Below are positions 1-64,000 of a stretch of 64,000 nucleotides of DNA, in pieces. The notes beneath the pieces were generated by a model, which saw only the letters and a program-made list of their open reading frames with translations, made no database searches and was not told the DNA's origin. The translations under genes were made by a program, and so were the position numbers. The number at the start of each line of letters is the position of its first letter. Within the stretch, counting starts at the first letter, position 1. The stretch is from Yuukianura sp. NJ FZ-2021 (lineage: Eukaryota), in assembly GCA_046563655.1 (NCBI GenBank), contig CM102284.1:2666001-2730000 (forward strand), in the 5' to 3' direction.

Positions 1-549
1 GGATTTAAGGTCAAGGGGCAAGCAGGTCGCAGTGCCAGTAGCAATTCCAGCTTTTCTGAAGCTTGAAACAAGATCGTCCCCTGCTGACGGGGTTCTAAGT
101 CCTGATAAAAATTTTTAAAAAAGATTTCAGATTTTGAAAAACTTTTTCAATTTTGTTAACCAAGGTTTACAACTGGAACTCCTACCCATTACGACATGGA
201 AATCGCATTGCAACAATTTCTTAACAACGTCTGCGCCAATTCCTCTTGCTCCGCCGGTGATCACCACTACATCTCCAGTCCGTTTCCCAATTACTAAAAA
301 AGTATATTTGCCCAGGTCAAAATTTTGAAATGAAGGCTGTCGAGAATCGATATTTTTTGCTTGTTTTGCTTTGATGAAGTTCGTTTAACATTCAATCTGC
401 TGTTTACCATTTTAGTAATATATTTTCTTACGCTTTAAGTCCAATCTCTTTGTAAACTGAATCATTTCTTGAAATGTTTTGAGTGCAGTAGCAAATGTAA
501 ACGGGAAATCCTTTGTTTCTCTCGGCTTGTACTGTACGGTGTCAGCCAT
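1..549 (-). CDS. Short-chain dehydrogenase/reductase (DHRSX/retinol dehydrogenase-like), 5' exons; gene continues beyond window start
   Basis: ATG at 549; exons ~549-432, ~294-186, ~102-1 joined by GT-AG introns give MADTVQYKP...VVVITGGARGIGADVVKKLLQCDFHVVMG...CLPLDLKS; TGxxxGIG Rossmann motif and LDL motif. Confidence 0.85.
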
Positions 550-1189
550 TGTAAATTACTTTAGAAATTAAACGTTTTTTGTGTCTGCTTGTTTTATTTG
601 CAATGGAACTGCACGGTTGGAGTCGATCACTCCGCTTGCTGAATAGTCAAAAAATAAAAATCACACAAAGCCAGAAGACTGCTACGTATTTCAGCTGAGT
701 CCCATCCGCTAAAAAAAGACACAGATAAAGAAAAACTTCCAGATACGATATGCTAACAAAGAGAAGTTGTAATTTCGTGTTAACTCTTCTTGTGTGACAC
801 TTAACTCAAATGTTAATTTGAAGTGCTACAGAGCTCTTCAACATTTTTGAATAGCAAAAAGGCATTTTGAAGGACTAGAATTTCCCAATTAGGAATTTGG
901 CCAGTTTCAATCCAACGTTGTTGCATGAAGTCGCAATCACTTGCAAAAAAAAATGGCAATGACCAGTATTGCTTCTACTACGACTTATAGCATAGTTGAG
1001 CTTAGTATGCATTAATTTCCTTCAAAACGACGACGTTCAAATTTTTTACGTTTATAGGTTTTTGCATCAAGAATAATAAAAATCAATTTATTCAATTTAT
1101 TTCCTTGAAAACGGTGACTTATTAGTAAGACAATAATAATTACTTATATAAAACACACTTATCTTTTGAGAATTTAAATTTAAACACAA

Positions 1190-2475
1190 CTAACTATTCA
1201 ATTGGCCAACGTAAAATTCCGCCTCGCGTTCAGTTGGAAACGGAAGAGAAAGACCATCGGGGTATTGCCCACAAAAATAGCTGTCATGAGCAAGAGTTAA
1301 ACCGGCGAACCGTAAATAAATTACTACAAGCAGAATCTGCTGATCTAATTGCTTCTCATCGACAGGATGTCCCATTGCCATCTACTCCAATATTTAAAAA
1401 AAACTTTTTTGTCAGACTGAAAATGAACATGAACTACGAGTATTCTTTTGTAGTGCAAAAACATTACTTGGATAATTTTTGTTTGAAGTTCTTTACTGCC
1501 GTTTTTTCCGATCAAAGAGTTTTTAGCTCCCCACATGCCGCCCATGAGCGCATGCCGGCCTCCATGCTGTGGATGGTCCCTCATTGTGTGAATTTTAAAA
1601 TTTGAATTCTCCCACGCTTCCACAGCTAGCCGTTCTCGTTTCGAAATTGTACTATCCAAGTCTCGGCTAATAAATTTATCAACCAGTGGATCTCCCAGTG
1701 GTAGAAATCGCCAGCACATTCCAGCCATTTTCGTCAAGTCTCCTGCAATTTTTTTTAAATTCAATATTAGTCGATTCTTTACTTTTTGCTCAAAAGGAGC
1801 ACTGTATTTCCATACCCAAGCCTGGTAACTTTTCTACATTGCACCAAAATACAAAACTGTACTTTTCAAATGCAGTTTTAGGAATCAATTCTTCTGGAAT
1901 ATTTGTGTACACCCTTGCAACCCAGTCAGGATACAGCTCTGGCATTTTTTCTAAATTTTTTTCAAGGCCGTCTAGAAAGCGACTTGGTTCGTAATTCCCG
2001 TTCAAAAACAAGGAAAACGAAATGACTTTTTGGCTAGGCCCGAACTTTGTAGCTTCGTCACTACAAGTAGAAAGTTTCGTCCACTCATCTGCCGTTCTAC
2101 GTAAAAACGAATTTTTTTTAAATGTGTTTCACATAGTATTGATAAGGAATGTTTACAAAGAATAACTATAGTTACTCAGATTGGCTTCCATATTGGGATG
2201 AATCTTCAAATTCACTTTTTACAAAATCTAAACCAAAACAACATAACAATATCATAAGCAGAAAATTATAAAATCTTTTTTTTTCTTCAAAATTAAAATT
2301 TGTGTCAATGTTATATTGTCTTACCTACTTTTGTGCTGGTTTCATTTGTCGAATCTAATGGATATGCGGTGAACAATGACAAAAGCAACCATATGGAAAC
2401 TACAATTGAACTAGTAAGAACTAATACCTTACCCCGCGTTGAGTTAAAATTTGTTAGACACGCTTTCTTGATCAT
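1190..2475 (-). CDS. Uncharacterised type-II membrane protein, putative glycosyltransferase-like (DxD-containing), 5 exons
   Basis: N-terminal TM (VLVLTSSIVVSIWLLLSLF); spliced product contains STCS..QKVISFSL, YPDWVARVY, MCWRFLPLGDP..FISRDLDS..RE, MRDHPQH..LMGGMWG, DQQIL, HDSYFC, PFPT; all frame changes explained by GT-AG introns. Confidence 0.75.
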
Positions 2476-4130
2476 ATTACGAAATAAATGAAGTTGCAAA
2501 AGACGGCTAAGTGTAGTGCTTTTACTATTTCAATTTAGTTTTCAAACTACAGCAATCCAGTTTTGTTCTAAAATCTGATTGAGATTATTTTAGGAGCAGG
2601 GTTTCGTTAACGGGTATATTAGGAAACATTGAAAAGCCAAATGCATAGTCCGCTGGGTTTCATGACCTAAAGCAGATCCTAGTTGCAAAACTTGTATAAA
2701 CAGAATCTTTTGTTGACTTAACAAATAAGTTAACTTTCCCAAATTCAAACTCGACGCAAAACTATTAATTTACTAAAAATTTGTGTTCATTATAATTACT
2801 ATTACATCTGCTTCATTAGTAGGACACTATCCGCGTTGCAGCAGAACGCTTTCAAAAATATGCACACTCAAGGAAAGGTTTGCAGGCATGTCGATTTTGT
2901 ATTTAATTATACGCGATAGTTCAGACTTCGTAAAACTCACTTTCCTGTAATAGGATTATGAAATAACTGAGTGAGTAAGATTCAGTGTAATTTGGGGTTA
3001 ATTAATATTTATTTTTACAGTTCGGTTTGAGTAACCTTTCATTTCCGAAGTTGATAGGTAATCGAATCACGAGAACAGTAGATTTCCATTAAGATTTTGT
3101 GAAACTAATATTTAGCAAAAGCCACAATGCGTGTTTCAGAACTTTCCTAAAATTCTCACATTAAGTTTTCAACACACTTTCGAAGATTAATTACTTTTGA
3201 TTAAGGTTAAACGTTCACGCCGATACAAAATGAACTCCGATTTAGCGAAACCTTCTACTTTTACTTTTTGGATTGTAGTACCAGAACCTTAGAACAGGAA
3301 GCAACGAGTTTAACATCTGTGAATACATTTCAAATGACGATATTTTTCTTACCTTATTTGACGCTACTGTGAAATCGTGAAAACCCAAATTGTCCTAATA
3401 ATTTAGAAAAACTTTCTCTTCACGAAGGGAAATGAATTCTGAAAATTTTGAAGTAAAAGGGCACGGCATAAACCCTGCACGATATAGTCCGTGCGAACCA
3501 GTTGAATTTTTTGCCACTTGTTATAGGATTGGTATGCAGGTATTTTCACAAAATTTTCGATTTTATAGGACCATCAGCCTACGAGGAATTCTGGGTCAAA
3601 GGTCACCACATTGATACCACATATAGCGACGCAAGTTATATAGCGCTGGAAAACTCTTGATGCAGAAGCTGCATATAGGTTGCCATTTCTAACCTTTAGT
3701 TAAAAAGTCAGGTGATAAAGTTATTTGGTGACACTTCCAGGTCATAGCTTCACCTGTAACTCCCTTTGAACTGAATGTGTGAAATAGCAACATACATGTA
3801 TTTTCGGTATCAGAGCGTCCAGAGCTTTCCAAAGTATCACTTCCTTGAAGTAAATGAAGTAAATGTAGGTTCTCGTGACCCAGTGTCGGAAGTCCAAAAC
3901 GTGGTCAAATGACCTTCATACCAATCCTAATATATGGCAAAAATTTCACCCGGATCGCACCGTCTGTAATTTGCTACAAGGGTTTGTGTCATATCATTGT
4001 CCTAACTGGAAACAGTTCAATTTCCATTTGCAAACTCAGTTTCCATGTTGTGCTTAGTTGCTTGAACAATTTGTACTTGCTTTTAGCATTACTATTCAGT
4101 CTTAACTGTTGTGAAGAAAAGTACAGAACT

Positions 4131-5442
4131 ATGCAGAAGAAAAGTGTCTGGATTATGGTGATGTATAACTGGGCAAAGTTCATGCACTACGTTCCGTTTG
4201 AATACAAGCCAGGCCACGGCATACCCCCAACTATTATTTACACAAATCATCACCAAAAATTAACTAAAATATTTTCCATACTTGCAACAACAGCGGTCGG
4301 AATTTTAATAACTTCTCTATACTACGAAGTGTGTTTTGGCTCCACGACAAAAACGGAAGCAATGTTTGCAGTTGGCATCAACTGCACCTTTAACATATTG
4401 CATATGGCACAATGGATGTTTCTCAAAGCAACTGCTCGACAACGCTGCATGGATGTAACCAATGCAACGTTGGAAACTTTGTTTCACCTCCCTGGAAGTT
4501 TGCCGACTGCGTATCACCTACTTTATTTTCTTTTTTGTTACAGTTCAATCATGTACCCTATACTATATTTACCAGGTCTATATTTCTTATCGTGGAGATT
4601 TCCTGCATTGTTTGCAACACTTCATAGCGGAATAGAACTTGTAACATTGAAACTTGGATTCTCTGCAACGGATGGACCTGACATGTACTTCCGCATTTTC
4701 AGTTTGCTAAAATTTTGTATCTTGGCAGTTATTGCTGTTGGGTTGGGACATGGTGTGGTGAATACATTTATCTTCCTGCATTGGTTGTTGTTGTACTTGT
4801 ACACGACAATTCAACAACTAGAATATCTAATTTTGCAATGGTAGGCAAACTAATGTATTCTAATTTATTATGACGTACATTTAATGTACAAAGATAAAAG
4901 ATATTTATTCATCGGTCACATTATGACTGATTGCTTTTTATGTTTTATTTTCTAGTAAATCAGAAGAAAATACAATTTCTCAGGGAATTGACAGGAAACA
5001 CAAGATTCGTACGACATATTTGAAGATCAAAGTTACAGGACAAGCATTTCGCGTTGGTTTTGGTCTGCCAATGACAATACTTTGTGTAAATTTACTCGCA
5101 GGCGTAATAGTCTTGAGTTTTTTGCTACTTGATAGTGCTGACGCTGAGTATCCCATTCTTCTTTTGTTCCTCGTAGCTGTAGGTGATTTTATTGTTCTAC
5201 TTGCAACAAATTTTATTCTTAGTTTGTCTACTGGTCAGCATCTTCTTTCTAGAAAGTTGATTCAAATATCTCATCGACGAGCAACATTAACAGCCGAGTT
5301 TGAAACAAAATTTTGGGCCGGAATGGCCCCTCTGCGCATTCATGTCGGAAGCGTCTCTTCATTTGAAACCCGGGAGTTCATTTTGTACATTTGGGGAGAA
5401 GTAGTTGTGACGTCCATTATCAACCTCTTAATTACATTTTGA
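4131..5442 (+). CDS. Divergent 7TM chemoreceptor-like protein (gustatory/odorant receptor superfamily), copy 1
   Basis: Exons 4131-4840 and 4956-5442; ~400 aa, multiple hydrophobic helices, N-terminal VPFEY, C-terminal APLRIHVGS...VVTSIINLLITF. Confidence 0.7.
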
Positions 5443-6997
5443 TGCTGCCTTAAACCACCAACTCCGTGTATAACTTTTTAGTCGTTTATTCAGTAGCGCT
5501 GTACGAAGACTTGTTATGAGTAATTTAATACTAATGCAGCAGAAAAGTCTTGAATTTGCCGCTAGGAAGTTGTGAATGATCCCTAATATGAATGTGAATG
5601 TGATAAAGAAAATGAGTAAATAAAGATACCACAGTAATCGAAGCCGTAGTATTCATCAAAGGGGTTGGGTTTTGAGTTCGAAAATTCTCTAGGTTAACAA
5701 GCAACATATGAACCAAATTATAACAAATTTCTGTGGAAAAATCATGTTTTAGGTAAATAAAATGTTGCTTTTCTGAAAATCTGGAAACAAATCTAAATTA
5801 GTATCAAAGTCACAAAATCGAACGTAATTCAGTTAAAAATAAGCTATTTTATGGAATTACGCGCATGCATGCTATTTTAGTTAGTGTTAACAAACCTTTG
5901 AAATTTAGAAGTTAAGAGATGAAAACCTTTTTTTTTGGTTATAGTTTTGGCAGTGGTTTTATTTTACACCTCTTGACTTGTGTGGTTTTACAACTTTGTG
6001 GGGCACATTTTTCTAATTAAAGAATTCTGGAGAAAAATTGGCTTGGCAATTGGCATCCCATACAGGCAACAAGCTTGAATCGAATTTGCAATTCCAATGA
6101 TTCTTTTTTCAATTTTGGGCTCATTTCTACACATAATTTTAAAAGGTTATTAATCCAAATCATTTCAACTGAAAAGAGTTGAATTTCGTAAAGTTTGAAT
6201 TAAAAGTTTTTCTTAGAATTTGGAATTTGTTTTGTCGTTTTAAAAACTCGTGAAGTATCACATGATATTGTTGAACGGCGCAGGCAAGGCTTTCACCTTT
6301 ATGACTTAGAAGACACAGCGACTACTTCCTCCTCCAATAGGGCTTGTGAATAATGTAATTCCTAAAACGAAAAATTTTAGATTACGACAAGTTTTTGCAC
6401 GTGCCTTCAATTTTGTGATGGAAGTCAATACAATAAATGGGATGGCCAATAGTTGCAATATTTTAAAGTGGCAAGCAATATTTTACATTTCCTATTTATT
6501 CTAAAACCACTAAGTTGCAACAGTTTTAAAAGAACGCCATATGCTCAAATGGCGTCGAATGCATTATAAGTTTCCATACCGCCCCCTCTTTTCCCTTTAA
6601 CGAGTTGATATTGAATAGTTAGACTAATTAAAATACATATACTCTGCTTTATGATTTTATTTTATGGCTCAAACTTTGCACAGGAAATGGAATCGTCCCG
6701 TCCTTAATGTTGTTTTCAAAAACCAAGTTTTAAAAGCTAATAAAAAGTTACTAACAAGCGCTGAAATTGAAAAAGGGCTGGCTATGTGTTTAAAATTTTA
6801 AACTATTCGAAGCCAGTTTGAAAAAACCGCTCGCTTTCGAATTAGTTTGCAAATAACCAGAGCAACAAAAGTAACGAGAATTCTTCCTAACTTCACAATT
6901 CTGTACCTTTCCAAACTTTTACTTGAGTTTTGTACCAAAAAAAAAAAAAACCAGCCTTACAACCTTGTGCACAATTTCTGTTTAAAAGAGATTAAGA

Positions 6998-8418
6998 ATG
7001 TTGGAAGAAAACAGTGTAGCGCTTCTATCGGCGTTGACCAAAGTTGGGTACGTGATTGGTTGCTTTCCATGGAAATTTGATCATACTTCAGACAGTTGGA
7101 ATGTTGTACAGTCCGCAGAAAAATCGAGCAGTAGATTCCGCTTTAACCATGTGACATTCTACAAGGTCACATGCACATTTCACCTCCTGTTCCGAATAGG
7201 TCTACTTGTATTTTGGGGGTATCAAATTCAAGGGTTACTTGGAAATACGAAGAGTGTACTGCAAATATTGTTCCTTGTTGCGATTATTTTTCAGTCCCTA
7301 GTTTCGCAACTTCATTTTTATCTGCAACCATTTCGAGTTGGATACTACTACAAGTCTTTGTTTCACATGAATCAACTACAAGGTTTGTCTCGAATGATAA
7401 AAACAAGAGTGATCATGATTTTGCTTTTTGTTTTTCGTAAAACGAGAAAATAGAACAAAAGTTTAAAAACACTACTTTACTTTCAGTGGAATTTTTTCAA
7501 TACTGGAAAATCGGAGCAATAAGAAACAAACTACTCGTTAACTTCTTCGGTGTAATGATCGTTGGTGCTGTACTTGCCGTGTTTGGTTCTGGCCCGGCTT
7601 ACCTCATTGCCCAAACGTATTTCAGCTTCACGTGTATCAGTGCATTGAAAACAAACTCCATATATTTGGATGCATTAGTGGGTGCAGCAGTCTCTGTAAA
7701 CTACATCACAGATCTCATTTTCATTTTGGGAAACGTATTTGTCATCGCTATTCACGTGGATTTTGTCACGCGTTCAATGAAAACCATTTCCAGGCTAGTC
7801 GCTTTCACTAAATTCAAACTTTTTTATAATCCTAATATGAAAATTTGTGGCCTTTAGCAGAAAACTTGCATTATTATTTATGAAAAATTGACTGGAATTG
7901 ATTGATTTTGGGAAAAATTTTTTAGAGCCATTTCGAATGGAAAACTAGGCGTGGAATCAACTACAGTACTTTATAGGGCTCATCAAGTGTTTCACCGAGT
8001 CACGACGGAAGTAGTCACGCTCAACCTGCCACTGCTCATAGGAATGGCTATGTTCCTGATGATCATGTCACTGTCAGTCCTGGTTCTATTCCATGACAGT
8101 CTGGGCCCAATGGTAATTACCATCGTATTAATGGAACTTTTGATCACCGCAGGCGCAGTGTCATTTTGCATTAGAATTGGAAATGGGATGTCAGAAGCTA
8201 GCAAGGGAGTCATTGCAGCCACTAAGACAATGTTAGAGAAACGGGATCGCAAAACTTTGGCGGGAAAAACCGAACGAACACTATTCCTATGCCTGCGTCC
8301 TCTGGAATGGAACATTGGAGGCTTGTATGTCGTGAACTCACTCACTATACCTACTCTATTTAGCCAAGTCGTCCTGGACAACAGCATCAACATTATCCTT
8401 GGCTACAATCAACAATAA
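6998..8418 (+). CDS. Divergent 7TM chemoreceptor-like protein, copy 2
   Basis: Exons ~6998-7381, ~7454-7793, 7926-8418; FPWKF near N-terminus; C-terminal RPLEWNIGGLY...VLDNSINIILGY. Confidence 0.7.
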
Positions 8419-9276
8419 AACTAATCACTTTATTTCATAGTTTATGTTCAAAATTTTATTTGCGACAATTTTTTTTTATTTAATTTTATTTGCGACAACA
8501 CAGTATAAGTGTTGACACATATACTGTGAAATATATCATAATTAAGACCTTATGCAATGTTATCATCCAATCTTCAACACAAGGCAATTCCAAACACTTT
8601 CTATTTAATGTACTATTATGTTACCAATTTTTCTTAAGTAGTGCAGAACTTTTTATTGTGTTGACTTTTGAAAAGCTGTTGAGTGTGCCTACGTAGATTG
8701 TATGCCAGGCAACACTAAAATAAAGATTTGCTGTTGTGGACAAGCTTCATCGACCAGTAAAGTTTTTATGTTTGTGAGATTATATTAAATATAGCTATAA
8801 CGAATAATTAACGACATATGCGACGTAAAGATAGCAAGTTACATGTGAATTCTGGGCATTTGAGCCGAAAGTTGACAACTTTCGACTTTTACATCACAGT
8901 AACTCCAACTAACTTTGATACAATCAAGGTTGGTGAACAAGCAGACGTTTTTTTCTAAACCGCAGATTCTCCGGTTTCTCCGCTTATTGCAAAAAAGTGA
9001 AACCGATTCAATATAGCAGCCTTGCTGCCCATGGCAATTCTTTCAAAATTGAATTCATTTCAATGTTAGCGGAACACAAACTTGGTGCAAAAATTGTTTC
9101 CACTCCAAATTTATAAGCCTTAGAGTCATTGAACAACCTGCCGTAGAAAATACATTTTGGTTATCAACGAACCTTTTATACAATTTAGCTTTGCCATGGA
9201 TTTGTTCAGAAGGAGTTCCGTCGAACCATTTTTTGTTAAAGCAATCTGGTTCGATTGAATGCAACAATTTTCAGTG

Positions 9277-10714
9277 TCAAACACCGAAACTTAGCAATAA
9301 ATCTGCAACCGACTCCAAAATAATTCCTCCGACGGCGAGAATGCTCTCCTTAGTTTCGACTGCAAAGAAGTCGCCAATGCGTACGCTCGCTGGTTTCATG
9401 CCCATCCAGCGTTTCTTACGGTACTGAGAGTGCACAACAGTTTGTAGCCCCAACCGTCCTTGAATGTTGTCGCGGATCAACTTCCGCGACCTGCCGCTGG
9501 CTTTTTCTGCATCTACCAGAAATAGAAATAGGGTGGCGACGTAGGCAAGAATTATTGCGCCAATAACAACTACAAGAATTGCAGAAAGTTTGGCTGAAAT
9601 GATTATGTATGTGAGGCCAACTACGGTGCCGATACCGAGATTGTATTGCCAGTATATCAGCTGGGAGAAGCCCTTGTTGAAGTAGCTAACCATCAGCTGT
9701 ATGTAAATGAGAGTGTTTAGCGGGTCATCCTGCCGCAAAACACTCAAGTTTGCCCTATAGTCAAAAAACAATTGGATGTAAGTTTTATGCATAGGTAAAA
9801 AGCGATTGCCTAAAATGCCAATGTGTACCCAACGTGCATTGGTTATACGTACGACAATATGGAATGTTGTTTGTATTCAACTTCTTACAACATGAACCGG
9901 ATCCACTTTGCGCTAGTATTCAAGCAATAAATTTCTATATGAGCCACAAACACAACGTGGCATGCCGCGTGACTGTTTGTCGCTGCCAGTATACCTCCAA
10001 GAATTATCCGCAGTGCAATAATTGCATTTTGTGCAGAAGTCGGAATTAGCGCCAAGTCATAAGTTCCATACAAATACATTCGTGGTGGCAACACTATTGC
10101 TTGCAACAGGTTGTAGATTGGGCTTTCGAACCAGAATGCTAAGATAAGTCCAGGAAAGAGTAGCACCGATACTGAAATTGCAATTAGTGAGCAGTACAAG
10201 TGGAACCCTTCAAAACCATCAGCACTGTCCAGACCTCCGGTTTCGAACTTTTTTGCTGTAAAAGTTATACTTTAGCATTTTTTTTATTCAAGTGTTTAGA
10301 ATTCTTTGTTATTTTGATTTGAAACACTTATGTGAATCACAACTTACATAGTTGCGTATTCAGCTTCAGAAATGAGTTGAGACCTTGAATATACCTTGGA
10401 CAGGAAGAAAACGCAACCAACTGAGCAACGAGCATCGAGCCAACTATGTTAAGCAGGCCAACAAGGAATATGCGATCTGAAAGTTTCAAGCTCTCGAAAA
10501 ACAAAAACCCGGCGGCTAAGACTACCATTGTCAAAATTTGGATGGTGATTGCAAAAATTGACACTATTTTTCCAAACCACCGCTTTCGTACTGAAGGTGT
10601 CAGCACTAACGTAGGAACGTTGTCAACTATTTTCCCTTGAAACGGAAATATGAAAAAGAAATGACCGAATTTGTACAGAATACAGCAATAGTGAAATGAT
10701 TTTTTGGAAATCAT
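9277..10714 (-). CDS. Divergent 7TM chemoreceptor-like protein, copy 3
   Basis: Three exons (~10714-10348, ~10256-9889, ~9755-9277); FPFQ near N-terminus; C-terminal KPASVRIGDFF...ILESVADLLLSF. Confidence 0.7.
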
Positions 10715-13164
10715 TTTTACCCGAGTTTCTTTTGCTACTTATTGGAACACAAGTTCGCTGTTGATCCAAACTTTGGAAAGAGTTTTTTGTAACTGAAATT
10801 TCACGTTAATATAGGTTGAAATACTTTTAATCTTTTGTAAGGCGTTAGGGCAGAACTACTACTTCCCTCATTTTTTTAGCTACAAAAACTGAAAAACTAG
10901 GAAAATTTTTTTTATGTTTACTTAAAATGAAGACAGCCCAACTAAGAATATTTGATCTTACCAAAAAAAGGTTTGCCATAACCAAAGGTTTAATAAAATA
11001 TTTAGAAGTTTCGACTTAATTTGCTTATTTTGAATGTCAATTTTTGTACTGAAAAATTAATAAAGAGTGAAATCTATTTCCCTATCATCGCATTAGCAAA
11101 ATTGCAAACAAACAAAATTATGTTGAGGTTCTTTTATGTGTTCCAATTTTTTTTTCGAAATTCCTACAAAAAAAAAACTGTCGTTGATGCTGTTTAATCT
11201 TGCTACAACTTCATGTGAACTTCAAGTCACCAGGGAAGAAGTTGAAATTTTAGACATGATAGTTATTAATTAGCACTAACATAATTAAGTACTACTTGAA
11301 GACTGGACGCACTTGGGGGTCACACTTTTAGTGTGGTTTCCTGCAAACGGGATGCGAACTAATAATCTTTCAACTTTCACCATCGTTACGTGGCTTCACA
11401 GCATTCAAAATTACGAATTGACATAGGGTTTCTAAAAAAAATTTTTTAGTTTAGTAATCATGGTTTAAAGGTGGAGTCTAATAATATCAAGGAAATAACA
11501 CAACCCGGTCTAATAGAAAGCTCACTCATTCTCAGCATAATTATAATTTGTGATTGGGCATCGGAAAACAAAAACCAATTGAAATGAATACATGTTCATA
11601 ATTTCATCAAACCTATAGGCTTAATTTGAAAATCCATAAAAATTTCTCTGCCTATTTTCCTATGCATGAAAAGAGCGCATGGCGGTGTACTTATGATTCA
11701 TTTAGTGCACAAATCCTAAATTAAAAATATTTTGACTTTTATAAATATATCGTTATGATAATTTTGACGGAACAATTGGCTAGTTTTATTCCGGTAGAAT
11801 TTAGTCGAAGATGCCATGCCTAAGTAATTTCATATCAATAATTGTGTCCAGAAGAACCACTATCGCTTGTAGCTGGATCATACTATTGAATCGAGGAATC
11901 ACTTCTGTCAACCAGATTCTGGGTCATCAGAATGATCTTGACCCCTAGTGATCTCGTAAAAAAAATGTCTCATCGAGGAATATTATTACACGCTTACTGC
12001 TATATTGTTTCATCGTTCCGTCAACTGCCTAAGGTTTCTAAAAAGAAAACTGAAGGGAAACAACTTGAGCACTTGACAACATATTTATAACTTCCAGTTA
12101 GAGATTCCCATCAAGTATGTAAAGCTTTGTGTAAGGTGGAGGTACTAGTGTAATTGTTGAAGGGTCAATTTTGACTTAACTCCTACTCCACAAAGCAACT
12201 TTGAGTTCAGCTTTGACACCAGGAGTTACAATGACAATGGACTTTCATGAAAAAGTCCATTGTTACATTCTAAAACTCAAAACCAAATTCTAAATCAAAA
12301 CTGAACCTTGACTCTTTGTTGCTATTTTTGCTTAGAATTATTTTGCTTCCTCAGCTAGAAAATGCATTTTTTTTTGTCACAGTACTACCATTTTGCATTT
12401 CACATAAAGCACATCTGAATAACGTGCTGACCATGACCAACAACGATTATTATTTATTATAATTATATTATAATTATTATTTTTTAACTAAATTCCACTT
12501 TACAGCAGTAATGTCCTTGTTGTGTTAAGTGGCTAATCGCCCATAGTATTTAAGTAATTCATTGAGAGAACATCTTTGCTTCGGAGTAGTTAGCCCATTT
12601 CCTGATTGGCTCTTAAGGACGCCCAAAGTGTGTTTTTTTTCAGACTTGTTTCGTGGTTTCTTCTAAGTATCTTGGTTCTTGTAAAGACACAAGACAAGAA
12701 CAGGACAGGTTTCAGTACTAAACAAAACAGACAGAGTCGCTAGGAAAGTCAGTTCAGCTCCCCCATAACTGAAATGAATAAGATCAGGCATGAGAACATT
12801 ACGTATAGTACACACTCGTATACCTAAACAATAATAAGTGCATTCCCTTTTCCATCCAGAGGACTTTACACATCCCAAAACAGTTGGTATGAATTTTGTT
12901 TTAAAAGTAAGGACATTGCCCATACAATAATTTAATTACTAAGCATTTTATATTGCTGATAAACCAATTTAGATTAAAGTTTGCGGTCATCCTATCACTC
13001 CAAGAAAATGATACAAGACCAAGTGGGTTCAAATTCCTCGTCATCGGCATCAGCAGATTTTGCAAGAAATTAGTTACTGCTTCTAGTACTATTGCAATCT
13101 GTGCAAGGAAAGCTCTCATGAGGCAAACCTTGGACTCTATTTTAGTCAGTTCCATTTTTGTGCA

Positions 13165-16100
13165 ATGAAGGAAGTAGAAAAGCTACCAATTCCAGTTAGT
13201 CAAATTAAGAAAGAAACCGAAGACATGGACCAGCATGGTACACCACCGCCTCCGTCATCTCCTTCCCGTTCTAGGTCAAGTTCAGGTCAGAGAAGTGAAA
13301 AGCGCCGAAGGACGGAAAATACCAATCACAACAATGTAGAAACTGCAGTAGCAGTAGGAAATGATAGCTCAACTACACAAGGTACATTTTTTAACTTTCG
13401 TTATAATAAAAAAAAATCAAAACAAAAACGACGTCATTACGTCTGAATCAGAAAATGAATTCTGAAAACGGCATTTTATCTCAAGTCAGCTTTTAGATTT
13501 CTTTTAGAAGCTTTCTTTTAGAGCCGAATAAGATTTCGAGAGGGTCGAGTCGAGACTTCTTGAAGTCTTATTCTTCACTGTAAGATGTGAACATTTTTTT
13601 TTGAAGTTTGAAACTGGACCCAAAAAATCTTTCAGATCCAGAAAACAAACTTTTCCGATGTTTTTTTCAGTTTCACTACATGTTAAGCCATTTCCAGTCG
13701 TTTCTCGTAAAAGGAAATTATGGGAAGGGTTCCCATGAGTGGGACTTGGGGTTTAAGACTTTGACTTTTTGAACTTTTCGGAAATGAATGTAAAGGGAAA
13801 GGAACCCTTCTGTTTTAAATGTGGTCGTGTAATAAACGACCATTTTGACTCGTAAGGCATGATAATGCGACCATGGGTTGAGGTCAAAGGTTAAGTTGAA
13901 GGCTTTCATCTTGAGAATTGGTTGGATGAAAAGTCAGAAATCCTAATACTATTCAGCGAATAGGACTGCTGACGGGGTGTGGGACTTCACTCCAACAATA
14001 ATGCAAAGCATTCATAAAAATGTGAAAACACCGTTCGCAGGAATCGATTTGACAAATTCTGATCAGTTTCATTCGTACGCAGGAGATCCACATCAGAGCA
14101 ACGACTGTAACGTACCGATGTCGTCAACTACTGGTGCAGGCGACATAAATAATCAAAGTGGCAGATCTCGTTCCCGTACCCGCAGTAGAGACAGAACCCC
14201 TCAGGCAGTTTCGTCTCCACGTCCAGTACAAATCATTTCGTTTGAGGATGACGGTCAGTCAGGATCAAGCAAAATGCGTTTGGATCTACAAGTACTAAAA
14301 CCGATTTTGGAAAAAGGAGGAGACCGACCTGCCGTGATTATTTCCATCGTCGGCCAAATTCGAAGAGGGAAGTCCTTGTTTTTGAATTTCATTCTACACC
14401 ACCTTGTTGCACAGGTTAGTTTAATGTATAAATTATTTAAAAAACAATTCTTGATTATACAAAGTGTTTTTAATTGTTACAATGATTATTAATAGGAAAA
14501 AGGCACGAATCCGGAAGAAATATGGAAGGAGGGAAACGGAATTCCTGTAGGATTTGAATGGGGGAGAGGATTCGGAACGTCGGGAATTTATCTTTGGAGT
14601 CAACCAATAATACTTCGATTAGGTGATGAAGAATGTGCAATATTTCTCATGGATACTGCAGGTAATAGTTGATTTATTTTACTATTTATATATATATATA
14701 TATATTTATTATTACTACTTATTATGTGTTAATCAGGATTTATATTTTCAGGGCTTATGTTTAGTAAGATATCTGAATTTATGTGGACCCTGGGGCTTTC
14801 AACATTGTTGTCGTCGTGCCTCATTTTCAATCAAGATGTTGAGAGGGGAGGAGGACTCAACGAAGATTACTTTTTGCTCTTTTCGGATCAAGTCCAAGTA
14901 GTATTGAAAAGTACGAAATTGCAAACTCTACTATTTCTTATGCGAGATTGTTCGAGCATTTCAAATCTATTGGGCAAAATTGATCCCCAGCCTTTTCTTC
15001 ATCAACAATTTAATTTGGATGCCGTTCAAGAACCAAATTCAAGTTCAGCGCCTACGCGCCGCCCGAGCGGGAATAGAAATTCCAGTCGCATTAAGACAGC
15101 TATAGACTCATTATCCACTGCTTTTGAACGCAGTGAATGCTATTGCCTTCCATTTCCGTTCGTCTCTACCAACTGTAGAGGCGCAGAATCTGAAATGACC
15201 TCAACATTTATTTCAATAATGAAATCAACTTTGGGCAACATGTTGAGTACAGAAAATCTGAAGCCGAAAAAATTAGGTAGTTCAGCAGTTACTTCGGCTT
15301 CGTTGGCCGGAATTTTTGAATTGCTTGTGCAGCTTTTTAATAACGCTGGATCCAGTTTTCCTCAAAACCCACACATCCAAGAATGTCTAAAGGAAATCGA
15401 AGATGGAATTTTTATACAAGAGCAACTAAAGCTCTATCAGCAGAAGCTGAATGCTTACATCCAAAATTCCCGATATGGATTCACAAGCCGAGAGCAGCAT
15501 AATGCTCATCACTTAAAACTTCGAAACGAAATTCTAGAAACCACAAAATTACATTCTTTCGCCCACCCAACCACGAGTTACAACCTAGTTCAACATTTAA
15601 TTGATGACAAGTACAAAATTTCAAAGGCAGAGAATGACAAGACTGTGAGAGCCGCATATACTCAAGGATTCTGGGATCACTTCGATACCAGCATGGAAGA
15701 ATGGGAGAAACTTATTCGAGAAGCCATTACACAATGGAAGATTGACGACGATGCAGCAAAAAATATTGAAGCTATTTGTTTAGAAAACTTCAAGAAGAAG
15801 TTTACAGCAAATGCTCAGCAGTTAGCCGAAAGGTTATCAACCGCCCTCTTAGAGAAGATTCAACGGAGATACGAATTGCTCAAAGCAGTGCAGCATGAAT
15901 CAAGAACTCAAGTGTTGAACTCAAGTAGTACAACCTGCGAAAACTGCAAAATTGCTAATCACAAGGCTGAAGTCCTCAACAACTTTCATAGGGAAATGCT
16001 TAGAAGTTTGCCCATTGGGCAGTTTGTCATGCCAGAACAATACGTCAAAATTCGGGAATCCATTGTATGTAACCTCCCCACTCAACCCCACAAACTGGAA

Positions 16101-17356
16101 CTCAGTGACTTCCTGCCAGCTTTCAAAGTGGAACAGGAACGGAACGCCAGAAATGCACCAGTTCTTGGATTTTTTGTTGACGGAACGAGTTTAGAATCAC
16201 TTTGTTTAAAGTTTTGCACATTTTATGCCAATGGGGAAATTGCAACGGTTGATCCAACCTACGAGGAGGAGCTACCTTTCGTTGGACGGCTAGAACGAAT
16301 TCGTCAAATATTTGAGGACGCCTTGGACTGTGCGTTGACCCAAGCCATTGTAGTGACATCGTCAAAGTTGAAATTATCTACTACAGACACTGTTGCTTTG
16401 GAAACTAAGCTAATCCAATCTGGCTTCAAACTTGTCTACTTTGCAGATGAATATTCAGCACTAATGCTGACTTGCATTACGACTAAGTTTAAATTAGTTG
16501 AAAATCGAATCTTGACGGCAATACTTGTTCTTGACAACGGTGACGGTACAGTGGATGTTCAGTCATTTAGAGCATCTGAGTCAGCGATTGAGGTGGGAAA
16601 GGAAGGTATGACTGGACTCAGGATTGGAACGGAGGAGGAGGCACGTGAAAGCATGGACCGTATTAAGCGACTTGCAAATCGATGGCTAGAAAATGACAAG
16701 CGACCGTTCCTATTAGTCGTACGACACTCCTGTGAGGGACATGGGGAATCACAGGTAGGTATAAATGCTTTGCATTTAAGTTTTCTCAAGCAGGTCAAGT
16801 CAAGCAAATGTCATATGTCGAATTGCATTGCTGACTCTTTCTAACTAGGGCGCCAAAAGCAGAAAATTTCGAACCAACACTTTCTTCACAGACATCCACA
16901 AAACTTTACACATTGCCGACTTTTCTTCCATGGAAAAATCCAAGGTAATTTTACGGAATAATTTCACTTTTATTATATATATTTTTTGTTAGTGGTATAT
17001 TGCGTATTTTGAACCGTATTTTCCTTGTTTTATCACATTGAATTCAATTGCAGATTAACGTAGGCGTAGCAGCCTTTGGTGAACTGATGCGGCGCAGGCA
17101 AGCAGGTACATTTTCATTGCAAGTACGACGACAACAAAAAAATGACGAATGTGGAAATCAAACTGACGAGTCTGTTCCGGCTGCTGCGAGTTCAAATAAT
17201 TCCAGCCTTCCAGTTCAAATCGAACCGCCCTTGGGAAGCGGAAGAGGTGAACCAGCGGTAGCTTCACACAATGGACCAGTTCCTTTGCTTTCATTGAGAA
17301 TTGAAATACCAGAAAAATTGAAATCCTCGGGAGATGACAAAAACAAAAGAACATAA
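13165..17356 (+). CDS. Atlastin/GBP-family large GTPase fused to a degenerate HSP70-like nucleotide-binding domain
   Basis: Exons ~13165-13381, ~14041/14083-14414, 14496-14661, 14752-16754, ~16849-16944, 17054-17356. G1 GQIRRGKS, GFEW..TSGIYLWS, G3 LMDTAG, LSTLLSS..IFN, G4 LFLMRD, helical middle region, then VLGFFVDGT / FADEYSAL / LVLDNGDGTVDV / VGVAAFG. Confidence 0.8.
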
Positions 17357-17946
17357 CACAACATAAGATAAATCCAGCATGTATATAACTGGAAAAAATC
17401 AAATCCAAATCAATATTTTTTTAAAAAAAATTTTAGGCCTTAAGTCAAAGGTTGAACATGGTTTTTCTGGAGAGAATTACATTGTTTGTTCTTTTGCCAG
17501 TGTGTGCACCACGGTACACAAAATTTTGCACTATACGTTGACAGTTTTTTATCTATAAAGCCTGCATGCAAATCTGTTCATAACGCACCACTTTGCTTGT
17601 ACTAATTTTGAAAACAAAAAATACGAAAGTTGCAAATACCAAAACAGTTCAACTTTTTATTAATTGTGTAGGACAGTCCTGATGAGAAAATTGATTTCTG
17701 TCAGTCAAAATTGAAATAAACTTGTTAAAAAACCCAAACGTGACTTCGACGTTTTAGTGCATTTAAATTTTTGAAAGTTTTTAACCTAAACAAATAGAAT
17801 TCTCTACATATTTTTTATAACTATACAAGCTACAACCTGCGGATTTGTTAAACTCAACTAAAAAAAAGACTCTTGATTGCCGTACAAATGTATGTGTAGG
17901 CCAAACGTTAAATTCGGCAAGCGAAAATTCATACGTTTTAAAGTTT

Positions 17947-19554
17947 TTAGTTTGTCGACAGAAGACAAAAGGCTATTCCACGCGCAATGTTGTCCAACAA
18001 AGTTAGTTTTGCTTCCTGAAATTTTAAAATTCAAATTTAACTTACGCTATTTAACTGCAACGGCTAAAAAGACGCTAATGCAAGATAAAGAATATTAGCG
18101 AGTTTTTACCCCCTCCATGTGATAAAAGTTTCCAATAGTACACTTGAGTATTGGAATTGATCGTAAAGTTTGTTCGGTCCACAAATTTTTTTCCGTTTGG
18201 TCCGATGTTTGTCCTCGTTCGTTGATACTTTGACGAAATTTTGACGAAATGCTAAAAACTCTCGACATAAGAAGAGCTCCCGCAGCTATCATAAGAATAG
18301 CTGTAACTACATAGGATAGAAATATTGCACGAATTGCAATATGTAGCGAATGACGCAAGCGTACAAGAGAAAAAATCACAATGAAGACAACCAGAATAAC
18401 CGCTGTTTTGAATACCGGCAAAATCAGTTTTCCAAAAACTGTGTTGTGCAGTTGGTTGAAAAGTTGCATCGAGCGGTAGATGTGAAAACAGTTGCGGACG
18501 CATTGTTCCTTAACACTGATACAAAGCAATTAGAAATATTTTATTTATAGTATATAAATATTATAATTGCTTTATAAACCTCCAGGTCGATTTTCAATTA
18601 ACTCGAGATTTGTGAGTTGACCTGAACAAAATCTCAAAAATGTGTGTCAAAGGTTTCATACCATGCTTGGCACATCCAATCCATGAGTGTGAGGACAGAT
18701 GGAATGAAAGTGGCAATAAACAACATCCCGTCACAGCACAATATATTAGTATAAACGACGCCCAACACAATGAGAGCAGCACGCACCCAAGTACTGGTAA
18801 AGATAGTGCAGCAGATAATCGTCATTTGGATAGCTGAACCAACAATGCAAAATCCAGAAGCGGCAACTAATCCAAGGTAAATGTTTCCACGAGTTCTGCG
18901 TGGAAACTCATCTTTTGGCAGTTCACCTCCTACAGCTTGTTCTAAAAAAATTGTATTTATTTAAAAAGATATATGCTGGAATTCATACATTATTTCAAGT
19001 ATATCACTTCAAGCATGCCGTAATTGTTTTAAATGTTCATACTCGGTTGGCAGGAGAGGTCAAGTTGTAAAAGCAAATCCGAAGGCATATAATTATAAAT
19101 AAGGTATACATAAAGTGTAACTCGATATAAAAGTGTGAGGTAACAAAGGTTGGAATTTCGGTTTACAAGATATCTAATATTGTTTTCTATATAAAAATGT
19201 TTTACCTAGGACATCGCCGATGGAAATGATGTTGTTTGCCAAACAAGCCCATTCGTTTCTGTAGGTCATAAGTGTGAGGCGCAACGCAACACCAGCCAAG
19301 TTTGCGAGTGCCAAAAAAGATACGACTACTTTGACATTAATTGGATCCGTTGCGAACAAACGCATGCAGTACTACATCAAAATACTTCCGACATAGAGAA
19401 GGAGTGACATTGGACCAACGAATCGCCCTACTCCGTTTGTTTTTGTAGTTTGAACAACAGAAGACCCTCCCTTTAGCTCAATTTCAACTAAATTGAATTT
19501 AGAAATAAAAATTAAAACTTTTTTGAACATGGCCACTTCATATGTATTTAACAT
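17947..19554 (-). CDS. Divergent 7TM chemoreceptor-like protein, copy 4
   Basis: Four exons (~19554-19206, ~18941-18662, ~18515-18110, ~18015-17947); C-terminus PILKCTIGNFYHMEGEAKLTLLDNIARGIAFCLLSTN. Confidence 0.7.
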
Positions 19555-21080
19555 TTTGAATATTATTTCTGATTGAAACCGTATGAAGAAGAATAGGCAA
19601 CTAACCAGCTTATGACGTTTTACTTATGCTTTTATGGAATAATAAGTTCAAACTATTTTTATTTTTTTAAGAAAGCGGTGTTTTTGTGTATGAGAAAATT
19701 ATATTCTTTATTTTTCGGGGGGAATTTAAAACGGACTTCCTTGGAAGGCATAATGTTGTTTTAAACATTTTCCGATTTTTTTAAAGTACATTTAATTATA
19801 TTTAATTATAAAAGAAATAGGATTTATCATTATCACGGTGAAAATTTCGTAATGGTAGGAACGCAATTGTATTGTGCATACTTTGAAGTACTTGAATAAT
19901 ATTATGTCCCATTAAATGGATTTATGTAATTGTTGGTCTAGGGTAATATTTCACCACACTTTTTGCTAATTCAATAATCAATCCGCAGCTTGCAACTTTT
20001 CCAAACTTTTCAACTTTTCACCACTTTTGATTTTACATTCCCCCCCCCCTCAATTTTCACTTTTTCGAGAAAAATGAGTGGAGCGTTTTCAACATAACCA
20101 CCTTGGAAAGTGAATAGTCCAAATTGAGGATTGTTTTTGCAAAGTGAGAAATAATACATTTTTCGCTAAAAAAAAATGCGAAGTGTGTTTCGCTGCAGTC
20201 TCCTTTACACCAAAACATTATTTATAATCTTTTGCACTTCTCAACTTTTTTTAAAGCAGGTCGAAGCCAACGTAAATAAGCAAAAAGACACTATCGTAAC
20301 AACTATGGACCTGGAAATACAATCCTATGGAAATATCGTAAAGACTCCTGCTTTCCAGTTAGCAGGAAAAGCGGTTTTGAAATTTAAGAATTATTGCAGC
20401 AATCTCTACTTCAACGTTACTTGCAATTTGTAACTTTTTACAAACACATTGTTTCACAGGGGAGTCAAATTCGATTTACGATAAACCATTTTCTCAAACC
20501 GAGAATTCTGCGTATTCAGCCACTTAGCCCGACCATACTTTTGAGGCTGTGCTTGAGGCATACGGAAGCTGTCCTTCTACCCTCATTTTAGACACTTTCG
20601 GAATGAGTTTACAATGGTGGTTTCACTGTAATATGGTAACTAATGTTGCGATGCCTCCTTTCGTTAGGTTTGGTTGAGTAGCTCTACAATTTACCACTCA
20701 AACGTTGCCGAAAACGTGCAACCGCAGTATTACGCAGTGAAAACGCTGCGTGGAAACAATTATGACCGGTAATCCTAATGCCCACCTAAACTCTACATTT
20801 TTTACAACATGCTACAATCCCCACCCCACCCACCCCGCATCTCATCAGGTGAGAAGTTTGTGTAAAATTATGAAGTAAAAAAAAGATAAGTGAAACTTGA
20901 CAGACAAGCTTGGTAACTTACGTGAAGCGATTTTTTTGTTGCTGCGCTAATAAATACTTCTTAGTTCTTAGCAAAACAGATTTGACGGGAAAGATCGTTT
21001 GGCAGGTCACAAGGTCGTTTATAAATTATAACGGTACTATTGGTAAATATCGATCGAACCGAACCATTTCGACATCTAAA

Positions 21081-21531
21081 ATGCCCGTGGACTACATCAC
21101 ATTCGGTTATGCTTCACTTGTTGCTGCTGGAGGAATTATTGGCTACATGAAGGCAGGTAATGGTCAGGTCATTGCACATCTTAACATTTCGCTTTTAAGA
21201 TACGATTTGTAATTCGTAAAACTTTAAGTTAAGTGAATTCGTATCGGATTCCAGTTTTAAGAACAATCTCTTGATTTTAGGGAGTGCCGCGTCCTTGGGT
21301 ATGGGAATTCTTTTCGCATCGGTCATTGCCTATGGAGCCTACCAGACTTCACAGGATCCTGCGAACTACATGATTAGTCTTGGTGCGAGCGCAATTCTAG
21401 CTGGTGTGATGGGAAATCGTTTTTATAATACTGGAAAATTCATGCCAGCGGGATTGGTTGCTACGATGAGTATAGCTATGGTTCTCAGATTCGCCCTTCG
21501 TTCTGTAGCATCAAACGGCAAAACCCAGTAA
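21081..21531 (+). CDS. TMEM14: Transmembrane protein 14 (TMEM14C-like)
   Basis: Exons 21081-21156 and 21281-21531: MPVDYITFGYASLVAAGGIIGYMKAGSAASLGMG...GNRFYNTGKFMPAGLVA. Confidence 0.93.
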
Positions 21532-22157
21532 AAATTCGGTTTTGAAGTTGAAACTTACGACTTGGGTAATTTGTTATTTACACATGATCCTGCTGGAGAT
21601 TTTGGTTTTGTATTGTAATTTTGTGTTATGGATATTCCAAAATAAGGAGTGAACGAAAGTATTAACTAGTAAAAGTTGTAGAAAGTACAATTCAGAGCAT
21701 TTATTCCATAGGCGTCCGAAAGCCAATTATAATTATATTATTGCAGTTTCAGCCTGACGTTTTTGTACTGGCTGCGAGAAATTTTCCCAACGTTTCTCAT
21801 TTCGTTGAAGACGTTGCGTTGAGGGAAGCGTTGTTACGAAAACTGCATACTATTTTCTTGCTTAGATGCGACAGCGGCTAACCTAATTGGTGTGGAGATT
21901 GGGGTTAACTTCAGTCGAAGTCTTTAGTTACCGCTCACCGACAAAATTTTTGCAAAACACAAAACAAGGCAATGGCGTAGAGGTACCTAGTTGCGTGAAT
22001 TAGTCCCACGCGGCATTATCATTTCGGCCTTGTCTGGAAATTAGTCATCTCATTCTACAACCTAAATCAAATGTAAACAAACGCGCTGCTACTGCTTGTT
22101 GAAGATTAATCAACCGGAATCCGAAGCAGCAAAAGGGTTAATCTTGAGAATTCCAAT

Positions 22158-24211
22158 ATGTTTCGTCTATTCAAGATACTGCGGAATAACTGGAAGAAGA
22201 CAATATTTTTCGGGATCGTTGGTTATGTGGGAACAGACAAATTGTCGGAACGATTCAGGTTAGAAGAAGTGAAGTATTAATGTCCATTTATATTTCCTTA
22301 TTTCGAGTCGATGTTTTCGACTTTCCTATCTAACTTGTCTTTCGTATTCCAATTTAGAATAAATGAATTTATGAGGGAACTGGCCAAAGAAGCGGAATCT
22401 TATGGCAAGGGACCGCTGCCTGCTGGAGCCAGGCCAAAACACATCACAGTACTGCTGAATCCGGCTTCCGGAAATCGGTAACACGAGTTGTATCAACTTT
22501 GTCTTGGAAGCAACAGCAACCGGTTGGATTCTTTCTTTTTCGTAAAATGGGGTAGGCAGCTTCCAGTGCATTTAACAGCATCGGTTATGCCGCTAGCCAG
22601 AGCACGCGATTAAAATGCGTTAGGACGAAAATGATACGATCCAACCGGGAGGTTGCTAATCCTACGTACAAAATGTTCAAGTATTTTACAAGTGTAACCT
22701 TCTGTTGTGTTTGTCTTTTGCAGTAAAGGGCAGAAAATGTTTGAATATGCAGAACCTCTAATTCATCTATCAGGATTTCTTGTAAATGTCGTGAAAACGG
22801 AGAAGATTTCTGAAGCTCGGGAGCTGGTGGAACTAGTGGAGAAGACAAATATAATTGCAGTTGCGGGCGGTGATGGAACACTGATGGAGGTAAACCCTGC
22901 CGTTCTCGAATAGTAGTAAAACAATAATTAGAAATCGGTTATAGGAATATCTATTTCCCAGTAGGTTTGAGAGAGGCAGAAGTTGATTTTAATCACTACA
23001 ACAATGTTTTAGTACATGTAGATGCATGTTGTAGTACAACATGTGCCGTATAACGTAAACGTTATAATCCAAATCTGAAACAGTTTGTTTTTGTTTATGA
23101 CGATAAGGTTGTAACTGGTTTGCTTCGGCGAGACGATGCTGATGACGTCGTTCGTAGATTTCCTATTGGTGTGATCCCTGTTGGCAGACAGAATTCAGTT
23201 GCTACCGCAGTGCTTAACTACGATTCAAGATTTCAGAAAGATAGCATCGCTCAAGCAGCAATGGGTATCAGTCGCCACAACACAAAGTCCCAAGATGTTA
23301 TCAAAGTCGAACTCATCCATCCCGCAAAGGTAAGAAATTATTGTAAAGTCATTAGATTAGTTAAATATATCCCTTACCCTAGTTTTAAATCTGGTTCGCG
23401 GTATAATTCAATTTCATGTTCATTTATTCCAAACGCAGCAGATTCCCGATGAAGATGCGCTGGAATCGAGACAAACACAGGAGCCAGTTGATCCTAATCA
23501 GACGGAGTTGGAAGAAAATACTCAGAAGAAACCATACTACATTATGAATGGTTTTAAACTGGGTGATTTCTGTGAGGCCGAACGAAGAGAGTCTGAAATG
23601 CCGAGTTTCCTGCACGCCGGATTTTCACACCTCTGGAGCCTTCTCCGAACTTCGAGTGCCAAATCTGAAATGGAAGTACGCTACCTTTCCTACTGTCCTG
23701 GTTGTTCAAACTGTAAATCCTTGTGGGTAAAACCCGAAGAAGAAAATTCCATGTTCGGCAGGGTGAAAATGATCTTCAGGCCTTCCGTTTATGGTAAGCT
23801 ACAAACCCCGCCTCACTTGTCAATCATCGCTCCGGCGGTCTAGAAAGTACTACTATCACATATTCGTTTTTAGCTCAGGAAGATCCCAAGTGGAGCACGG
23901 TTAACCCACAATGTGGCGTTTGGGACTCAATTTCTGTGGATACGATAGAACTAAACGTTGTTGCCAAAGGGAATGGTAAACTGGAAATACAAGTTGGGAA
24001 GGATTTCTCAAAGCCAGAGTTCGTTAGCGAAGGACTGCAGCGACGGTACAAACGAGTTGAAACTTTTAGTAAGCGGATTACCTGCCAAGAAGTGGAAATT
24101 ATTCCAACATCCAAGTCAAATACTTTCTATATGGATAACGAAGACTTTCCCGTTAAACCTATGCGGATGGAGGTGCTGAGGAACAGAGTTAATTTCTTCA
24201 CTATTCGTTGA
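22158..24211 (+). CDS. AGK: Acylglycerol kinase, mitochondrial (6 exons)
   Basis: MFRLFKILRNNWKKTIFFG N-terminus typical of AGK; VLLNPASG, VAGGDGTLMEVVTGLLRR, PIGVIPVG, CPGCSNC, YMDNEDF. Confidence 0.9.
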
Positions 24212-24486
24212 ACGAACGCCGTATTGTAATATGGTACTTGTACTTTAACGTTAATCTTTATGCTTGTGTCGGATTTGCCTTTATAAGAACAAAAAAATTA
24301 CCGGAATTTCCCGTCACGGCCCCGATGAAATAGCTTTTATTATAATCCGAATTTTATGGAAGACATTAACTTCATGCAATATCCTTTTGCATGTATATTT
24401 ACATCTTGGTTTTCCGTTGCGCGCAATGCGCCGACGAACAATAATTGAATAATATCGAAATGGAGTGTCATTTGTTCTTCAATGTT

Positions 24487-25251
24487 TTAAACTATACCAA
24501 ACAGTCCGTTGAGCCCAGTATCTGGCGCTTCATGCTTGATGATGCTCTGAAGTTCTTTAAATTTATGATGATCCGAACCTCCAGCGAGACCTAAAATTGC
24601 ACTTTCCGTGGAAGTTAGCCAGCAGCCAGAATGTTGAAGCAGAACGCCAATGCTCTTTTAAAAACGGGAATATTTAGTCCAATTTTAGCCCTTATTTCAC
24701 TTAACTTAAAGCACAAACGCTGATTCGCCTTACCGTTCTGCCCTTCCACGCGACGAGCAAGCATCCGCAACAATGAATACCTTATAACCATTTGCCAGGA
24801 GATCCAGCGCAGTTTGTTGAACGCAGACGTGAGCTTCAATGCCGCAAATAAGTACCGTATTTAGATGCGTATTAGCCTTGAGCGTCATTAGAACTGGGTC
24901 AATGCACATTGTGAACTTTGTCTTTTCCAATGCCTTGATTCCGTACTCCTCTATTCCCAATTCTGGAACTGTTTTTCCAAGACCTAAAACAACCGCATAA
25001 TTAGTGATGCCATTACCGATAACTAAACTGAAAAAAATTACTGGAACTTAAAATTGTTTACCTTTGGGGTATTGTTCCGTGACAACCACTGGCATATCCA
25101 GCAGTTTAGCTGCTCTTAAGAGTCTATTAGAATTTTGAACGATTTCATCAAAGTGTTTGATCGTTGGTCGGAATTTGACCTGCATGTCGCAGAGAAAGAG
25201 GCAAGAGTTGTTTGTTACCAGTTTACCAATTTTTAACATATTGTTGCTCAT
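24487..25251 (-). CDS. Isochorismatase domain-containing protein (ISOC1/2-like); last exon has an apparent frame anomaly
   Basis: LFLCDMQ.KFRPTI, VTEQYPKGLGKTVPEL, KTKFTM, GIEAHVCVQQTALDL, VADACSSR, TSTES, KFKELQ, APDTGL. Confidence 0.9.
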
Positions 25252-25786
25252 TTTGCCGTTCTTTCAATTTAAAACGAAAAAAATTTCTTTTTGAAGAATT
25301 TGCACCAAGTACACTACACAGTAGTTAAATTGAGGAGTGACAGAAAGTTCCAGGAACTTCTCCAGCATATGACATATGATTACTGAAAATAGGCAGTAAC
25401 TAAACCACAGATAATTCGGATACTATTTTCTCATCTTAAGAAGATGTAGTCAAGCGAAATCTTTTATAACTTTTATCCAAAAATACAATTTATTAGTACT
25501 ACTATATATTATAAAATCTCGAACTTTTACGTTTGACTAGTCCATCTTTTCTTTATAAATTATGCTCAAACTTCCTTATAAATATGAATTCATACCAAAC
25601 ACTTGTGGAGCTTCCACGTCTATACGGAAAATGCGCTTAGATAGTAAAAGTTACGCTAACGCTAGTTGATACTGCGCTGGTTAGCGGTGGAAATTCACGC
25701 TGAACATTTTTTGTAATTTCGACACATTTTTCTATAAATTTTTCCTACTAAATAATAGGTAGCCTACGTTACCGATGGATGAATTT

Positions 25787-27970
25787 TCACTTTCTTGGCT
25801 GTTTCATTAAATTACTACCGGTGGACTTATAGAAAAAGTGAAAATCATCCACTCCGTTGACGTCTGGGCCGTCAATATCCAAGTTATTTAGAATACTTTC
25901 TCTGTTATACAGGCGAGGACTGCGGTTGAACGAAATTCGGTCAGGTAAGTTATCGTCAAAGTAGCACTTGCATACACAACAAGAAGGAAATCGAAACCTG
26001 CAGAATTAAAAATTGATGACTTACATTTAGTTCTAGAACAACTTTTGATTTCATTCCAAAAAAATAGCGATTTGCGCTAGTGTTAGGTCGAATGTAGTTG
26101 AACAGCTAGAGAAATTTGCTGGCCCGTTTTTACAATAAAAAAAAATCATGAATTCCGAATTTACCAATCAGAGAATATTCCACGGCATTCATTATGAGGG
26201 TCAAAAGCTAGCAGTCTGTGCAATCGGTACTGTTGTTCACACCTAGTTCAAATTTAGCACGATCAAATTTAAAAACTGCGACATTAATAATATAATAATA
26301 ATAATATTATTATTATATTATGTTATATTATTATATTATATTATAATATTATGTTCGGAAATATTTTGAATTCTAAAGGCTCACCTGCAGCCATCTCGAC
26401 AATACATTTGGCGACGCTCATTAGTACACTTTTCCCAATGAATGTACTGCTCAAATGGGTATAAATTTAGAAGTGCAAGCACTTCACCTCTGGTATTGTT
26501 GGCCCAATATGGAGCAACAACTTCCTCCTGCACTGGACAAGCATTTCTGTTAAGCAAAGATTTCATTACTGTGTTTTTACTGCTTATTCACATCGAATTG
26601 AATGACAAATTAGATAATCATAGCTTCCGACAAAAAATTTTTTCGAAATTGTTTTTTTTTTACCCGAAAGTATACGACTGCTTTCGGGTAAAAAAAAAAT
26701 AGAAAATAGTTCAAGCCATGTCAAAACTTTTTTTCACACGCTAAAATGAAAAAGCACAGAAAAATCTTTTTTTTTTGAAAGTGTTATTTTCGGGACCGAA
26801 AATTTTGTGTTGCTCTCGATAAACAATTTTTTTTAAGAAAAATTTTGAGTACTGATTAAATGTGCGCTTACACTCCTTGGCGATTTGTCGTTCTGATTCG
26901 AGGATCCTCAGTAGTTGTAGTTGTTGATTGTGTTTTTTCTGTGTCTTGAAATAGAATTTGCTCCGAATCGTTTCTTGTCTTCTCTTCAGATGTTTGGACA
27001 GAATTCACTGGCGCTTGCGTAGAAGAAATCGAAATATTTGCTGTTTCTGAACTTTCATTAACTGCCGTATGAAGTTCATTCGGAGCTTGATTTTCGTCAA
27101 TTGTGGCCGGAGCAGTTGTAATCTCCACGGAATCTTCCGTTGGTTCCCCTGCATCCGCTACAACACTTTCTCCCTTGTCAACTACCAGAGATATAACATC
27201 CTCCGTGGTCGTAGCCATGTCTGCAACGGTGGTCAACAACTCAAGGTCATCTGCTTGACTACTGCTACTGCTAGAGGTTTTTTCGTCAACGTCGCTCAGC
27301 GTGTCTCCCTGATCACCGGAGCTAAGTTTAGCTTCTTCTAAAGAACTGGTGACCACGAGAGTTGGAATGCTTTCGGTGGTAAAGTAACTGCTAAGCGACA
27401 TCGTTGGATCAAACGTTGTCATTGGTTTGAAAATATCTCCAAAGTCTCTGGATTCCTCCAAATTATTGTCTTCTCCTGCAAATTCCATTCTTAGTACGGA
27501 CAATTGGCGTACCTCCCCGTACATTCTGCGCATGAGTCCTTGATTCTCAAAAACAAAACGACGCACGGAGTGCCTACGGGAAATCAAGTAGAATATATAT
27601 GTTAAAAATCAGCCGCAAAATCACACTAGGTTTTTCAAAGCGTCAGCGATGGTGCTATAGAGTGACAATCTGCGACATTCTGGTAGCCGTAGCATTGCAC
27701 TATCACTGACAAACGTATGACCTGACATGGTGAAATGGCGAATTCGCACATATAACAAACGTTAGGTATGTAAAAATTGTTGTACCAGGGGTATCTGGGT
27801 CCAGGAAGGGCACACCAACTATCTTTGTTGTGTTCCATACTGTCACAGGGTGGTTGAGCTTGTTGTCGGGATGACCTAGAAGATTTGACTGGTCTGGAAC
27901 AGGTCATGTACTCATCGTTTGCATTCACAGTAAGTCCTAAAGATCCTAAAGTGATGAGTACCTGTGTCAT
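25787..27970 (-). CDS. NT1: Neurotrophin 1 / Spaetzle-2 cystine-knot ligand; true start uncertain
   Basis: Spliced cystine knot [42 protein letters not shown]...[40 protein letters not shown]; pro-domain [22 protein letters not shown]. Confidence 0.92.
26285..26351. repeat. AT-only (TAA/TTA) microsatellite-like tract in an NT1 intron
   Basis: TAATAATATAATAATA...TATTATTATA. Confidence 0.7.
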
Positions 27971-30105
27971 GTAAGAGATAATAAAAACAAGTTAAATTAA
28001 GATTTCATACGATTTGGGAACAAAAGCAAGATGGATGTTTGCAACCAAAAAAATTCTCAAAAATTCTATTTTAACCCAAAATTTAAAACTGTAGTTGACT
28101 CCTACTTCCGTGTTTCAACAAAAAGTTAGAAAAGGAGTTGTGTATTCACAAACATTGTATAGAGAAACAACGGATCCGTCGAAGCAATGAAGCAATAAAA
28201 TTTACCAATTAAGCTACCATCCAGCAAATTTTACTAACTCAAGGTTTTCATTTCTTCGTCATCTTTTTCATGCTCAACGCTCAAACGGATGTGCAAGTTT
28301 ATAAGAAGAAGCGCAAGGGCGGGGCGTGTCGTTCAACCGGACTTTCCTTCCACCTATTTCTGTTATGGGGCGCTTTCTCTTTTTTTTGTACAAATAAGAG
28401 ATGCTTCCCTCATCTTGGGTGTGATTCAAAGTAAACAAATTATAATTTCAGTGTCAAATTCATAGCATGTATGCGTGCCAGGGCAAAATTACATTATTCA
28501 AAAACTGCTAAAAAATCCGTTCAATAATGACTTTATTTAGTCCCATTAATAGGAAATTTTCCTATAAATCAAATTATTAATATTTCCCAGATTCGTTATT
28601 CATTCAAGTATTAAATACACTGGATTTCAGCCGCCCCAACTATTTTTCACGTGATTTTTTAAATCAGTCAAGTCATCTATAGCAAGTTATTTGACTTGTC
28701 CCTCTTCATTTCTGTTGTACTTGTCACTAATCACTTGATTTCAAAACCCGACCTCACTTATTCAAGTTTGAGTTAAGTGAACTCATTAAAGACAAAGTTC
28801 GTCATTTTTCAACATTTTCCACCCTTGTATAGTGAAAATGAGTGGGTCACGTCCGCACTAAGATTCCCGTGACGCTCGGCTATTTTTGGCCTTGTTTTCT
28901 ATTTCTCTTCCCTTTCCTTTTTGACACTTTCACTGAATTTTGGTTAAGGTTTGAATTTTTATCCACGTTTAGACTTGGATTTTTAGCACGCGATCAAACT
29001 TTCTATTCTTATTCTTAAAAGAACGTTTTTTTTATCAAAGAGATTTTCCGCATACAGCGTTGTGTTTGAAGTTTCGGAAAATTTCACTGATATTTTAAGA
29101 TATTTTCTCGTAATTCATAAATACTAACTTTTTAAAAATAGAAAAACTTGACAGTGCGGGTATACTTTTTGAGTGGAAGTTTTATACCAAGCTTTTACTT
29201 TCTTACCGTTAGTCGCCAATCCATTTCTACCGCAAAAGTCTACCGAGCACAGACTAATCCTAAGGTCAACAACATCCAGTTCACTTATTCTTCTGTCAAG
29301 GCACCACGAAATTTCACCCTTGAACCACAACTTTTGAAAACTTTGTTTGTACTTTTCCAAGGGCGACTTTCCTAATGCTACCAAAGCCACTGAACCATGT
29401 CGAAGTGTATTGGGAGCCCTATACACTAACTTTCGGTTCTCTATTGTTTACTTGGACTGAGGCAAATAGGGAACAGTTGACTTTGGCTTTCCTTCGACAA
29501 GAGAACAATGACAGATCGTATGGGAATAAGGTGCGTCTGTGGCCTTCGGCAGGAAGTGAATGACTGACTGAGCTGTTCAATGAAGAAAAAAGTAGAACTG
29601 GACTAGGCTCAGGTAGGGCGAATGTTGAAACCAAGTCCACCGATGGCCGGAGAGATGTTGGCCAAATGTATGTCAACTTCCCGTTAGTCAACTTCATTTA
29701 TCATTCGGATTGGACTTGTACAACGATAATCTCCCACTCTTACTATTCCCATTCAATACCAACCTTCAATCAGGGCTCACCAACAACAAAAAAACGAAGA
29801 TCAACGTTTGAATTTACAGAATCAACAAGAAACAAGGTGTTAAGGGACACTGAATGCATGTCAAAATGCATTCATGTCTCCCTGAACCACCCTTGTTGTG
29901 CTTTGTGCATGTGCTGCGCTAAAAGATGAAAATCAAGACCAAAACTAAATCTACATAACATAAACAAAATAAATAAAATAAAGATTTAAGATCAGTTTGA
30001 GAACTTTTAATTTTGACAAAATTACGTTGTAACAAAGGTTGAATTCATAGAAATATTCTTGAGAAATTGCTGATTTGAAATGCGGAGGCTTAATTTGGAC
30101 GTAAA

Positions 30106-30559
30106 TTAGAATGATTTTACAATCAATCCGACTGTGAGCAGCAGCATAGTGTCAAGGATGCATTTGTTGCATGAACTCCCTTTCTCTGAGTTGACTCCAC
30201 CGGGTTTCTCTGGGGCGCTTGATACTTCGCCATTTGCCATTTTGACCATCTCAGCCGTCGTACACTTGGCTAGAACGTTTTGCTCACAACATTTGACCTT
30301 AATCTTTTCTGCAGTAGCAATGTAGTTCGGGAATGCCGCTTGCGAAGCTTCAGTCGACTCGCCCTTAATTCTCACGCCATTCTTAAACCAGCCATTCACC
30401 AAAGCAGTGAAATTTGTTGACTTGTTCCTTCCTTCCAAACTACACATAGACGAACTAAGATATGCCATGAAGTCCACTTTGGTTTCAGCTCTTCCATTGC
30501 AAAAGCCAATAATACCAAAGGTAATGGTGCAGACAAGAACGGCGCGCAGAATCCAGTTC
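30106..30559 (-). CDS. Orphan small secreted, probably GPI-anchored, cysteine-containing protein, paralog A (single exon)
   Basis: Signal-peptide-like MNWILRAVLVCTITFGIIGFCNG; hydrophobic C-terminal tail after SEKGSS; ORF preserved with in-frame indels relative to paralog B; an upstream in-frame ATG also exists. Confidence 0.65.
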
Positions 30560-30931
30560 ATTCTTGCGTTGGAACAAAGTCCAAATTGACCGCAACGAAT
30601 GTCGAAGTAGGCCATGACTCTTACTTTCAATTCTTCCGATCAGTAAATCTCGAACGCCTGCGACAAAAAGAATCAACTGACACATATACCGTTTAATTAC
30701 TGTGATTAATAGTATTAAACTTCTTACTCAAGCTCAATTACGATTGACGGAATCTCCCCTTCCAAATAAACCGAAGACAATCATTGGTCAAGATTCTGGA
30801 CGTCTTAAGAAGGAATAAGACATGGCAACGGTGGGTCTCGTTTTGCCTCAAATTAATTAACTTTCAGGCCTTATAAGTCCTCACAGGAATGACGTAGAAA
30901 TTTGTACAATACCTCTAAAAATTCGTTGATA

Positions 30932-31072
30932 CATGGGGAACAATTATCAGGGGTCAGAATTTGATATTTTGCTGCTAAACAATGCAAAAAATACGATACA
31001 AAGTCCAATTTTGTCTAAGTATTGTATGACACCAAAATTTGGGAAATTGGTCCCTGATCATTGTCCGCCATG
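30932..31072. repeat. Short imperfect inverted repeat (possible MITE remnant)
   Basis: CATGGGGAACAATTATCAGGG (30932) versus CCCTGATCATTGTCCGCCATG (31052-31072). Confidence 0.45.
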
Positions 31073-31573
31073 GTCTTCCGGATTTTTAGACACCTCAAAC
31101 GCATTTTTAGGTATTATAGTAAGACACTTATAAGAGAAAATAGATGTAATTCTGACATTATTTAGCAATTCGCAAATGTCGGCACTGAAATCAGCCGTCT
31201 CCATGGATACAAGTTGATTGTTGAGTCCCAGGTTGTTTGAATTCCTATCCTGCGAAATACTTTGGTTTGTCAATCATTGGAAACAGTGCCGACTTTTGCA
31301 AGTTTGAGCAGTGATTTTGCTTTGTTACTAACGGCAATGGCTGACACCAAATCGTAAACAAACGCTGCCTCTTACCCGTCCTTAAGAGATTGTAATAAAA
31401 AGGATGATGGAGCTCGTCCCAAGTGCTTCGAATGTTCTGCAGTTCAAACAAACTTGGCCAGTTCCCAAGGTAAATAGAATACTACATCAAAATGCATTCA
31501 TGTCTTCCTGAACCAGCCTTCTTGTTGTGCTGCTTTAAAAGATGAAAATCAAGATCAAAACTAAATCTAAAAT

Positions 31574-31662
31574 AACATAAGCAATCTAACTTAAATCCTA
31601 CTTCTTTTCTCAACCTGCCTTTGGCAGGTGACTGTGAAAAAATTCGATAAATAAATGAAAAA

Positions 31663-31697
<35 letters not shown>

Positions 31698-31706
31698 ATA
31701 AGCAAT
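31574..31706 (+). mobile_element. Short 5'-truncated non-LTR-type retro-insertion with poly(A) tail and target-site duplication
   Basis: Absent from paralogous unit A; flanked by AACATAAGCAAT (31574-31585, 31695-31706); AATAAA at 31650; A-run 31665-31696; hairpin ACCTGCC-TTT-GGCAGGT. Confidence 0.75.
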
Positions 31707-31849
31707 GTAAATAAAATAAAATAAACATTTAAGATCAGTTTGAGAACTTTTAATTTTTAACAAAATTACGTTGTAACAAATGTTGAATTCACAGAAATAT
31801 TCTTGAAAAATTGTTGATTTGAAATACGGAGGCTTAATTTGGACGTGAA

Positions 31850-32320
31850 CTAGAATGATTTTACAATCAATCCGACTGTGAGCAGCAGCATTATAGTGTC
31901 AAGGATGCACTTGTTGCATGAACTCCCTTTCTCTGAGTTTACTTCGCCGGGTTTTCCAGGGTCGCTTGATACTCCATTTGCCATTTTTTCTTTCTCAGCT
32001 TCCGTGCACTTGCTTAGATTCTTTTGCTTTTGCTCACAACATTTGACCTTAATTTTCTTTGCAGTAGCAATGTAGTTCGGGATTGCCGCTTGGGAAACTT
32101 CAGTCGACTCGCCCTTAATTCTCACGCCAGTCTTAAACCACAACTTCACCAGAGCAGTGGAATCGGAATCTGCTGACTCGTCGTTTTCCAGACCACAAAT
32201 AGCCGAACTAAGACGTATCACGAACTCCACTTTGGTCAATTCTTCTTCTTGTCCATTGCAAAAGCCAATAATACCAAAGGTAATGGTGCAGACAAGAGCG
32301 GCGCGCAGAATCCAGTTCAT
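31850..32320 (-). CDS. Orphan small secreted, probably GPI-anchored, cysteine-containing protein, paralog B (single exon)
   Basis: Same architecture as paralog A; shared WFK.GVRIKGESTE.SQAA.PNYIATA.KIKVKCCEQ core. Confidence 0.65.
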   Translation of the reverse strand: MNWILRAALVCTITFGIIGFCNGQEEELTKVEFVIRLSSAICGLENDESADSDSTALVKLWFKTGVRIKGESTEVSQAAIPNYIATAKKIKVKCCEQKQKNLSKCTEAEKEKMANGVSSDPGKPGEVNSEKGSSCNKCILDTIMLLLTVGLIVKSF

Positions 32321-32798
32321 TCTTGCGTTGGAACAATGTCCAAATTCACCGCAACGAATTTCGACGTAGGCCATGACTCTTCGGTTCAATTCTTCCGATC
32401 AGTAAATCCCGAACGCCTACCACAAAAAGAATTAACTCACACATATACCGTTTAATTTTTGTTATTAGTAAACTTCTTACTCAAGCTCAATTATGAACGA
32501 CGGAATCTCCAAATCCAAATAAATCGTAGACAATCGGTCAAGATTCTGGACGTCTTAAGGACGGCTTATTGTTGACTAATTTACACCAATCGTTTCCGTT
32601 AACAACTGCAAAATTCTTTTTTGTTTGACGCCAGAAGTCGGCATATTTGTTCGCTTTCACTCAAATCCACCCGTGGGGATTCGTTGTATCTTTCGTACAA
32701 ACATATAAACAATTGCCGATGTCTTGGTGATTTGCGTCGATTTGCAGTCAAACTTCGAGAATTTTTGGTCAGTTTGTAAAATGAGTGCCAGAGCACGC

Positions 32799-33048
32799 TA
32801 GGGTGGACATAGAAAAACGATTAATGGTATCAAAATTTGTGAAATGCGATTGCGGGGTTTTCAACGGTAAAAAAAATTAGAAATTCTCACGTTGAAATCT
32901 AAAAAACAACGATTATTTGCGACTACTTTTCTTATATCGGTTATAACTTTTAAGTGTGTTAAGATATTTCAAATCCGACACCGTTGAAAACCCCGCCATG
33001 GTTTTCCGCAAATTTTGATACCTTACTTAACGTTCTGCGTTGACCCTA
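32799..33048. mobile_element. MITE-like element with ~70-bp imperfect terminal inverted repeats and TA at both ends
   Basis: TAGGGT...GGTATCAAAATTTG...GCGGGGTTTTCAACGGT versus ACCGTTGAAAACCCCGC...CAAATTTTGATACC...ACCCTA; no counterpart in duplicated unit A. Confidence 0.65.
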
Positions 33049-34146
33049 CGATTTTTAACTGATTTTAGAAAATGGTCAATTTTCAGTAGTTATCAGACCT
33101 CTTCGTTGCCGAGCTAACAGGACCTTAAGAGATTTGTAATAAAACGATGAGGGAGCTCGTCCCAAGATGTTTCGAATGTTCGGCAGTTCAAACAAACTTG
33201 GCTAGTTCCCATGTACACGATGAGTTTGATTCAAAAACGAGAGTTTTCATTGTCAAGGTGACTTTCTTTTCACAAGGCTAAAGAAAAATTGAAAATTGTT
33301 CCGCCAAAAACGAAATAACGCCAGTTCTTCAAAACTTTAGGTTTCTACTACCAGTGTTTCGTAAAACGCGCTATTTTAATGGCTGCGTGAAAAATTTAGA
33401 TATTTGCTTTTTCAATTTTTCGCCTATGCCGAATTTGCCATTGCCTATCATGTGGAAGTCTTTGTAACAAACAGTGTTACCAGTTAACCAGTGTCGATAG
33501 ATTCTTCTTACAGCAAACCGAAAGAAAATTTCACTGCAATGCTGGAGCATTTTCTTAGTTGTATGCATCCATACATCCAATTTCCACAACGTGCATTGGT
33601 CTCAAATACCGTAGAATGCGTTGGTTGACGACTAACATCCTTATTGTTATTTTAGAACACTATTACGATAGCGTAGGGAATACAATGTTACAAAAAAAAA
33701 CGAGCCTCAAATAATTTTAGCACAATGTTGAGACAGAAGTCATGCCGCAGAATACATACTTCATCAGGAAAATTTTCGCTGTGAAACGGCGTACAAGTAC
33801 TAGATTTGCTTTGAGAATTTTACAGCTTACTGTATATTACATAATATCCAAGACCACTGATTTATAAAAGATATAACGTTGCATAACTTTATTTTTCAAT
33901 TCATGTGGTTTTACAGTTGCTTATGGCGAGCAAAGAGCTTCCGAAGAGTTTCGTCTCTCTCCATTTCACTTTCAGATTCGTGCACCTACTACATGCCTCT
34001 TACAGAGTCATTAAGTACATAAGTCAATCCAAATTAAATTTCAATATTCTACAAAATTCCTCAACGTCTTAGCTTACTCTTTTTTAAATAAAATCTTTTG
34101 TACTCAAAGCAGCCTTCTTTTTTAAAACTCTAGTAAATGGTGTTGT

Positions 34147-36900
<2,754 letters not shown>

Positions 36901-38110
36901 GTATATTTAAGTGAAACCGATTTTGGATGCAGTTTTAAAACAGCACACCCACACGTTTCACGACTTTATCGACTAGTAGACCTCCATAAAGTAAGAATTG
37001 AAAAATTGATTTAAAATTATTCTTTAAAACTTCCTCTTTCTCTGTCTATATTCATAAAGTTGTAGCATCTATGAACGAGGTATGGGAGTGGTGCACGAAT
37101 CCACTGACTTGGTATGAACTTACAGAAATCATAAAAGAGTCGGATAAGTCCGAGTTGAAGTACATCAACGCCGAACTGGTTGTAGCCACGTCGTAACCAA
37201 CTGACGCCATTATTTGTAACCACCCAATTGCTAGCCACCACAAACAAGGTTGTTAAAATCGATATTTTGTTTATTTTGTTTTAGCATTAGTTAATGCATG
37301 TATAACAGGACGATTTCGCAGCCTTGACTTATCGGAATCTAGATGATGCAACTTACTAGGTTGTACCCATCCTTGATGTCACGACTTATGGCCTTTATGA
37401 AGGCCTTTTTCCAGTGTATAGATTGTCAAAAATTTGGGAGGACGGACGTTTTGTGTTCAAGAATTTTTTTTTTGCTCCAAACGTTCCAAAAACGTTTGAA
37501 ACATAATATAAAGTGGAAAAAAAGAAAAATAATTTTTTTTTTCTTTTTGAAATTTTGACTAATGAAACTGAGATTTCACCAAAAGTTTCACAGTCGCAGA
37601 AGCGGAAACCCGATTATAAACATGTCAAGAAAAAACCGAAGAAGTTGAGCGAAAATTTTGAAGCATTTTTTTAAGAAAAGTTTTTATGCTCTAACGTATC
37701 CAACAACAAAGTACAATTTTCTTATTTTTTTAGTAGCAAACGGCTGAGGCTATTAAAGCTCTCTTTAATGAAACTTTCTTTATGTTTAGCTCAGTTTTAT
37801 ACTTTCTCAGTCTGTCTGCCAAATTTTTAAAGAAAAAAAAAACGTGCGTATTCAAAAAACAATTGAACAGACAAATTAAAATTTACAAAATGCGAAATTC
37901 ATTTCAAGGTGACCAAAAACAACGTGTAATGAAGTGTGTAATGATCCGTTTACTTCCAAATTGCGAAATTAAACGTTGAAATGCTTGTCTATATTTGGCC
38001 CACAAGTTTCAGCAGTAACTTTATTATTATAATTCTACACCATTAGTCATTAACTAGATAATTTTTTCGGGAATTGTTTCTTCACATTTTGGCTAAAAAT
38101 TTAACAAGGT

Positions 38111-39815
38111 TCAGGCACTTGCCCAAAGTTTTCCAAAGCTAAAAAGTCCCATAATGAGTGCTAAAATTAGGACCGTAGAGTTGGTGAGGATACTGCTACT
38201 ATTGCAATTGTTCCCTTTACAAGTGCAAACAGTGATACGTCCACCGAGTCCAGCACGGTAGTAGCAAGCGTCATTGTACTTTTCTTCGCTATCGTCCCAC
38301 CCACAAGTCCGCTTAATCCTCTCTCCAGCCTTGTTGTCATTCACGTCAAAGTCAACAACCGTAACCATTTTTCGACAAAACTTGTAGCTCTCGTTTGCTG
38401 GAAGGGCCGGCAATTGCTTCTTGAAATCTGGTTCTGTTGTATTACATGGTTTCGAATACTTTTGGTCAACGTCTTTTCCATGGCCACAGTTTTTGTCCTC
38501 CACGGAGTTACAAATGATACAACTGAGGCTGGACACTGGAACAAGCAAAAGTAAAGCAAACATTAGACACTCCTCATTTGCAAATATTTGAGATTCACAG
38601 GCTCAAGTTCGCAACTATAGTTTAAGTGGATGAAGTGGAAAGAAGCTACTGTGCTAATTCTGAAATTGTCCAATTAGGTTAACGTGATATGACTTTTCCG
38701 CCACGAGTTGGCAACTCAGCAGTTTGAAAAATTTCTGCAGGTCATTAATATTAAACCTAAGTTTTTCAATTTCAATAATTCCAATGCCAATTCAATTATG
38801 CATTTTGAACTTCAAAAGTAATTATATTTATGGTCAGTTTGAATATACTTCCGTGGCCTTTCCTAAACACTTTGCAATCCAGAATTTTGCTGTTTGCCAA
38901 AATTTTTCCGAAAAACCGCTTAAGATAATTCTAACAAAGATTAAGGCCAAAAGTTCAAATTCCTGTGCAAACCTCCATGAAAATGTGTCGGCGTGCATAG
39001 ACTACTAAATCTTTCTTCGAAAAGTTCATCCTTATGCTAAAAGCATGCCAAGAGAATTCTGGGGTCAAAGGTTAACCTGACTGTTATAGTCGTTTCTCAT
39101 AACACCCTGCAAAAAACTAGACTCTTTTTAGTGCAGAGAGTGTTTGGCGAAGAATTAATTCTACTTGAGGGATTGATTACGTAATGTAAGATGGAACAAA
39201 ATTCTGCTCGTTTTGAAGTCACAGTTATTACAAAGCCGTTTATAGCATTTTGTTCTGGTAAATCATGCTTAATATTTTAGACGTCTCATAAATTCTACTA
39301 GACGAAGCAGGGACACTAACTTATTTTCACACAATGAATTATTCATCCAGAAGCAGTGTAGACCAGTTTTACATTTGTTTCGAGCATCCATACTTTCTTT
39401 CTCACATTACAATTCGAAAAAAAAATTTATGAATCCCAGTACAGAAATGTCGTTCTATGTAAGGTCAAGCCGGTTCTCAAATTTTTGGATAAGAAAAACC
39501 AGTTGCTCAAAAACTAGATCTCACACCTAGTTAGTAAATAATTTTAACACCTTTAAACAACTAAATGACAAGTTTTGAGCGTTTTAAACCCGTTATTGGA
39601 CTTAAAAACTTCAAAATTGTTAAATTGTTCAAATATGACCCTGTTTCAGACTCTGTCAGATGCAAAAGCCCAAAATTTGGACTAAAACTTCCAAAAGGTG
39701 TGAAAGTTTTAGTTTTTAGAACTCGAATAAACACATATATCGATGCAATTAATCGGAACTTACCCGTAACTGCTGAAAGAAGAACCAGGGACGAGATGTA
39801 CAGTAGCGTCTTCAT
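38111..39815 (-). CDS. Ly6/uPAR three-finger (Quiver/sleepless-family) GPI-anchored protein
   Basis: Signal-peptide exon 39815-39764 plus exon ~38535-38111; LSCIICNS..C..C..CRK..RTCG..CY..CTC..NCN and hydrophobic tail. Confidence 0.88.
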
Positions 39816-40578
39816 GATGAACGGCTAGTTACGGATTCTAGAGACCTTCTACTGCTGGAAAGTGGATCACGTATGCAAACCTGAAACTGCAAAAACTAAA
39901 GAATAAGCTGCAAACTTTACGACGGAGGGATAATTTGAGCCTCTAAACGAAGGAGGAGGGCTACCGCATAAACGGTATGATATCTATATCTTTGACACGC
40001 AATTTTACTTCTTCCTCATGCTATTCTTTGTACATCTTCCGAGAAGAACATTTCAAGAGCTCTTCTCTGGTCTGTTTTACTTTTAAGCATTGGACGACCT
40101 TCGTCTCTCCTACATATAATTTCTATATGTGTTCCATCTTCTATCGACTTTCGAATAGAACGGGAGCTTTTTGCTTTTTTATCAGCTTCATAATTTAATG
40201 GACATTTTTTATAAAGCTTCAAAGTGTATAGTAAAATTAATGGCAGCTACCCATCACACTCTTCCAAAAAATTATTTCTTTTCTGCCGCGAAAACGATTC
40301 TTTTGATTTTTCAAAAACTAAAAATTATTTTTGACGCCCGGCGTTTTTTTTAGAATATACTTTGCAACATTTGTTCTTCAATAAAAAAAGCTGTGGAAAA
40401 GCAAATGCAATATAATGATCAACTGTAACATCATGGTGACATGCGCATTACAAGATTTTCTTAAGGTGTGAATGACATGTAAAATGTTTTGCCATTTTTT
40501 TTCGATTGTGTCTCAAATGTCACCGGTGGTGGCGCCCCTCCAATGAGCATGAGTTTTGATGAATTGTACCCTGTAAAC

Positions 40579-41281
40579 GGTTGAAGTAAACTTTGAGTCG
40601 GGTCATTGTACCCCCCAACTTGCATTGTATTGTACCCCCCTGTGTTAAGCCATCGCGGGAAATTCAAAAAAGCAACAAATCGCGCCCTCTAGTGCAACTG
40701 TCTTCAGTTTCGAAGAATTTTTTGCTTTGTACCCCCTCATTGTACCCCTCCATTGAGTTTAAGAAGTGGCAACGCTGGAATTTTTTTAAATCATTTGTCA
40801 CATTGTACCCCTCTGCACACAATCAGTTTCTGGTAAATAATTTCAATTCTGATGTTTAATTAAATTAGCCGAGCGAAGCGAGGCTAGGTTAGGTTAACTT
40901 GCGAAATAGTGATTGCATTAATTACAGTTGCGACCAGAAAAACGAGGAAATCAGTATTACGTTAGCAATTTCGTAAGTTGACCTAACCTAACCTAGCCTC
41001 GCTTCGCTCGGCTAATTTAATTGAATATTGAAATTGAAATAATTCGCATAACAAATCAATTCAATCAATATTTTCAAAACCTCCGGCGTTGCCACTTCCT
41101 AAATACAAAGGGGGGTACAGTGAGGGGGTACAGTGAAAAAATCGCTGTGCAACTAAAGAAACAAACACTAGAGGGTGCGATTTGTTGTTTTTTTGAGTTT
41201 CCCGCGATGGATTAACACAGGGGGGTACAATACAATGCAATTTGGGGGGTACAATGACCCGACTCAAAGTTTACTTCAACC
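40579..41281. mobile_element. 703-bp foldback/MITE non-autonomous DNA transposon with 8-bp target-site duplication
   Basis: TIRs begin GGTTGAAGTAAACTTTGAGTCGGGTCATTGTACCCCCCAA; CTGTAAAC at 40571-40578 and 41282-41289; arms complementary over most of their length. Confidence 0.92.
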
Positions 41282-43187
41282 CTGTAAACACCTAAACACC
41301 AAACAACAAAACCTAAACACCAAAGCTTTGTGGCAACTAAAAAGACTGGTTATTCATAAGTTGTTAACGTCAGTATTAAAGTTGAATTCTGCACAGCCAT
41401 AATAGTTGGAAAACTCGTATTCCACCAGAATTATATGACACTCGCGAAATTCCACGTCAATGTGCTCCAGAAACAAAGAATGAAGCAAAATGAAACGAAA
41501 AGAATGCAACAGAAAAAGTACACAAAATGTGTTTCTGGTGCCCGTATTTCATTTCAATAACAGGGTAGGGCGTGGCAAGTAAAAATAAACACTGGAAAAA
41601 TAATTTTTTAGTTTATTTGAGGAATTTTGGAGGTGGAAGGGTGGAAATGTAGAAAAATAAGAGTTAATTCTGATCGTTTCCAAAAAGCGTAAACTTGATC
41701 ATTGTTTGGTGCTATAATCTCCTACATCGTTTATAGTTTTGGGACATATTGCACATAGCAGCGAATTTCAAGCGTTTACTTATTGGACGTACTACGCCCT
41801 ACACGTAATTAGCGCATGGCGAAACACCGAAAGTAAACGAGAAATCGGTGATTTGATTACTAAGTAAGAAATTACTTCGAAGTCTAGAATTGCATAGGGA
41901 TAAAATATACGGATAGAGGAATAAGAACAAATAAATAAATATGAAATACACAATTATGATTCATGGCTATCTTAAGCTGTTGTGTTTAGACTGTGGGAAA
42001 CTCTGCATGGCGTAATTTAAGCTTGAATCAGAAACTGAAAGGCAAGGAAAATGGAAATTAAAGTAAAAAAAAAAAAAAAAGACTGGAAAGCAGCGGCTGT
42101 ACAGAACACAGTTCCCCCTTCCAGAAACTAATCGTGCTCATGTCGGGCAGAGATAAGGCGAAGTGTGAGTGCTTGTTCCGTCACATTTAGATTTGGTAGA
42201 CGACATATATGCATGGAGTTGGATTTAATTACAGTTAATTGTTAATTACTCAATGATTTAGTATACTTTCAAATTGGAATTGGAAACATGATTACTCCAC
42301 ACTTCTGTGCATATTTTCCAGTTCGGATAAACCGAAGCATTCTAAGAACAACAAAGGCGGAGTAAATCGGAGAAGTCAGAGGATTAGTAGGTCTGCCTTC
42401 TGAAATTACAGACACAACGGGTACTATCCGCCTTACTTCAGCCAGCTAGTCTCGGTCTCAAAGAAAAGGCGAGTCTAGGTCTCTAGGTTTAACGTAGAAA
42501 ATCACCTCTTACCTCACCTCGCTCACTTTCGTCTCTCCGTCATTAACATTTTTGTAGTAATTTTAACTTTAAACTTCTTCGGATCAACGTTGAAGATTAT
42601 TCTACGGGTAAGTTTCTCGTTAATAGCACGATCGTGACCTAAGGTCACAGCCCAACAATACTTGTTGTTCGGAGGAGAGGGGATATAGCTTTTAGCAATA
42701 CTACAAGACCCTAAAGGAAACGAATGGGAAGGGAAGTGCATGGGAGAGCGACACGAGATGTATGTTTTTTCATAAGGGTCGAGGAAAAGCGAACTATTAA
42801 TTGATTAACCAAGGTCTAAAGTAGCTTGTAAAAATGTTTGACTTGTTTAACTTTAGACGGCTAACTTATTCGTCCACTACTGCATCGTGTCAAGGCTGAG
42901 AGATGGGTTAGGGTGAATGGTCCTTGCAGAGTACAGACTCAAGAATATCTTGAATTGAAGATGGAATGTATCGGCATAGCAACCACCCTTCATTGTTTGC
43001 TTTTCAAGTTTATGTGAAGTTTACCATTAATTGCGCGATTTGAATGGTTTATTTCCTAGGCAACAATAACGATTCTAAATCAAACTAACCGCAGACTCCA
43101 AACATGCTCGAAAAATGTCGCCCACTTTGTGTGGTTAGGCTGGATTTTTTTTTGTAAGAATCGAATTCTTATTTGGTTTGTTGCAGA

Positions 43188-44379
43188 ATGGCTCCTCCAA
43201 CATATGCTGACTTGGGCAAGGCTGCTCGTGACGTCTTCAGTAAGGGTTACCACTTCGGAATCTTCAAGCTCGATTGCAAGTCCACAACGAGCGGCGGAGT
43301 AGAAATTAACTCCGGAGGAGTCCACACCCTTGACGAAGGAAAGGTCTCCGGTTCCCTTGAAACCAAATACAAGGTTCCCAGTTATGGTAAGACAACCGAT
43401 GCTGTGATGAAGGCTTTCAAATTGTAAGTATTATTGCTGTTAAACCAACTGTAAATAAATTCATATTTCCCAGGATTGACCTTTACTGAGAAGTGGAGCA
43501 CCGATAACAACTTGTTCACGGAACTTGCTTGTCAAGACAAAATTGCTCCAGGAGTCAAGGCTGTTCTCGAAGCCAATTTCAATCCAGATTCTGGGTAAGT
43601 TGGCTATTTGAAGAACGATCATCCTCCTCCCAAAAGATTTCGCAGAAAAACTGACTAAATTGAATCGTTGATCTTGCAGAAAGAAGGATGGAAAGTTCAA
43701 GGCGCAATACAAGGCACTGAATGCGACTGTTGATGGCATTTTCTCCGGAGGTGATGAAGCCAACGTCCTTGTCAACGGTTCCATCGTTTTGGGCTACCAG
43801 GTCGGTTGGAATGAGCTAATCGGATGGGAAACATGTCTTGCATACCCATTTCATTTGTCTATTCTTTTTCAGGGCTGGCTTGGTGGTTATTTGGTCGAGT
43901 ACGATACCAATGAAGGGAATTTGAAGAAGAACAACTTCACTCTTGGCTATTGCTCCGGAGACTTCCAAATTCACGGAAACGTGGACAACGGTCAGCAATT
44001 CGGGGGAAACTTGTACCAGCGCGTCAGCAACCGCCTTGAGACAGGTATGCCAACTTCTCCATCTCAGCATTGTGCTATACAGGCCTATTTATGCAGAAAG
44101 TGACTTCTGTGATCCTCACATTTCTTTATGCTTTTAGGTGTTCAATTGGGATGGAACGCCGGAGAGGAGAACTCAACTCGATTCGGAATTGGTGCACGAT
44201 ACCTGCTGGATGCCAGTTCTGCCATTCGAGCCAAAGTAAATAATCAGTCTCAAGTTGGACTTGCCTTTGAGCAGAAGGTTAAGGATGGAGTCACTCTAAC
44301 TTTGTCGGCTATGGTCAATGGAAAGGATTTGCAAAGTGGAGGTCATCAGATTGGCTTAGCACTTGAGCTAGAGCCTTGA
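43188..44379 (+). CDS. VDAC: Voltage-dependent anion channel (mitochondrial porin), 5 coding exons
   Basis: MAPPTYADLGKAARDVFSKGYHFG, GKVSGSLETKYK, GLTFTEKW.TDN, GYQGWLGGY, RAKVNNQSQVGL, GGHQIGLALELEP. Confidence 0.97.
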
Positions 44380-45175
44380 ACCAGCTGACGTCAACGAGTC
44401 AACTTACACGAAAAAATAGTTATCTGTCTGTTAATTCCAAATTCTTTGTGACCAGTTAATAATTTGAAGCTGAGGAGAGCAAAGCACACCGTAGACAATT
44501 TAACAAAAAGTATCAAAAATTACTAAAATGTTAGTAATTAAAAGTCAGCGATTAGCGAGTTCATACAATTCTTCGAGTCAACGTGTTTTTTTTCTCTTGC
44601 AATTTTTAGTTCAATCTTCCTGGCCTTGGTTAATGGTTAGCTTTTGGATTTTCCAAATGAAAATACTAGACTGAGATACTCCGCACTTCATTGCCTTAAC
44701 TGCACTGGTTAGAATTGCTACTTGCTTGAGTTTAATAAAAACTCCAACTCCTAGACGATAGACTAATTGATTAAATTGATTAATCGTGATAGTATGCTGC
44801 TAATTAATTACAATTTTAAAGACTGCATCAGTTCGATAATTTTGAAATTTATTGAACAGACGAACTTTAGTAGGTGCTGGATGGCGACATTTGATTGAAC
44901 AGCGGTTATTATCTGTTCTCTATCGACCAATTGCCCGAATCTGCACAAAACACAGTTGATGAAGAGACCTACTGACTAATAGTAATACTCAGAGGTGAAT
45001 TATTTCGACTTTCTTCTTTTTCTTGTACTAATACAATTTGGATCGCGGGGAAGTACAATTTTTAAGTGTGAATGCTATAGAGAAACTCAATATGTCCATG
45101 GTAACTGATCTGTCAATTTAAAGAAAAGTCAGGGGATTCTCATCGTTGGGATATTGCTGGAGCGACAGACGGATT

Positions 45176-48100
45176 TTATGCGAAAGCATCTTGAAACAAG
45201 TTGTTCTGCTCCTTGAGGTGAATATGCTTGGAGCCCGTGGCAGTCGAAGCTGCAGTGTTTCTTCCAGCGTATCTGTAAAAGAAATGAATTCAATTTAAGC
45301 CATTTAATGCCATGCCACCGTCTTCAAAAGCTGTCTTCCAAGACAGAACTTTTACTATATGAACTTACTTGATTTCCCGTCCTAATAAGTTAGTCATTCT
45401 GGGTTTAACGTATGTCCAAGCTCCACTGTTCTTATGCTCCTCTTGAACCCAATAGATCTGAGCATTTGGATACCTAAAAAATCGGAATTAGAAATGAATA
45501 GTTAAGTCTGCCATCTTTTGTGAATTGTTCCACGGTTACGCTTACTTTTCAACTTCTGCTTTGACCAAATCGTAGGGAAACGGTGAAATCTGTTCAACTC
45601 GTGCAATGCCCACTTCATTTTCCAATTCTCGTTCTGCCCGAGCCTTCTTCAGGTCATAATAGACCTACAAGTATTGGATATAATAAGAAAATACGAAACT
45701 TGAGCAATCTCATACATAATGCTTAAATTATCTGAACTGGCGATGTGAATACCTTCCCACTACAGAAAATGAGTTTCCTCATTCCGCTGTTCCCGTTCGC
45801 TTCGGGAATAACACGGAGGAACTCAGTTCCTTGAATCATCTCATCAAAGCTAGACTTGGCTTCGGGGTGTCGGAGAAGCGATTTCGGAGTCATCAGAACA
45901 AGTGGTTTTCTGAACGGAAGTGCAATCTGTCTGCGGAGGATGTGAAAGTAGTTGGCTGGTGTACTACAATTGGCAACCTAAACAAGCATGACGGACAATC
46001 AAACAATTAAGACATTCAAGCTTCCAATGTGTTTGGATTGGTTTGTTACAGAAATAGCAAGAAAGTCAAACACTTACAATCCAGTTGATGTCATGAAGCT
46101 GTTTGATGGGATTGTCAGACTCGGCGATCGTGTCAGCATCATCCGAGCACATCTGGAGAAATCTGTCGTTTTGAACAAAACAGAAAACGTCAGACTGGGA
46201 TTAATTTAAGTCACATTAATTGATAAACGTTACCTCTCAAGTCGAGCGCTCGAGTGTTCAGGACCCATCCCTTCCATTCCATGCGGGAGGAGCAAGACAA
46301 GACCACTTTGTCGGATCCATTTTGCTTGTCCAGAGCTGATGAACTGATCAATAATAGTTTGAGCCGTGTTGAAGAAATCGCCGAATTGTGCTTCCCATAA
46401 AACTAAAGCGTTTGGATTGGTCATTGAATAGCCCAGCTCGAAACCTGTATGAAAAAAGTAAAACACAAAATTATTAGTGCACAACAATGGCTCGACAGGC
46501 AGAGCTTAAGTTACGAAATTCATCTAAACGTATTTAATAAACCAACCTAAGACTCCAAACTCGCTCAAACTCGAATTGCAGACAGTATACGGTGCTTGAT
46601 CCGGATACAAATTACAAAGTGGACGATAGGTGGCTTTGTCTACGTTTTGGTGATGAAGGACGTGATGACGATGAGAGAACGTTCCTCGCTCCACGTCCTG
46701 ACCACTAAGTCTCACATGAATCCCTTCCTTCAATAACGAACCAAATGCCATAGCTTCTCCGAGGGCCCAGTCCACGACTCTGTTCTCTACCATTTCCATT
46801 CTCGACTTCAGAATTCTTTCAAGTCCCTTATGAATAACAAATTCAGCGGCATTCGGAGGTGGCAAAGAGAATCTAAACGAGTTCAAACGAAATATTAAGT
46901 AAGATTTGATCAAGGCATTGCATTTACACAAGTTTATAGAGACGGAGCTTTACCTTTTGCCAATATGAACGAGTGTTTCCTCGTGAACTCCGGTCGGACT
47001 AACGAACATGGGATCCTTCCCTTCGAAAAACCCGCTCCATGGAGAATCCAACCAGTCCTTATACTTTATCGAGGTTACTTGCTTGGCCGCGATATAAGCT
47101 TCCTCACAAATCCGTTCATACTTCTCTTTTACTTCTTTCACCTCATCGTCCGTCACAACTCCTAAAAATAGTACGAAATCATCGGTTGTAAGTGTTATAA
47201 ATCTGAAAAGTCTTGCACAAGTACACACTGTTAAACTTGAAATTGCAATTGACTTTTGACTTCAACAATGGAAACTTTCTAAGTCAAAGATGATTGTATT
47301 TTCTTAACGTTCTACAATAGCGTACCTTCCCCAATCAATTTGTCAGCGTATTTGTCCAAAACGTTCTTCGTGCTACGGATTTTTCGATACATGAGAGGTT
47401 GAGTGAACATTGGCTCATCAATTTCGTTATGTCCATTTCTTCGGTAGCAAACAAGGTCAATTACAACGTCCTTGTGAAAAGTAGATCTCCATTCTGCAGC
47501 AATGTTACAGACGTGCATAACAGCCTCAGCATCATCCGCATTCACATGAAAAATTGGAGCATTGACGACTCTGGCCACGTCTAAAAATGAGGAATTCGGA
47601 TATAATTGACAGTCAATTATTCAAGACATGAGAGGTTTAGAATTGCCGTCCTACCAGTGCAGTAAGGGCTGCTTCTGCTGTGTCTGGGATCCGTCGTAAA
47701 TCCAATTTGATTGTTCACCACAATGTGAACGGTACCATGTGTAGTGTAGTCAGGTAGGTCGCTCAAGTGAAATGTTTCGAAAACAATTCCTTGTCCGCAG
47801 AACGCAGCGTCGCCGTGAAGCAGTATTGACATAACCTTCTTTCCTTCGTTGTCACCACGGTAGAATTGCTCAGCACGAGTCTTTCCTTGCACTACAGGGT
47901 CTACGGCCTCTGCAAACCAAAATTATCCAAAGTTGAATATACACATAACCATAAAGAAGTTTCCTGTAGCAGCGCAATAAAAAGTTGAAGATGAGTTCAA
48001 TTACCTAAATGGCTAGGATTTGCCACAACTGCGAGTCGAATGTTTTTGTTCGTTACTCGATTCAGTCTCTCAATATAAGTTCCCAAGTGGTATTTCACAT

Positions 48101-50925
48101 CGCCTATTCGAAACAGATCGGAAAATTGTACAACCAATTCATGCAACATCGTTAAAGCCCATTCAGTGGTACTGTTAACTGATGTGGAACTTACCACTGC
48201 CATCATCCGTCACCTCCAAAGCGGCAAACTGACTAAAGATTTGCTCTAACGGCTTTCGGCACACATTTGCAAGAACATTGAGTCTTCCACGATGTGGCAT
48301 TCCCATAATTACAGATTCGACTCCAAATTCAGTAGACTTGTCGATAACTTGCTTCATCGCTGGAATCAACATCTCACACCCCTCGAGTCCAAACCTAGAT
48401 TAACATAATTTTTTTAAATGCAGATTATAGGCGTTTTTAGACTTAATTTCCAAATCTATTGAATTAACATGTTGCCCAACCGTTTTTCACTGGACCACTT
48501 TCGAGCCAAAAAGGACTCCAATCCTGCCGATCTGCTCAATCGGGCCAAAATCAGCCGTTTCGTTTCGACGTCAAAGTGCTTCACTCCGGGAGGTTCCAGT
48601 CGTTGACGAATCCAATTGCATTGCTCCAAGCTATTGATAAACATAAATTCACATCCGATGCTACGACAGTATGCATCTTCGAGACGGGAGAGGATTTCAC
48701 GCAGTGGCAACCGCTTCTCCTTGCCTCCGATGAACGTTGTTGCGGGAAGCTTGAAGATTCGGTCCATGTCTTTCTCCTCTGCGAATAATTCAATATAGTA
48801 TTTATTATTCAAGTCTTTAAATCAAATTTTAAAAAAAGCTAAACCGCTTCACTACGCATGCGCATTTAAACAACTAAAAACGACGAAATCAAAAGTTAAA
48901 CCAAGCAAGAGCATTTCAAACAGCTATTGCAAAAACAAAATAAAGTGTCGATTGGGTAGATTACTGGCGCGTTACCAAATGAGTAACTCTTGTAGATGAG
49001 TTCCATAGGCGTGGAATCGTCTAAATCCGCACTTTGAATACCTAGGGGGTCCAAGTCGGCGATGTTATGACCACGTATCTAAGATCAAGAAAACTATCGC
49101 ACTTAAAAACCAGTCAACGATTACTACGATTATCGCATTATCATGATTCTTTTTCAAATTTGAATTTCATGTTTAGTGTGATTAGTGTAAGAAATGCGCA
49201 TACGCAGTTGAAGCAAAAGCAAAATTGATTAGGCACAACCCCATCTCGTTCAAAAGGTCAACTTAAAGCATTACCCAAATGCCTTCGAAATACAAGTTCC
49301 TTCTTGGCATCCTTCACTTCTGAATGGAGATCGGCATAATTAATGTCCAGAGGATCCAATTTAGCCACATGATGACCCCGACTCTACAAAGGCAGTTTCC
49401 GGATGTACAAATACTCATTGCCAGTAACGTAATATGAATGACGACAATTTTAGCCAACGTGTTGCAGGAGTTGGAGCCAACTGTGCTGGAACAAGTTACT
49501 ACCAGTAATGTGTGAAAATATTCGTTGAACAAAGCAAACCAAGTTAAAGTATTGCTACCCCCATTGGCAAGCGAGGAGTTTTGCAAATAGGATTAATAAA
49601 TTATTTTACTTTATTTATTTATAATATCGTCAGTTTGAAATGTTGATCTCGCATGCAATTGCAATTCGGATTGGAATCGGGAATAGGATATCAGTTCCTC
49701 CTTTAAAGATAAATTAAAGTGCAATGTGTAGCGAGTTCAGAGAAAGCGAACCGTAGGATTAAGGACAAACTGGCTCCAACTTCTGCGATGAATTTTAACG
49801 ACGAACGTTTCACCAGTTCGTGGTGTCACGTTTTAAGACAACGTAGTATACAGCACACCCACAATCGAACGTATTATGGAAATAGTATTTCCTCCGTTCT
49901 TATCATCGACCATGAATTCCCAAGCTTAATGAACTGAAGAATACAACCTTTCCTGCGCATGTAAATCCGAGTGTAGACATTATTAGTGCAATGCAATCTA
50001 ACCAACTTAATTACAGTAAGCAGCGTGCCCGCGATTCAATAATTTAAACAAACGACACAACAGCCTAGCGTGAAGAGCCGAAATGCTGTGTAGCAGTGAG
50101 TGCAAAGTACTGATAAACAGGGTTACTTGACTCTCAATGCCCAGTTCGTTCATCGCCAGCTTTAACCAATGTTTAGTACAATGTTTAAACTATTAGGTTA
50201 GTCAACGTAAAATAAACGCTTCGCACCGAAGCGTTCGGTCAAAGCGTTGGTGGTGTGCAACACTGCGCCTGTTTAAACTCTGCAGGTGATTGATTTGATT
50301 ACCCTCAACTTAATTGGCGTGAAAGGGAGAAGAACTGGACATTCGAGTCTTTTTTATGCTAACTTAGTATGCGTTCCCCGTAGACATACCTGATACGACC
50401 GGATAATTGCTTGAACAGCAAGGTGATCATCGATTAACTGCTCGTCTACAGCGGGAGACATGGCCGGAACTCCTGCAAACGCCGGCACGAGACTTGACAC
50501 TGGTAGAGTATTTCGCGGCGGTAACGTCAAAGATGGAGGAGGAACGTAGGCTGTACCAGGGGCCGCCCCTGTGGATGAGTTTCGGAAGAACGCATCCCAA
50601 GACTGTCAAACAAACATTAGAACGGTGTTCACTACTTAGCTATAAACAGGGTCGGAAAATCTTCAAGTTATTGGTATCGTTAACTCACAGCATGGACTGA
50701 CTTTGGATCTTGAAGCCATGAATTGTACATCTCCTCAACGTAATTCGATGTGGAACCATTCAGAAATGGCTCTGCTGCCAATGCTTGTGTAGATAAGTTA
50801 CGTTGATCCTTATTCGCCCCAGATTTTGTCGCTGTACTTTCATGTCGAACACTACCAATTCCAATACTCCGTAGTGCTGCCGGAGGCACTAGTGAATGCC
50901 GCAGGAAACTTAACCGGGTGTACAT
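45176..50925 (-). CDS. OGDH: 2-oxoglutarate dehydrogenase E1, mitochondrial, with two mutually exclusive exons
   Basis: [43 protein letters not shown] (TPP motif), [45 protein letters not shown]. Confidence 0.97.
48976..49078 (-). other. OGDH: OGDH mutually exclusive exon B (103 nt)
   Basis: AG/GT-bounded; [34 protein letters not shown]; phase 0 to 1. Confidence 0.88.
49275..49383 (-). other. OGDH: OGDH mutually exclusive exon A (109 nt)
   Basis: AG/GT-bounded; [36 protein letters not shown]; phase 0 to 1. Confidence 0.85.
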
Positions 50926-53524
50926 TATGTCCGATTTTCACCAGCTATTGCGTTGATGCAGTCTGAAAGACCAAAATGAATTAATTCTTTCACGTTTAAT
51001 TTCCTTAAGATTAACTATCCTGTCAAGTCTCGGACTTCGAATAACGCAAATATAGTATGTATTACTATTGGCGAAGAATAGGATGCTTTTCCTTATGGAA
51101 AATTGAATACGACACTCATTGACTCATTAAGGTTTATCACTAGGTAACAAACTTACGTCAACAGTGAACGAACGCCGGCTAAGAGCGCTGGAACTAGCAC
51201 TAGCCCTCCTCGGATTGCTTGGATTATTTAGATATAACAGGTTACGTAGTTCCTAACTTAAGCAAGGATGTGTACTTAAAAAAAACTACAATTTTGTATT
51301 TCTTGCAAACCCCCGAAATAAATTCACAAATAACAGCTGTGATGGGGAAGGGGATGTAGGAATGCAGCCAATTCAAAGACCAAGGCAAGGTCAATCGAGG
51401 TGTACCTAATTCTCTGAAAAGTCTGAAACTGCAGAATATGAGGAAGAGGATCCGATTTGACTGTGAGCCAATTTTTATGCCAGAAAACCGCATCAACTGA
51501 CTAATCCTTCGACGACGCAGACTAGCCTTACCCTAAATAGTAGCTAAGGTTAAGGTTATTCAAGGTTAGGTGATAGATGATGTAAATGTCAATGTGTTCG
51601 TATCATGGGTACATGAATGTGGTTCTTTCATAGGTAATACGTTGCTTTAGTTGGTAGCAAAATGAAAAAAAAACAGCATTTGGAAAAATACCAAAATTGC
51701 CAGAATTTTTTATACCTAGGTAAAATTTTTTGCGAACTGATATCTATTCTACCTAAACATAGTTATGTATTATATTTACAGAAAGCATAAGAAGCAAAAA
51801 AGGCTTAGCTTTGGAAGAAATGAAAACTACACAGCTAAAAATTTGTGTCGCCTTTTTAAAGTGCTTTAAAATTGGAACAGCTTAACTCAAAATCTACATT
51901 GGTTGGCACAGGTCTTCAGGAATTTTAAACGCCACAGTTATTTATAATTTAAAAACGCAGTTAAAAAATATTGGAGTATTACCGGAATAATGCCGAAGAT
52001 GACCGAAGCGTTGTTACACTTTCACACTGGAAATCACGAGTTGTGGGATTCACAACCGGTTTCACTCTATAGATGGGATCAGTGCACAAATAAAACGCAG
52101 TATACAGCACTTGTAATTTTTTTGACTCCCAGTCCCAATCTCTTGCACTTTCCAACCTTCTTGTAAAAATTAACCTAAGTAATATTACTACCTTGCTACT
52201 ATAATGCATTTAGAGTAGCAAAGCCGCAGCCGCAGCTATCAGGCATGGGCGTTCCTACTCCAAGCTTTTCTGTTTTTGTCAAAATTAGTTTTACTCAAAA
52301 CGTCTTTCTCCTTTTGAAACGCCTGAGCTCAAAAATCGCATCGCTAGATCGCAGATTCCACTTCAGCAGAAGATCATCTCGCAGTCGCAGCAAGATAGCG
52401 GACGAGGTTTACAAACGTATCCGTCTCAACAACTGACTAAAGGGTAGAAGGCTTTTTCATCACGATGTGCCCGTCTTGATATGGCTGAAATACTGAGAAA
52501 GTAATACAATAACATTCATTGAAATGAGGCTAAATTAAGCCATTTCCGTTTGTTCGAGCCATTATACTTACCTGAACGTGAAACATCAGAAAGTTGGAAA
52601 TCAATGCATCAACATCAACTTCCGCAAAATATTTCAGGAATACCTGGTGCACTTTGTTCTCTCGAAACCACAAAAGTCCTTAGGGCCCCTCGTCCCTTAA
52701 AGGGGTTACTTTTGGGGCTTTTTCTTAAACTAAACTGAACTTCTTCTTTTTTTTTAGGAGTCCAACAGTACAAATTTCATCGTCTGGCGCTTCCCTTTAA
52801 TGTTTACATAATTTTTATTATTCTCATTACTTTAAGAAGTTATTCGTTAGAGTACTAATAATTCTAACATCATTAGGTCCTAACCATGGACAAACAGGAC
52901 ATGCACAAAGGGCACCAGATCCCTAGCTACTCCCCTCCAACGGGTTTACTATCTGGATGAATGCCAAACATGGTCAAGGTCAACCAACCTCGTCCTTGAG
53001 ATAACATAAAACAAAAGAAACGGAGAAACAAAGTTCATCTTTTCGAGACAAACAACTAAAACGCGACCTACTATTAGGAATAGTGTCACTCACAATAACT
53101 TTTACTACTTTCGGGTTGTGCATGCGCATGCTCACTACTACAGCGGCGTATTACAAGACGACAACAGTGAAAACGTTTTATTTCCCTGAAAATTTTCTGA
53201 CGTCAATAACTTGTAAGTCTTAATGCCTAAGTAATTATTTGTACTTCTCGCGAAGTGTTCGAATTTACACGTTTTCCCAAGGTCTGGTTACTATTAAGAT
53301 AAGCAGTAAAACAAATCGAAACTTCGAAACTAAAACGTTTAAAATCAAAGCTACGAAACCGATTATCATAGATTGCAAATGATTACTGACTACTTTTCCA
53401 CGTCGATGAACACATGCTCGATCATCAGAGAAAACACATTTGCCTAACTCGAGTCGTGCATGCTTTTTTACGACGGAAATTGTGATGCCTATTGATTTAG
53501 ACAAAACAGTACACAGATTCGTCT

Positions 53525-55646
<2,122 letters not shown>

Positions 55647-56795
55647 TTAAAGATCCAATAAAGAATTACTGTCTGAACTGACTTAATTGTCAAATTTTTG
55701 ATTCTTCGGTCGACCTGTCGTTATAATAGAAAGTAATTCCTGATTTCTAATCTTGATCCGAATAGGTGATGGGTGGGATGGGATAGGGGACGTGATGGAT
55801 ATGGTCAAACTGTACGTACCGTATTGGTTGAGCTGAGCATGAGAAATAAGAAAGGCCAAAGCAAAACTAATCCCCTGAAAAACGGGAAACATCCACCCCA
55901 GCGGTAAGAGGTGCGGAACAAATTCCGCAAAACGGAGATGCGATTTTTTAGGATTAACAAATCGTTTTGCATCAACTTTGGGGCATGGATTCCGAATCTG
56001 AAATCCGTTTTTGGCGGATTTGTAACTAGCTAGATTTCTAGCTAGTTATAAAAATAACATTGTCTCTAAACTTCTTACGCGTCTTTACAATGCTATAAAA
56101 GAAGAAGATTTAAGAACTGTATTTGAGGGAAAATTAAAAATGCACTAACGTTTTTGGTATCACCACAAGTAAAAACTTATTTCCCTTTGGATATTTGTGT
56201 TTGATACCTTAATATTATGTTAATACATTTATGTTGGTACTTACATGTCTCTAAACATTTGAAAGCTTTTCTCTTGAACTGCATTAGCGAAAATCGTGTA
56301 GTGCATAAAATCGTAAATTTCTAATTACTCTACCACATCAATTGTTTATTACTTCAGCATAATGTTTTCAACTTTTCAAAGTTTTCAACAATTGTGATAA
56401 GCATTCGTGCTTGGTTAGACTGTAATGTACTTTTTCGAATAAGTACAATTTATTATCTAACAGGCAAAATCCACTTGTAGCTGTTCTAAAATTTCTGGAG
56501 TAAACTTTAGCACTTTCCACAAATAAATACTAGGTAGTTTGTCTTTTATTGTCTTCTCCTTAGCGTTACGGACTTTTTTCATTATTAAAAATTGTTTTGA
56601 TTAACGTAAGTTCCTTGCGTTATATGTGCGTGAGAATGGTTCGCTTCAAGGAAAGGCATGTAATGTAGTATGCCATAATGTGTATTTCAAGCTTAAATTA
56701 ACAAAAAAAAAACTAATTCAGTCAAAAATTCGGATAGACAATATTATATTAACGTTGTACACCAAATATAGTATAACTTTAATAGTAGTAATTAT

Positions 56796-59700
56796 TCAAA
56801 CATGAACGACTGGAAATTCGAACTTTGTAGAGTAGTATCCGTCCGGAAGGATTCGTTTAGAACTGAAATCAAAATTAAAATATTTGAAATTACTTAAAAT
56901 TTTATGAGCAATTGCATTTGACAGTTCTTACTTGACGACAAGGTTGGTTTGGTCTAAAATCCAGTGGAATATTTTCCTGGGTACAAATGGTTCCAACGAC
57001 AGTAGAAATTGTTCCATCATAAACAGTTGGTCCAACTGACAACTCAGAACTTCCCACACCGAATCTTTTTCCAACGTCTAAAAGCATCCAACAACATTCA
57101 AAATTTAAACAACCGCTATGTATTCAATGTTTAAAATCACCTGAATATCTTCAACAGCTAAACCAATCAACAAGTTGAGTCCTACAATTGCACCAAGGAA
57201 AATGAACAATCCAAATGCCACAAGTTTTGAAGTCGTCAAAAAGGAATCGTTGTCCGAAGCCATCCGAAAATTTCCATCAAATTCAAATTCTCCTAGCATC
57301 ATCGCAACAACTTTCACAAGTCCACGTAAACCTCGGTAGTCATCATTCTATGTCAAAATTTCAACGTATATAATAGAATGTATTTATAAAATTAACAATT
57401 GCAACATCACTTTGTTTATAAAATCATACCTAGCTTAAAAGAAAGAAACAAACAAAATGCAGTTAGTAGTACTTACTAGTGAAACCATGAGTTGAGCGGT
57501 AAATGTTACCGTATAATTTACCTGTGGTGATAATATTTTGAAAACCACCGTGAAGGCAACAATCAACAGAAAGTAGTAGGTCAGGAGTACCGCAGACCTC
57601 CTTGAAACCTAAGTATTGGAAAAAATAAGTCAACCTGTTATAAATGAAATCCTGAAATATTTAAGATAGTAACAGTATATGATTAATTTAATAAATTATT
57701 TTATTACATGCAGAAATAGTCTCAAGAAACTTGGGAACCAGTTCAATTTTTTCAGTTGATGAAAACTGAGCGCCACTCCCAGCAAAACGATTGTCTGAAA
57801 TGAAAGATATTGAATAATTTGTAGGAATAAAGCGTCAAACTTTAAAATAAATATTACCGCCGTGAGTATCCTTAAGAGTTTGTAAGAAACAACGTTGGAG
57901 GTATCAACTAATAAAAGTGAAATGATGCAGTAGAACGTCAAAACGCTAAATATTAATTGAAAAAAGTTTGACGGTTTTCTGAAATGGTTTCTCGGGTTGC
58001 GACAGAATTGGTAAAACTCTTTTCCCACAAACACAGATGCAAAAATCATTGTCACAATTGCAACTGTAGTGCCGACACCCAAGTGCTCCAGAGAATCGCA
58101 TTTCTGCCCTAAAGACAAACATTTGCATTTTTAAAAATTGAAAATTAACTTTAAAAAAAATATGAAAGTATTTACAAAATAGTCGTTTTGGAACAGTTCC
58201 ATCCGATGTAAGTGCGGTTGTCTCTCCTGCTTTAGTTGTAGAGTTAGTGTTTGCAGTATTGGTCATACTGTTAACCGGGCATTCCTTGACCGTGTATGCC
58301 AGAAAAATGAACATACAAATGTATAGTAGCTAAATTAGTAAAAAAAAAATTAGGCAGTTTAAGAATATAATTGAAAAACTGTTTGACTCAGCTTACGTGA
58401 AATATGAATCCAGCTATGATGAATCCTCTCAGACACTTGAATTTTTCTTTGATAAATTTTTGCACAATTGGACAGTTGAAAATTTTGCTTTTAATTTTGG
58501 AGTTCAACGCGTTCACTTGTTGCAAGAAATAAGTTTCTGGAAAAATTTGCATCGTGGGTTGCCCATTGCCCAAATGTCGTCGTTCTCCTATAAACGGCCC
58601 AAAGTCCATCGTCATCAGCTCCTCTCTTCGACTAAAGTCGTTTTTTGGTTTTACGCAATCTTCAAATACGGGAAGAAGAGCATCGGGAATCTTCCTATAG
58701 ATTGGTAACAGGAACTCTCTTGTTAGCCTACATCAAAACATCATTTAAATAAAACACTTTGTTTTGTATTCTCAAAATACTTTACCATTCGGCACTGGCA
58801 TCAACTCTCAAAGTTATCAAAATTTCTTGACAAATTTCAACAGTTTCATATTCGGCCGCAATTTGAAGAACTGTCTGCCCGTTGAAGTCTCTTTGCAAAC
58901 AAAATCTATCTCGTTCTCTTCTGTACGTTAAGTCAGGATGGTTCAAGATTAATTTGACACATTCAACACTTCCTTGTGACACAGCTAAAAAAAAGCGTTT
59001 CTTTTAAAAGAGTTTTTGAAAATATACGTTTATTATGGAGAATGTTGAAACTTACTCTGATGTGGAATTACATGAAGACAAGTTTGTCCAAGTGCATTCA
59101 AAGAGGATGGCGGTAGAAGATGAGTTTTCCAACTATCTTGACAATGCGTCCCAGAATGCGTTATTGCAGAAATTCGACATTCTCCGGTTTGCACCGACAG
59201 TTCACCAGTCGTGGAGTCCGTGTAGATGTTAAACAAAAATTCAAGAATTTTGGCCTTTCCAAAAATGGCGGCAACATGAATTGGACTATTCTTACTTTTG
59301 TTGGTAAAGTAGTTCTCCGGTAGCGTTTTGTTCAACAGGTATAGTATGCGTGAGTACGTCGTTTTGGTAGACTCGTCTGAAAAAACAGAATTTCAAAATT
59401 GAACATTGGAGAATTTTAGCACTTTTGAAATCAACAGTTACCTGAGTATTGTATTGCACTGTGAAGAGGAGTGTAGTCTTCTTTATCGTATTCATTTGGA
59501 CTAAACCCGCAAACATCAATTAAAAGTTCAATCATTTCCACTGAACTTGATCTGGACGCTAGATGGAGCGGTGAAGAACCTTTGAAAGCGTAAGACTGGT
59601 TCCTTGCAGCGTCCCAAATTGCATGCACAATCGGAACTAGTTCCTGGCGTCGTGCTATTAATATTCATTAAAATATATTAAGTATAATAATTGTCAGCTG

Positions 59701-60653
59701 TAATACAATTACGGTAATACTAAATTCTATTTTAAAATGTTCAAAGCATGTTTACATGATATCAAATAGTGAAATGGGGTAAGCTTGTCATCATCTTCAT
59801 CAAAAATACTTTGAAGAAGATTTTTTTGAACAAACCAAAGCAATAGACTTCTCCGTCGGAATCTGGCGGCATAATGCAATGGCGTCCGTTTTTGAAAATC
59901 AAGACGATTCAAATTTTCTAAATGGAAATTTTCCGGAACCGATTCATCGTCTCCATCAAAAGTACGATTATAAATCCATTCTGCAATTTCCACTCGTCTT
60001 TCCTCACTGTACCCGCCTACATTAAAATTTTTGTAAATGTTATTTATTGTATTCCTACACGATTAATTAGATGTAACTAGTATACGATTTATACTATTAA
60101 AGAAAGTAAAATACAAGGGTTTCATAGTTTTGTGTCAATAGCATTGTATCAACTACCATTGCATCAACTAAATTGTGCCAACTGGAATTGCGTCAACGCT
60201 AAATTGTGTCAACACTTGAATCAACTGCTACTTGAATCAAAGAACCTACCTAACCAAACATGGCAGTTGATACAATTGGATTGACACAATGGAAGTTGAT
60301 GCAATTCAATTGACACAACGGCAGTTGATACAATTGAAAATTGAATTGACACAATGGCGTGCTCCCAATAATAGCTGCCATTAGGAATGTATCTAAATGA
60401 TTTGAATTGTACCTGTAATTGACAGAAGATGTAAAAGCGTCTGCTTTTGTACATTTCTTAGGGCAAGAATTTTATAGTTCTGCTCTGGAAAAACATCGTC
60501 AAGACGTTGTATCGAAGTCAAATTTCCCTCTCTTAAGGCAGTTTCAAAGTAGTGAAAAACATTATCCGAACATATTGTCTCTCTATGCCAAGGAAATCCG
60601 TCTTTGATGATCTCTGATTGACCTTTGACGAGTCGTACAGAATAGTTAGCCAT
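56796..60653 (-). CDS. Ankyrin-repeat TRPA-subfamily-like cation channel (many small exons; 3' end uncertain)
   Basis: Ankyrin motifs TLLHL, TPLHYAA, SPLHLAS, TPLHSAI, SPIHVAA, TVLQIAA; TM region with pore/S6 KVVAMMLGEFEF...FIFLGAIVGLNLLIGLAVEDIQ. Confidence 0.85.
60117..60366. mobile_element. Small foldback-like element made of inverted arrays of a ~10-nt motif, in TRPA intron 1
   Basis: Left arm repeats TTGnnTCAAC, right arm repeats GTTGAnnCAA; centre ACCTACCTAACC; GGG...CCC ends. Confidence 0.7.
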
Positions 60654-61459
60654 TTCGAAAACAAAAGAAAGAAGTTATTGTGCAACAAAACACAAATGGA
60701 ATGCAAAACGATAAAAGAAAATGTTCGCGATAGTTTGAAAGTTAAAGTAAAAAATAACATTCAAAAATAAACCTCCAGGATTTAATTAAAAAAAAGAATG
60801 TCATAATACATGTAAATGTACGAGGAAGAAAATTAAGGTCATAAACAGGAACAGGAAACCGAAAACAAAACTAGGTTGTTGTTTTTTTTCAGTTTTTTTT
60901 CTCAACGAAAAAACAACACTTCCACTGGAAATTCAAAGGAGTAACCAAATATGTATTAGATTTCCTACAAAAATAATAATATTTTTGTCACTTTTCTCAA
61001 TCAATGATTCATGATTCATATCTCAGTGGTTAATTGCTAATTGATGACCAGGAAAAAAGTGGTTAAAGCAAAGGCGCGCCATTCCAATACAAAGTGTGAC
61101 TACAAAGACTTGCTTTTATATTGCACTTAGTCGTTCAAATGTTTATTAGGCAGAAATGAGAATCTGGAAAAGAGGTTTGACATTAATCATTATAAGAATT
61201 GAGTAATCCCGGACAGTACTAACTCAATACGGGACATTAAGTAATGGAAGAACTATTATTAATTATATTAGGTTAGTCATAAATAAGAGCGTTTCGAAAC
61301 ACTGCAATTTTCAGTGTAAGTTGCAACCGAAATAAAAGACCAGCGTACGTTTTCATTGAAGACTCCTGTTGAGCTTCGATTTTTACAGTAACTAAAAAAA
61401 AGTATTAGAGAATGGTAGAAATGAGTTCATTACAGACCAGAGGTTGCTTGTGTATTAAA

Positions 61460-63426
61460 TTATTGCGATAGATAAAGATCCACGAAGACAGCAGCATTGG
61501 AGTGAGCCACATCTTGGAACGATGGCGTTTTTTTAACATCGTCTTTGTTCCTGTAACGAGAAAACAAAAGAATTACTATAAGGTCCAGCAATGGAAATTA
61601 TGGGTGTGCCACGCCAGTGCCAAGCGGTCATGTCCATAATCTCTTCAATAGATTCATAAGAAATACTTATTTTTACCTGTTGATGAAGTCTATGACTTTG
61701 CCTTTCAATGTGGCTGCATTGTGAAGATGGGCGAGGACGAGAACTTCTGCAGCATTTTCTACGGTGAGGTTTGTGGCAATTGCTAACTCGCAGTCTTCTT
61801 TCAAACCACCCAAATCATACTTCTCCGAGATCTGCATAAGATCAGCTGCTTTTTCGTTGAGGTCGAGGGTTTCTCCAGTGTAGATGTAGTCCAGCATGGC
61901 CTTCACAACGTCCTCCTCAAAATCAGCAATCTCAATAGTGTTGTGAACTGATTCGAGCATTGGAGCGTTAAGCATGGCCCGAAAAACTGTGCTTCGTGCT
62001 ATACAAAAGCAAAAATAAAATATAAAAACTTATTGTAGCCCATTAGGAAACCTGAACAAATTACATGTTGCAAAAAAAAGTTAGGAAATCGTACCGCAAA
62101 GAATTGCCTTGTGTACCATGAAAGTTTTTGTGGGAGTGGAGAGAGCAACATCGGCAAATTGACAGTCTACTAATAAATCATGCATGTTCTGCGAAAGTAG
62201 TTCGAAGCGACGACGTTTGATGACGGCGGCTGCATCTTTATCGAGAGATGCGCCTCCTTGCCCAACGCGATGTCTCAACTCTCCCTCAATCCAAACACGG
62301 CAATGAATTTTCAGAGTGTCGTCTTCCACAAGGCGACGGGTGGGTGAAGTGATATCCACGGTCTGAAGGAATTTGTCATAACCCCAGACACTGTACTTCT
62401 TGAATTCACAAACGGTCATAGTCGGACTTCCTATAAAGAATGACAGTGAGGTATGGCTCATCAGTAAACAAATTGAAACTTGGAATTCCTATCGAATAAA
62501 TGTAAAGTTAATAATGTCAACCTGCTTGTTTTAGTGGACGGCCTTCAGGATCCAGGAGACTGATTTGAAAGCGAACTTTGAGCTTTCTTCCCACAGTTGT
62601 GTCCCCATCTCCAAACGCATTGAGAATCAAATGAACTGCAAAATACTCCGTCTCGTCAATCTTCTTCTTTGGACACATCTTCATTTGCCTAAATAACACA
62701 TGCCGTCAGTATTATTCAAGTCTCTCATGATTATAGCTCATGGTTCAACTGATTAACAGTTTAACCATGTTGGATTTAGCTTTAACAGAACAACTTAAGT
62801 TTGCAAGACGATATGTACATTAAGGCAAAGTAAGGGTTTGTTACCACTGGTGACAGCTTTTCGGGCCTCCCTTGAATGTGGGTGATTTGATCTCCTCGCT
62901 GCCACTGCTCATAGCTGCATAGTTCTTAATTGACCAAAGAAAGGAGAAGGTCTCTTGCTCCAGCTGACGTGATAGGAATACATTAGGGAAACAGATTAAT
63001 TATTGTTTATCCAAACGGAACCTTCATGCTTAAATTGAAATATTGACTTGCCTCTGTCGAAGCCCACTGTTCCACCGTTTCTGGACCAAACGCCGTTTCA
63101 ACCTTACGTTTAATCCCATGGGGAGAACCTCCTCCGCTTCCTCCTGATCCAGATGATCTCGGCGAAATGGCTCTATCAAAAATACGAACTTCACCTCCTG
63201 CCCCACCAGCGCCAGCAGCTCCACCGCCACCCACTACTCCGGCTCCTACACGAACTCGTTGCTGTTGCTCCGCATGACGTCGAATTGCAGCCATAACAAT
63301 GGCGTCTTCTCTTCCGCGTTCACGTTCTCTGAGGCGTTGTTCACGATCTCTATCCGTACCGTTATTATTAGGGAGATTGTTGTTGCGAGCGCCTCCTCCA
63401 GAACTGGCAAATAAAAACAATAACAA
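61460..63426 (-). CDS. MATH-BTB protein (SPOP/roadkill-like Cullin-3 adaptor); start exon uncertain
   Basis: MATH: FSFLWSIKNY..IKSPTFKGG...WGYDKFL..DDTLKIHC; BTB: FADVAL..FMVHKAILCARSTVFRAML..MLDYIYTG..KYDLGGLKEDCE; BACK-like LTVENAAEVLVLAHLHNA. Confidence 0.9.
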
Positions 63427-64000
63427 AGTTAGTTAATTTTAAAGTACATTTGAACAAGTGTTGGCAAGGTGATTTTACAGATTTTATTATCCAAGGTATT
63501 ATTATTAGCCGATGTCATGATTCTCAGTCTACCGGCTTGGTTGGATTGGATTAGTTTATGAAAAATTACACTTCGTTATCTTATGCTCGTTTTCCCACAA
63601 AAGCTTTGATCATGCGTCCCATCCCCGCACGTAGCAACGGTAGTAAAGTTGTTAAGCTAACATAACAGAAAAAACTAAGTTAGTCAACCAGTCAGGAGTA
63701 GTGTGGTCGTGGTGTTAACTTTAATTAGACATTGATAGTCCTGTCACAGGACTATCCAATCCAACCCCGGGGGGCTAACGATCCGACTAACGTATAGAAT
63801 AGAGGACTTTTTACAATATGAATTAGCTTACGTTAAGTTCTCTTTCTAAGATTTTGTGCACTCTCAGTGGGTCAACAAAAAGTACTACCAAACCAAAAAA
63901 TGCAATAGAAGGTCAATAAGTTTCGGACAGTTTACCTCATTATCGTGACGGAAGACTGTGTGACCTTTACCTTTTCGTTTGTCGTTGCCAATATTATTTC

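Follow-up and report, generated by a model that had tools for sequence, protein, structure and literature searches.

An earlier note had read the plus-strand gene at 13165-17356 of the window (the whole stretch of Yuukianura DNA that was analysed, 64,000 nucleotides long) as an atlastin/GBP-type GTPase joined to a degenerate HSP70-type ATPase domain. 

Gene structure and the GTPase half

The predicted spliced model has six plus-strand exons encoding 1080 amino acids with no internal stops, and all five introns have canonical GT..AG borders. Exon 1 (13165-13381, aa 1-72) has a predicted start codon, an open frame and a GT donor, and the N-terminus that it encodes is by composition of low complexity and rich in Ser, Arg and Pro, with the basic run KRRR at aa 46. 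The rest of this low-complexity segment lies in exon 2 (13957-14414, aa 73-225), where the G domain also begins, with its P-loop GQIRRGKS (14352-14375, aa 205-212). Exon 3 (14496-14661, aa 226-280) contributes the switch-1 region GTSGIYLW (14574-14597, aa 252-259) and opens the G3 motif DTAG (aa 278-281). Exon 4 (14752-16754, aa 281-948), set in a 703-codon open frame, encodes the remainder of the G domain with the G4 motif LMRD (14937-14948, aa 343-346), a helical middle region, a linker, and an HSP70-like core that runs as far as the strand FLLVV. The 96-base exon 5 (16849-16944, aa 949-980) is in phase 0 with AG and GT borders; it had no separate entry in the earlier note. Exon 6 (17054-17356, aa 981-1080 plus the stop) begins with the helix INVGVAAFG (17054-17080, aa 981-989) and ends in an 85-residue Ser/Pro/Gly-rich tail terminating in DDKNKRT.

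As had been claimed, the 2-kb exon 4 is open: the G domain finishes in it, the helical region follows, and the HSP70-like core continues to the phosphate-2 motif; because this exon alone carries both, the juxtaposition of GTPase and HSP70-like sequence is not a gene-model artefact. Each of the motifs previously quoted is present once, at the position given for it. Within the window we found neither a second copy of intron 1 (blastn) nor a paralog of the six-exon model (tblastn). The gene had also been placed among fast-evolving receptor genes, a claim that was not borne out by a Pfam scan of 20 neighbouring ORFs, none of which matched a receptor family. Genes nearby that could be identified encode an acylglycerol-kinase-like protein, a Quiver/Ly6 protein, VDAC and 2-oxoglutarate dehydrogenase, the last of which has 71% identity to Orchesella proteins and 65-69% to those of Folsomia and eight insects. 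The TTTCAG splice acceptors would suit a nematode, but the dehydrogenase identities speak against that and for a hexapod near the springtails.

The G domain and proximal helices (14310-15470 with introns included, aa ~191-520) resemble atlastins and GBPs far above chance, in agreement with the original assignment. A profile built on springtail proteins that fuse GBP to HSP70, with the HSP70 columns taken out so that their N-terminal part remains, matched the Yuukianura protein in a single stretch (profile positions 12-544 to aa 157-696) with an E-value of 4.9e-52 in hmmsearch. Of 20 G-domain columns that are invariant in the family, 14 are retained, among them the P-loop Gly, DxxG and RD, and the G1, G3 and G4 motifs are intact, with the GxxRxGKS P-loop, the switch-1 Thr, DTxG and the RD of G4 all present. 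The Pfam GBP family (PF02263) was found per exon at 19.7 and 16.3 bits against a cut-off of 21.1 (E = 5.2e-4 for exon 2, below the gathering score; E = 5.7e-3 for exon 3, at profile positions 47-83), scores that fall just short because introns split the domain.

Atlastins, the GTPases that fuse ER membranes (human ATL1-3 and Drosophila atlastin), are the best-matching solved structures. Exon 2 matched the atlastin-3 chain 6xjo_A (E = 3.4e-4) with the P-loop opposite GAFRKGKS, and exon 4 matched atlastin-1 over chain residues 241-399 in phmmer (E = 9.5e-4), its residues 102-260 aligning with ATL1 241-399, the start of the three-helix-bundle middle domain included, at an E-value of about 1e-3. 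A word-index protein search with exon 4 found no sequence within an E-value limit of 0.001. In contrast to atlastins, the Yuukianura protein begins with a long N-terminus rich in Ser and Arg, continues for some 560 residues more beyond the middle domain, and has no tandem membrane segments. The absence of a transmembrane hairpin, noted before, was upheld by Kyte-Doolittle averages over 19-residue windows: the highest mean, 1.5 (aa 455-476), lies inside the G domain, and no membrane segment follows the middle domain. Vertebrate GBPs of the GBP1 type share the G-domain superfamily PF02263, solubility and a helical extension, but the Yuukianura protein lacks a GBP_C match (PF02841; none at E = 1 or better in Pfam) and a C-terminal CaaX box, and no solved GBP chain was found at E = 10 or better, whereas atlastin chains matched. 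The assignment of the N-terminal half to the atlastin/GBP class, as a large GTPase predicted to be soluble, is solid.

Springtail proteins that join a GTPase to HSP70

Springtails (Folsomia and Orchesella) encode proteins in which a helical linker connects a GBP domain to a canonical HSP70, and such proteins also occur among metagenome records. One of the 10 phmmer matches carried both GBP and HSP70 (P0009, a metagenome protein), and both Pfam domains were present in 11 of 120 long HSP70 relatives among the matches listed. The five named two-domain proteins are all from springtails: two from Folsomia candida (LOC110842700 and LOC118436052), two from Orchesella cincta and one from O. dallaii, and the Orchesella records bear the annotation "heat shock cognate protein". 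The GBP-helical-HSP70 layout was found in all eight members scanned, with PF00012 E-values from 1e-95 to 1e-275; family members are 1191-2112 residues long with linkers of 400-1000 residues, and in seven of the eight scanned the HSP70 part extends into the beta substrate-binding domain.

With these proteins the Yuukianura product shares the GxxRxGKS/DTxG/RD G domain, the helical region, a C-terminal module of HSP70 type and the lack of a membrane segment. It differs from them in having only 1080 residues and an HSP70 part of about 250 residues that Pfam does not see and that lacks a substrate-binding domain. A G-domain tree placed it as sister to the clade of Folsomia and metagenome fusions (support 80/85, a weak placement) on a long branch (2.08), and four rows without an HSP70 or kinase domain fell outside that clade. 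The helical linker (15471-16142, aa ~521-744), taken alone as aa 520-745, scored 5.9 bits against the family profile, and 2 of 200 shuffles scored higher, so that homology of this distal stretch to the linker of the family was not detected. The closest relatives found were three metagenome loci (L001-L003), which matched the G domain and proximal helices only (aa 137-606, tblastn); no counterpart of the C-terminal domain was found within 2 kb downstream of them, and aa 700-1080 gave nothing better than E = 1. Taken together, the sequence comparisons suggest that the Yuukianura gene is a divergent member of an uncharacterised springtail GTPase-HSP70 fusion family.

Whether such an architecture had already been characterised, a point raised in the earlier note, has a divided answer: the family is not a characterised one, but neither is the arrangement unique, since it sits unremarked in public springtail proteomes. 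No description of a GBP/atlastin G domain fused to HSP70 was found in full-text literature searches or in the main text of springtail genome papers, the supplementary gene-family tables of which may list it.

The HSP70-like C-terminal region

The HSP70-like region (16143-17098 across exons 4-6, aa ~745-995) was assessed with hhalign, hmmsearch, protein-language-model features and Foldseek. In hhalign, about 100 residues, from AIVVTS through ADEYSAL to LVLDNGDGTVDV, align with the connect-1 and phosphate-2 core of HSP70; against a nucleotide-binding-domain profile of 113 HSP70 sequences the score was 31.5 (P = 0.0018). This score was reached by none of 300 shuffles (mean 16.4, sd 2.9, maximum 26.5) and none of 61 natural non-HSP70 segments (maximum 26.6), and the reversed sequence scored 19.3. 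Against the 11-sequence fusion family, the sole alignment landed in the HSP70 columns (P = 0.0068). The hhalign probabilities with the family and nucleotide-binding-domain profiles are low (5.6-14.9%), and hmmsearch with a custom profile recovered phosphate-2 only (E = 0.0026 in a one-sequence search). The aligned stretch is collinear with the AVITVP strand, the NEPTAAA helix and the DLGGGTFDV phosphate-2 hairpin of the HSP70 nucleotide-binding domain, with core acidic residues retained, whereas the Yuukianura region is about 130 residues shorter and falls below every curated family threshold.

Four HSP70 motif matches had been proposed for this region, and they fared unequally. Those in the centre, QAIVVTS (aa 811-817, 16341-16361) with YFADEYSAL (aa 843-851, 16437-16463) and LVLDNGDGTVDV (aa 872-883, 16524-16559), were recovered jointly by profile alignment above the controls; those on the flanks, VLGFFVDGT (aa 751-759) and VGVAAFG, were not, with hhalign P-values of 0.3-0.6 and two MAFFT runs that disagree. 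Aligned alone, the N-flank gave P = 0.58 and the C-flank P = 0.31-0.43. The best C-flank alignment, to the Lys71 region, is out of order and was treated as a chance match. In global mode the hhalign alignment spans 13 columns and carries no meaning.

The evidence for the HSP70 half is weaker than that for the GTPase half, but it is concordant. By protein-language-model features, DUF5716_C accounted for 25 of the 30 best clusters (0.94), and once it was removed the top look-alikes were HSP70 (three at 0.89) and Ppx-GppA (0.87). A single-sequence AlphaFold model of the exon-4 part was too poor for a fold test (pLDDT 40.5, pTM 0.39). All 43 Foldseek matches listed for that model were HSP70, BiP or DnaK chains or HSP70-containing complexes, at E-values of 2e-3 or worse (none at 0.001 or better) and TM-scores of 0.16-0.19, and these matches partly reuse the amino-acid signal. 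Both the look-alikes and the structural matches indicate HSP70 and other ATPases of the actin fold, and nothing else.

Alternatively, the region might be an unrelated, lineage-specific alpha/beta domain whose DxGxGTxDV-like stretch and adjoining residues resemble HSP70 by chance or convergence; the gene would then encode a soluble atlastin-like GTPase whose tail is new. Several results would fit: Pfam HSP70 (PF00012) gave no match to four fragments at E = 10 or better, NCBIfam gave none, and none of 10 phmmer matches among 1.84 billion representatives reached the C-terminal 220 residues of exon 4; the low hhalign probability, the unalignable flanks, the unreliable AlphaFold model and the lack of such a domain in the three nearest metagenome relatives lean the same way. 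Against it, the central alignment beats every shuffle and natural control, runs in the right order and falls on the part of the HSP70 core that is conserved best; methods of three different kinds give one superfamily, and a true HSP70 stands at the same end of the related springtail proteins. We judge an unrelated domain to be unlikely. The reading with the best support is that of a reduced remnant of an HSP70-type ATPase that has no substrate-binding domain, because the weak central similarity is joined by an architectural precedent, the canonical HSP70 at the same end of springtail relatives. Earlier statements about its extent agree with our results: the last helix is followed by 85 low-complexity residues without a Pfam match, and no substrate-binding domain is present; the alignments are consistent with the loss of most of subdomains IB and IIB.

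Focusing on catalytic residues, numbered as in Hsc70, we found that the equivalents of Glu175, Asp199 and Asp206 are retained and that the stretch with the catalytic Lys71 is deleted. Phosphate-1 aligns solely with an indel, in one of the two MAFFT runs, which keeps its Asp. In phosphate-2 the second Gly of the GGG triplet is Asp, with G-x-G-T retained, and the GG of the adenosine motif is GHG in the one alignment that places this motif. Overall, 24 of 81 family-invariant HSP70 columns are kept.

Constraint on the gene was gauged from DNA contigs of a related organism (B), which cover the locus except for 13000-13754, 14057-14962 and 16020-16170. There were 102 differences from the window; among the 40 listed, 31 are coding, 22 of them synonymous and 9 not. 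The synonymous share expected from the observed transition/transversion mix is 0.29, and the excess among these 31 is significant (P = 2e-6). Of the 13 listed differences that fall in the HSP70-like part, 8 are synonymous (P = 0.02). Exon 5 has three listed differences, one synonymous and two not. The only exonic indel among the differences listed is an in-frame 3-base deletion. These counts suggest that the gene is under purifying selection and that the HSP70-like region would be under constraint as well.

Such constraint, together with the retained acidic residues, the G-x-G-T of phosphate-2 and the phosphate-1 Asp kept in one alignment, is what would be expected if the reduced domain were still an active, minimal actin-fold ATPase and the protein a two-engine machine driven by GTP and ATP. 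We regard this as quite improbable in view of the deleted Lys71 region, the indel required to align phosphate-1, the substitutions in the phosphate-2 and adenosine motifs, and the small number of invariant columns that survive; the HSP70 ATPase remnant is probably inactive. The least credible alternative, a decaying duplicate with an eroding HSP70 end that is unexpressed or functionless, would suit the very long tree branch and the strongly degenerate C-terminus but is contradicted by a 1080-codon frame intact over six exons with every splice site canonical, by the synonymous excess and by the in-frame nature of the sole listed indel.

Proposed mechanism and significance

We consider it probable, if far from certain, that this is a functional gene for a soluble atlastin/GBP-class GTPase with a cut-down HSP70 nucleotide-binding domain as its C-terminus, and a divergent member of the springtail family. 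It would have arisen as a fast-evolving member of a springtail-lineage family built from a G domain, a helical linker and an HSP70 with nucleotide-binding and beta substrate-binding domains. The Yuukianura copy, with its short linker, would have lost lobes IB and IIB, the Lys71 region and the entire substrate-binding domain, and what is left of HSP70, about 250 residues, would correspond approximately to IA and IIA, its two core lobes of RNase-H type. By its motifs the G domain retains the P-loop with the in-cis arginine, the switch-1 Thr, DTxG and RD, and these kept motifs imply that it would bind GTP and dimerise when GTP is bound. By analogy with atlastins and GBPs, GTP binding would lead to head-to-head dimerisation and then to movement of the helical region. 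The HSP70 remnant would be unable to act as a chaperone engine and may instead serve the GTPase that carries it as a module for interaction or regulation, one that does not hydrolyse nucleotide and at most binds it.

The earlier note suggested an immune or stress effector with a sensor or decoy module; a cytoplasmic role in defence or stress can be proposed speculatively, by analogy with GBPs and with a membrane-less atlastin paralog of the silkworm. That paralog, BmAtlastin-n of Bombyx mori, is reported to restrict a baculovirus, and it offers a precedent for membrane-less atlastin-like GTPases in defence (PMC4926086). Unlike the Yuukianura protein, BmAtlastin-n is not reported to carry an HSP70-like domain (PMC4926086). 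On a broader and tentative view, which we hold to be possible though doubtful, hexapods of the springtail lineage would possess machines in which a single polypeptide ties a GTPase of the dynamin superfamily to an HSP70 unit and so couples a GTP engine with an ATP engine. In Yuukianura the ATP engine would now be a minimal pseudo-ATPase that gates or reports on the GTPase, as a sensor, a decoy or a docking site for true HSP70 partners, and the whole would belong to a cytoplasmic system of defence or stress response that evolves fast.

Taken singly, atlastins, GBPs and HSP70s are understood well. The springtail fusion family would offer a natural test case for the coupling of a dimerising GTPase to a chaperone unit. 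It would also test whether arthropods in general use membrane-less atlastin paralogs as a defence module, a possibility to which the BmAtlastin-n study points (PMC4926086). The Yuukianura gene would illustrate an HSP70 ATPase domain pared to two core lobes yet still under selection; the greater value lies in the springtail fusion family rather than in this single divergent copy.

Gene model, constraint and neighbourhood

Stop-to-stop frames and the raw sequence place a six-exon gene on the forward strand of the window at 13165-17356 (exons 13165-13381, 13957-14414, 14496-14661, 14752-16754, 16849-16944 and 17054-17356), which joins without a stop into 1080 codons across five introns of 81-575 bases, all bounded by GT..AG. 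The earlier note had drawn the 2-kb exon 4 (14752-16754) exactly, while the span that it gave did not spell out the small exon at 16849-16944, which the model needs because the reading frame is otherwise not kept. Each motif that it quoted occurs once, where it had placed it, and no transmembrane hairpin is visible, as it had stated: the Kyte-Doolittle mean over 19-residue windows of the model never exceeds 1.5, and the protein therefore has no membrane segment. Residues 1-190 (13165-14309) are rich in Ser, Thr, Pro and Arg; they contain RS-type runs as well as a KRRR cluster and resemble nuclear-targeting or RS-domain sequence. Within intron 1, the depth of DNA run X1 climbs from about 165 to 413-589 over 13604-13905, and contigs connect 13787/13788 with 13857-13875 and either include or omit 69-86 bases, likewise in a related organism (organism B). 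This element resembles a dispersed repeat that shows presence/absence variation; blastn found no second copy elsewhere in the window.

For a test of constraint, DNA contigs of organism B (run X5) and of the sample that is probably the source (run X1) were aligned to positions 13000-17500. Organism B differs from the window at 55 positions in 14963-16004 and 40 in 16183-17500, and the only exonic indel among its listed differences is an in-frame loss of 3 bases. The coding analysis covers the 40 listed of the 102 differences from the contigs. Thirty-one of these are coding, 22 synonymous and 9 non-synonymous, with 4, 5 and 22 at codon positions 1, 2 and 3; for these 40 of 102 differences, the synonymous share of 22/31 compares with 0.29 expected under the observed transition/transversion mix (P = 2e-6). 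When the count is restricted to the HSP70-like part, 8 of 13 listed differences are synonymous (P = 0.02). Because of this synonymous excess, based on 40 of the 102 differences, the gene's frame is under purifying selection, the C-terminal region included.

The fast-evolving receptor genes among which the gene had been placed were not recovered, as two Pfam scans, each covering 20 ORFs, returned no receptor family. The window carries a Quiver/Ly6 domain (38111-38602, reverse strand; Pfam E 9e-12), a VDAC porin (43672-44103, forward; E 7e-16), weak diacylglycerol/acylglycerol kinase pieces (23054-24211, forward; E 8e-4 and 0.019), a weak MATH domain (62081-62488, reverse; E 3e-4) and, by Pfam and protein comparison, a complete-looking 2-oxoglutarate dehydrogenase E1 gene of about 10 coding pieces (45179-50886, reverse), whose product shares 71% identity with Orchesella proteins and 65-69% with those of Folsomia and eight insects. 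By this comparison the DNA comes from a hexapod, with springtails as its nearest group. Directly downstream of the GTPase gene, a hydrophobic 144-codon frame (18095-18529, reverse) has only sub-threshold Pfam matches to membrane families (Tmemb_185A, E 0.02), and may be the source of the receptor reading.

The GTPase half and a springtail fusion family

Single exons scored 19.7 and 16.3 bits with Pfam GBP, just below the cut-off of 21.1, because introns split the G domain. Among solved structures, exon 2 matched atlastin-3 (E 3.4e-4), with GQIRRGKS aligned on GAFRKGKS, and exon 4 matched atlastin-1 residues 241-399 (E 9.5e-4); no vertebrate GBP chain matched either exon, even at E 10. A phmmer search of 1.84 billion representatives with exon 4 gave just 10 matches at E <=0.001, all on the G domain and proximal helices; nine carry Pfam GBP, and none of the 10 extends into the last 220 residues of the exon. 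Atlastins and GBPs bind GTP and dimerise head to head, and by analogy the window's G domain would have everything needed for both.

The nearest of these matches, protein P0002, is 25-27% identical, and its alignment with exon 4 was used to scan metagenome contigs, yielding three loci from one metagenome (L001-L003; L001 at 475-2162) that encode a G domain and proximal helices. Their P-loop, GPTQSGKS, lacks the in-cis arginine. No counterpart of residues 700-1080 lies within 2 kb downstream in L001, where the next frames are SET-domain-like by eye. These loci, the closest relatives found, seem to stop after the proximal helices and may form a sister subfamily that is shorter and possibly differs in catalysis.

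Another match, P0009 (1685 residues, a metagenome record), combines GBP at 41-300 with a canonical HSP70 nucleotide-binding domain at 1331-1678. With its HSP70 part as query among long proteins, at least 11 of the 120 relatives listed have both Pfam domains, and the five species-labelled fusions among those listed are all from springtails: Folsomia candida LOC110842700 and LOC118436052, two from Orchesella cincta and one from O. dallaii. All eight fusions scanned share one layout, a G domain, a linker of 400-1000 residues without a Pfam match, and HSP70 at the extreme C-terminus. In seven of the eight, HSP70 extends to profile position ~501-516 of 599, which corresponds to the nucleotide-binding and beta substrate-binding domains but not the lid. 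Other long proteins have HSP70 without a Pfam GBP match (P0105 and P0108 from Pseudolycoriella hygida, P0126 and P0127 from Orchesella cincta, and P0098, P0100, P0106 and P0109); their HSP70 ends are 44-50% identical to that of P0009 and their N-parts match the family linker profile at E 1e-20 to 1e-65, so the linker-HSP70 unit also occurs without a recognisable G domain, a fly record included. Folsomia candida LOC110849838 (P0004/P0131) has a protein kinase domain ahead of a GBP-type G domain that falls within the Folsomia HSP70-fusion clade of our G-domain tree; this nesting suggests that the springtail G domain has been shuffled among partner domains.

Built from the family's N-part without the HSP70 columns, a profile aligned to the spliced model in one stretch (profile 12-544, residues 157-696; E 4.9e-52). 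Residues 520-745 (the linker) by themselves did not rise above shuffles (2 of 200 scored higher), and homology is therefore established for no more than the G domain and proximal helices. The window's protein keeps 14 of 20 family-invariant G-domain columns. In the 17-row tree it sits on a long branch (2.08), as sister to a clade that unites the Folsomia and metagenome fusions (support 80/85). Ten of the 11 fusion rows fall in one group (81/74); the four rows that carry neither HSP70 nor a kinase lie outside it, as does the fusion P0123. The placement with the HSP70 fusions is consistent but weak.

The HSP70-like region

Pfam found no HSP70 match at E <=10 in four fragments, and NCBIfam found none either. 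With hhalign, the exon-4 fragment gave a single alignment to the 11 full-length fusions, within their HSP70 columns (P 0.0068, probability 5.6%), pairing QAIVVTS with KAVITVPA, ADEYSAL with SEPTSAA, and ILVLDNGDGTVDV with IFVYDLGGGTFDV. Spliced residues 730-1080 scored 31.5 over 95 columns against a nucleotide-binding-domain profile of 113 sequences (P 0.0018, probability 14.9%), a score reached by none of 300 shuffles (mean 16.4, sd 2.9, maximum 26.5), nor by the reversed sequence (19.3), nor by any of 61 same-length non-HSP70 segments of the collected proteins (maximum 26.6). A search of this one sequence with hmmsearch recovered the phosphate-2 hairpin alone (E 0.0026). The flanks gave no significant hhalign match to HSP70 (P 0.58 for residues 730-795, 0.31-0.43 from residue 897 onward), and VLGFFVDGT and INVGVAAFG were positioned differently in two MAFFT runs. 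Of the HSP70 motifs proposed to align in order, the two central matches (QAIVVTS..ADEYSAL and phosphate-2) therefore stand above controls, whereas VLGFFVDGT and VGVAAFG are unsupported. In the family alignment, the window's protein keeps 24 of the 81 HSP70 columns that are invariant, and these cover the positions equivalent to Glu175, Asp199 and Asp206 (Hsc70 numbering). The block containing Lys71 and the greater part of lobes IB and IIB fall in gaps, in agreement with the proposed loss of these lobes.

Structure prediction, suggested in the earlier note as a check, gave a model of low confidence. AlphaFold modelled the exon-4 part alone (220 residues) at pLDDT 40.5 and pTM 0.39, and no match at E <=0.001 was found by Foldseek among 350,542 chains; however, all 43 matches listed were HSP70, BiP or DnaK chains or HSP70-containing complexes (E 2e-3 to 1.5e-2, TM 0.16-0.19), an agreement that is partly not independent because the amino-acid signal is reused. 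From residue 85, the low-confidence model runs strand, helix, strand, helix, three strands, long helix, strand, an order hinting at HSP70 from AVITVP to the IIA strand if one helix replaced lobe IIB. By protein-language-model features, 25 of the best 30 clusters were DUF5716_C (0.94, 179 shared features); leaving these aside, the nearest named clusters were HSP70 (three at 0.89) and then Ppx-GppA (0.87), both belonging to the actin-fold ATPases.

Novelty and possible role

Full-text literature searching turned up no account of a GBP/atlastin-HSP70 fusion. The main texts of the genome papers on Folsomia candida and Holacanthella duospinosa (PMC5490193, PMC5644144) lack the words 'guanylate', 'atlastin', 'GTPase' and 'Hsp70', and use 'heat shock' only where they discuss co-chaperone genes whose origin is putatively fungal. 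Databases contain the springtail fusion family, which is apparently uncharacterised, and the gene in the window represents a new, degenerate form of it. The GTPase/HSP70-like fusion first proposed was essentially right, and the protein is better framed as a divergent, shortened member of this undescribed G domain-linker-HSP70 family.

Judged from its sequence, the HSP70 end cannot be a chaperone engine, because the substrate-binding domain is absent and the Lys71 region is lost; since it is still constrained, it would act as an interaction or regulatory module that does not hydrolyse nucleotide. In the parts of an invertebrate immune-architecture survey considered here, HSP70 domains and GBP GTPases are both recurring modules and their fusion does not appear (PMC8195603), and a silkworm cytoplasmic atlastin paralog, BmAtlastin-n, is reported to restrict a baculovirus (PMC4926086). 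By analogy with GBPs and BmAtlastin-n, we speculate that the protein may have a role in defence or stress.

What the first reader, a model, noticed from the sequence alone, without database searches (positions are those of the whole stretch)
48846..49214. 22-bp intronic RNA stem brackets OGDH mutually exclusive exon B; pairing is complete only on the transcribed strand
Seen: in the pre-mRNA (minus strand) 5'-GCUUCAACUGCGUAUGCGCAUUU-3' (49214-49192, between exons A and B) pairs with 5'-AAAUGCGCAUGCGUAGUGAAGC-3' (48867-48846, downstream of exon B). This gives 22 bp with one bulged A and two G-U wobbles; on the opposite strand those two positions would be A-C mismatches. Known: competing long-range pairings (docking site/selector) control mutually exclusive splicing in arthropod genes such as Dscam1. 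Inference: this stem loops out exon B to allow exon A inclusion. A weaker partner for the same central arm lies upstream of exon A (AAUUGCAUGCGAG, ~49660-49648) and could loop out exon A, giving a bidirectional switch. Caveat: the core also resembles a palindromic NRF-1/Ewg DNA site.
Basis: partly seen in the sequence, partly recalled or inferred. Interest (0 to 1): 0.75.

Follow-up and report, generated by a model that had tools for sequence, protein, structure and literature searches.

The report
RNA stem bracketing alternative OGDH exon
Two short complementary intron sequences can fold the 2-oxoglutarate dehydrogenase pre-mRNA so that one of its two alternative exons is looped out, a known kind of splicing switch that here looks confined to one springtail-like lineage and is still untested.

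Summary
The stem is real. On the minus (transcribed) strand, 49214-49192 pairs with 48867-48846: 22 bp, one bulged A and two G-U. Duplex energy is -33.6 kcal/mol against -24.2 on the other strand. Pair probability is about 1.0 in contexts of 541 to 1521 nt.

It exceeds shuffled introns (0 of 100). It is rare in real sequence of the same geometry: 8 of 1271 placements, 2 of them the stem itself.

It encloses exon B (48976-49078) of a paralogous exon pair. Both exons cover the same OGDH segment as human residues 11-39. Both are 3n+1 long.

The topology matches the validated downstream pairing of Drosophila srp, so looping out B and joining A to C is the best reading.

The support is thin:
- No RNA data exist.
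- Three more distant genomic loci carrying both exons show no equivalent stem.
- The only close genomes are nearly identical to the window.

It lies in a 533-nt segment missing from a close relative, so the bidirectional switch is not supported.

An NRF1/Ewg-like DNA site in the arm core cannot be excluded.

If real, this is a new member of a known kind.

The parts
49192..49214 (-). Upstream arm of the stem (selector-like). It lies in intron A-B and starts 60 nt downstream of the exon A 5' splice site.
   Evidence: Sequence; duplex; pair probabilities.
48846..48867 (-). Downstream arm of the stem (docking-site-like). It lies in intron B-C, 108 nt downstream of the exon B 5' splice site and 67 nt upstream of the exon C 3' splice site.
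   Evidence: Sequence; duplex. It is the only match in the window at up to 3 mismatches.
49275..49383 (-). Alternative exon A, 109 nt, in the phase of ...[20 protein letters not shown]...; AG at 49385-49384, GT at 49274-49273.
   Evidence: Aligns to human OGDH 7wgr residues 12-33. 82% identical to the exon joined directly to exon C in cDNA-like L001.
48976..49078 (-). Alternative exon B, 103 nt (...[21 protein letters not shown]...). The stem encloses it together with both of its splice sites.
   Evidence: Aligns to human OGDH 7wgr residues 11-39, E 1.5e-05. 97% identical in cDNA-like L022.
49079..49274 (-). Intron between exons A and B, 196 nt. It contains several AG dinucleotides close to its 3' end.
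   Evidence: Read; boundaries checked.
48779..48975 (-). Intron between exon B and constitutive exon C, 197 nt.
   Evidence: Read; boundaries checked.
48481..48778 (-). Constitutive exon C ([18 protein letters not shown]...).
50390..50603 (-). Upstream constitutive exon ending ...AIIRSYQ. The start coordinate is approximate.
49648..49660 (-). It is listed only to record that it is not supported as part of the system.
   Evidence: Chance-level pairing. It lies inside 49426-49958, which an X5 contig skips.

Best explanation
The two arms form a long-range intronic helix in the OGDH pre-mRNA. The helix encloses a 324-nt loop holding exon B, its branch-point and 3' splice-site region, and its 5' splice site. 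Forming it does two things. It hides exon B from exon-A-containing transcripts. It also brings the exon A 5' splice site (60 nt above the helix) next to the exon C 3' splice site (67 nt below it). Exon A is then joined to exon C rather than to exon B. Without the helix, exon B is the exon closest to C and is used. Because both exons are 3n+1 long, transcripts with both or neither are out of frame, so the reading frame backs up exclusivity. The arrangement is a single downstream selector/docking pair, like stem II of Drosophila srp, and it appears to have arisen within one springtail-like lineage.

Shown here: the complementarity, its stability, its statistical excess and its position. Inferred: that it forms in vivo and that it changes the A:B ratio.
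For: - Stability: 22 bp, -33.6 kcal/mol on the transcribed strand against -24.2 on the other. It is present in the MFE and centroid folds. Pair probability is about 1.0 in three contexts. Net stabilisation is 28 kcal/mol, and the upstream arm is only weakly engaged before its partner is transcribed.
- Excess over chance: 0 of 100 and 0 of 500 shuffles reach it. In real sequence with the same geometry, only 6 of the 1269 other placements (two other loci) do.
- Not a repeat family or a known RNA: the arms are unique in the window. No Rfam family matches (0 hits at E<=1).
- More than two palindromic sites: the ten base pairs flanking the 12-nt palindromic core are all Watson-Crick (read).
- The enclosed exon is alternative: A-type and B-type forms are separately spliced to exon C in relatives (L001, L003, L005, L007 against L006, L008, L021, L022) and in annotated isoforms.
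- Intact on a second haplotype: the X1 contig spanning both arms carries 5 substitutions and 1 insertion in 898 nt, all listed and none in an arm. Four substitutions and the insertion cluster at 48875-48921, right beside the downstream arm.
Against: - No RNA-seq could be examined; no RNA holder is listed.
- No covariation data. The only close genomes (X1, X5) are 95-100% alike. For X5, 19 difference rows were hidden, so arm identity there is not established.
- Three genomic loci with both exons show no stem above chance between the corresponding introns. L004, springtail-like: -16.8 against null -16.7, 41 of 100. L017: -26.0, 10 of 100. L018: only (TA)n microsatellites. Introns are not alignable at that distance, so the element is at most lineage-specific.
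- There is no competing second pairing, so this is not a full docking/selector competition system.
- The 461-nt region as a whole is not unusually structured (z -1.44; 8 of 100 shuffles fold as well).
- Strong inverted repeats do occur elsewhere in this window (19 at or below -30 kcal/mol on the minus strand).
- The strand asymmetry rests on two positions only.
Confidence: 0.5

Rival explanations
1. This is a young, neutral inverted repeat. A small inverted duplication or templated repair event left two 22-nt copies in neighbouring introns. The helix may form, but selection does not maintain it and it does not regulate exon choice.
For: - No equivalent stem in L004, L017 or L018.
- Comparable or stronger inverted repeats occur elsewhere in the same 64 kb.
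- One lies in the same gene: 50478-50461 against 49479-49462, -39.8 kcal/mol. Its intronic arm sits in a segment that is simply absent from X5, which shows such pairings come and go here.
- The two G-U positions look like two transitions since the duplication; both falling on the transcribed strand has a chance of about 1 in 4.
Against: - Placement exactly around one exon of the pair is improbable: 6 of 1269 other placements of the same geometry reach this strength.
- No similarity extends beyond the roughly 22-30 nt helix, as a recent duplication would leave.
- The arms are intact on the X1 haplotype, which differs at five places within 47 nt next to the downstream arm.
Confidence: 0.3
2. The arms matter as DNA. 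Each holds a near-consensus palindromic site for an NRF1/Ewg-type factor, which would serve as an intronic enhancer for this nuclear-encoded mitochondrial enzyme. The RNA complementarity is then a by-product of two palindromic sites.
For: - Each arm core is one mismatch from TGCGCATGCGCA.
- The only other sites at one mismatch or fewer in 64 kb are two overlapping ones at 53117-53134. They sit just downstream of an AATAAA after the JNK-like gene and about 30 nt upstream of a GTGAGT, so possibly at the OGDH promoter or first exon (this placement is my inference).
- NRF1 binds GCGCATGCGC as a dimer. A variant changed at the outer G, as in the downstream arm, kept binding with about 4-fold lower affinity. 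EWG is named as the fly homologue (PMC10810270, passages read).
Against: - A protein site does not explain ten extra Watson-Crick pairs in the flanks, in inverted orientation.
- Neither arm has the intact GCGCATGCGC (pattern).
- 0 of 26 relatives' loci hold the consensus.
- The motif enrichment is weak: 4 matches against 1.19 expected, and 4 of 100 shuffles reach 4.
- No such site was listed near the VDAC-like mitochondrial gene at 43.2-44.4 kb.
Confidence: 0.12

Closest known systems
Drosophila serpent (srp) exon 4.1/4.2 downstream pairing (stem II, Us-Dd), from Yue et al. 2016, PMC4691838 (abstract and sections 5 and 7 read)
   Same: Two tandem mutually exclusive exons. One arm lies in the intron between them and the other in the intron before the next constitutive exon. 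The helix loops out the distal exon and activates the proximal one.
   Different: srp has a second, upstream pairing that makes the system bidirectional. Its elements are conserved across Drosophila species, and disruptive and compensatory mutants were tested. Here there is a single pairing, no conservation evidence and no experiment.
Docking-site/selector systems with a downstream docker (14-3-3zeta, Mhc, MRP1, Dscam exon 4 and 9 clusters), as summarised by Ivanov & Pervouchine 2018, PMC6071210 (abstract and section 16 read)
   Same: An intronic element just upstream of the constitutive exon pairs with an element downstream of a variable exon, and the intervening exon is looped out.
   Different: Those systems have several selectors competing for one docker. 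Here only one partner exists. There is also no sign that the arms arose by duplication of one arm of an older hairpin.
Vertebrate OGDH exons 4a/4b, from Kralovicova et al. 2021, PMC7969005 (abstract, passages, and sections 24 and 34 read)
   Same: The same gene and the same protein segment, the stretch holding the DADLD Ca2+-related motif. Exon B here has SADLD and exon A has YADLH. In both cases the pair is a mutually exclusive paralogous exon pair.
   Different: In vertebrates exclusivity is enforced by distant branch points close to the 5' splice site, with a size-restricted intron and a long AG-free polypyrimidine tract. Here the intervening intron is 196 nt with AGs near its 3' end. Whether the two duplications share an origin was not tested.
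Human ATE1 exons 7a/7b competing intronic structures, PMC7797038 (only the search listing and the start of the abstract seen)
   Same: A two-exon mutually exclusive cluster controlled by long-range intronic base pairing.
   Different: ATE1 uses five elements, with two competing for a third, plus an ultra-long-range helix. Only one helix is found here.
NRF1/Ewg palindromic DNA site GCGCATGCGC, PMC10810270 (passages read)
   Same: The 12-nt core of each arm is one mismatch from the extended consensus.
   Different: Neither arm has the intact 10-mer. The location is intronic, and the flanks are complementary as RNA, which a protein site does not require.

Membership tests
Exon-looping intronic helix (single long-range stem that promotes skipping of the enclosed exon) | Complementary arms lie in the two introns flanking one exon and enclose both of its splice sites. 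| tested here: met
   The arms are at 49214-49192 and 48867-48846; exon B is at 49078-48976.
Exon-looping intronic helix (single long-range stem that promotes skipping of the enclosed exon) | The helix is stable and dominant in the predicted ensemble, on the transcribed strand. | tested here: met
   -33.6 kcal/mol; mean pair probability 0.96; ddG -28 kcal/mol.
Exon-looping intronic helix (single long-range stem that promotes skipping of the enclosed exon) | Disrupting the helix changes exon inclusion, and compensatory changes restore it. | not testable with these tools
   This needs a minigene or genome editing. No RNA run is listed for the species.
Docking-site/selector competing-pairing system (Dscam1, 14-3-3zeta, srp type) | Tandem paralogous exons are used in a mutually exclusive way. 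| tested here: met
   Both exons align to the same human OGDH segment. Eight cDNA-like contigs carry A or B but never both. Of 120 annotated proteins, 62 are A-only and 46 are B-only.
Docking-site/selector competing-pairing system (Dscam1, 14-3-3zeta, srp type) | Two or more alternative pairings compete, either several selectors for one docker or dual up/down pairs. | tested here: not met
   The best upstream-intron to intron A-B duplex is -18.7 against a null of -19.5 +/- 2.7 (54 of 100). The upstream-intron to intron B-C duplex is -23.4 (12 of 100).
Docking-site/selector competing-pairing system (Dscam1, 14-3-3zeta, srp type) | The arms are conserved or covary in related species. | tested here: inconclusive
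   The stem is absent from L004, L017 and L018, but introns are unalignable at that distance. The arms are identical in X1. For X5 this is not decidable, because 19 rows were hidden.
Vertebrate-type OGDH 4a/4b enforcement by distant branch points | The intervening intron is size-restricted, with the branch point near the 5' splice site and a long AG-free tract up to the 3' splice site. | tested here: not met
   Intron A-B is 196 nt and has AG dinucleotides within its last 60 nt. Branch points themselves were not mapped.
NRF1/Ewg binding site | An intact GCGCATGCGC (GCGCNTGCGC) dimer site. | tested here: not met
   The arm cores read GCGTATGCGC and GCGCATGCGT on the minus strand, each one mismatch from the 12-mer.
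NRF1/Ewg binding site | The factor binds the site. | not testable with these tools
   This needs EMSA or ChIP in this species.

The most novel reading that the evidence does not exclude
The OGDH exon pair covering the Ca2+-related motif is old: it is present in springtail-like and insect sequences here, at the same protein position as vertebrate 4a/4b. On this reading its exclusivity is policed by different, independently evolved devices in different lineages. Vertebrates use distant branch points. This springtail-like lineage uses a newly arisen RNA looping helix, whose core was recruited from an NRF1/Ewg-type palindrome. The same 12 nt would then act as a DNA site and as the nucleus of an RNA switch.
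Probability: 0.12. Interest if true: 0.6.

Novelty: new member of a known kind. Interest (0 to 1): 0.33.

Why it matters
OGDH is a rate-controlling enzyme of the citric acid cycle. In vertebrates its two alternative exons give Ca2+-sensitive and Ca2+-insensitive forms (PMC7969005).

The data here show that the same segment is alternatively encoded across hexapods. In one lineage a strong intronic helix sits exactly where it could decide which form is made.

If the helix works, it is a compact test case for two things: how regulation of an ancient exon pair turns over between lineages, and how new RNA switches arise. It has one helix, two 196-197-nt introns and two exons.

My searches found no paper on RNA structure at the insect or springtail OGDH exon pair:
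- (Nc73EF + mutually exclusive): 1 unrelated paper.
- 2 papers, one on the vertebrate OGDH exon pair (read) and one, by its title, on exonic splicing code and calcium-binding sites (listing only).
- (CG11661): 0 papers.
- (Collembola): 6 papers, 5 listed, none on OGDH by title.

The mechanism class itself is well known, so the gain is incremental.

Tried and rejected
- Whole-genome search: no genome is held for this window.
- Sequencing runs: no RNA holder is listed, so expression and junctions could not be examined.
- Viral contigs: 6 stretches matched a pattern, but none encodes a relative of exon C.
- Exon A peptide against longer proteins: 4 candidates, none significant. This is weak evidence, as the tool itself says.
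- Rfam on 48400-50600, both strands: 0 matches at E<=1.
- Transposon or repeat-family origin: rejected for this window. The arm is unique at up to 3 mismatches. GCGYATGCGY occurs only at the two arms. blastn of 48780-49274 against the window finds only short chance hits.
- The AT-only inverted repeat 48819-48835 / 49150-49166: set aside. It is low-complexity and crosses the main helix rather than nesting in it.
- Equivalent stems in L004, L017 and L018: none above chance. The (TA)n runs in both L018 introns were set aside as microsatellites.
- Pairing of the 53.1-kb palindrome with the arms: not pursued. Any copy of a palindrome pairs with any other, and it is unknown whether that site is transcribed.
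- X5 has no cover over 49432-49919. This is not a gap in the data but a contig join that skips 533 nt.
Contigs holding only exons A and B of the closest genomic relative (L002, which starts 13 nt before exon C) could therefore not be sought.
Full report
**What is there**

Read on the minus strand, the window holds an OGDH (2-oxoglutarate dehydrogenase E1) gene. The layout in the region of interest is:
- an upstream constitutive exon ending at 50390 (...AIIRSYQ);
- a 1006-nt intron;
- exon A, 49383-49275 (109 nt);
- a 196-nt intron;
- exon B, 49078-48976 (103 nt);
- a 197-nt intron;
- exon C, starting at 48778.

Exons A and B are paralogues. Both align to the same stretch of the solved human enzyme: 7wgr residues 11-39 for B (E 1.5e-05) and residues 12-33 for A (E 0.04). 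That stretch contains the DADLD motif discussed for the vertebrate exon pair 4a/4b (PMC7969005, section 34 read). Exon B reads SADLD and exon A reads YADLH.

Each exon is 3n+1 long, so including both or neither breaks the reading frame.

**The observation**

The arm 49214-49192 pairs with 48867-48846. This gives 22 bp, one bulged A and two G-U wobbles that would be A-C on the other strand. The numbers are:
- RNAduplex gives -33.6 kcal/mol on the transcribed strand and -24.2 on the opposite strand.
- The helix appears in the MFE and centroid folds of 48800-49260.
- Mean pair probability is 0.96 in 541-, 751- and 1521-nt contexts.
- It is worth 28 kcal/mol over the best fold that leaves the downstream arm unpaired.
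- Before the downstream arm is transcribed, the upstream arm is only partly and weakly paired.

One counterpoint: the 461-nt region as a whole is not unusually structured (z -1.44; 8 of 100 shuffles fold as well).

**Chance**

- Between the two introns, the best local duplex is -31.9 against -15.3 +/- 3.0 in dinucleotide shuffles (0 of 100).
- With full-length duplexfold it is -78.0 against -56.2 +/- 5.9 (0 of 500).
- Shuffles understate real genomes, so I also slid the same geometry (196 nt, a 103-nt gap, 197 nt) over the real window. On the minus strand, 8 of 1271 placements reach -31.9. Two are this stem, four belong to one inverted-repeat element at about 41.1-41.25 kb, and two lie near 4.0 kb.
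- A seed-based scan found 19 stems at or below -30 kcal/mol within 1 kb on the minus strand. This one ranked eleventh, and most of the stronger ones come from the 40.6-41.3 kb element.

Such stems exist in this genome. One landing exactly around one exon of the alternative pair is expected well under 1% of the time.

**Not a repeat, not a known RNA**

- The downstream arm has no other match in the window at up to 3 mismatches.
- GCGYATGCGY occurs only at the two arms (2 matches, 0.13 expected).
- blastn of the region against the window gives only short chance hits.
- Rfam gives nothing.
- The 12-nt core of each arm is palindromic, so two such cores would pair in any orientation. However, the ten flanking pairs (seven on the outer side, three on the inner side) are all Watson-Crick and only fit the inverted orientation. 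Two independent palindromic sites do not explain that.

**Is the exon pair really alternative?**

No RNA run is on record for the species. Relatives settle the point. A scan of metagenome contigs with exon C returned 26 loci, which sort as follows:
- Eight are cDNA-like, with the upstream exon, one alternative exon and exon C contiguous. Four carry the A type (L001, L003, L005, L007) and four the B type (L006, L008, L021, L022).
- Three are genomic and hold both exons in the order A then B (L004, L017, L018).
- The other 15 hold exon C without detectable A or B.

Among the 120 best full-length OGDH proteins found with a downstream exon, 62 carry only an A-type segment, 46 only a B-type, 3 both and 9 neither. 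They come from beetles, wasps, bees, ants, a damselfly, thrips and springtails, many of them labelled as isoforms of one gene.

The window's own strings (IRGHNIA......[19 protein letters not shown]) are shared with the Folsomia entry. [10 protein letters not shown] itself occurs in just three of the 108 proteins where my pattern found the region: Orchesella, Folsomia and an unnamed JGI contig. The organism is therefore probably a springtail or something close to one. The exon pair is old and already annotated in many species.

**Conservation of the stem**

This is the weak point. Only exons align between the window and any locus.

In the three genomic loci, the best duplex between the corresponding introns is at chance level:
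- L004, springtail-like by its A-type exon: -16.8 against -16.7 +/- 2.3 (41 of 100).
- L017: -26.0 against -23.0 +/- 2.6 (10 of 100).
- L018: only (TA)n runs in both introns.
- A general scan of these loci found no other exon-bracketing helix.

The closest genomic relative, L002, begins 13 nt before exon C.

Two near-identical genomes were laid on the region:
- The X1 contig spans both arms with 5 substitutions and 1 insertion in 898 nt. All are listed and none is in an arm. Four substitutions and the insertion cluster at 48875-48921, immediately inside the downstream arm.
- For X5 (organism B, 95-99% alike), no difference in an arm is among the 40 rows shown. Nineteen rows were hidden, and its contig over the downstream arm carries 3 unlisted differences, so identity there is not established.

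Neither comparison has the power to show constraint.

**The second pairing**

The best duplex between the upstream intron and intron A-B is -18.7 against -19.5 +/- 2.7 (54 of 100). In addition, an X5 contig joins 49425 to 49959, skipping 533 nt that contain this site. The system is therefore a single helix, not a bidirectional switch.

**Mechanism**

The helix encloses exon B with both of its splice sites in a 324-nt loop. It places the exon A 5' splice site (60 nt above) next to the exon C 3' splice site (67 nt below).

This is the topology of srp stem II. There, mutating either arm nearly abolished inclusion of the proximal exon 4.1, and compensatory changes restored it (PMC4691838, sections 5 and 7). 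It is also the topology of downstream-docker systems generally (PMC6071210, section 16).

I therefore take it to steer exon-A-containing transcripts to splice A to C instead of A to B. Exon B would be used when the helix is absent or when exon A is skipped. The reading frame acts as a backstop.

The vertebrate device for the same exon pair does not apply. That device uses distant branch points, a size-restricted intron and a long AG-free tract (PMC7969005, abstract and section 24). Here the intron is 196 nt with AGs near its 3' end.

**Rivals**

- A neutral young inverted repeat. In its favour are the lack of conservation and another strong pairing in the same gene. That pairing joins exon 2 (50478-50461) to 49479-49462 at -39.8 kcal/mol, and its intronic arm lies in the segment missing from X5.
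- A DNA role. Each arm core is one mismatch from TGCGCATGCGCA. The only other such sites in the window are two overlapping ones at 53117-53134, possibly at the OGDH promoter (my inference). NRF1 tolerates the outer-G change with about 4-fold loss of affinity, and EWG is its fly homologue (PMC10810270, passages). However, the motif excess is weak (4 against 1.19 expected; 4 of 100 shuffles reach 4), and it leaves the flank complementarity unexplained.

**Verdict**

The looping-out reading is the best available, at about 0.5. The bidirectional part is rejected. If real, this is a new, lineage-restricted member of a well-known class.

Noticed in passing
window 49426-49958: An X5 contig joins 49425 to 49959 with 24 other letters in between, so about 510-533 nt of the intron upstream of exon A are absent in that close relative. 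The segment contains an internal 16-nt inverted repeat (49464-49479 / 49771-49786, 94% complementary). It has no other copy in the window.
   Followed up: partly
window 50461-50478 and 49462-49479: Coding sequence of the upstream constitutive exon is complementary to a site about 80 nt upstream of exon A (-39.8 kcal/mol on the minus strand, stronger than the focal stem). It would draw exon A towards the upstream exon, but its intronic arm lies in the segment missing from X5.
   Followed up: partly
window 53117-53134: Two overlapping near-consensus NRF1/Ewg-like palindromes lie about 30 nt upstream of a GTGAGT and just downstream of an AATAAA following the JNK-like gene. This could be the OGDH promoter or a non-coding first exon.
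   Followed up: partly
window 50139-50473: There is a divergent haplotype of the intron just after the upstream exon, with 36 substitutions and 15 gap letters in about 280 nt. It is present at about one third of the depth in X1 and is the only form in X5.
   Followed up: no
window 40600-41260: An element with long, nearly perfect inverted repeats (stems of -50 to -64 kcal/mol, arms 120-660 nt apart) looks like a foldback or MITE-type transposon.
   Followed up: no
window 53525-55650 (-) and 43158-44380 (+): The neighbouring genes are a JNK/basket-like MAP kinase on the minus strand and a VDAC/porin-like gene on the plus strand, judged from ORF translations only.
   Followed up: no
L018 1243-1290 and 3597-3630: In this hymenopteran-like locus, both introns flanking the B-type exon carry (TA)n microsatellites that could pair with each other (-30 kcal/mol). 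I set this aside as low complexity, but the topology is the same as the focal stem.
   Followed up: partly
L022 1770-2493: Exon 1, exon 2, the B-type exon and exon C are contiguous without introns, with about 1.7 kb of other sequence upstream. Other contigs of the same sample show introns (L002, L025). It may be a cDNA-derived contig or a processed copy.
   Followed up: no
proteins P0015, P0022, P0028, P0047, P0058, P0079 and others: In several beetles and Hymenoptera, some B-type isoforms carry an extra segment between the B-type exon and exon C (for example ...SEELRRQVQ... or ...QELQYRVAALMKK...). This suggests a further cassette exon. The 197-nt intron B-C of this window seems to have no room for one.
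   Followed up: no
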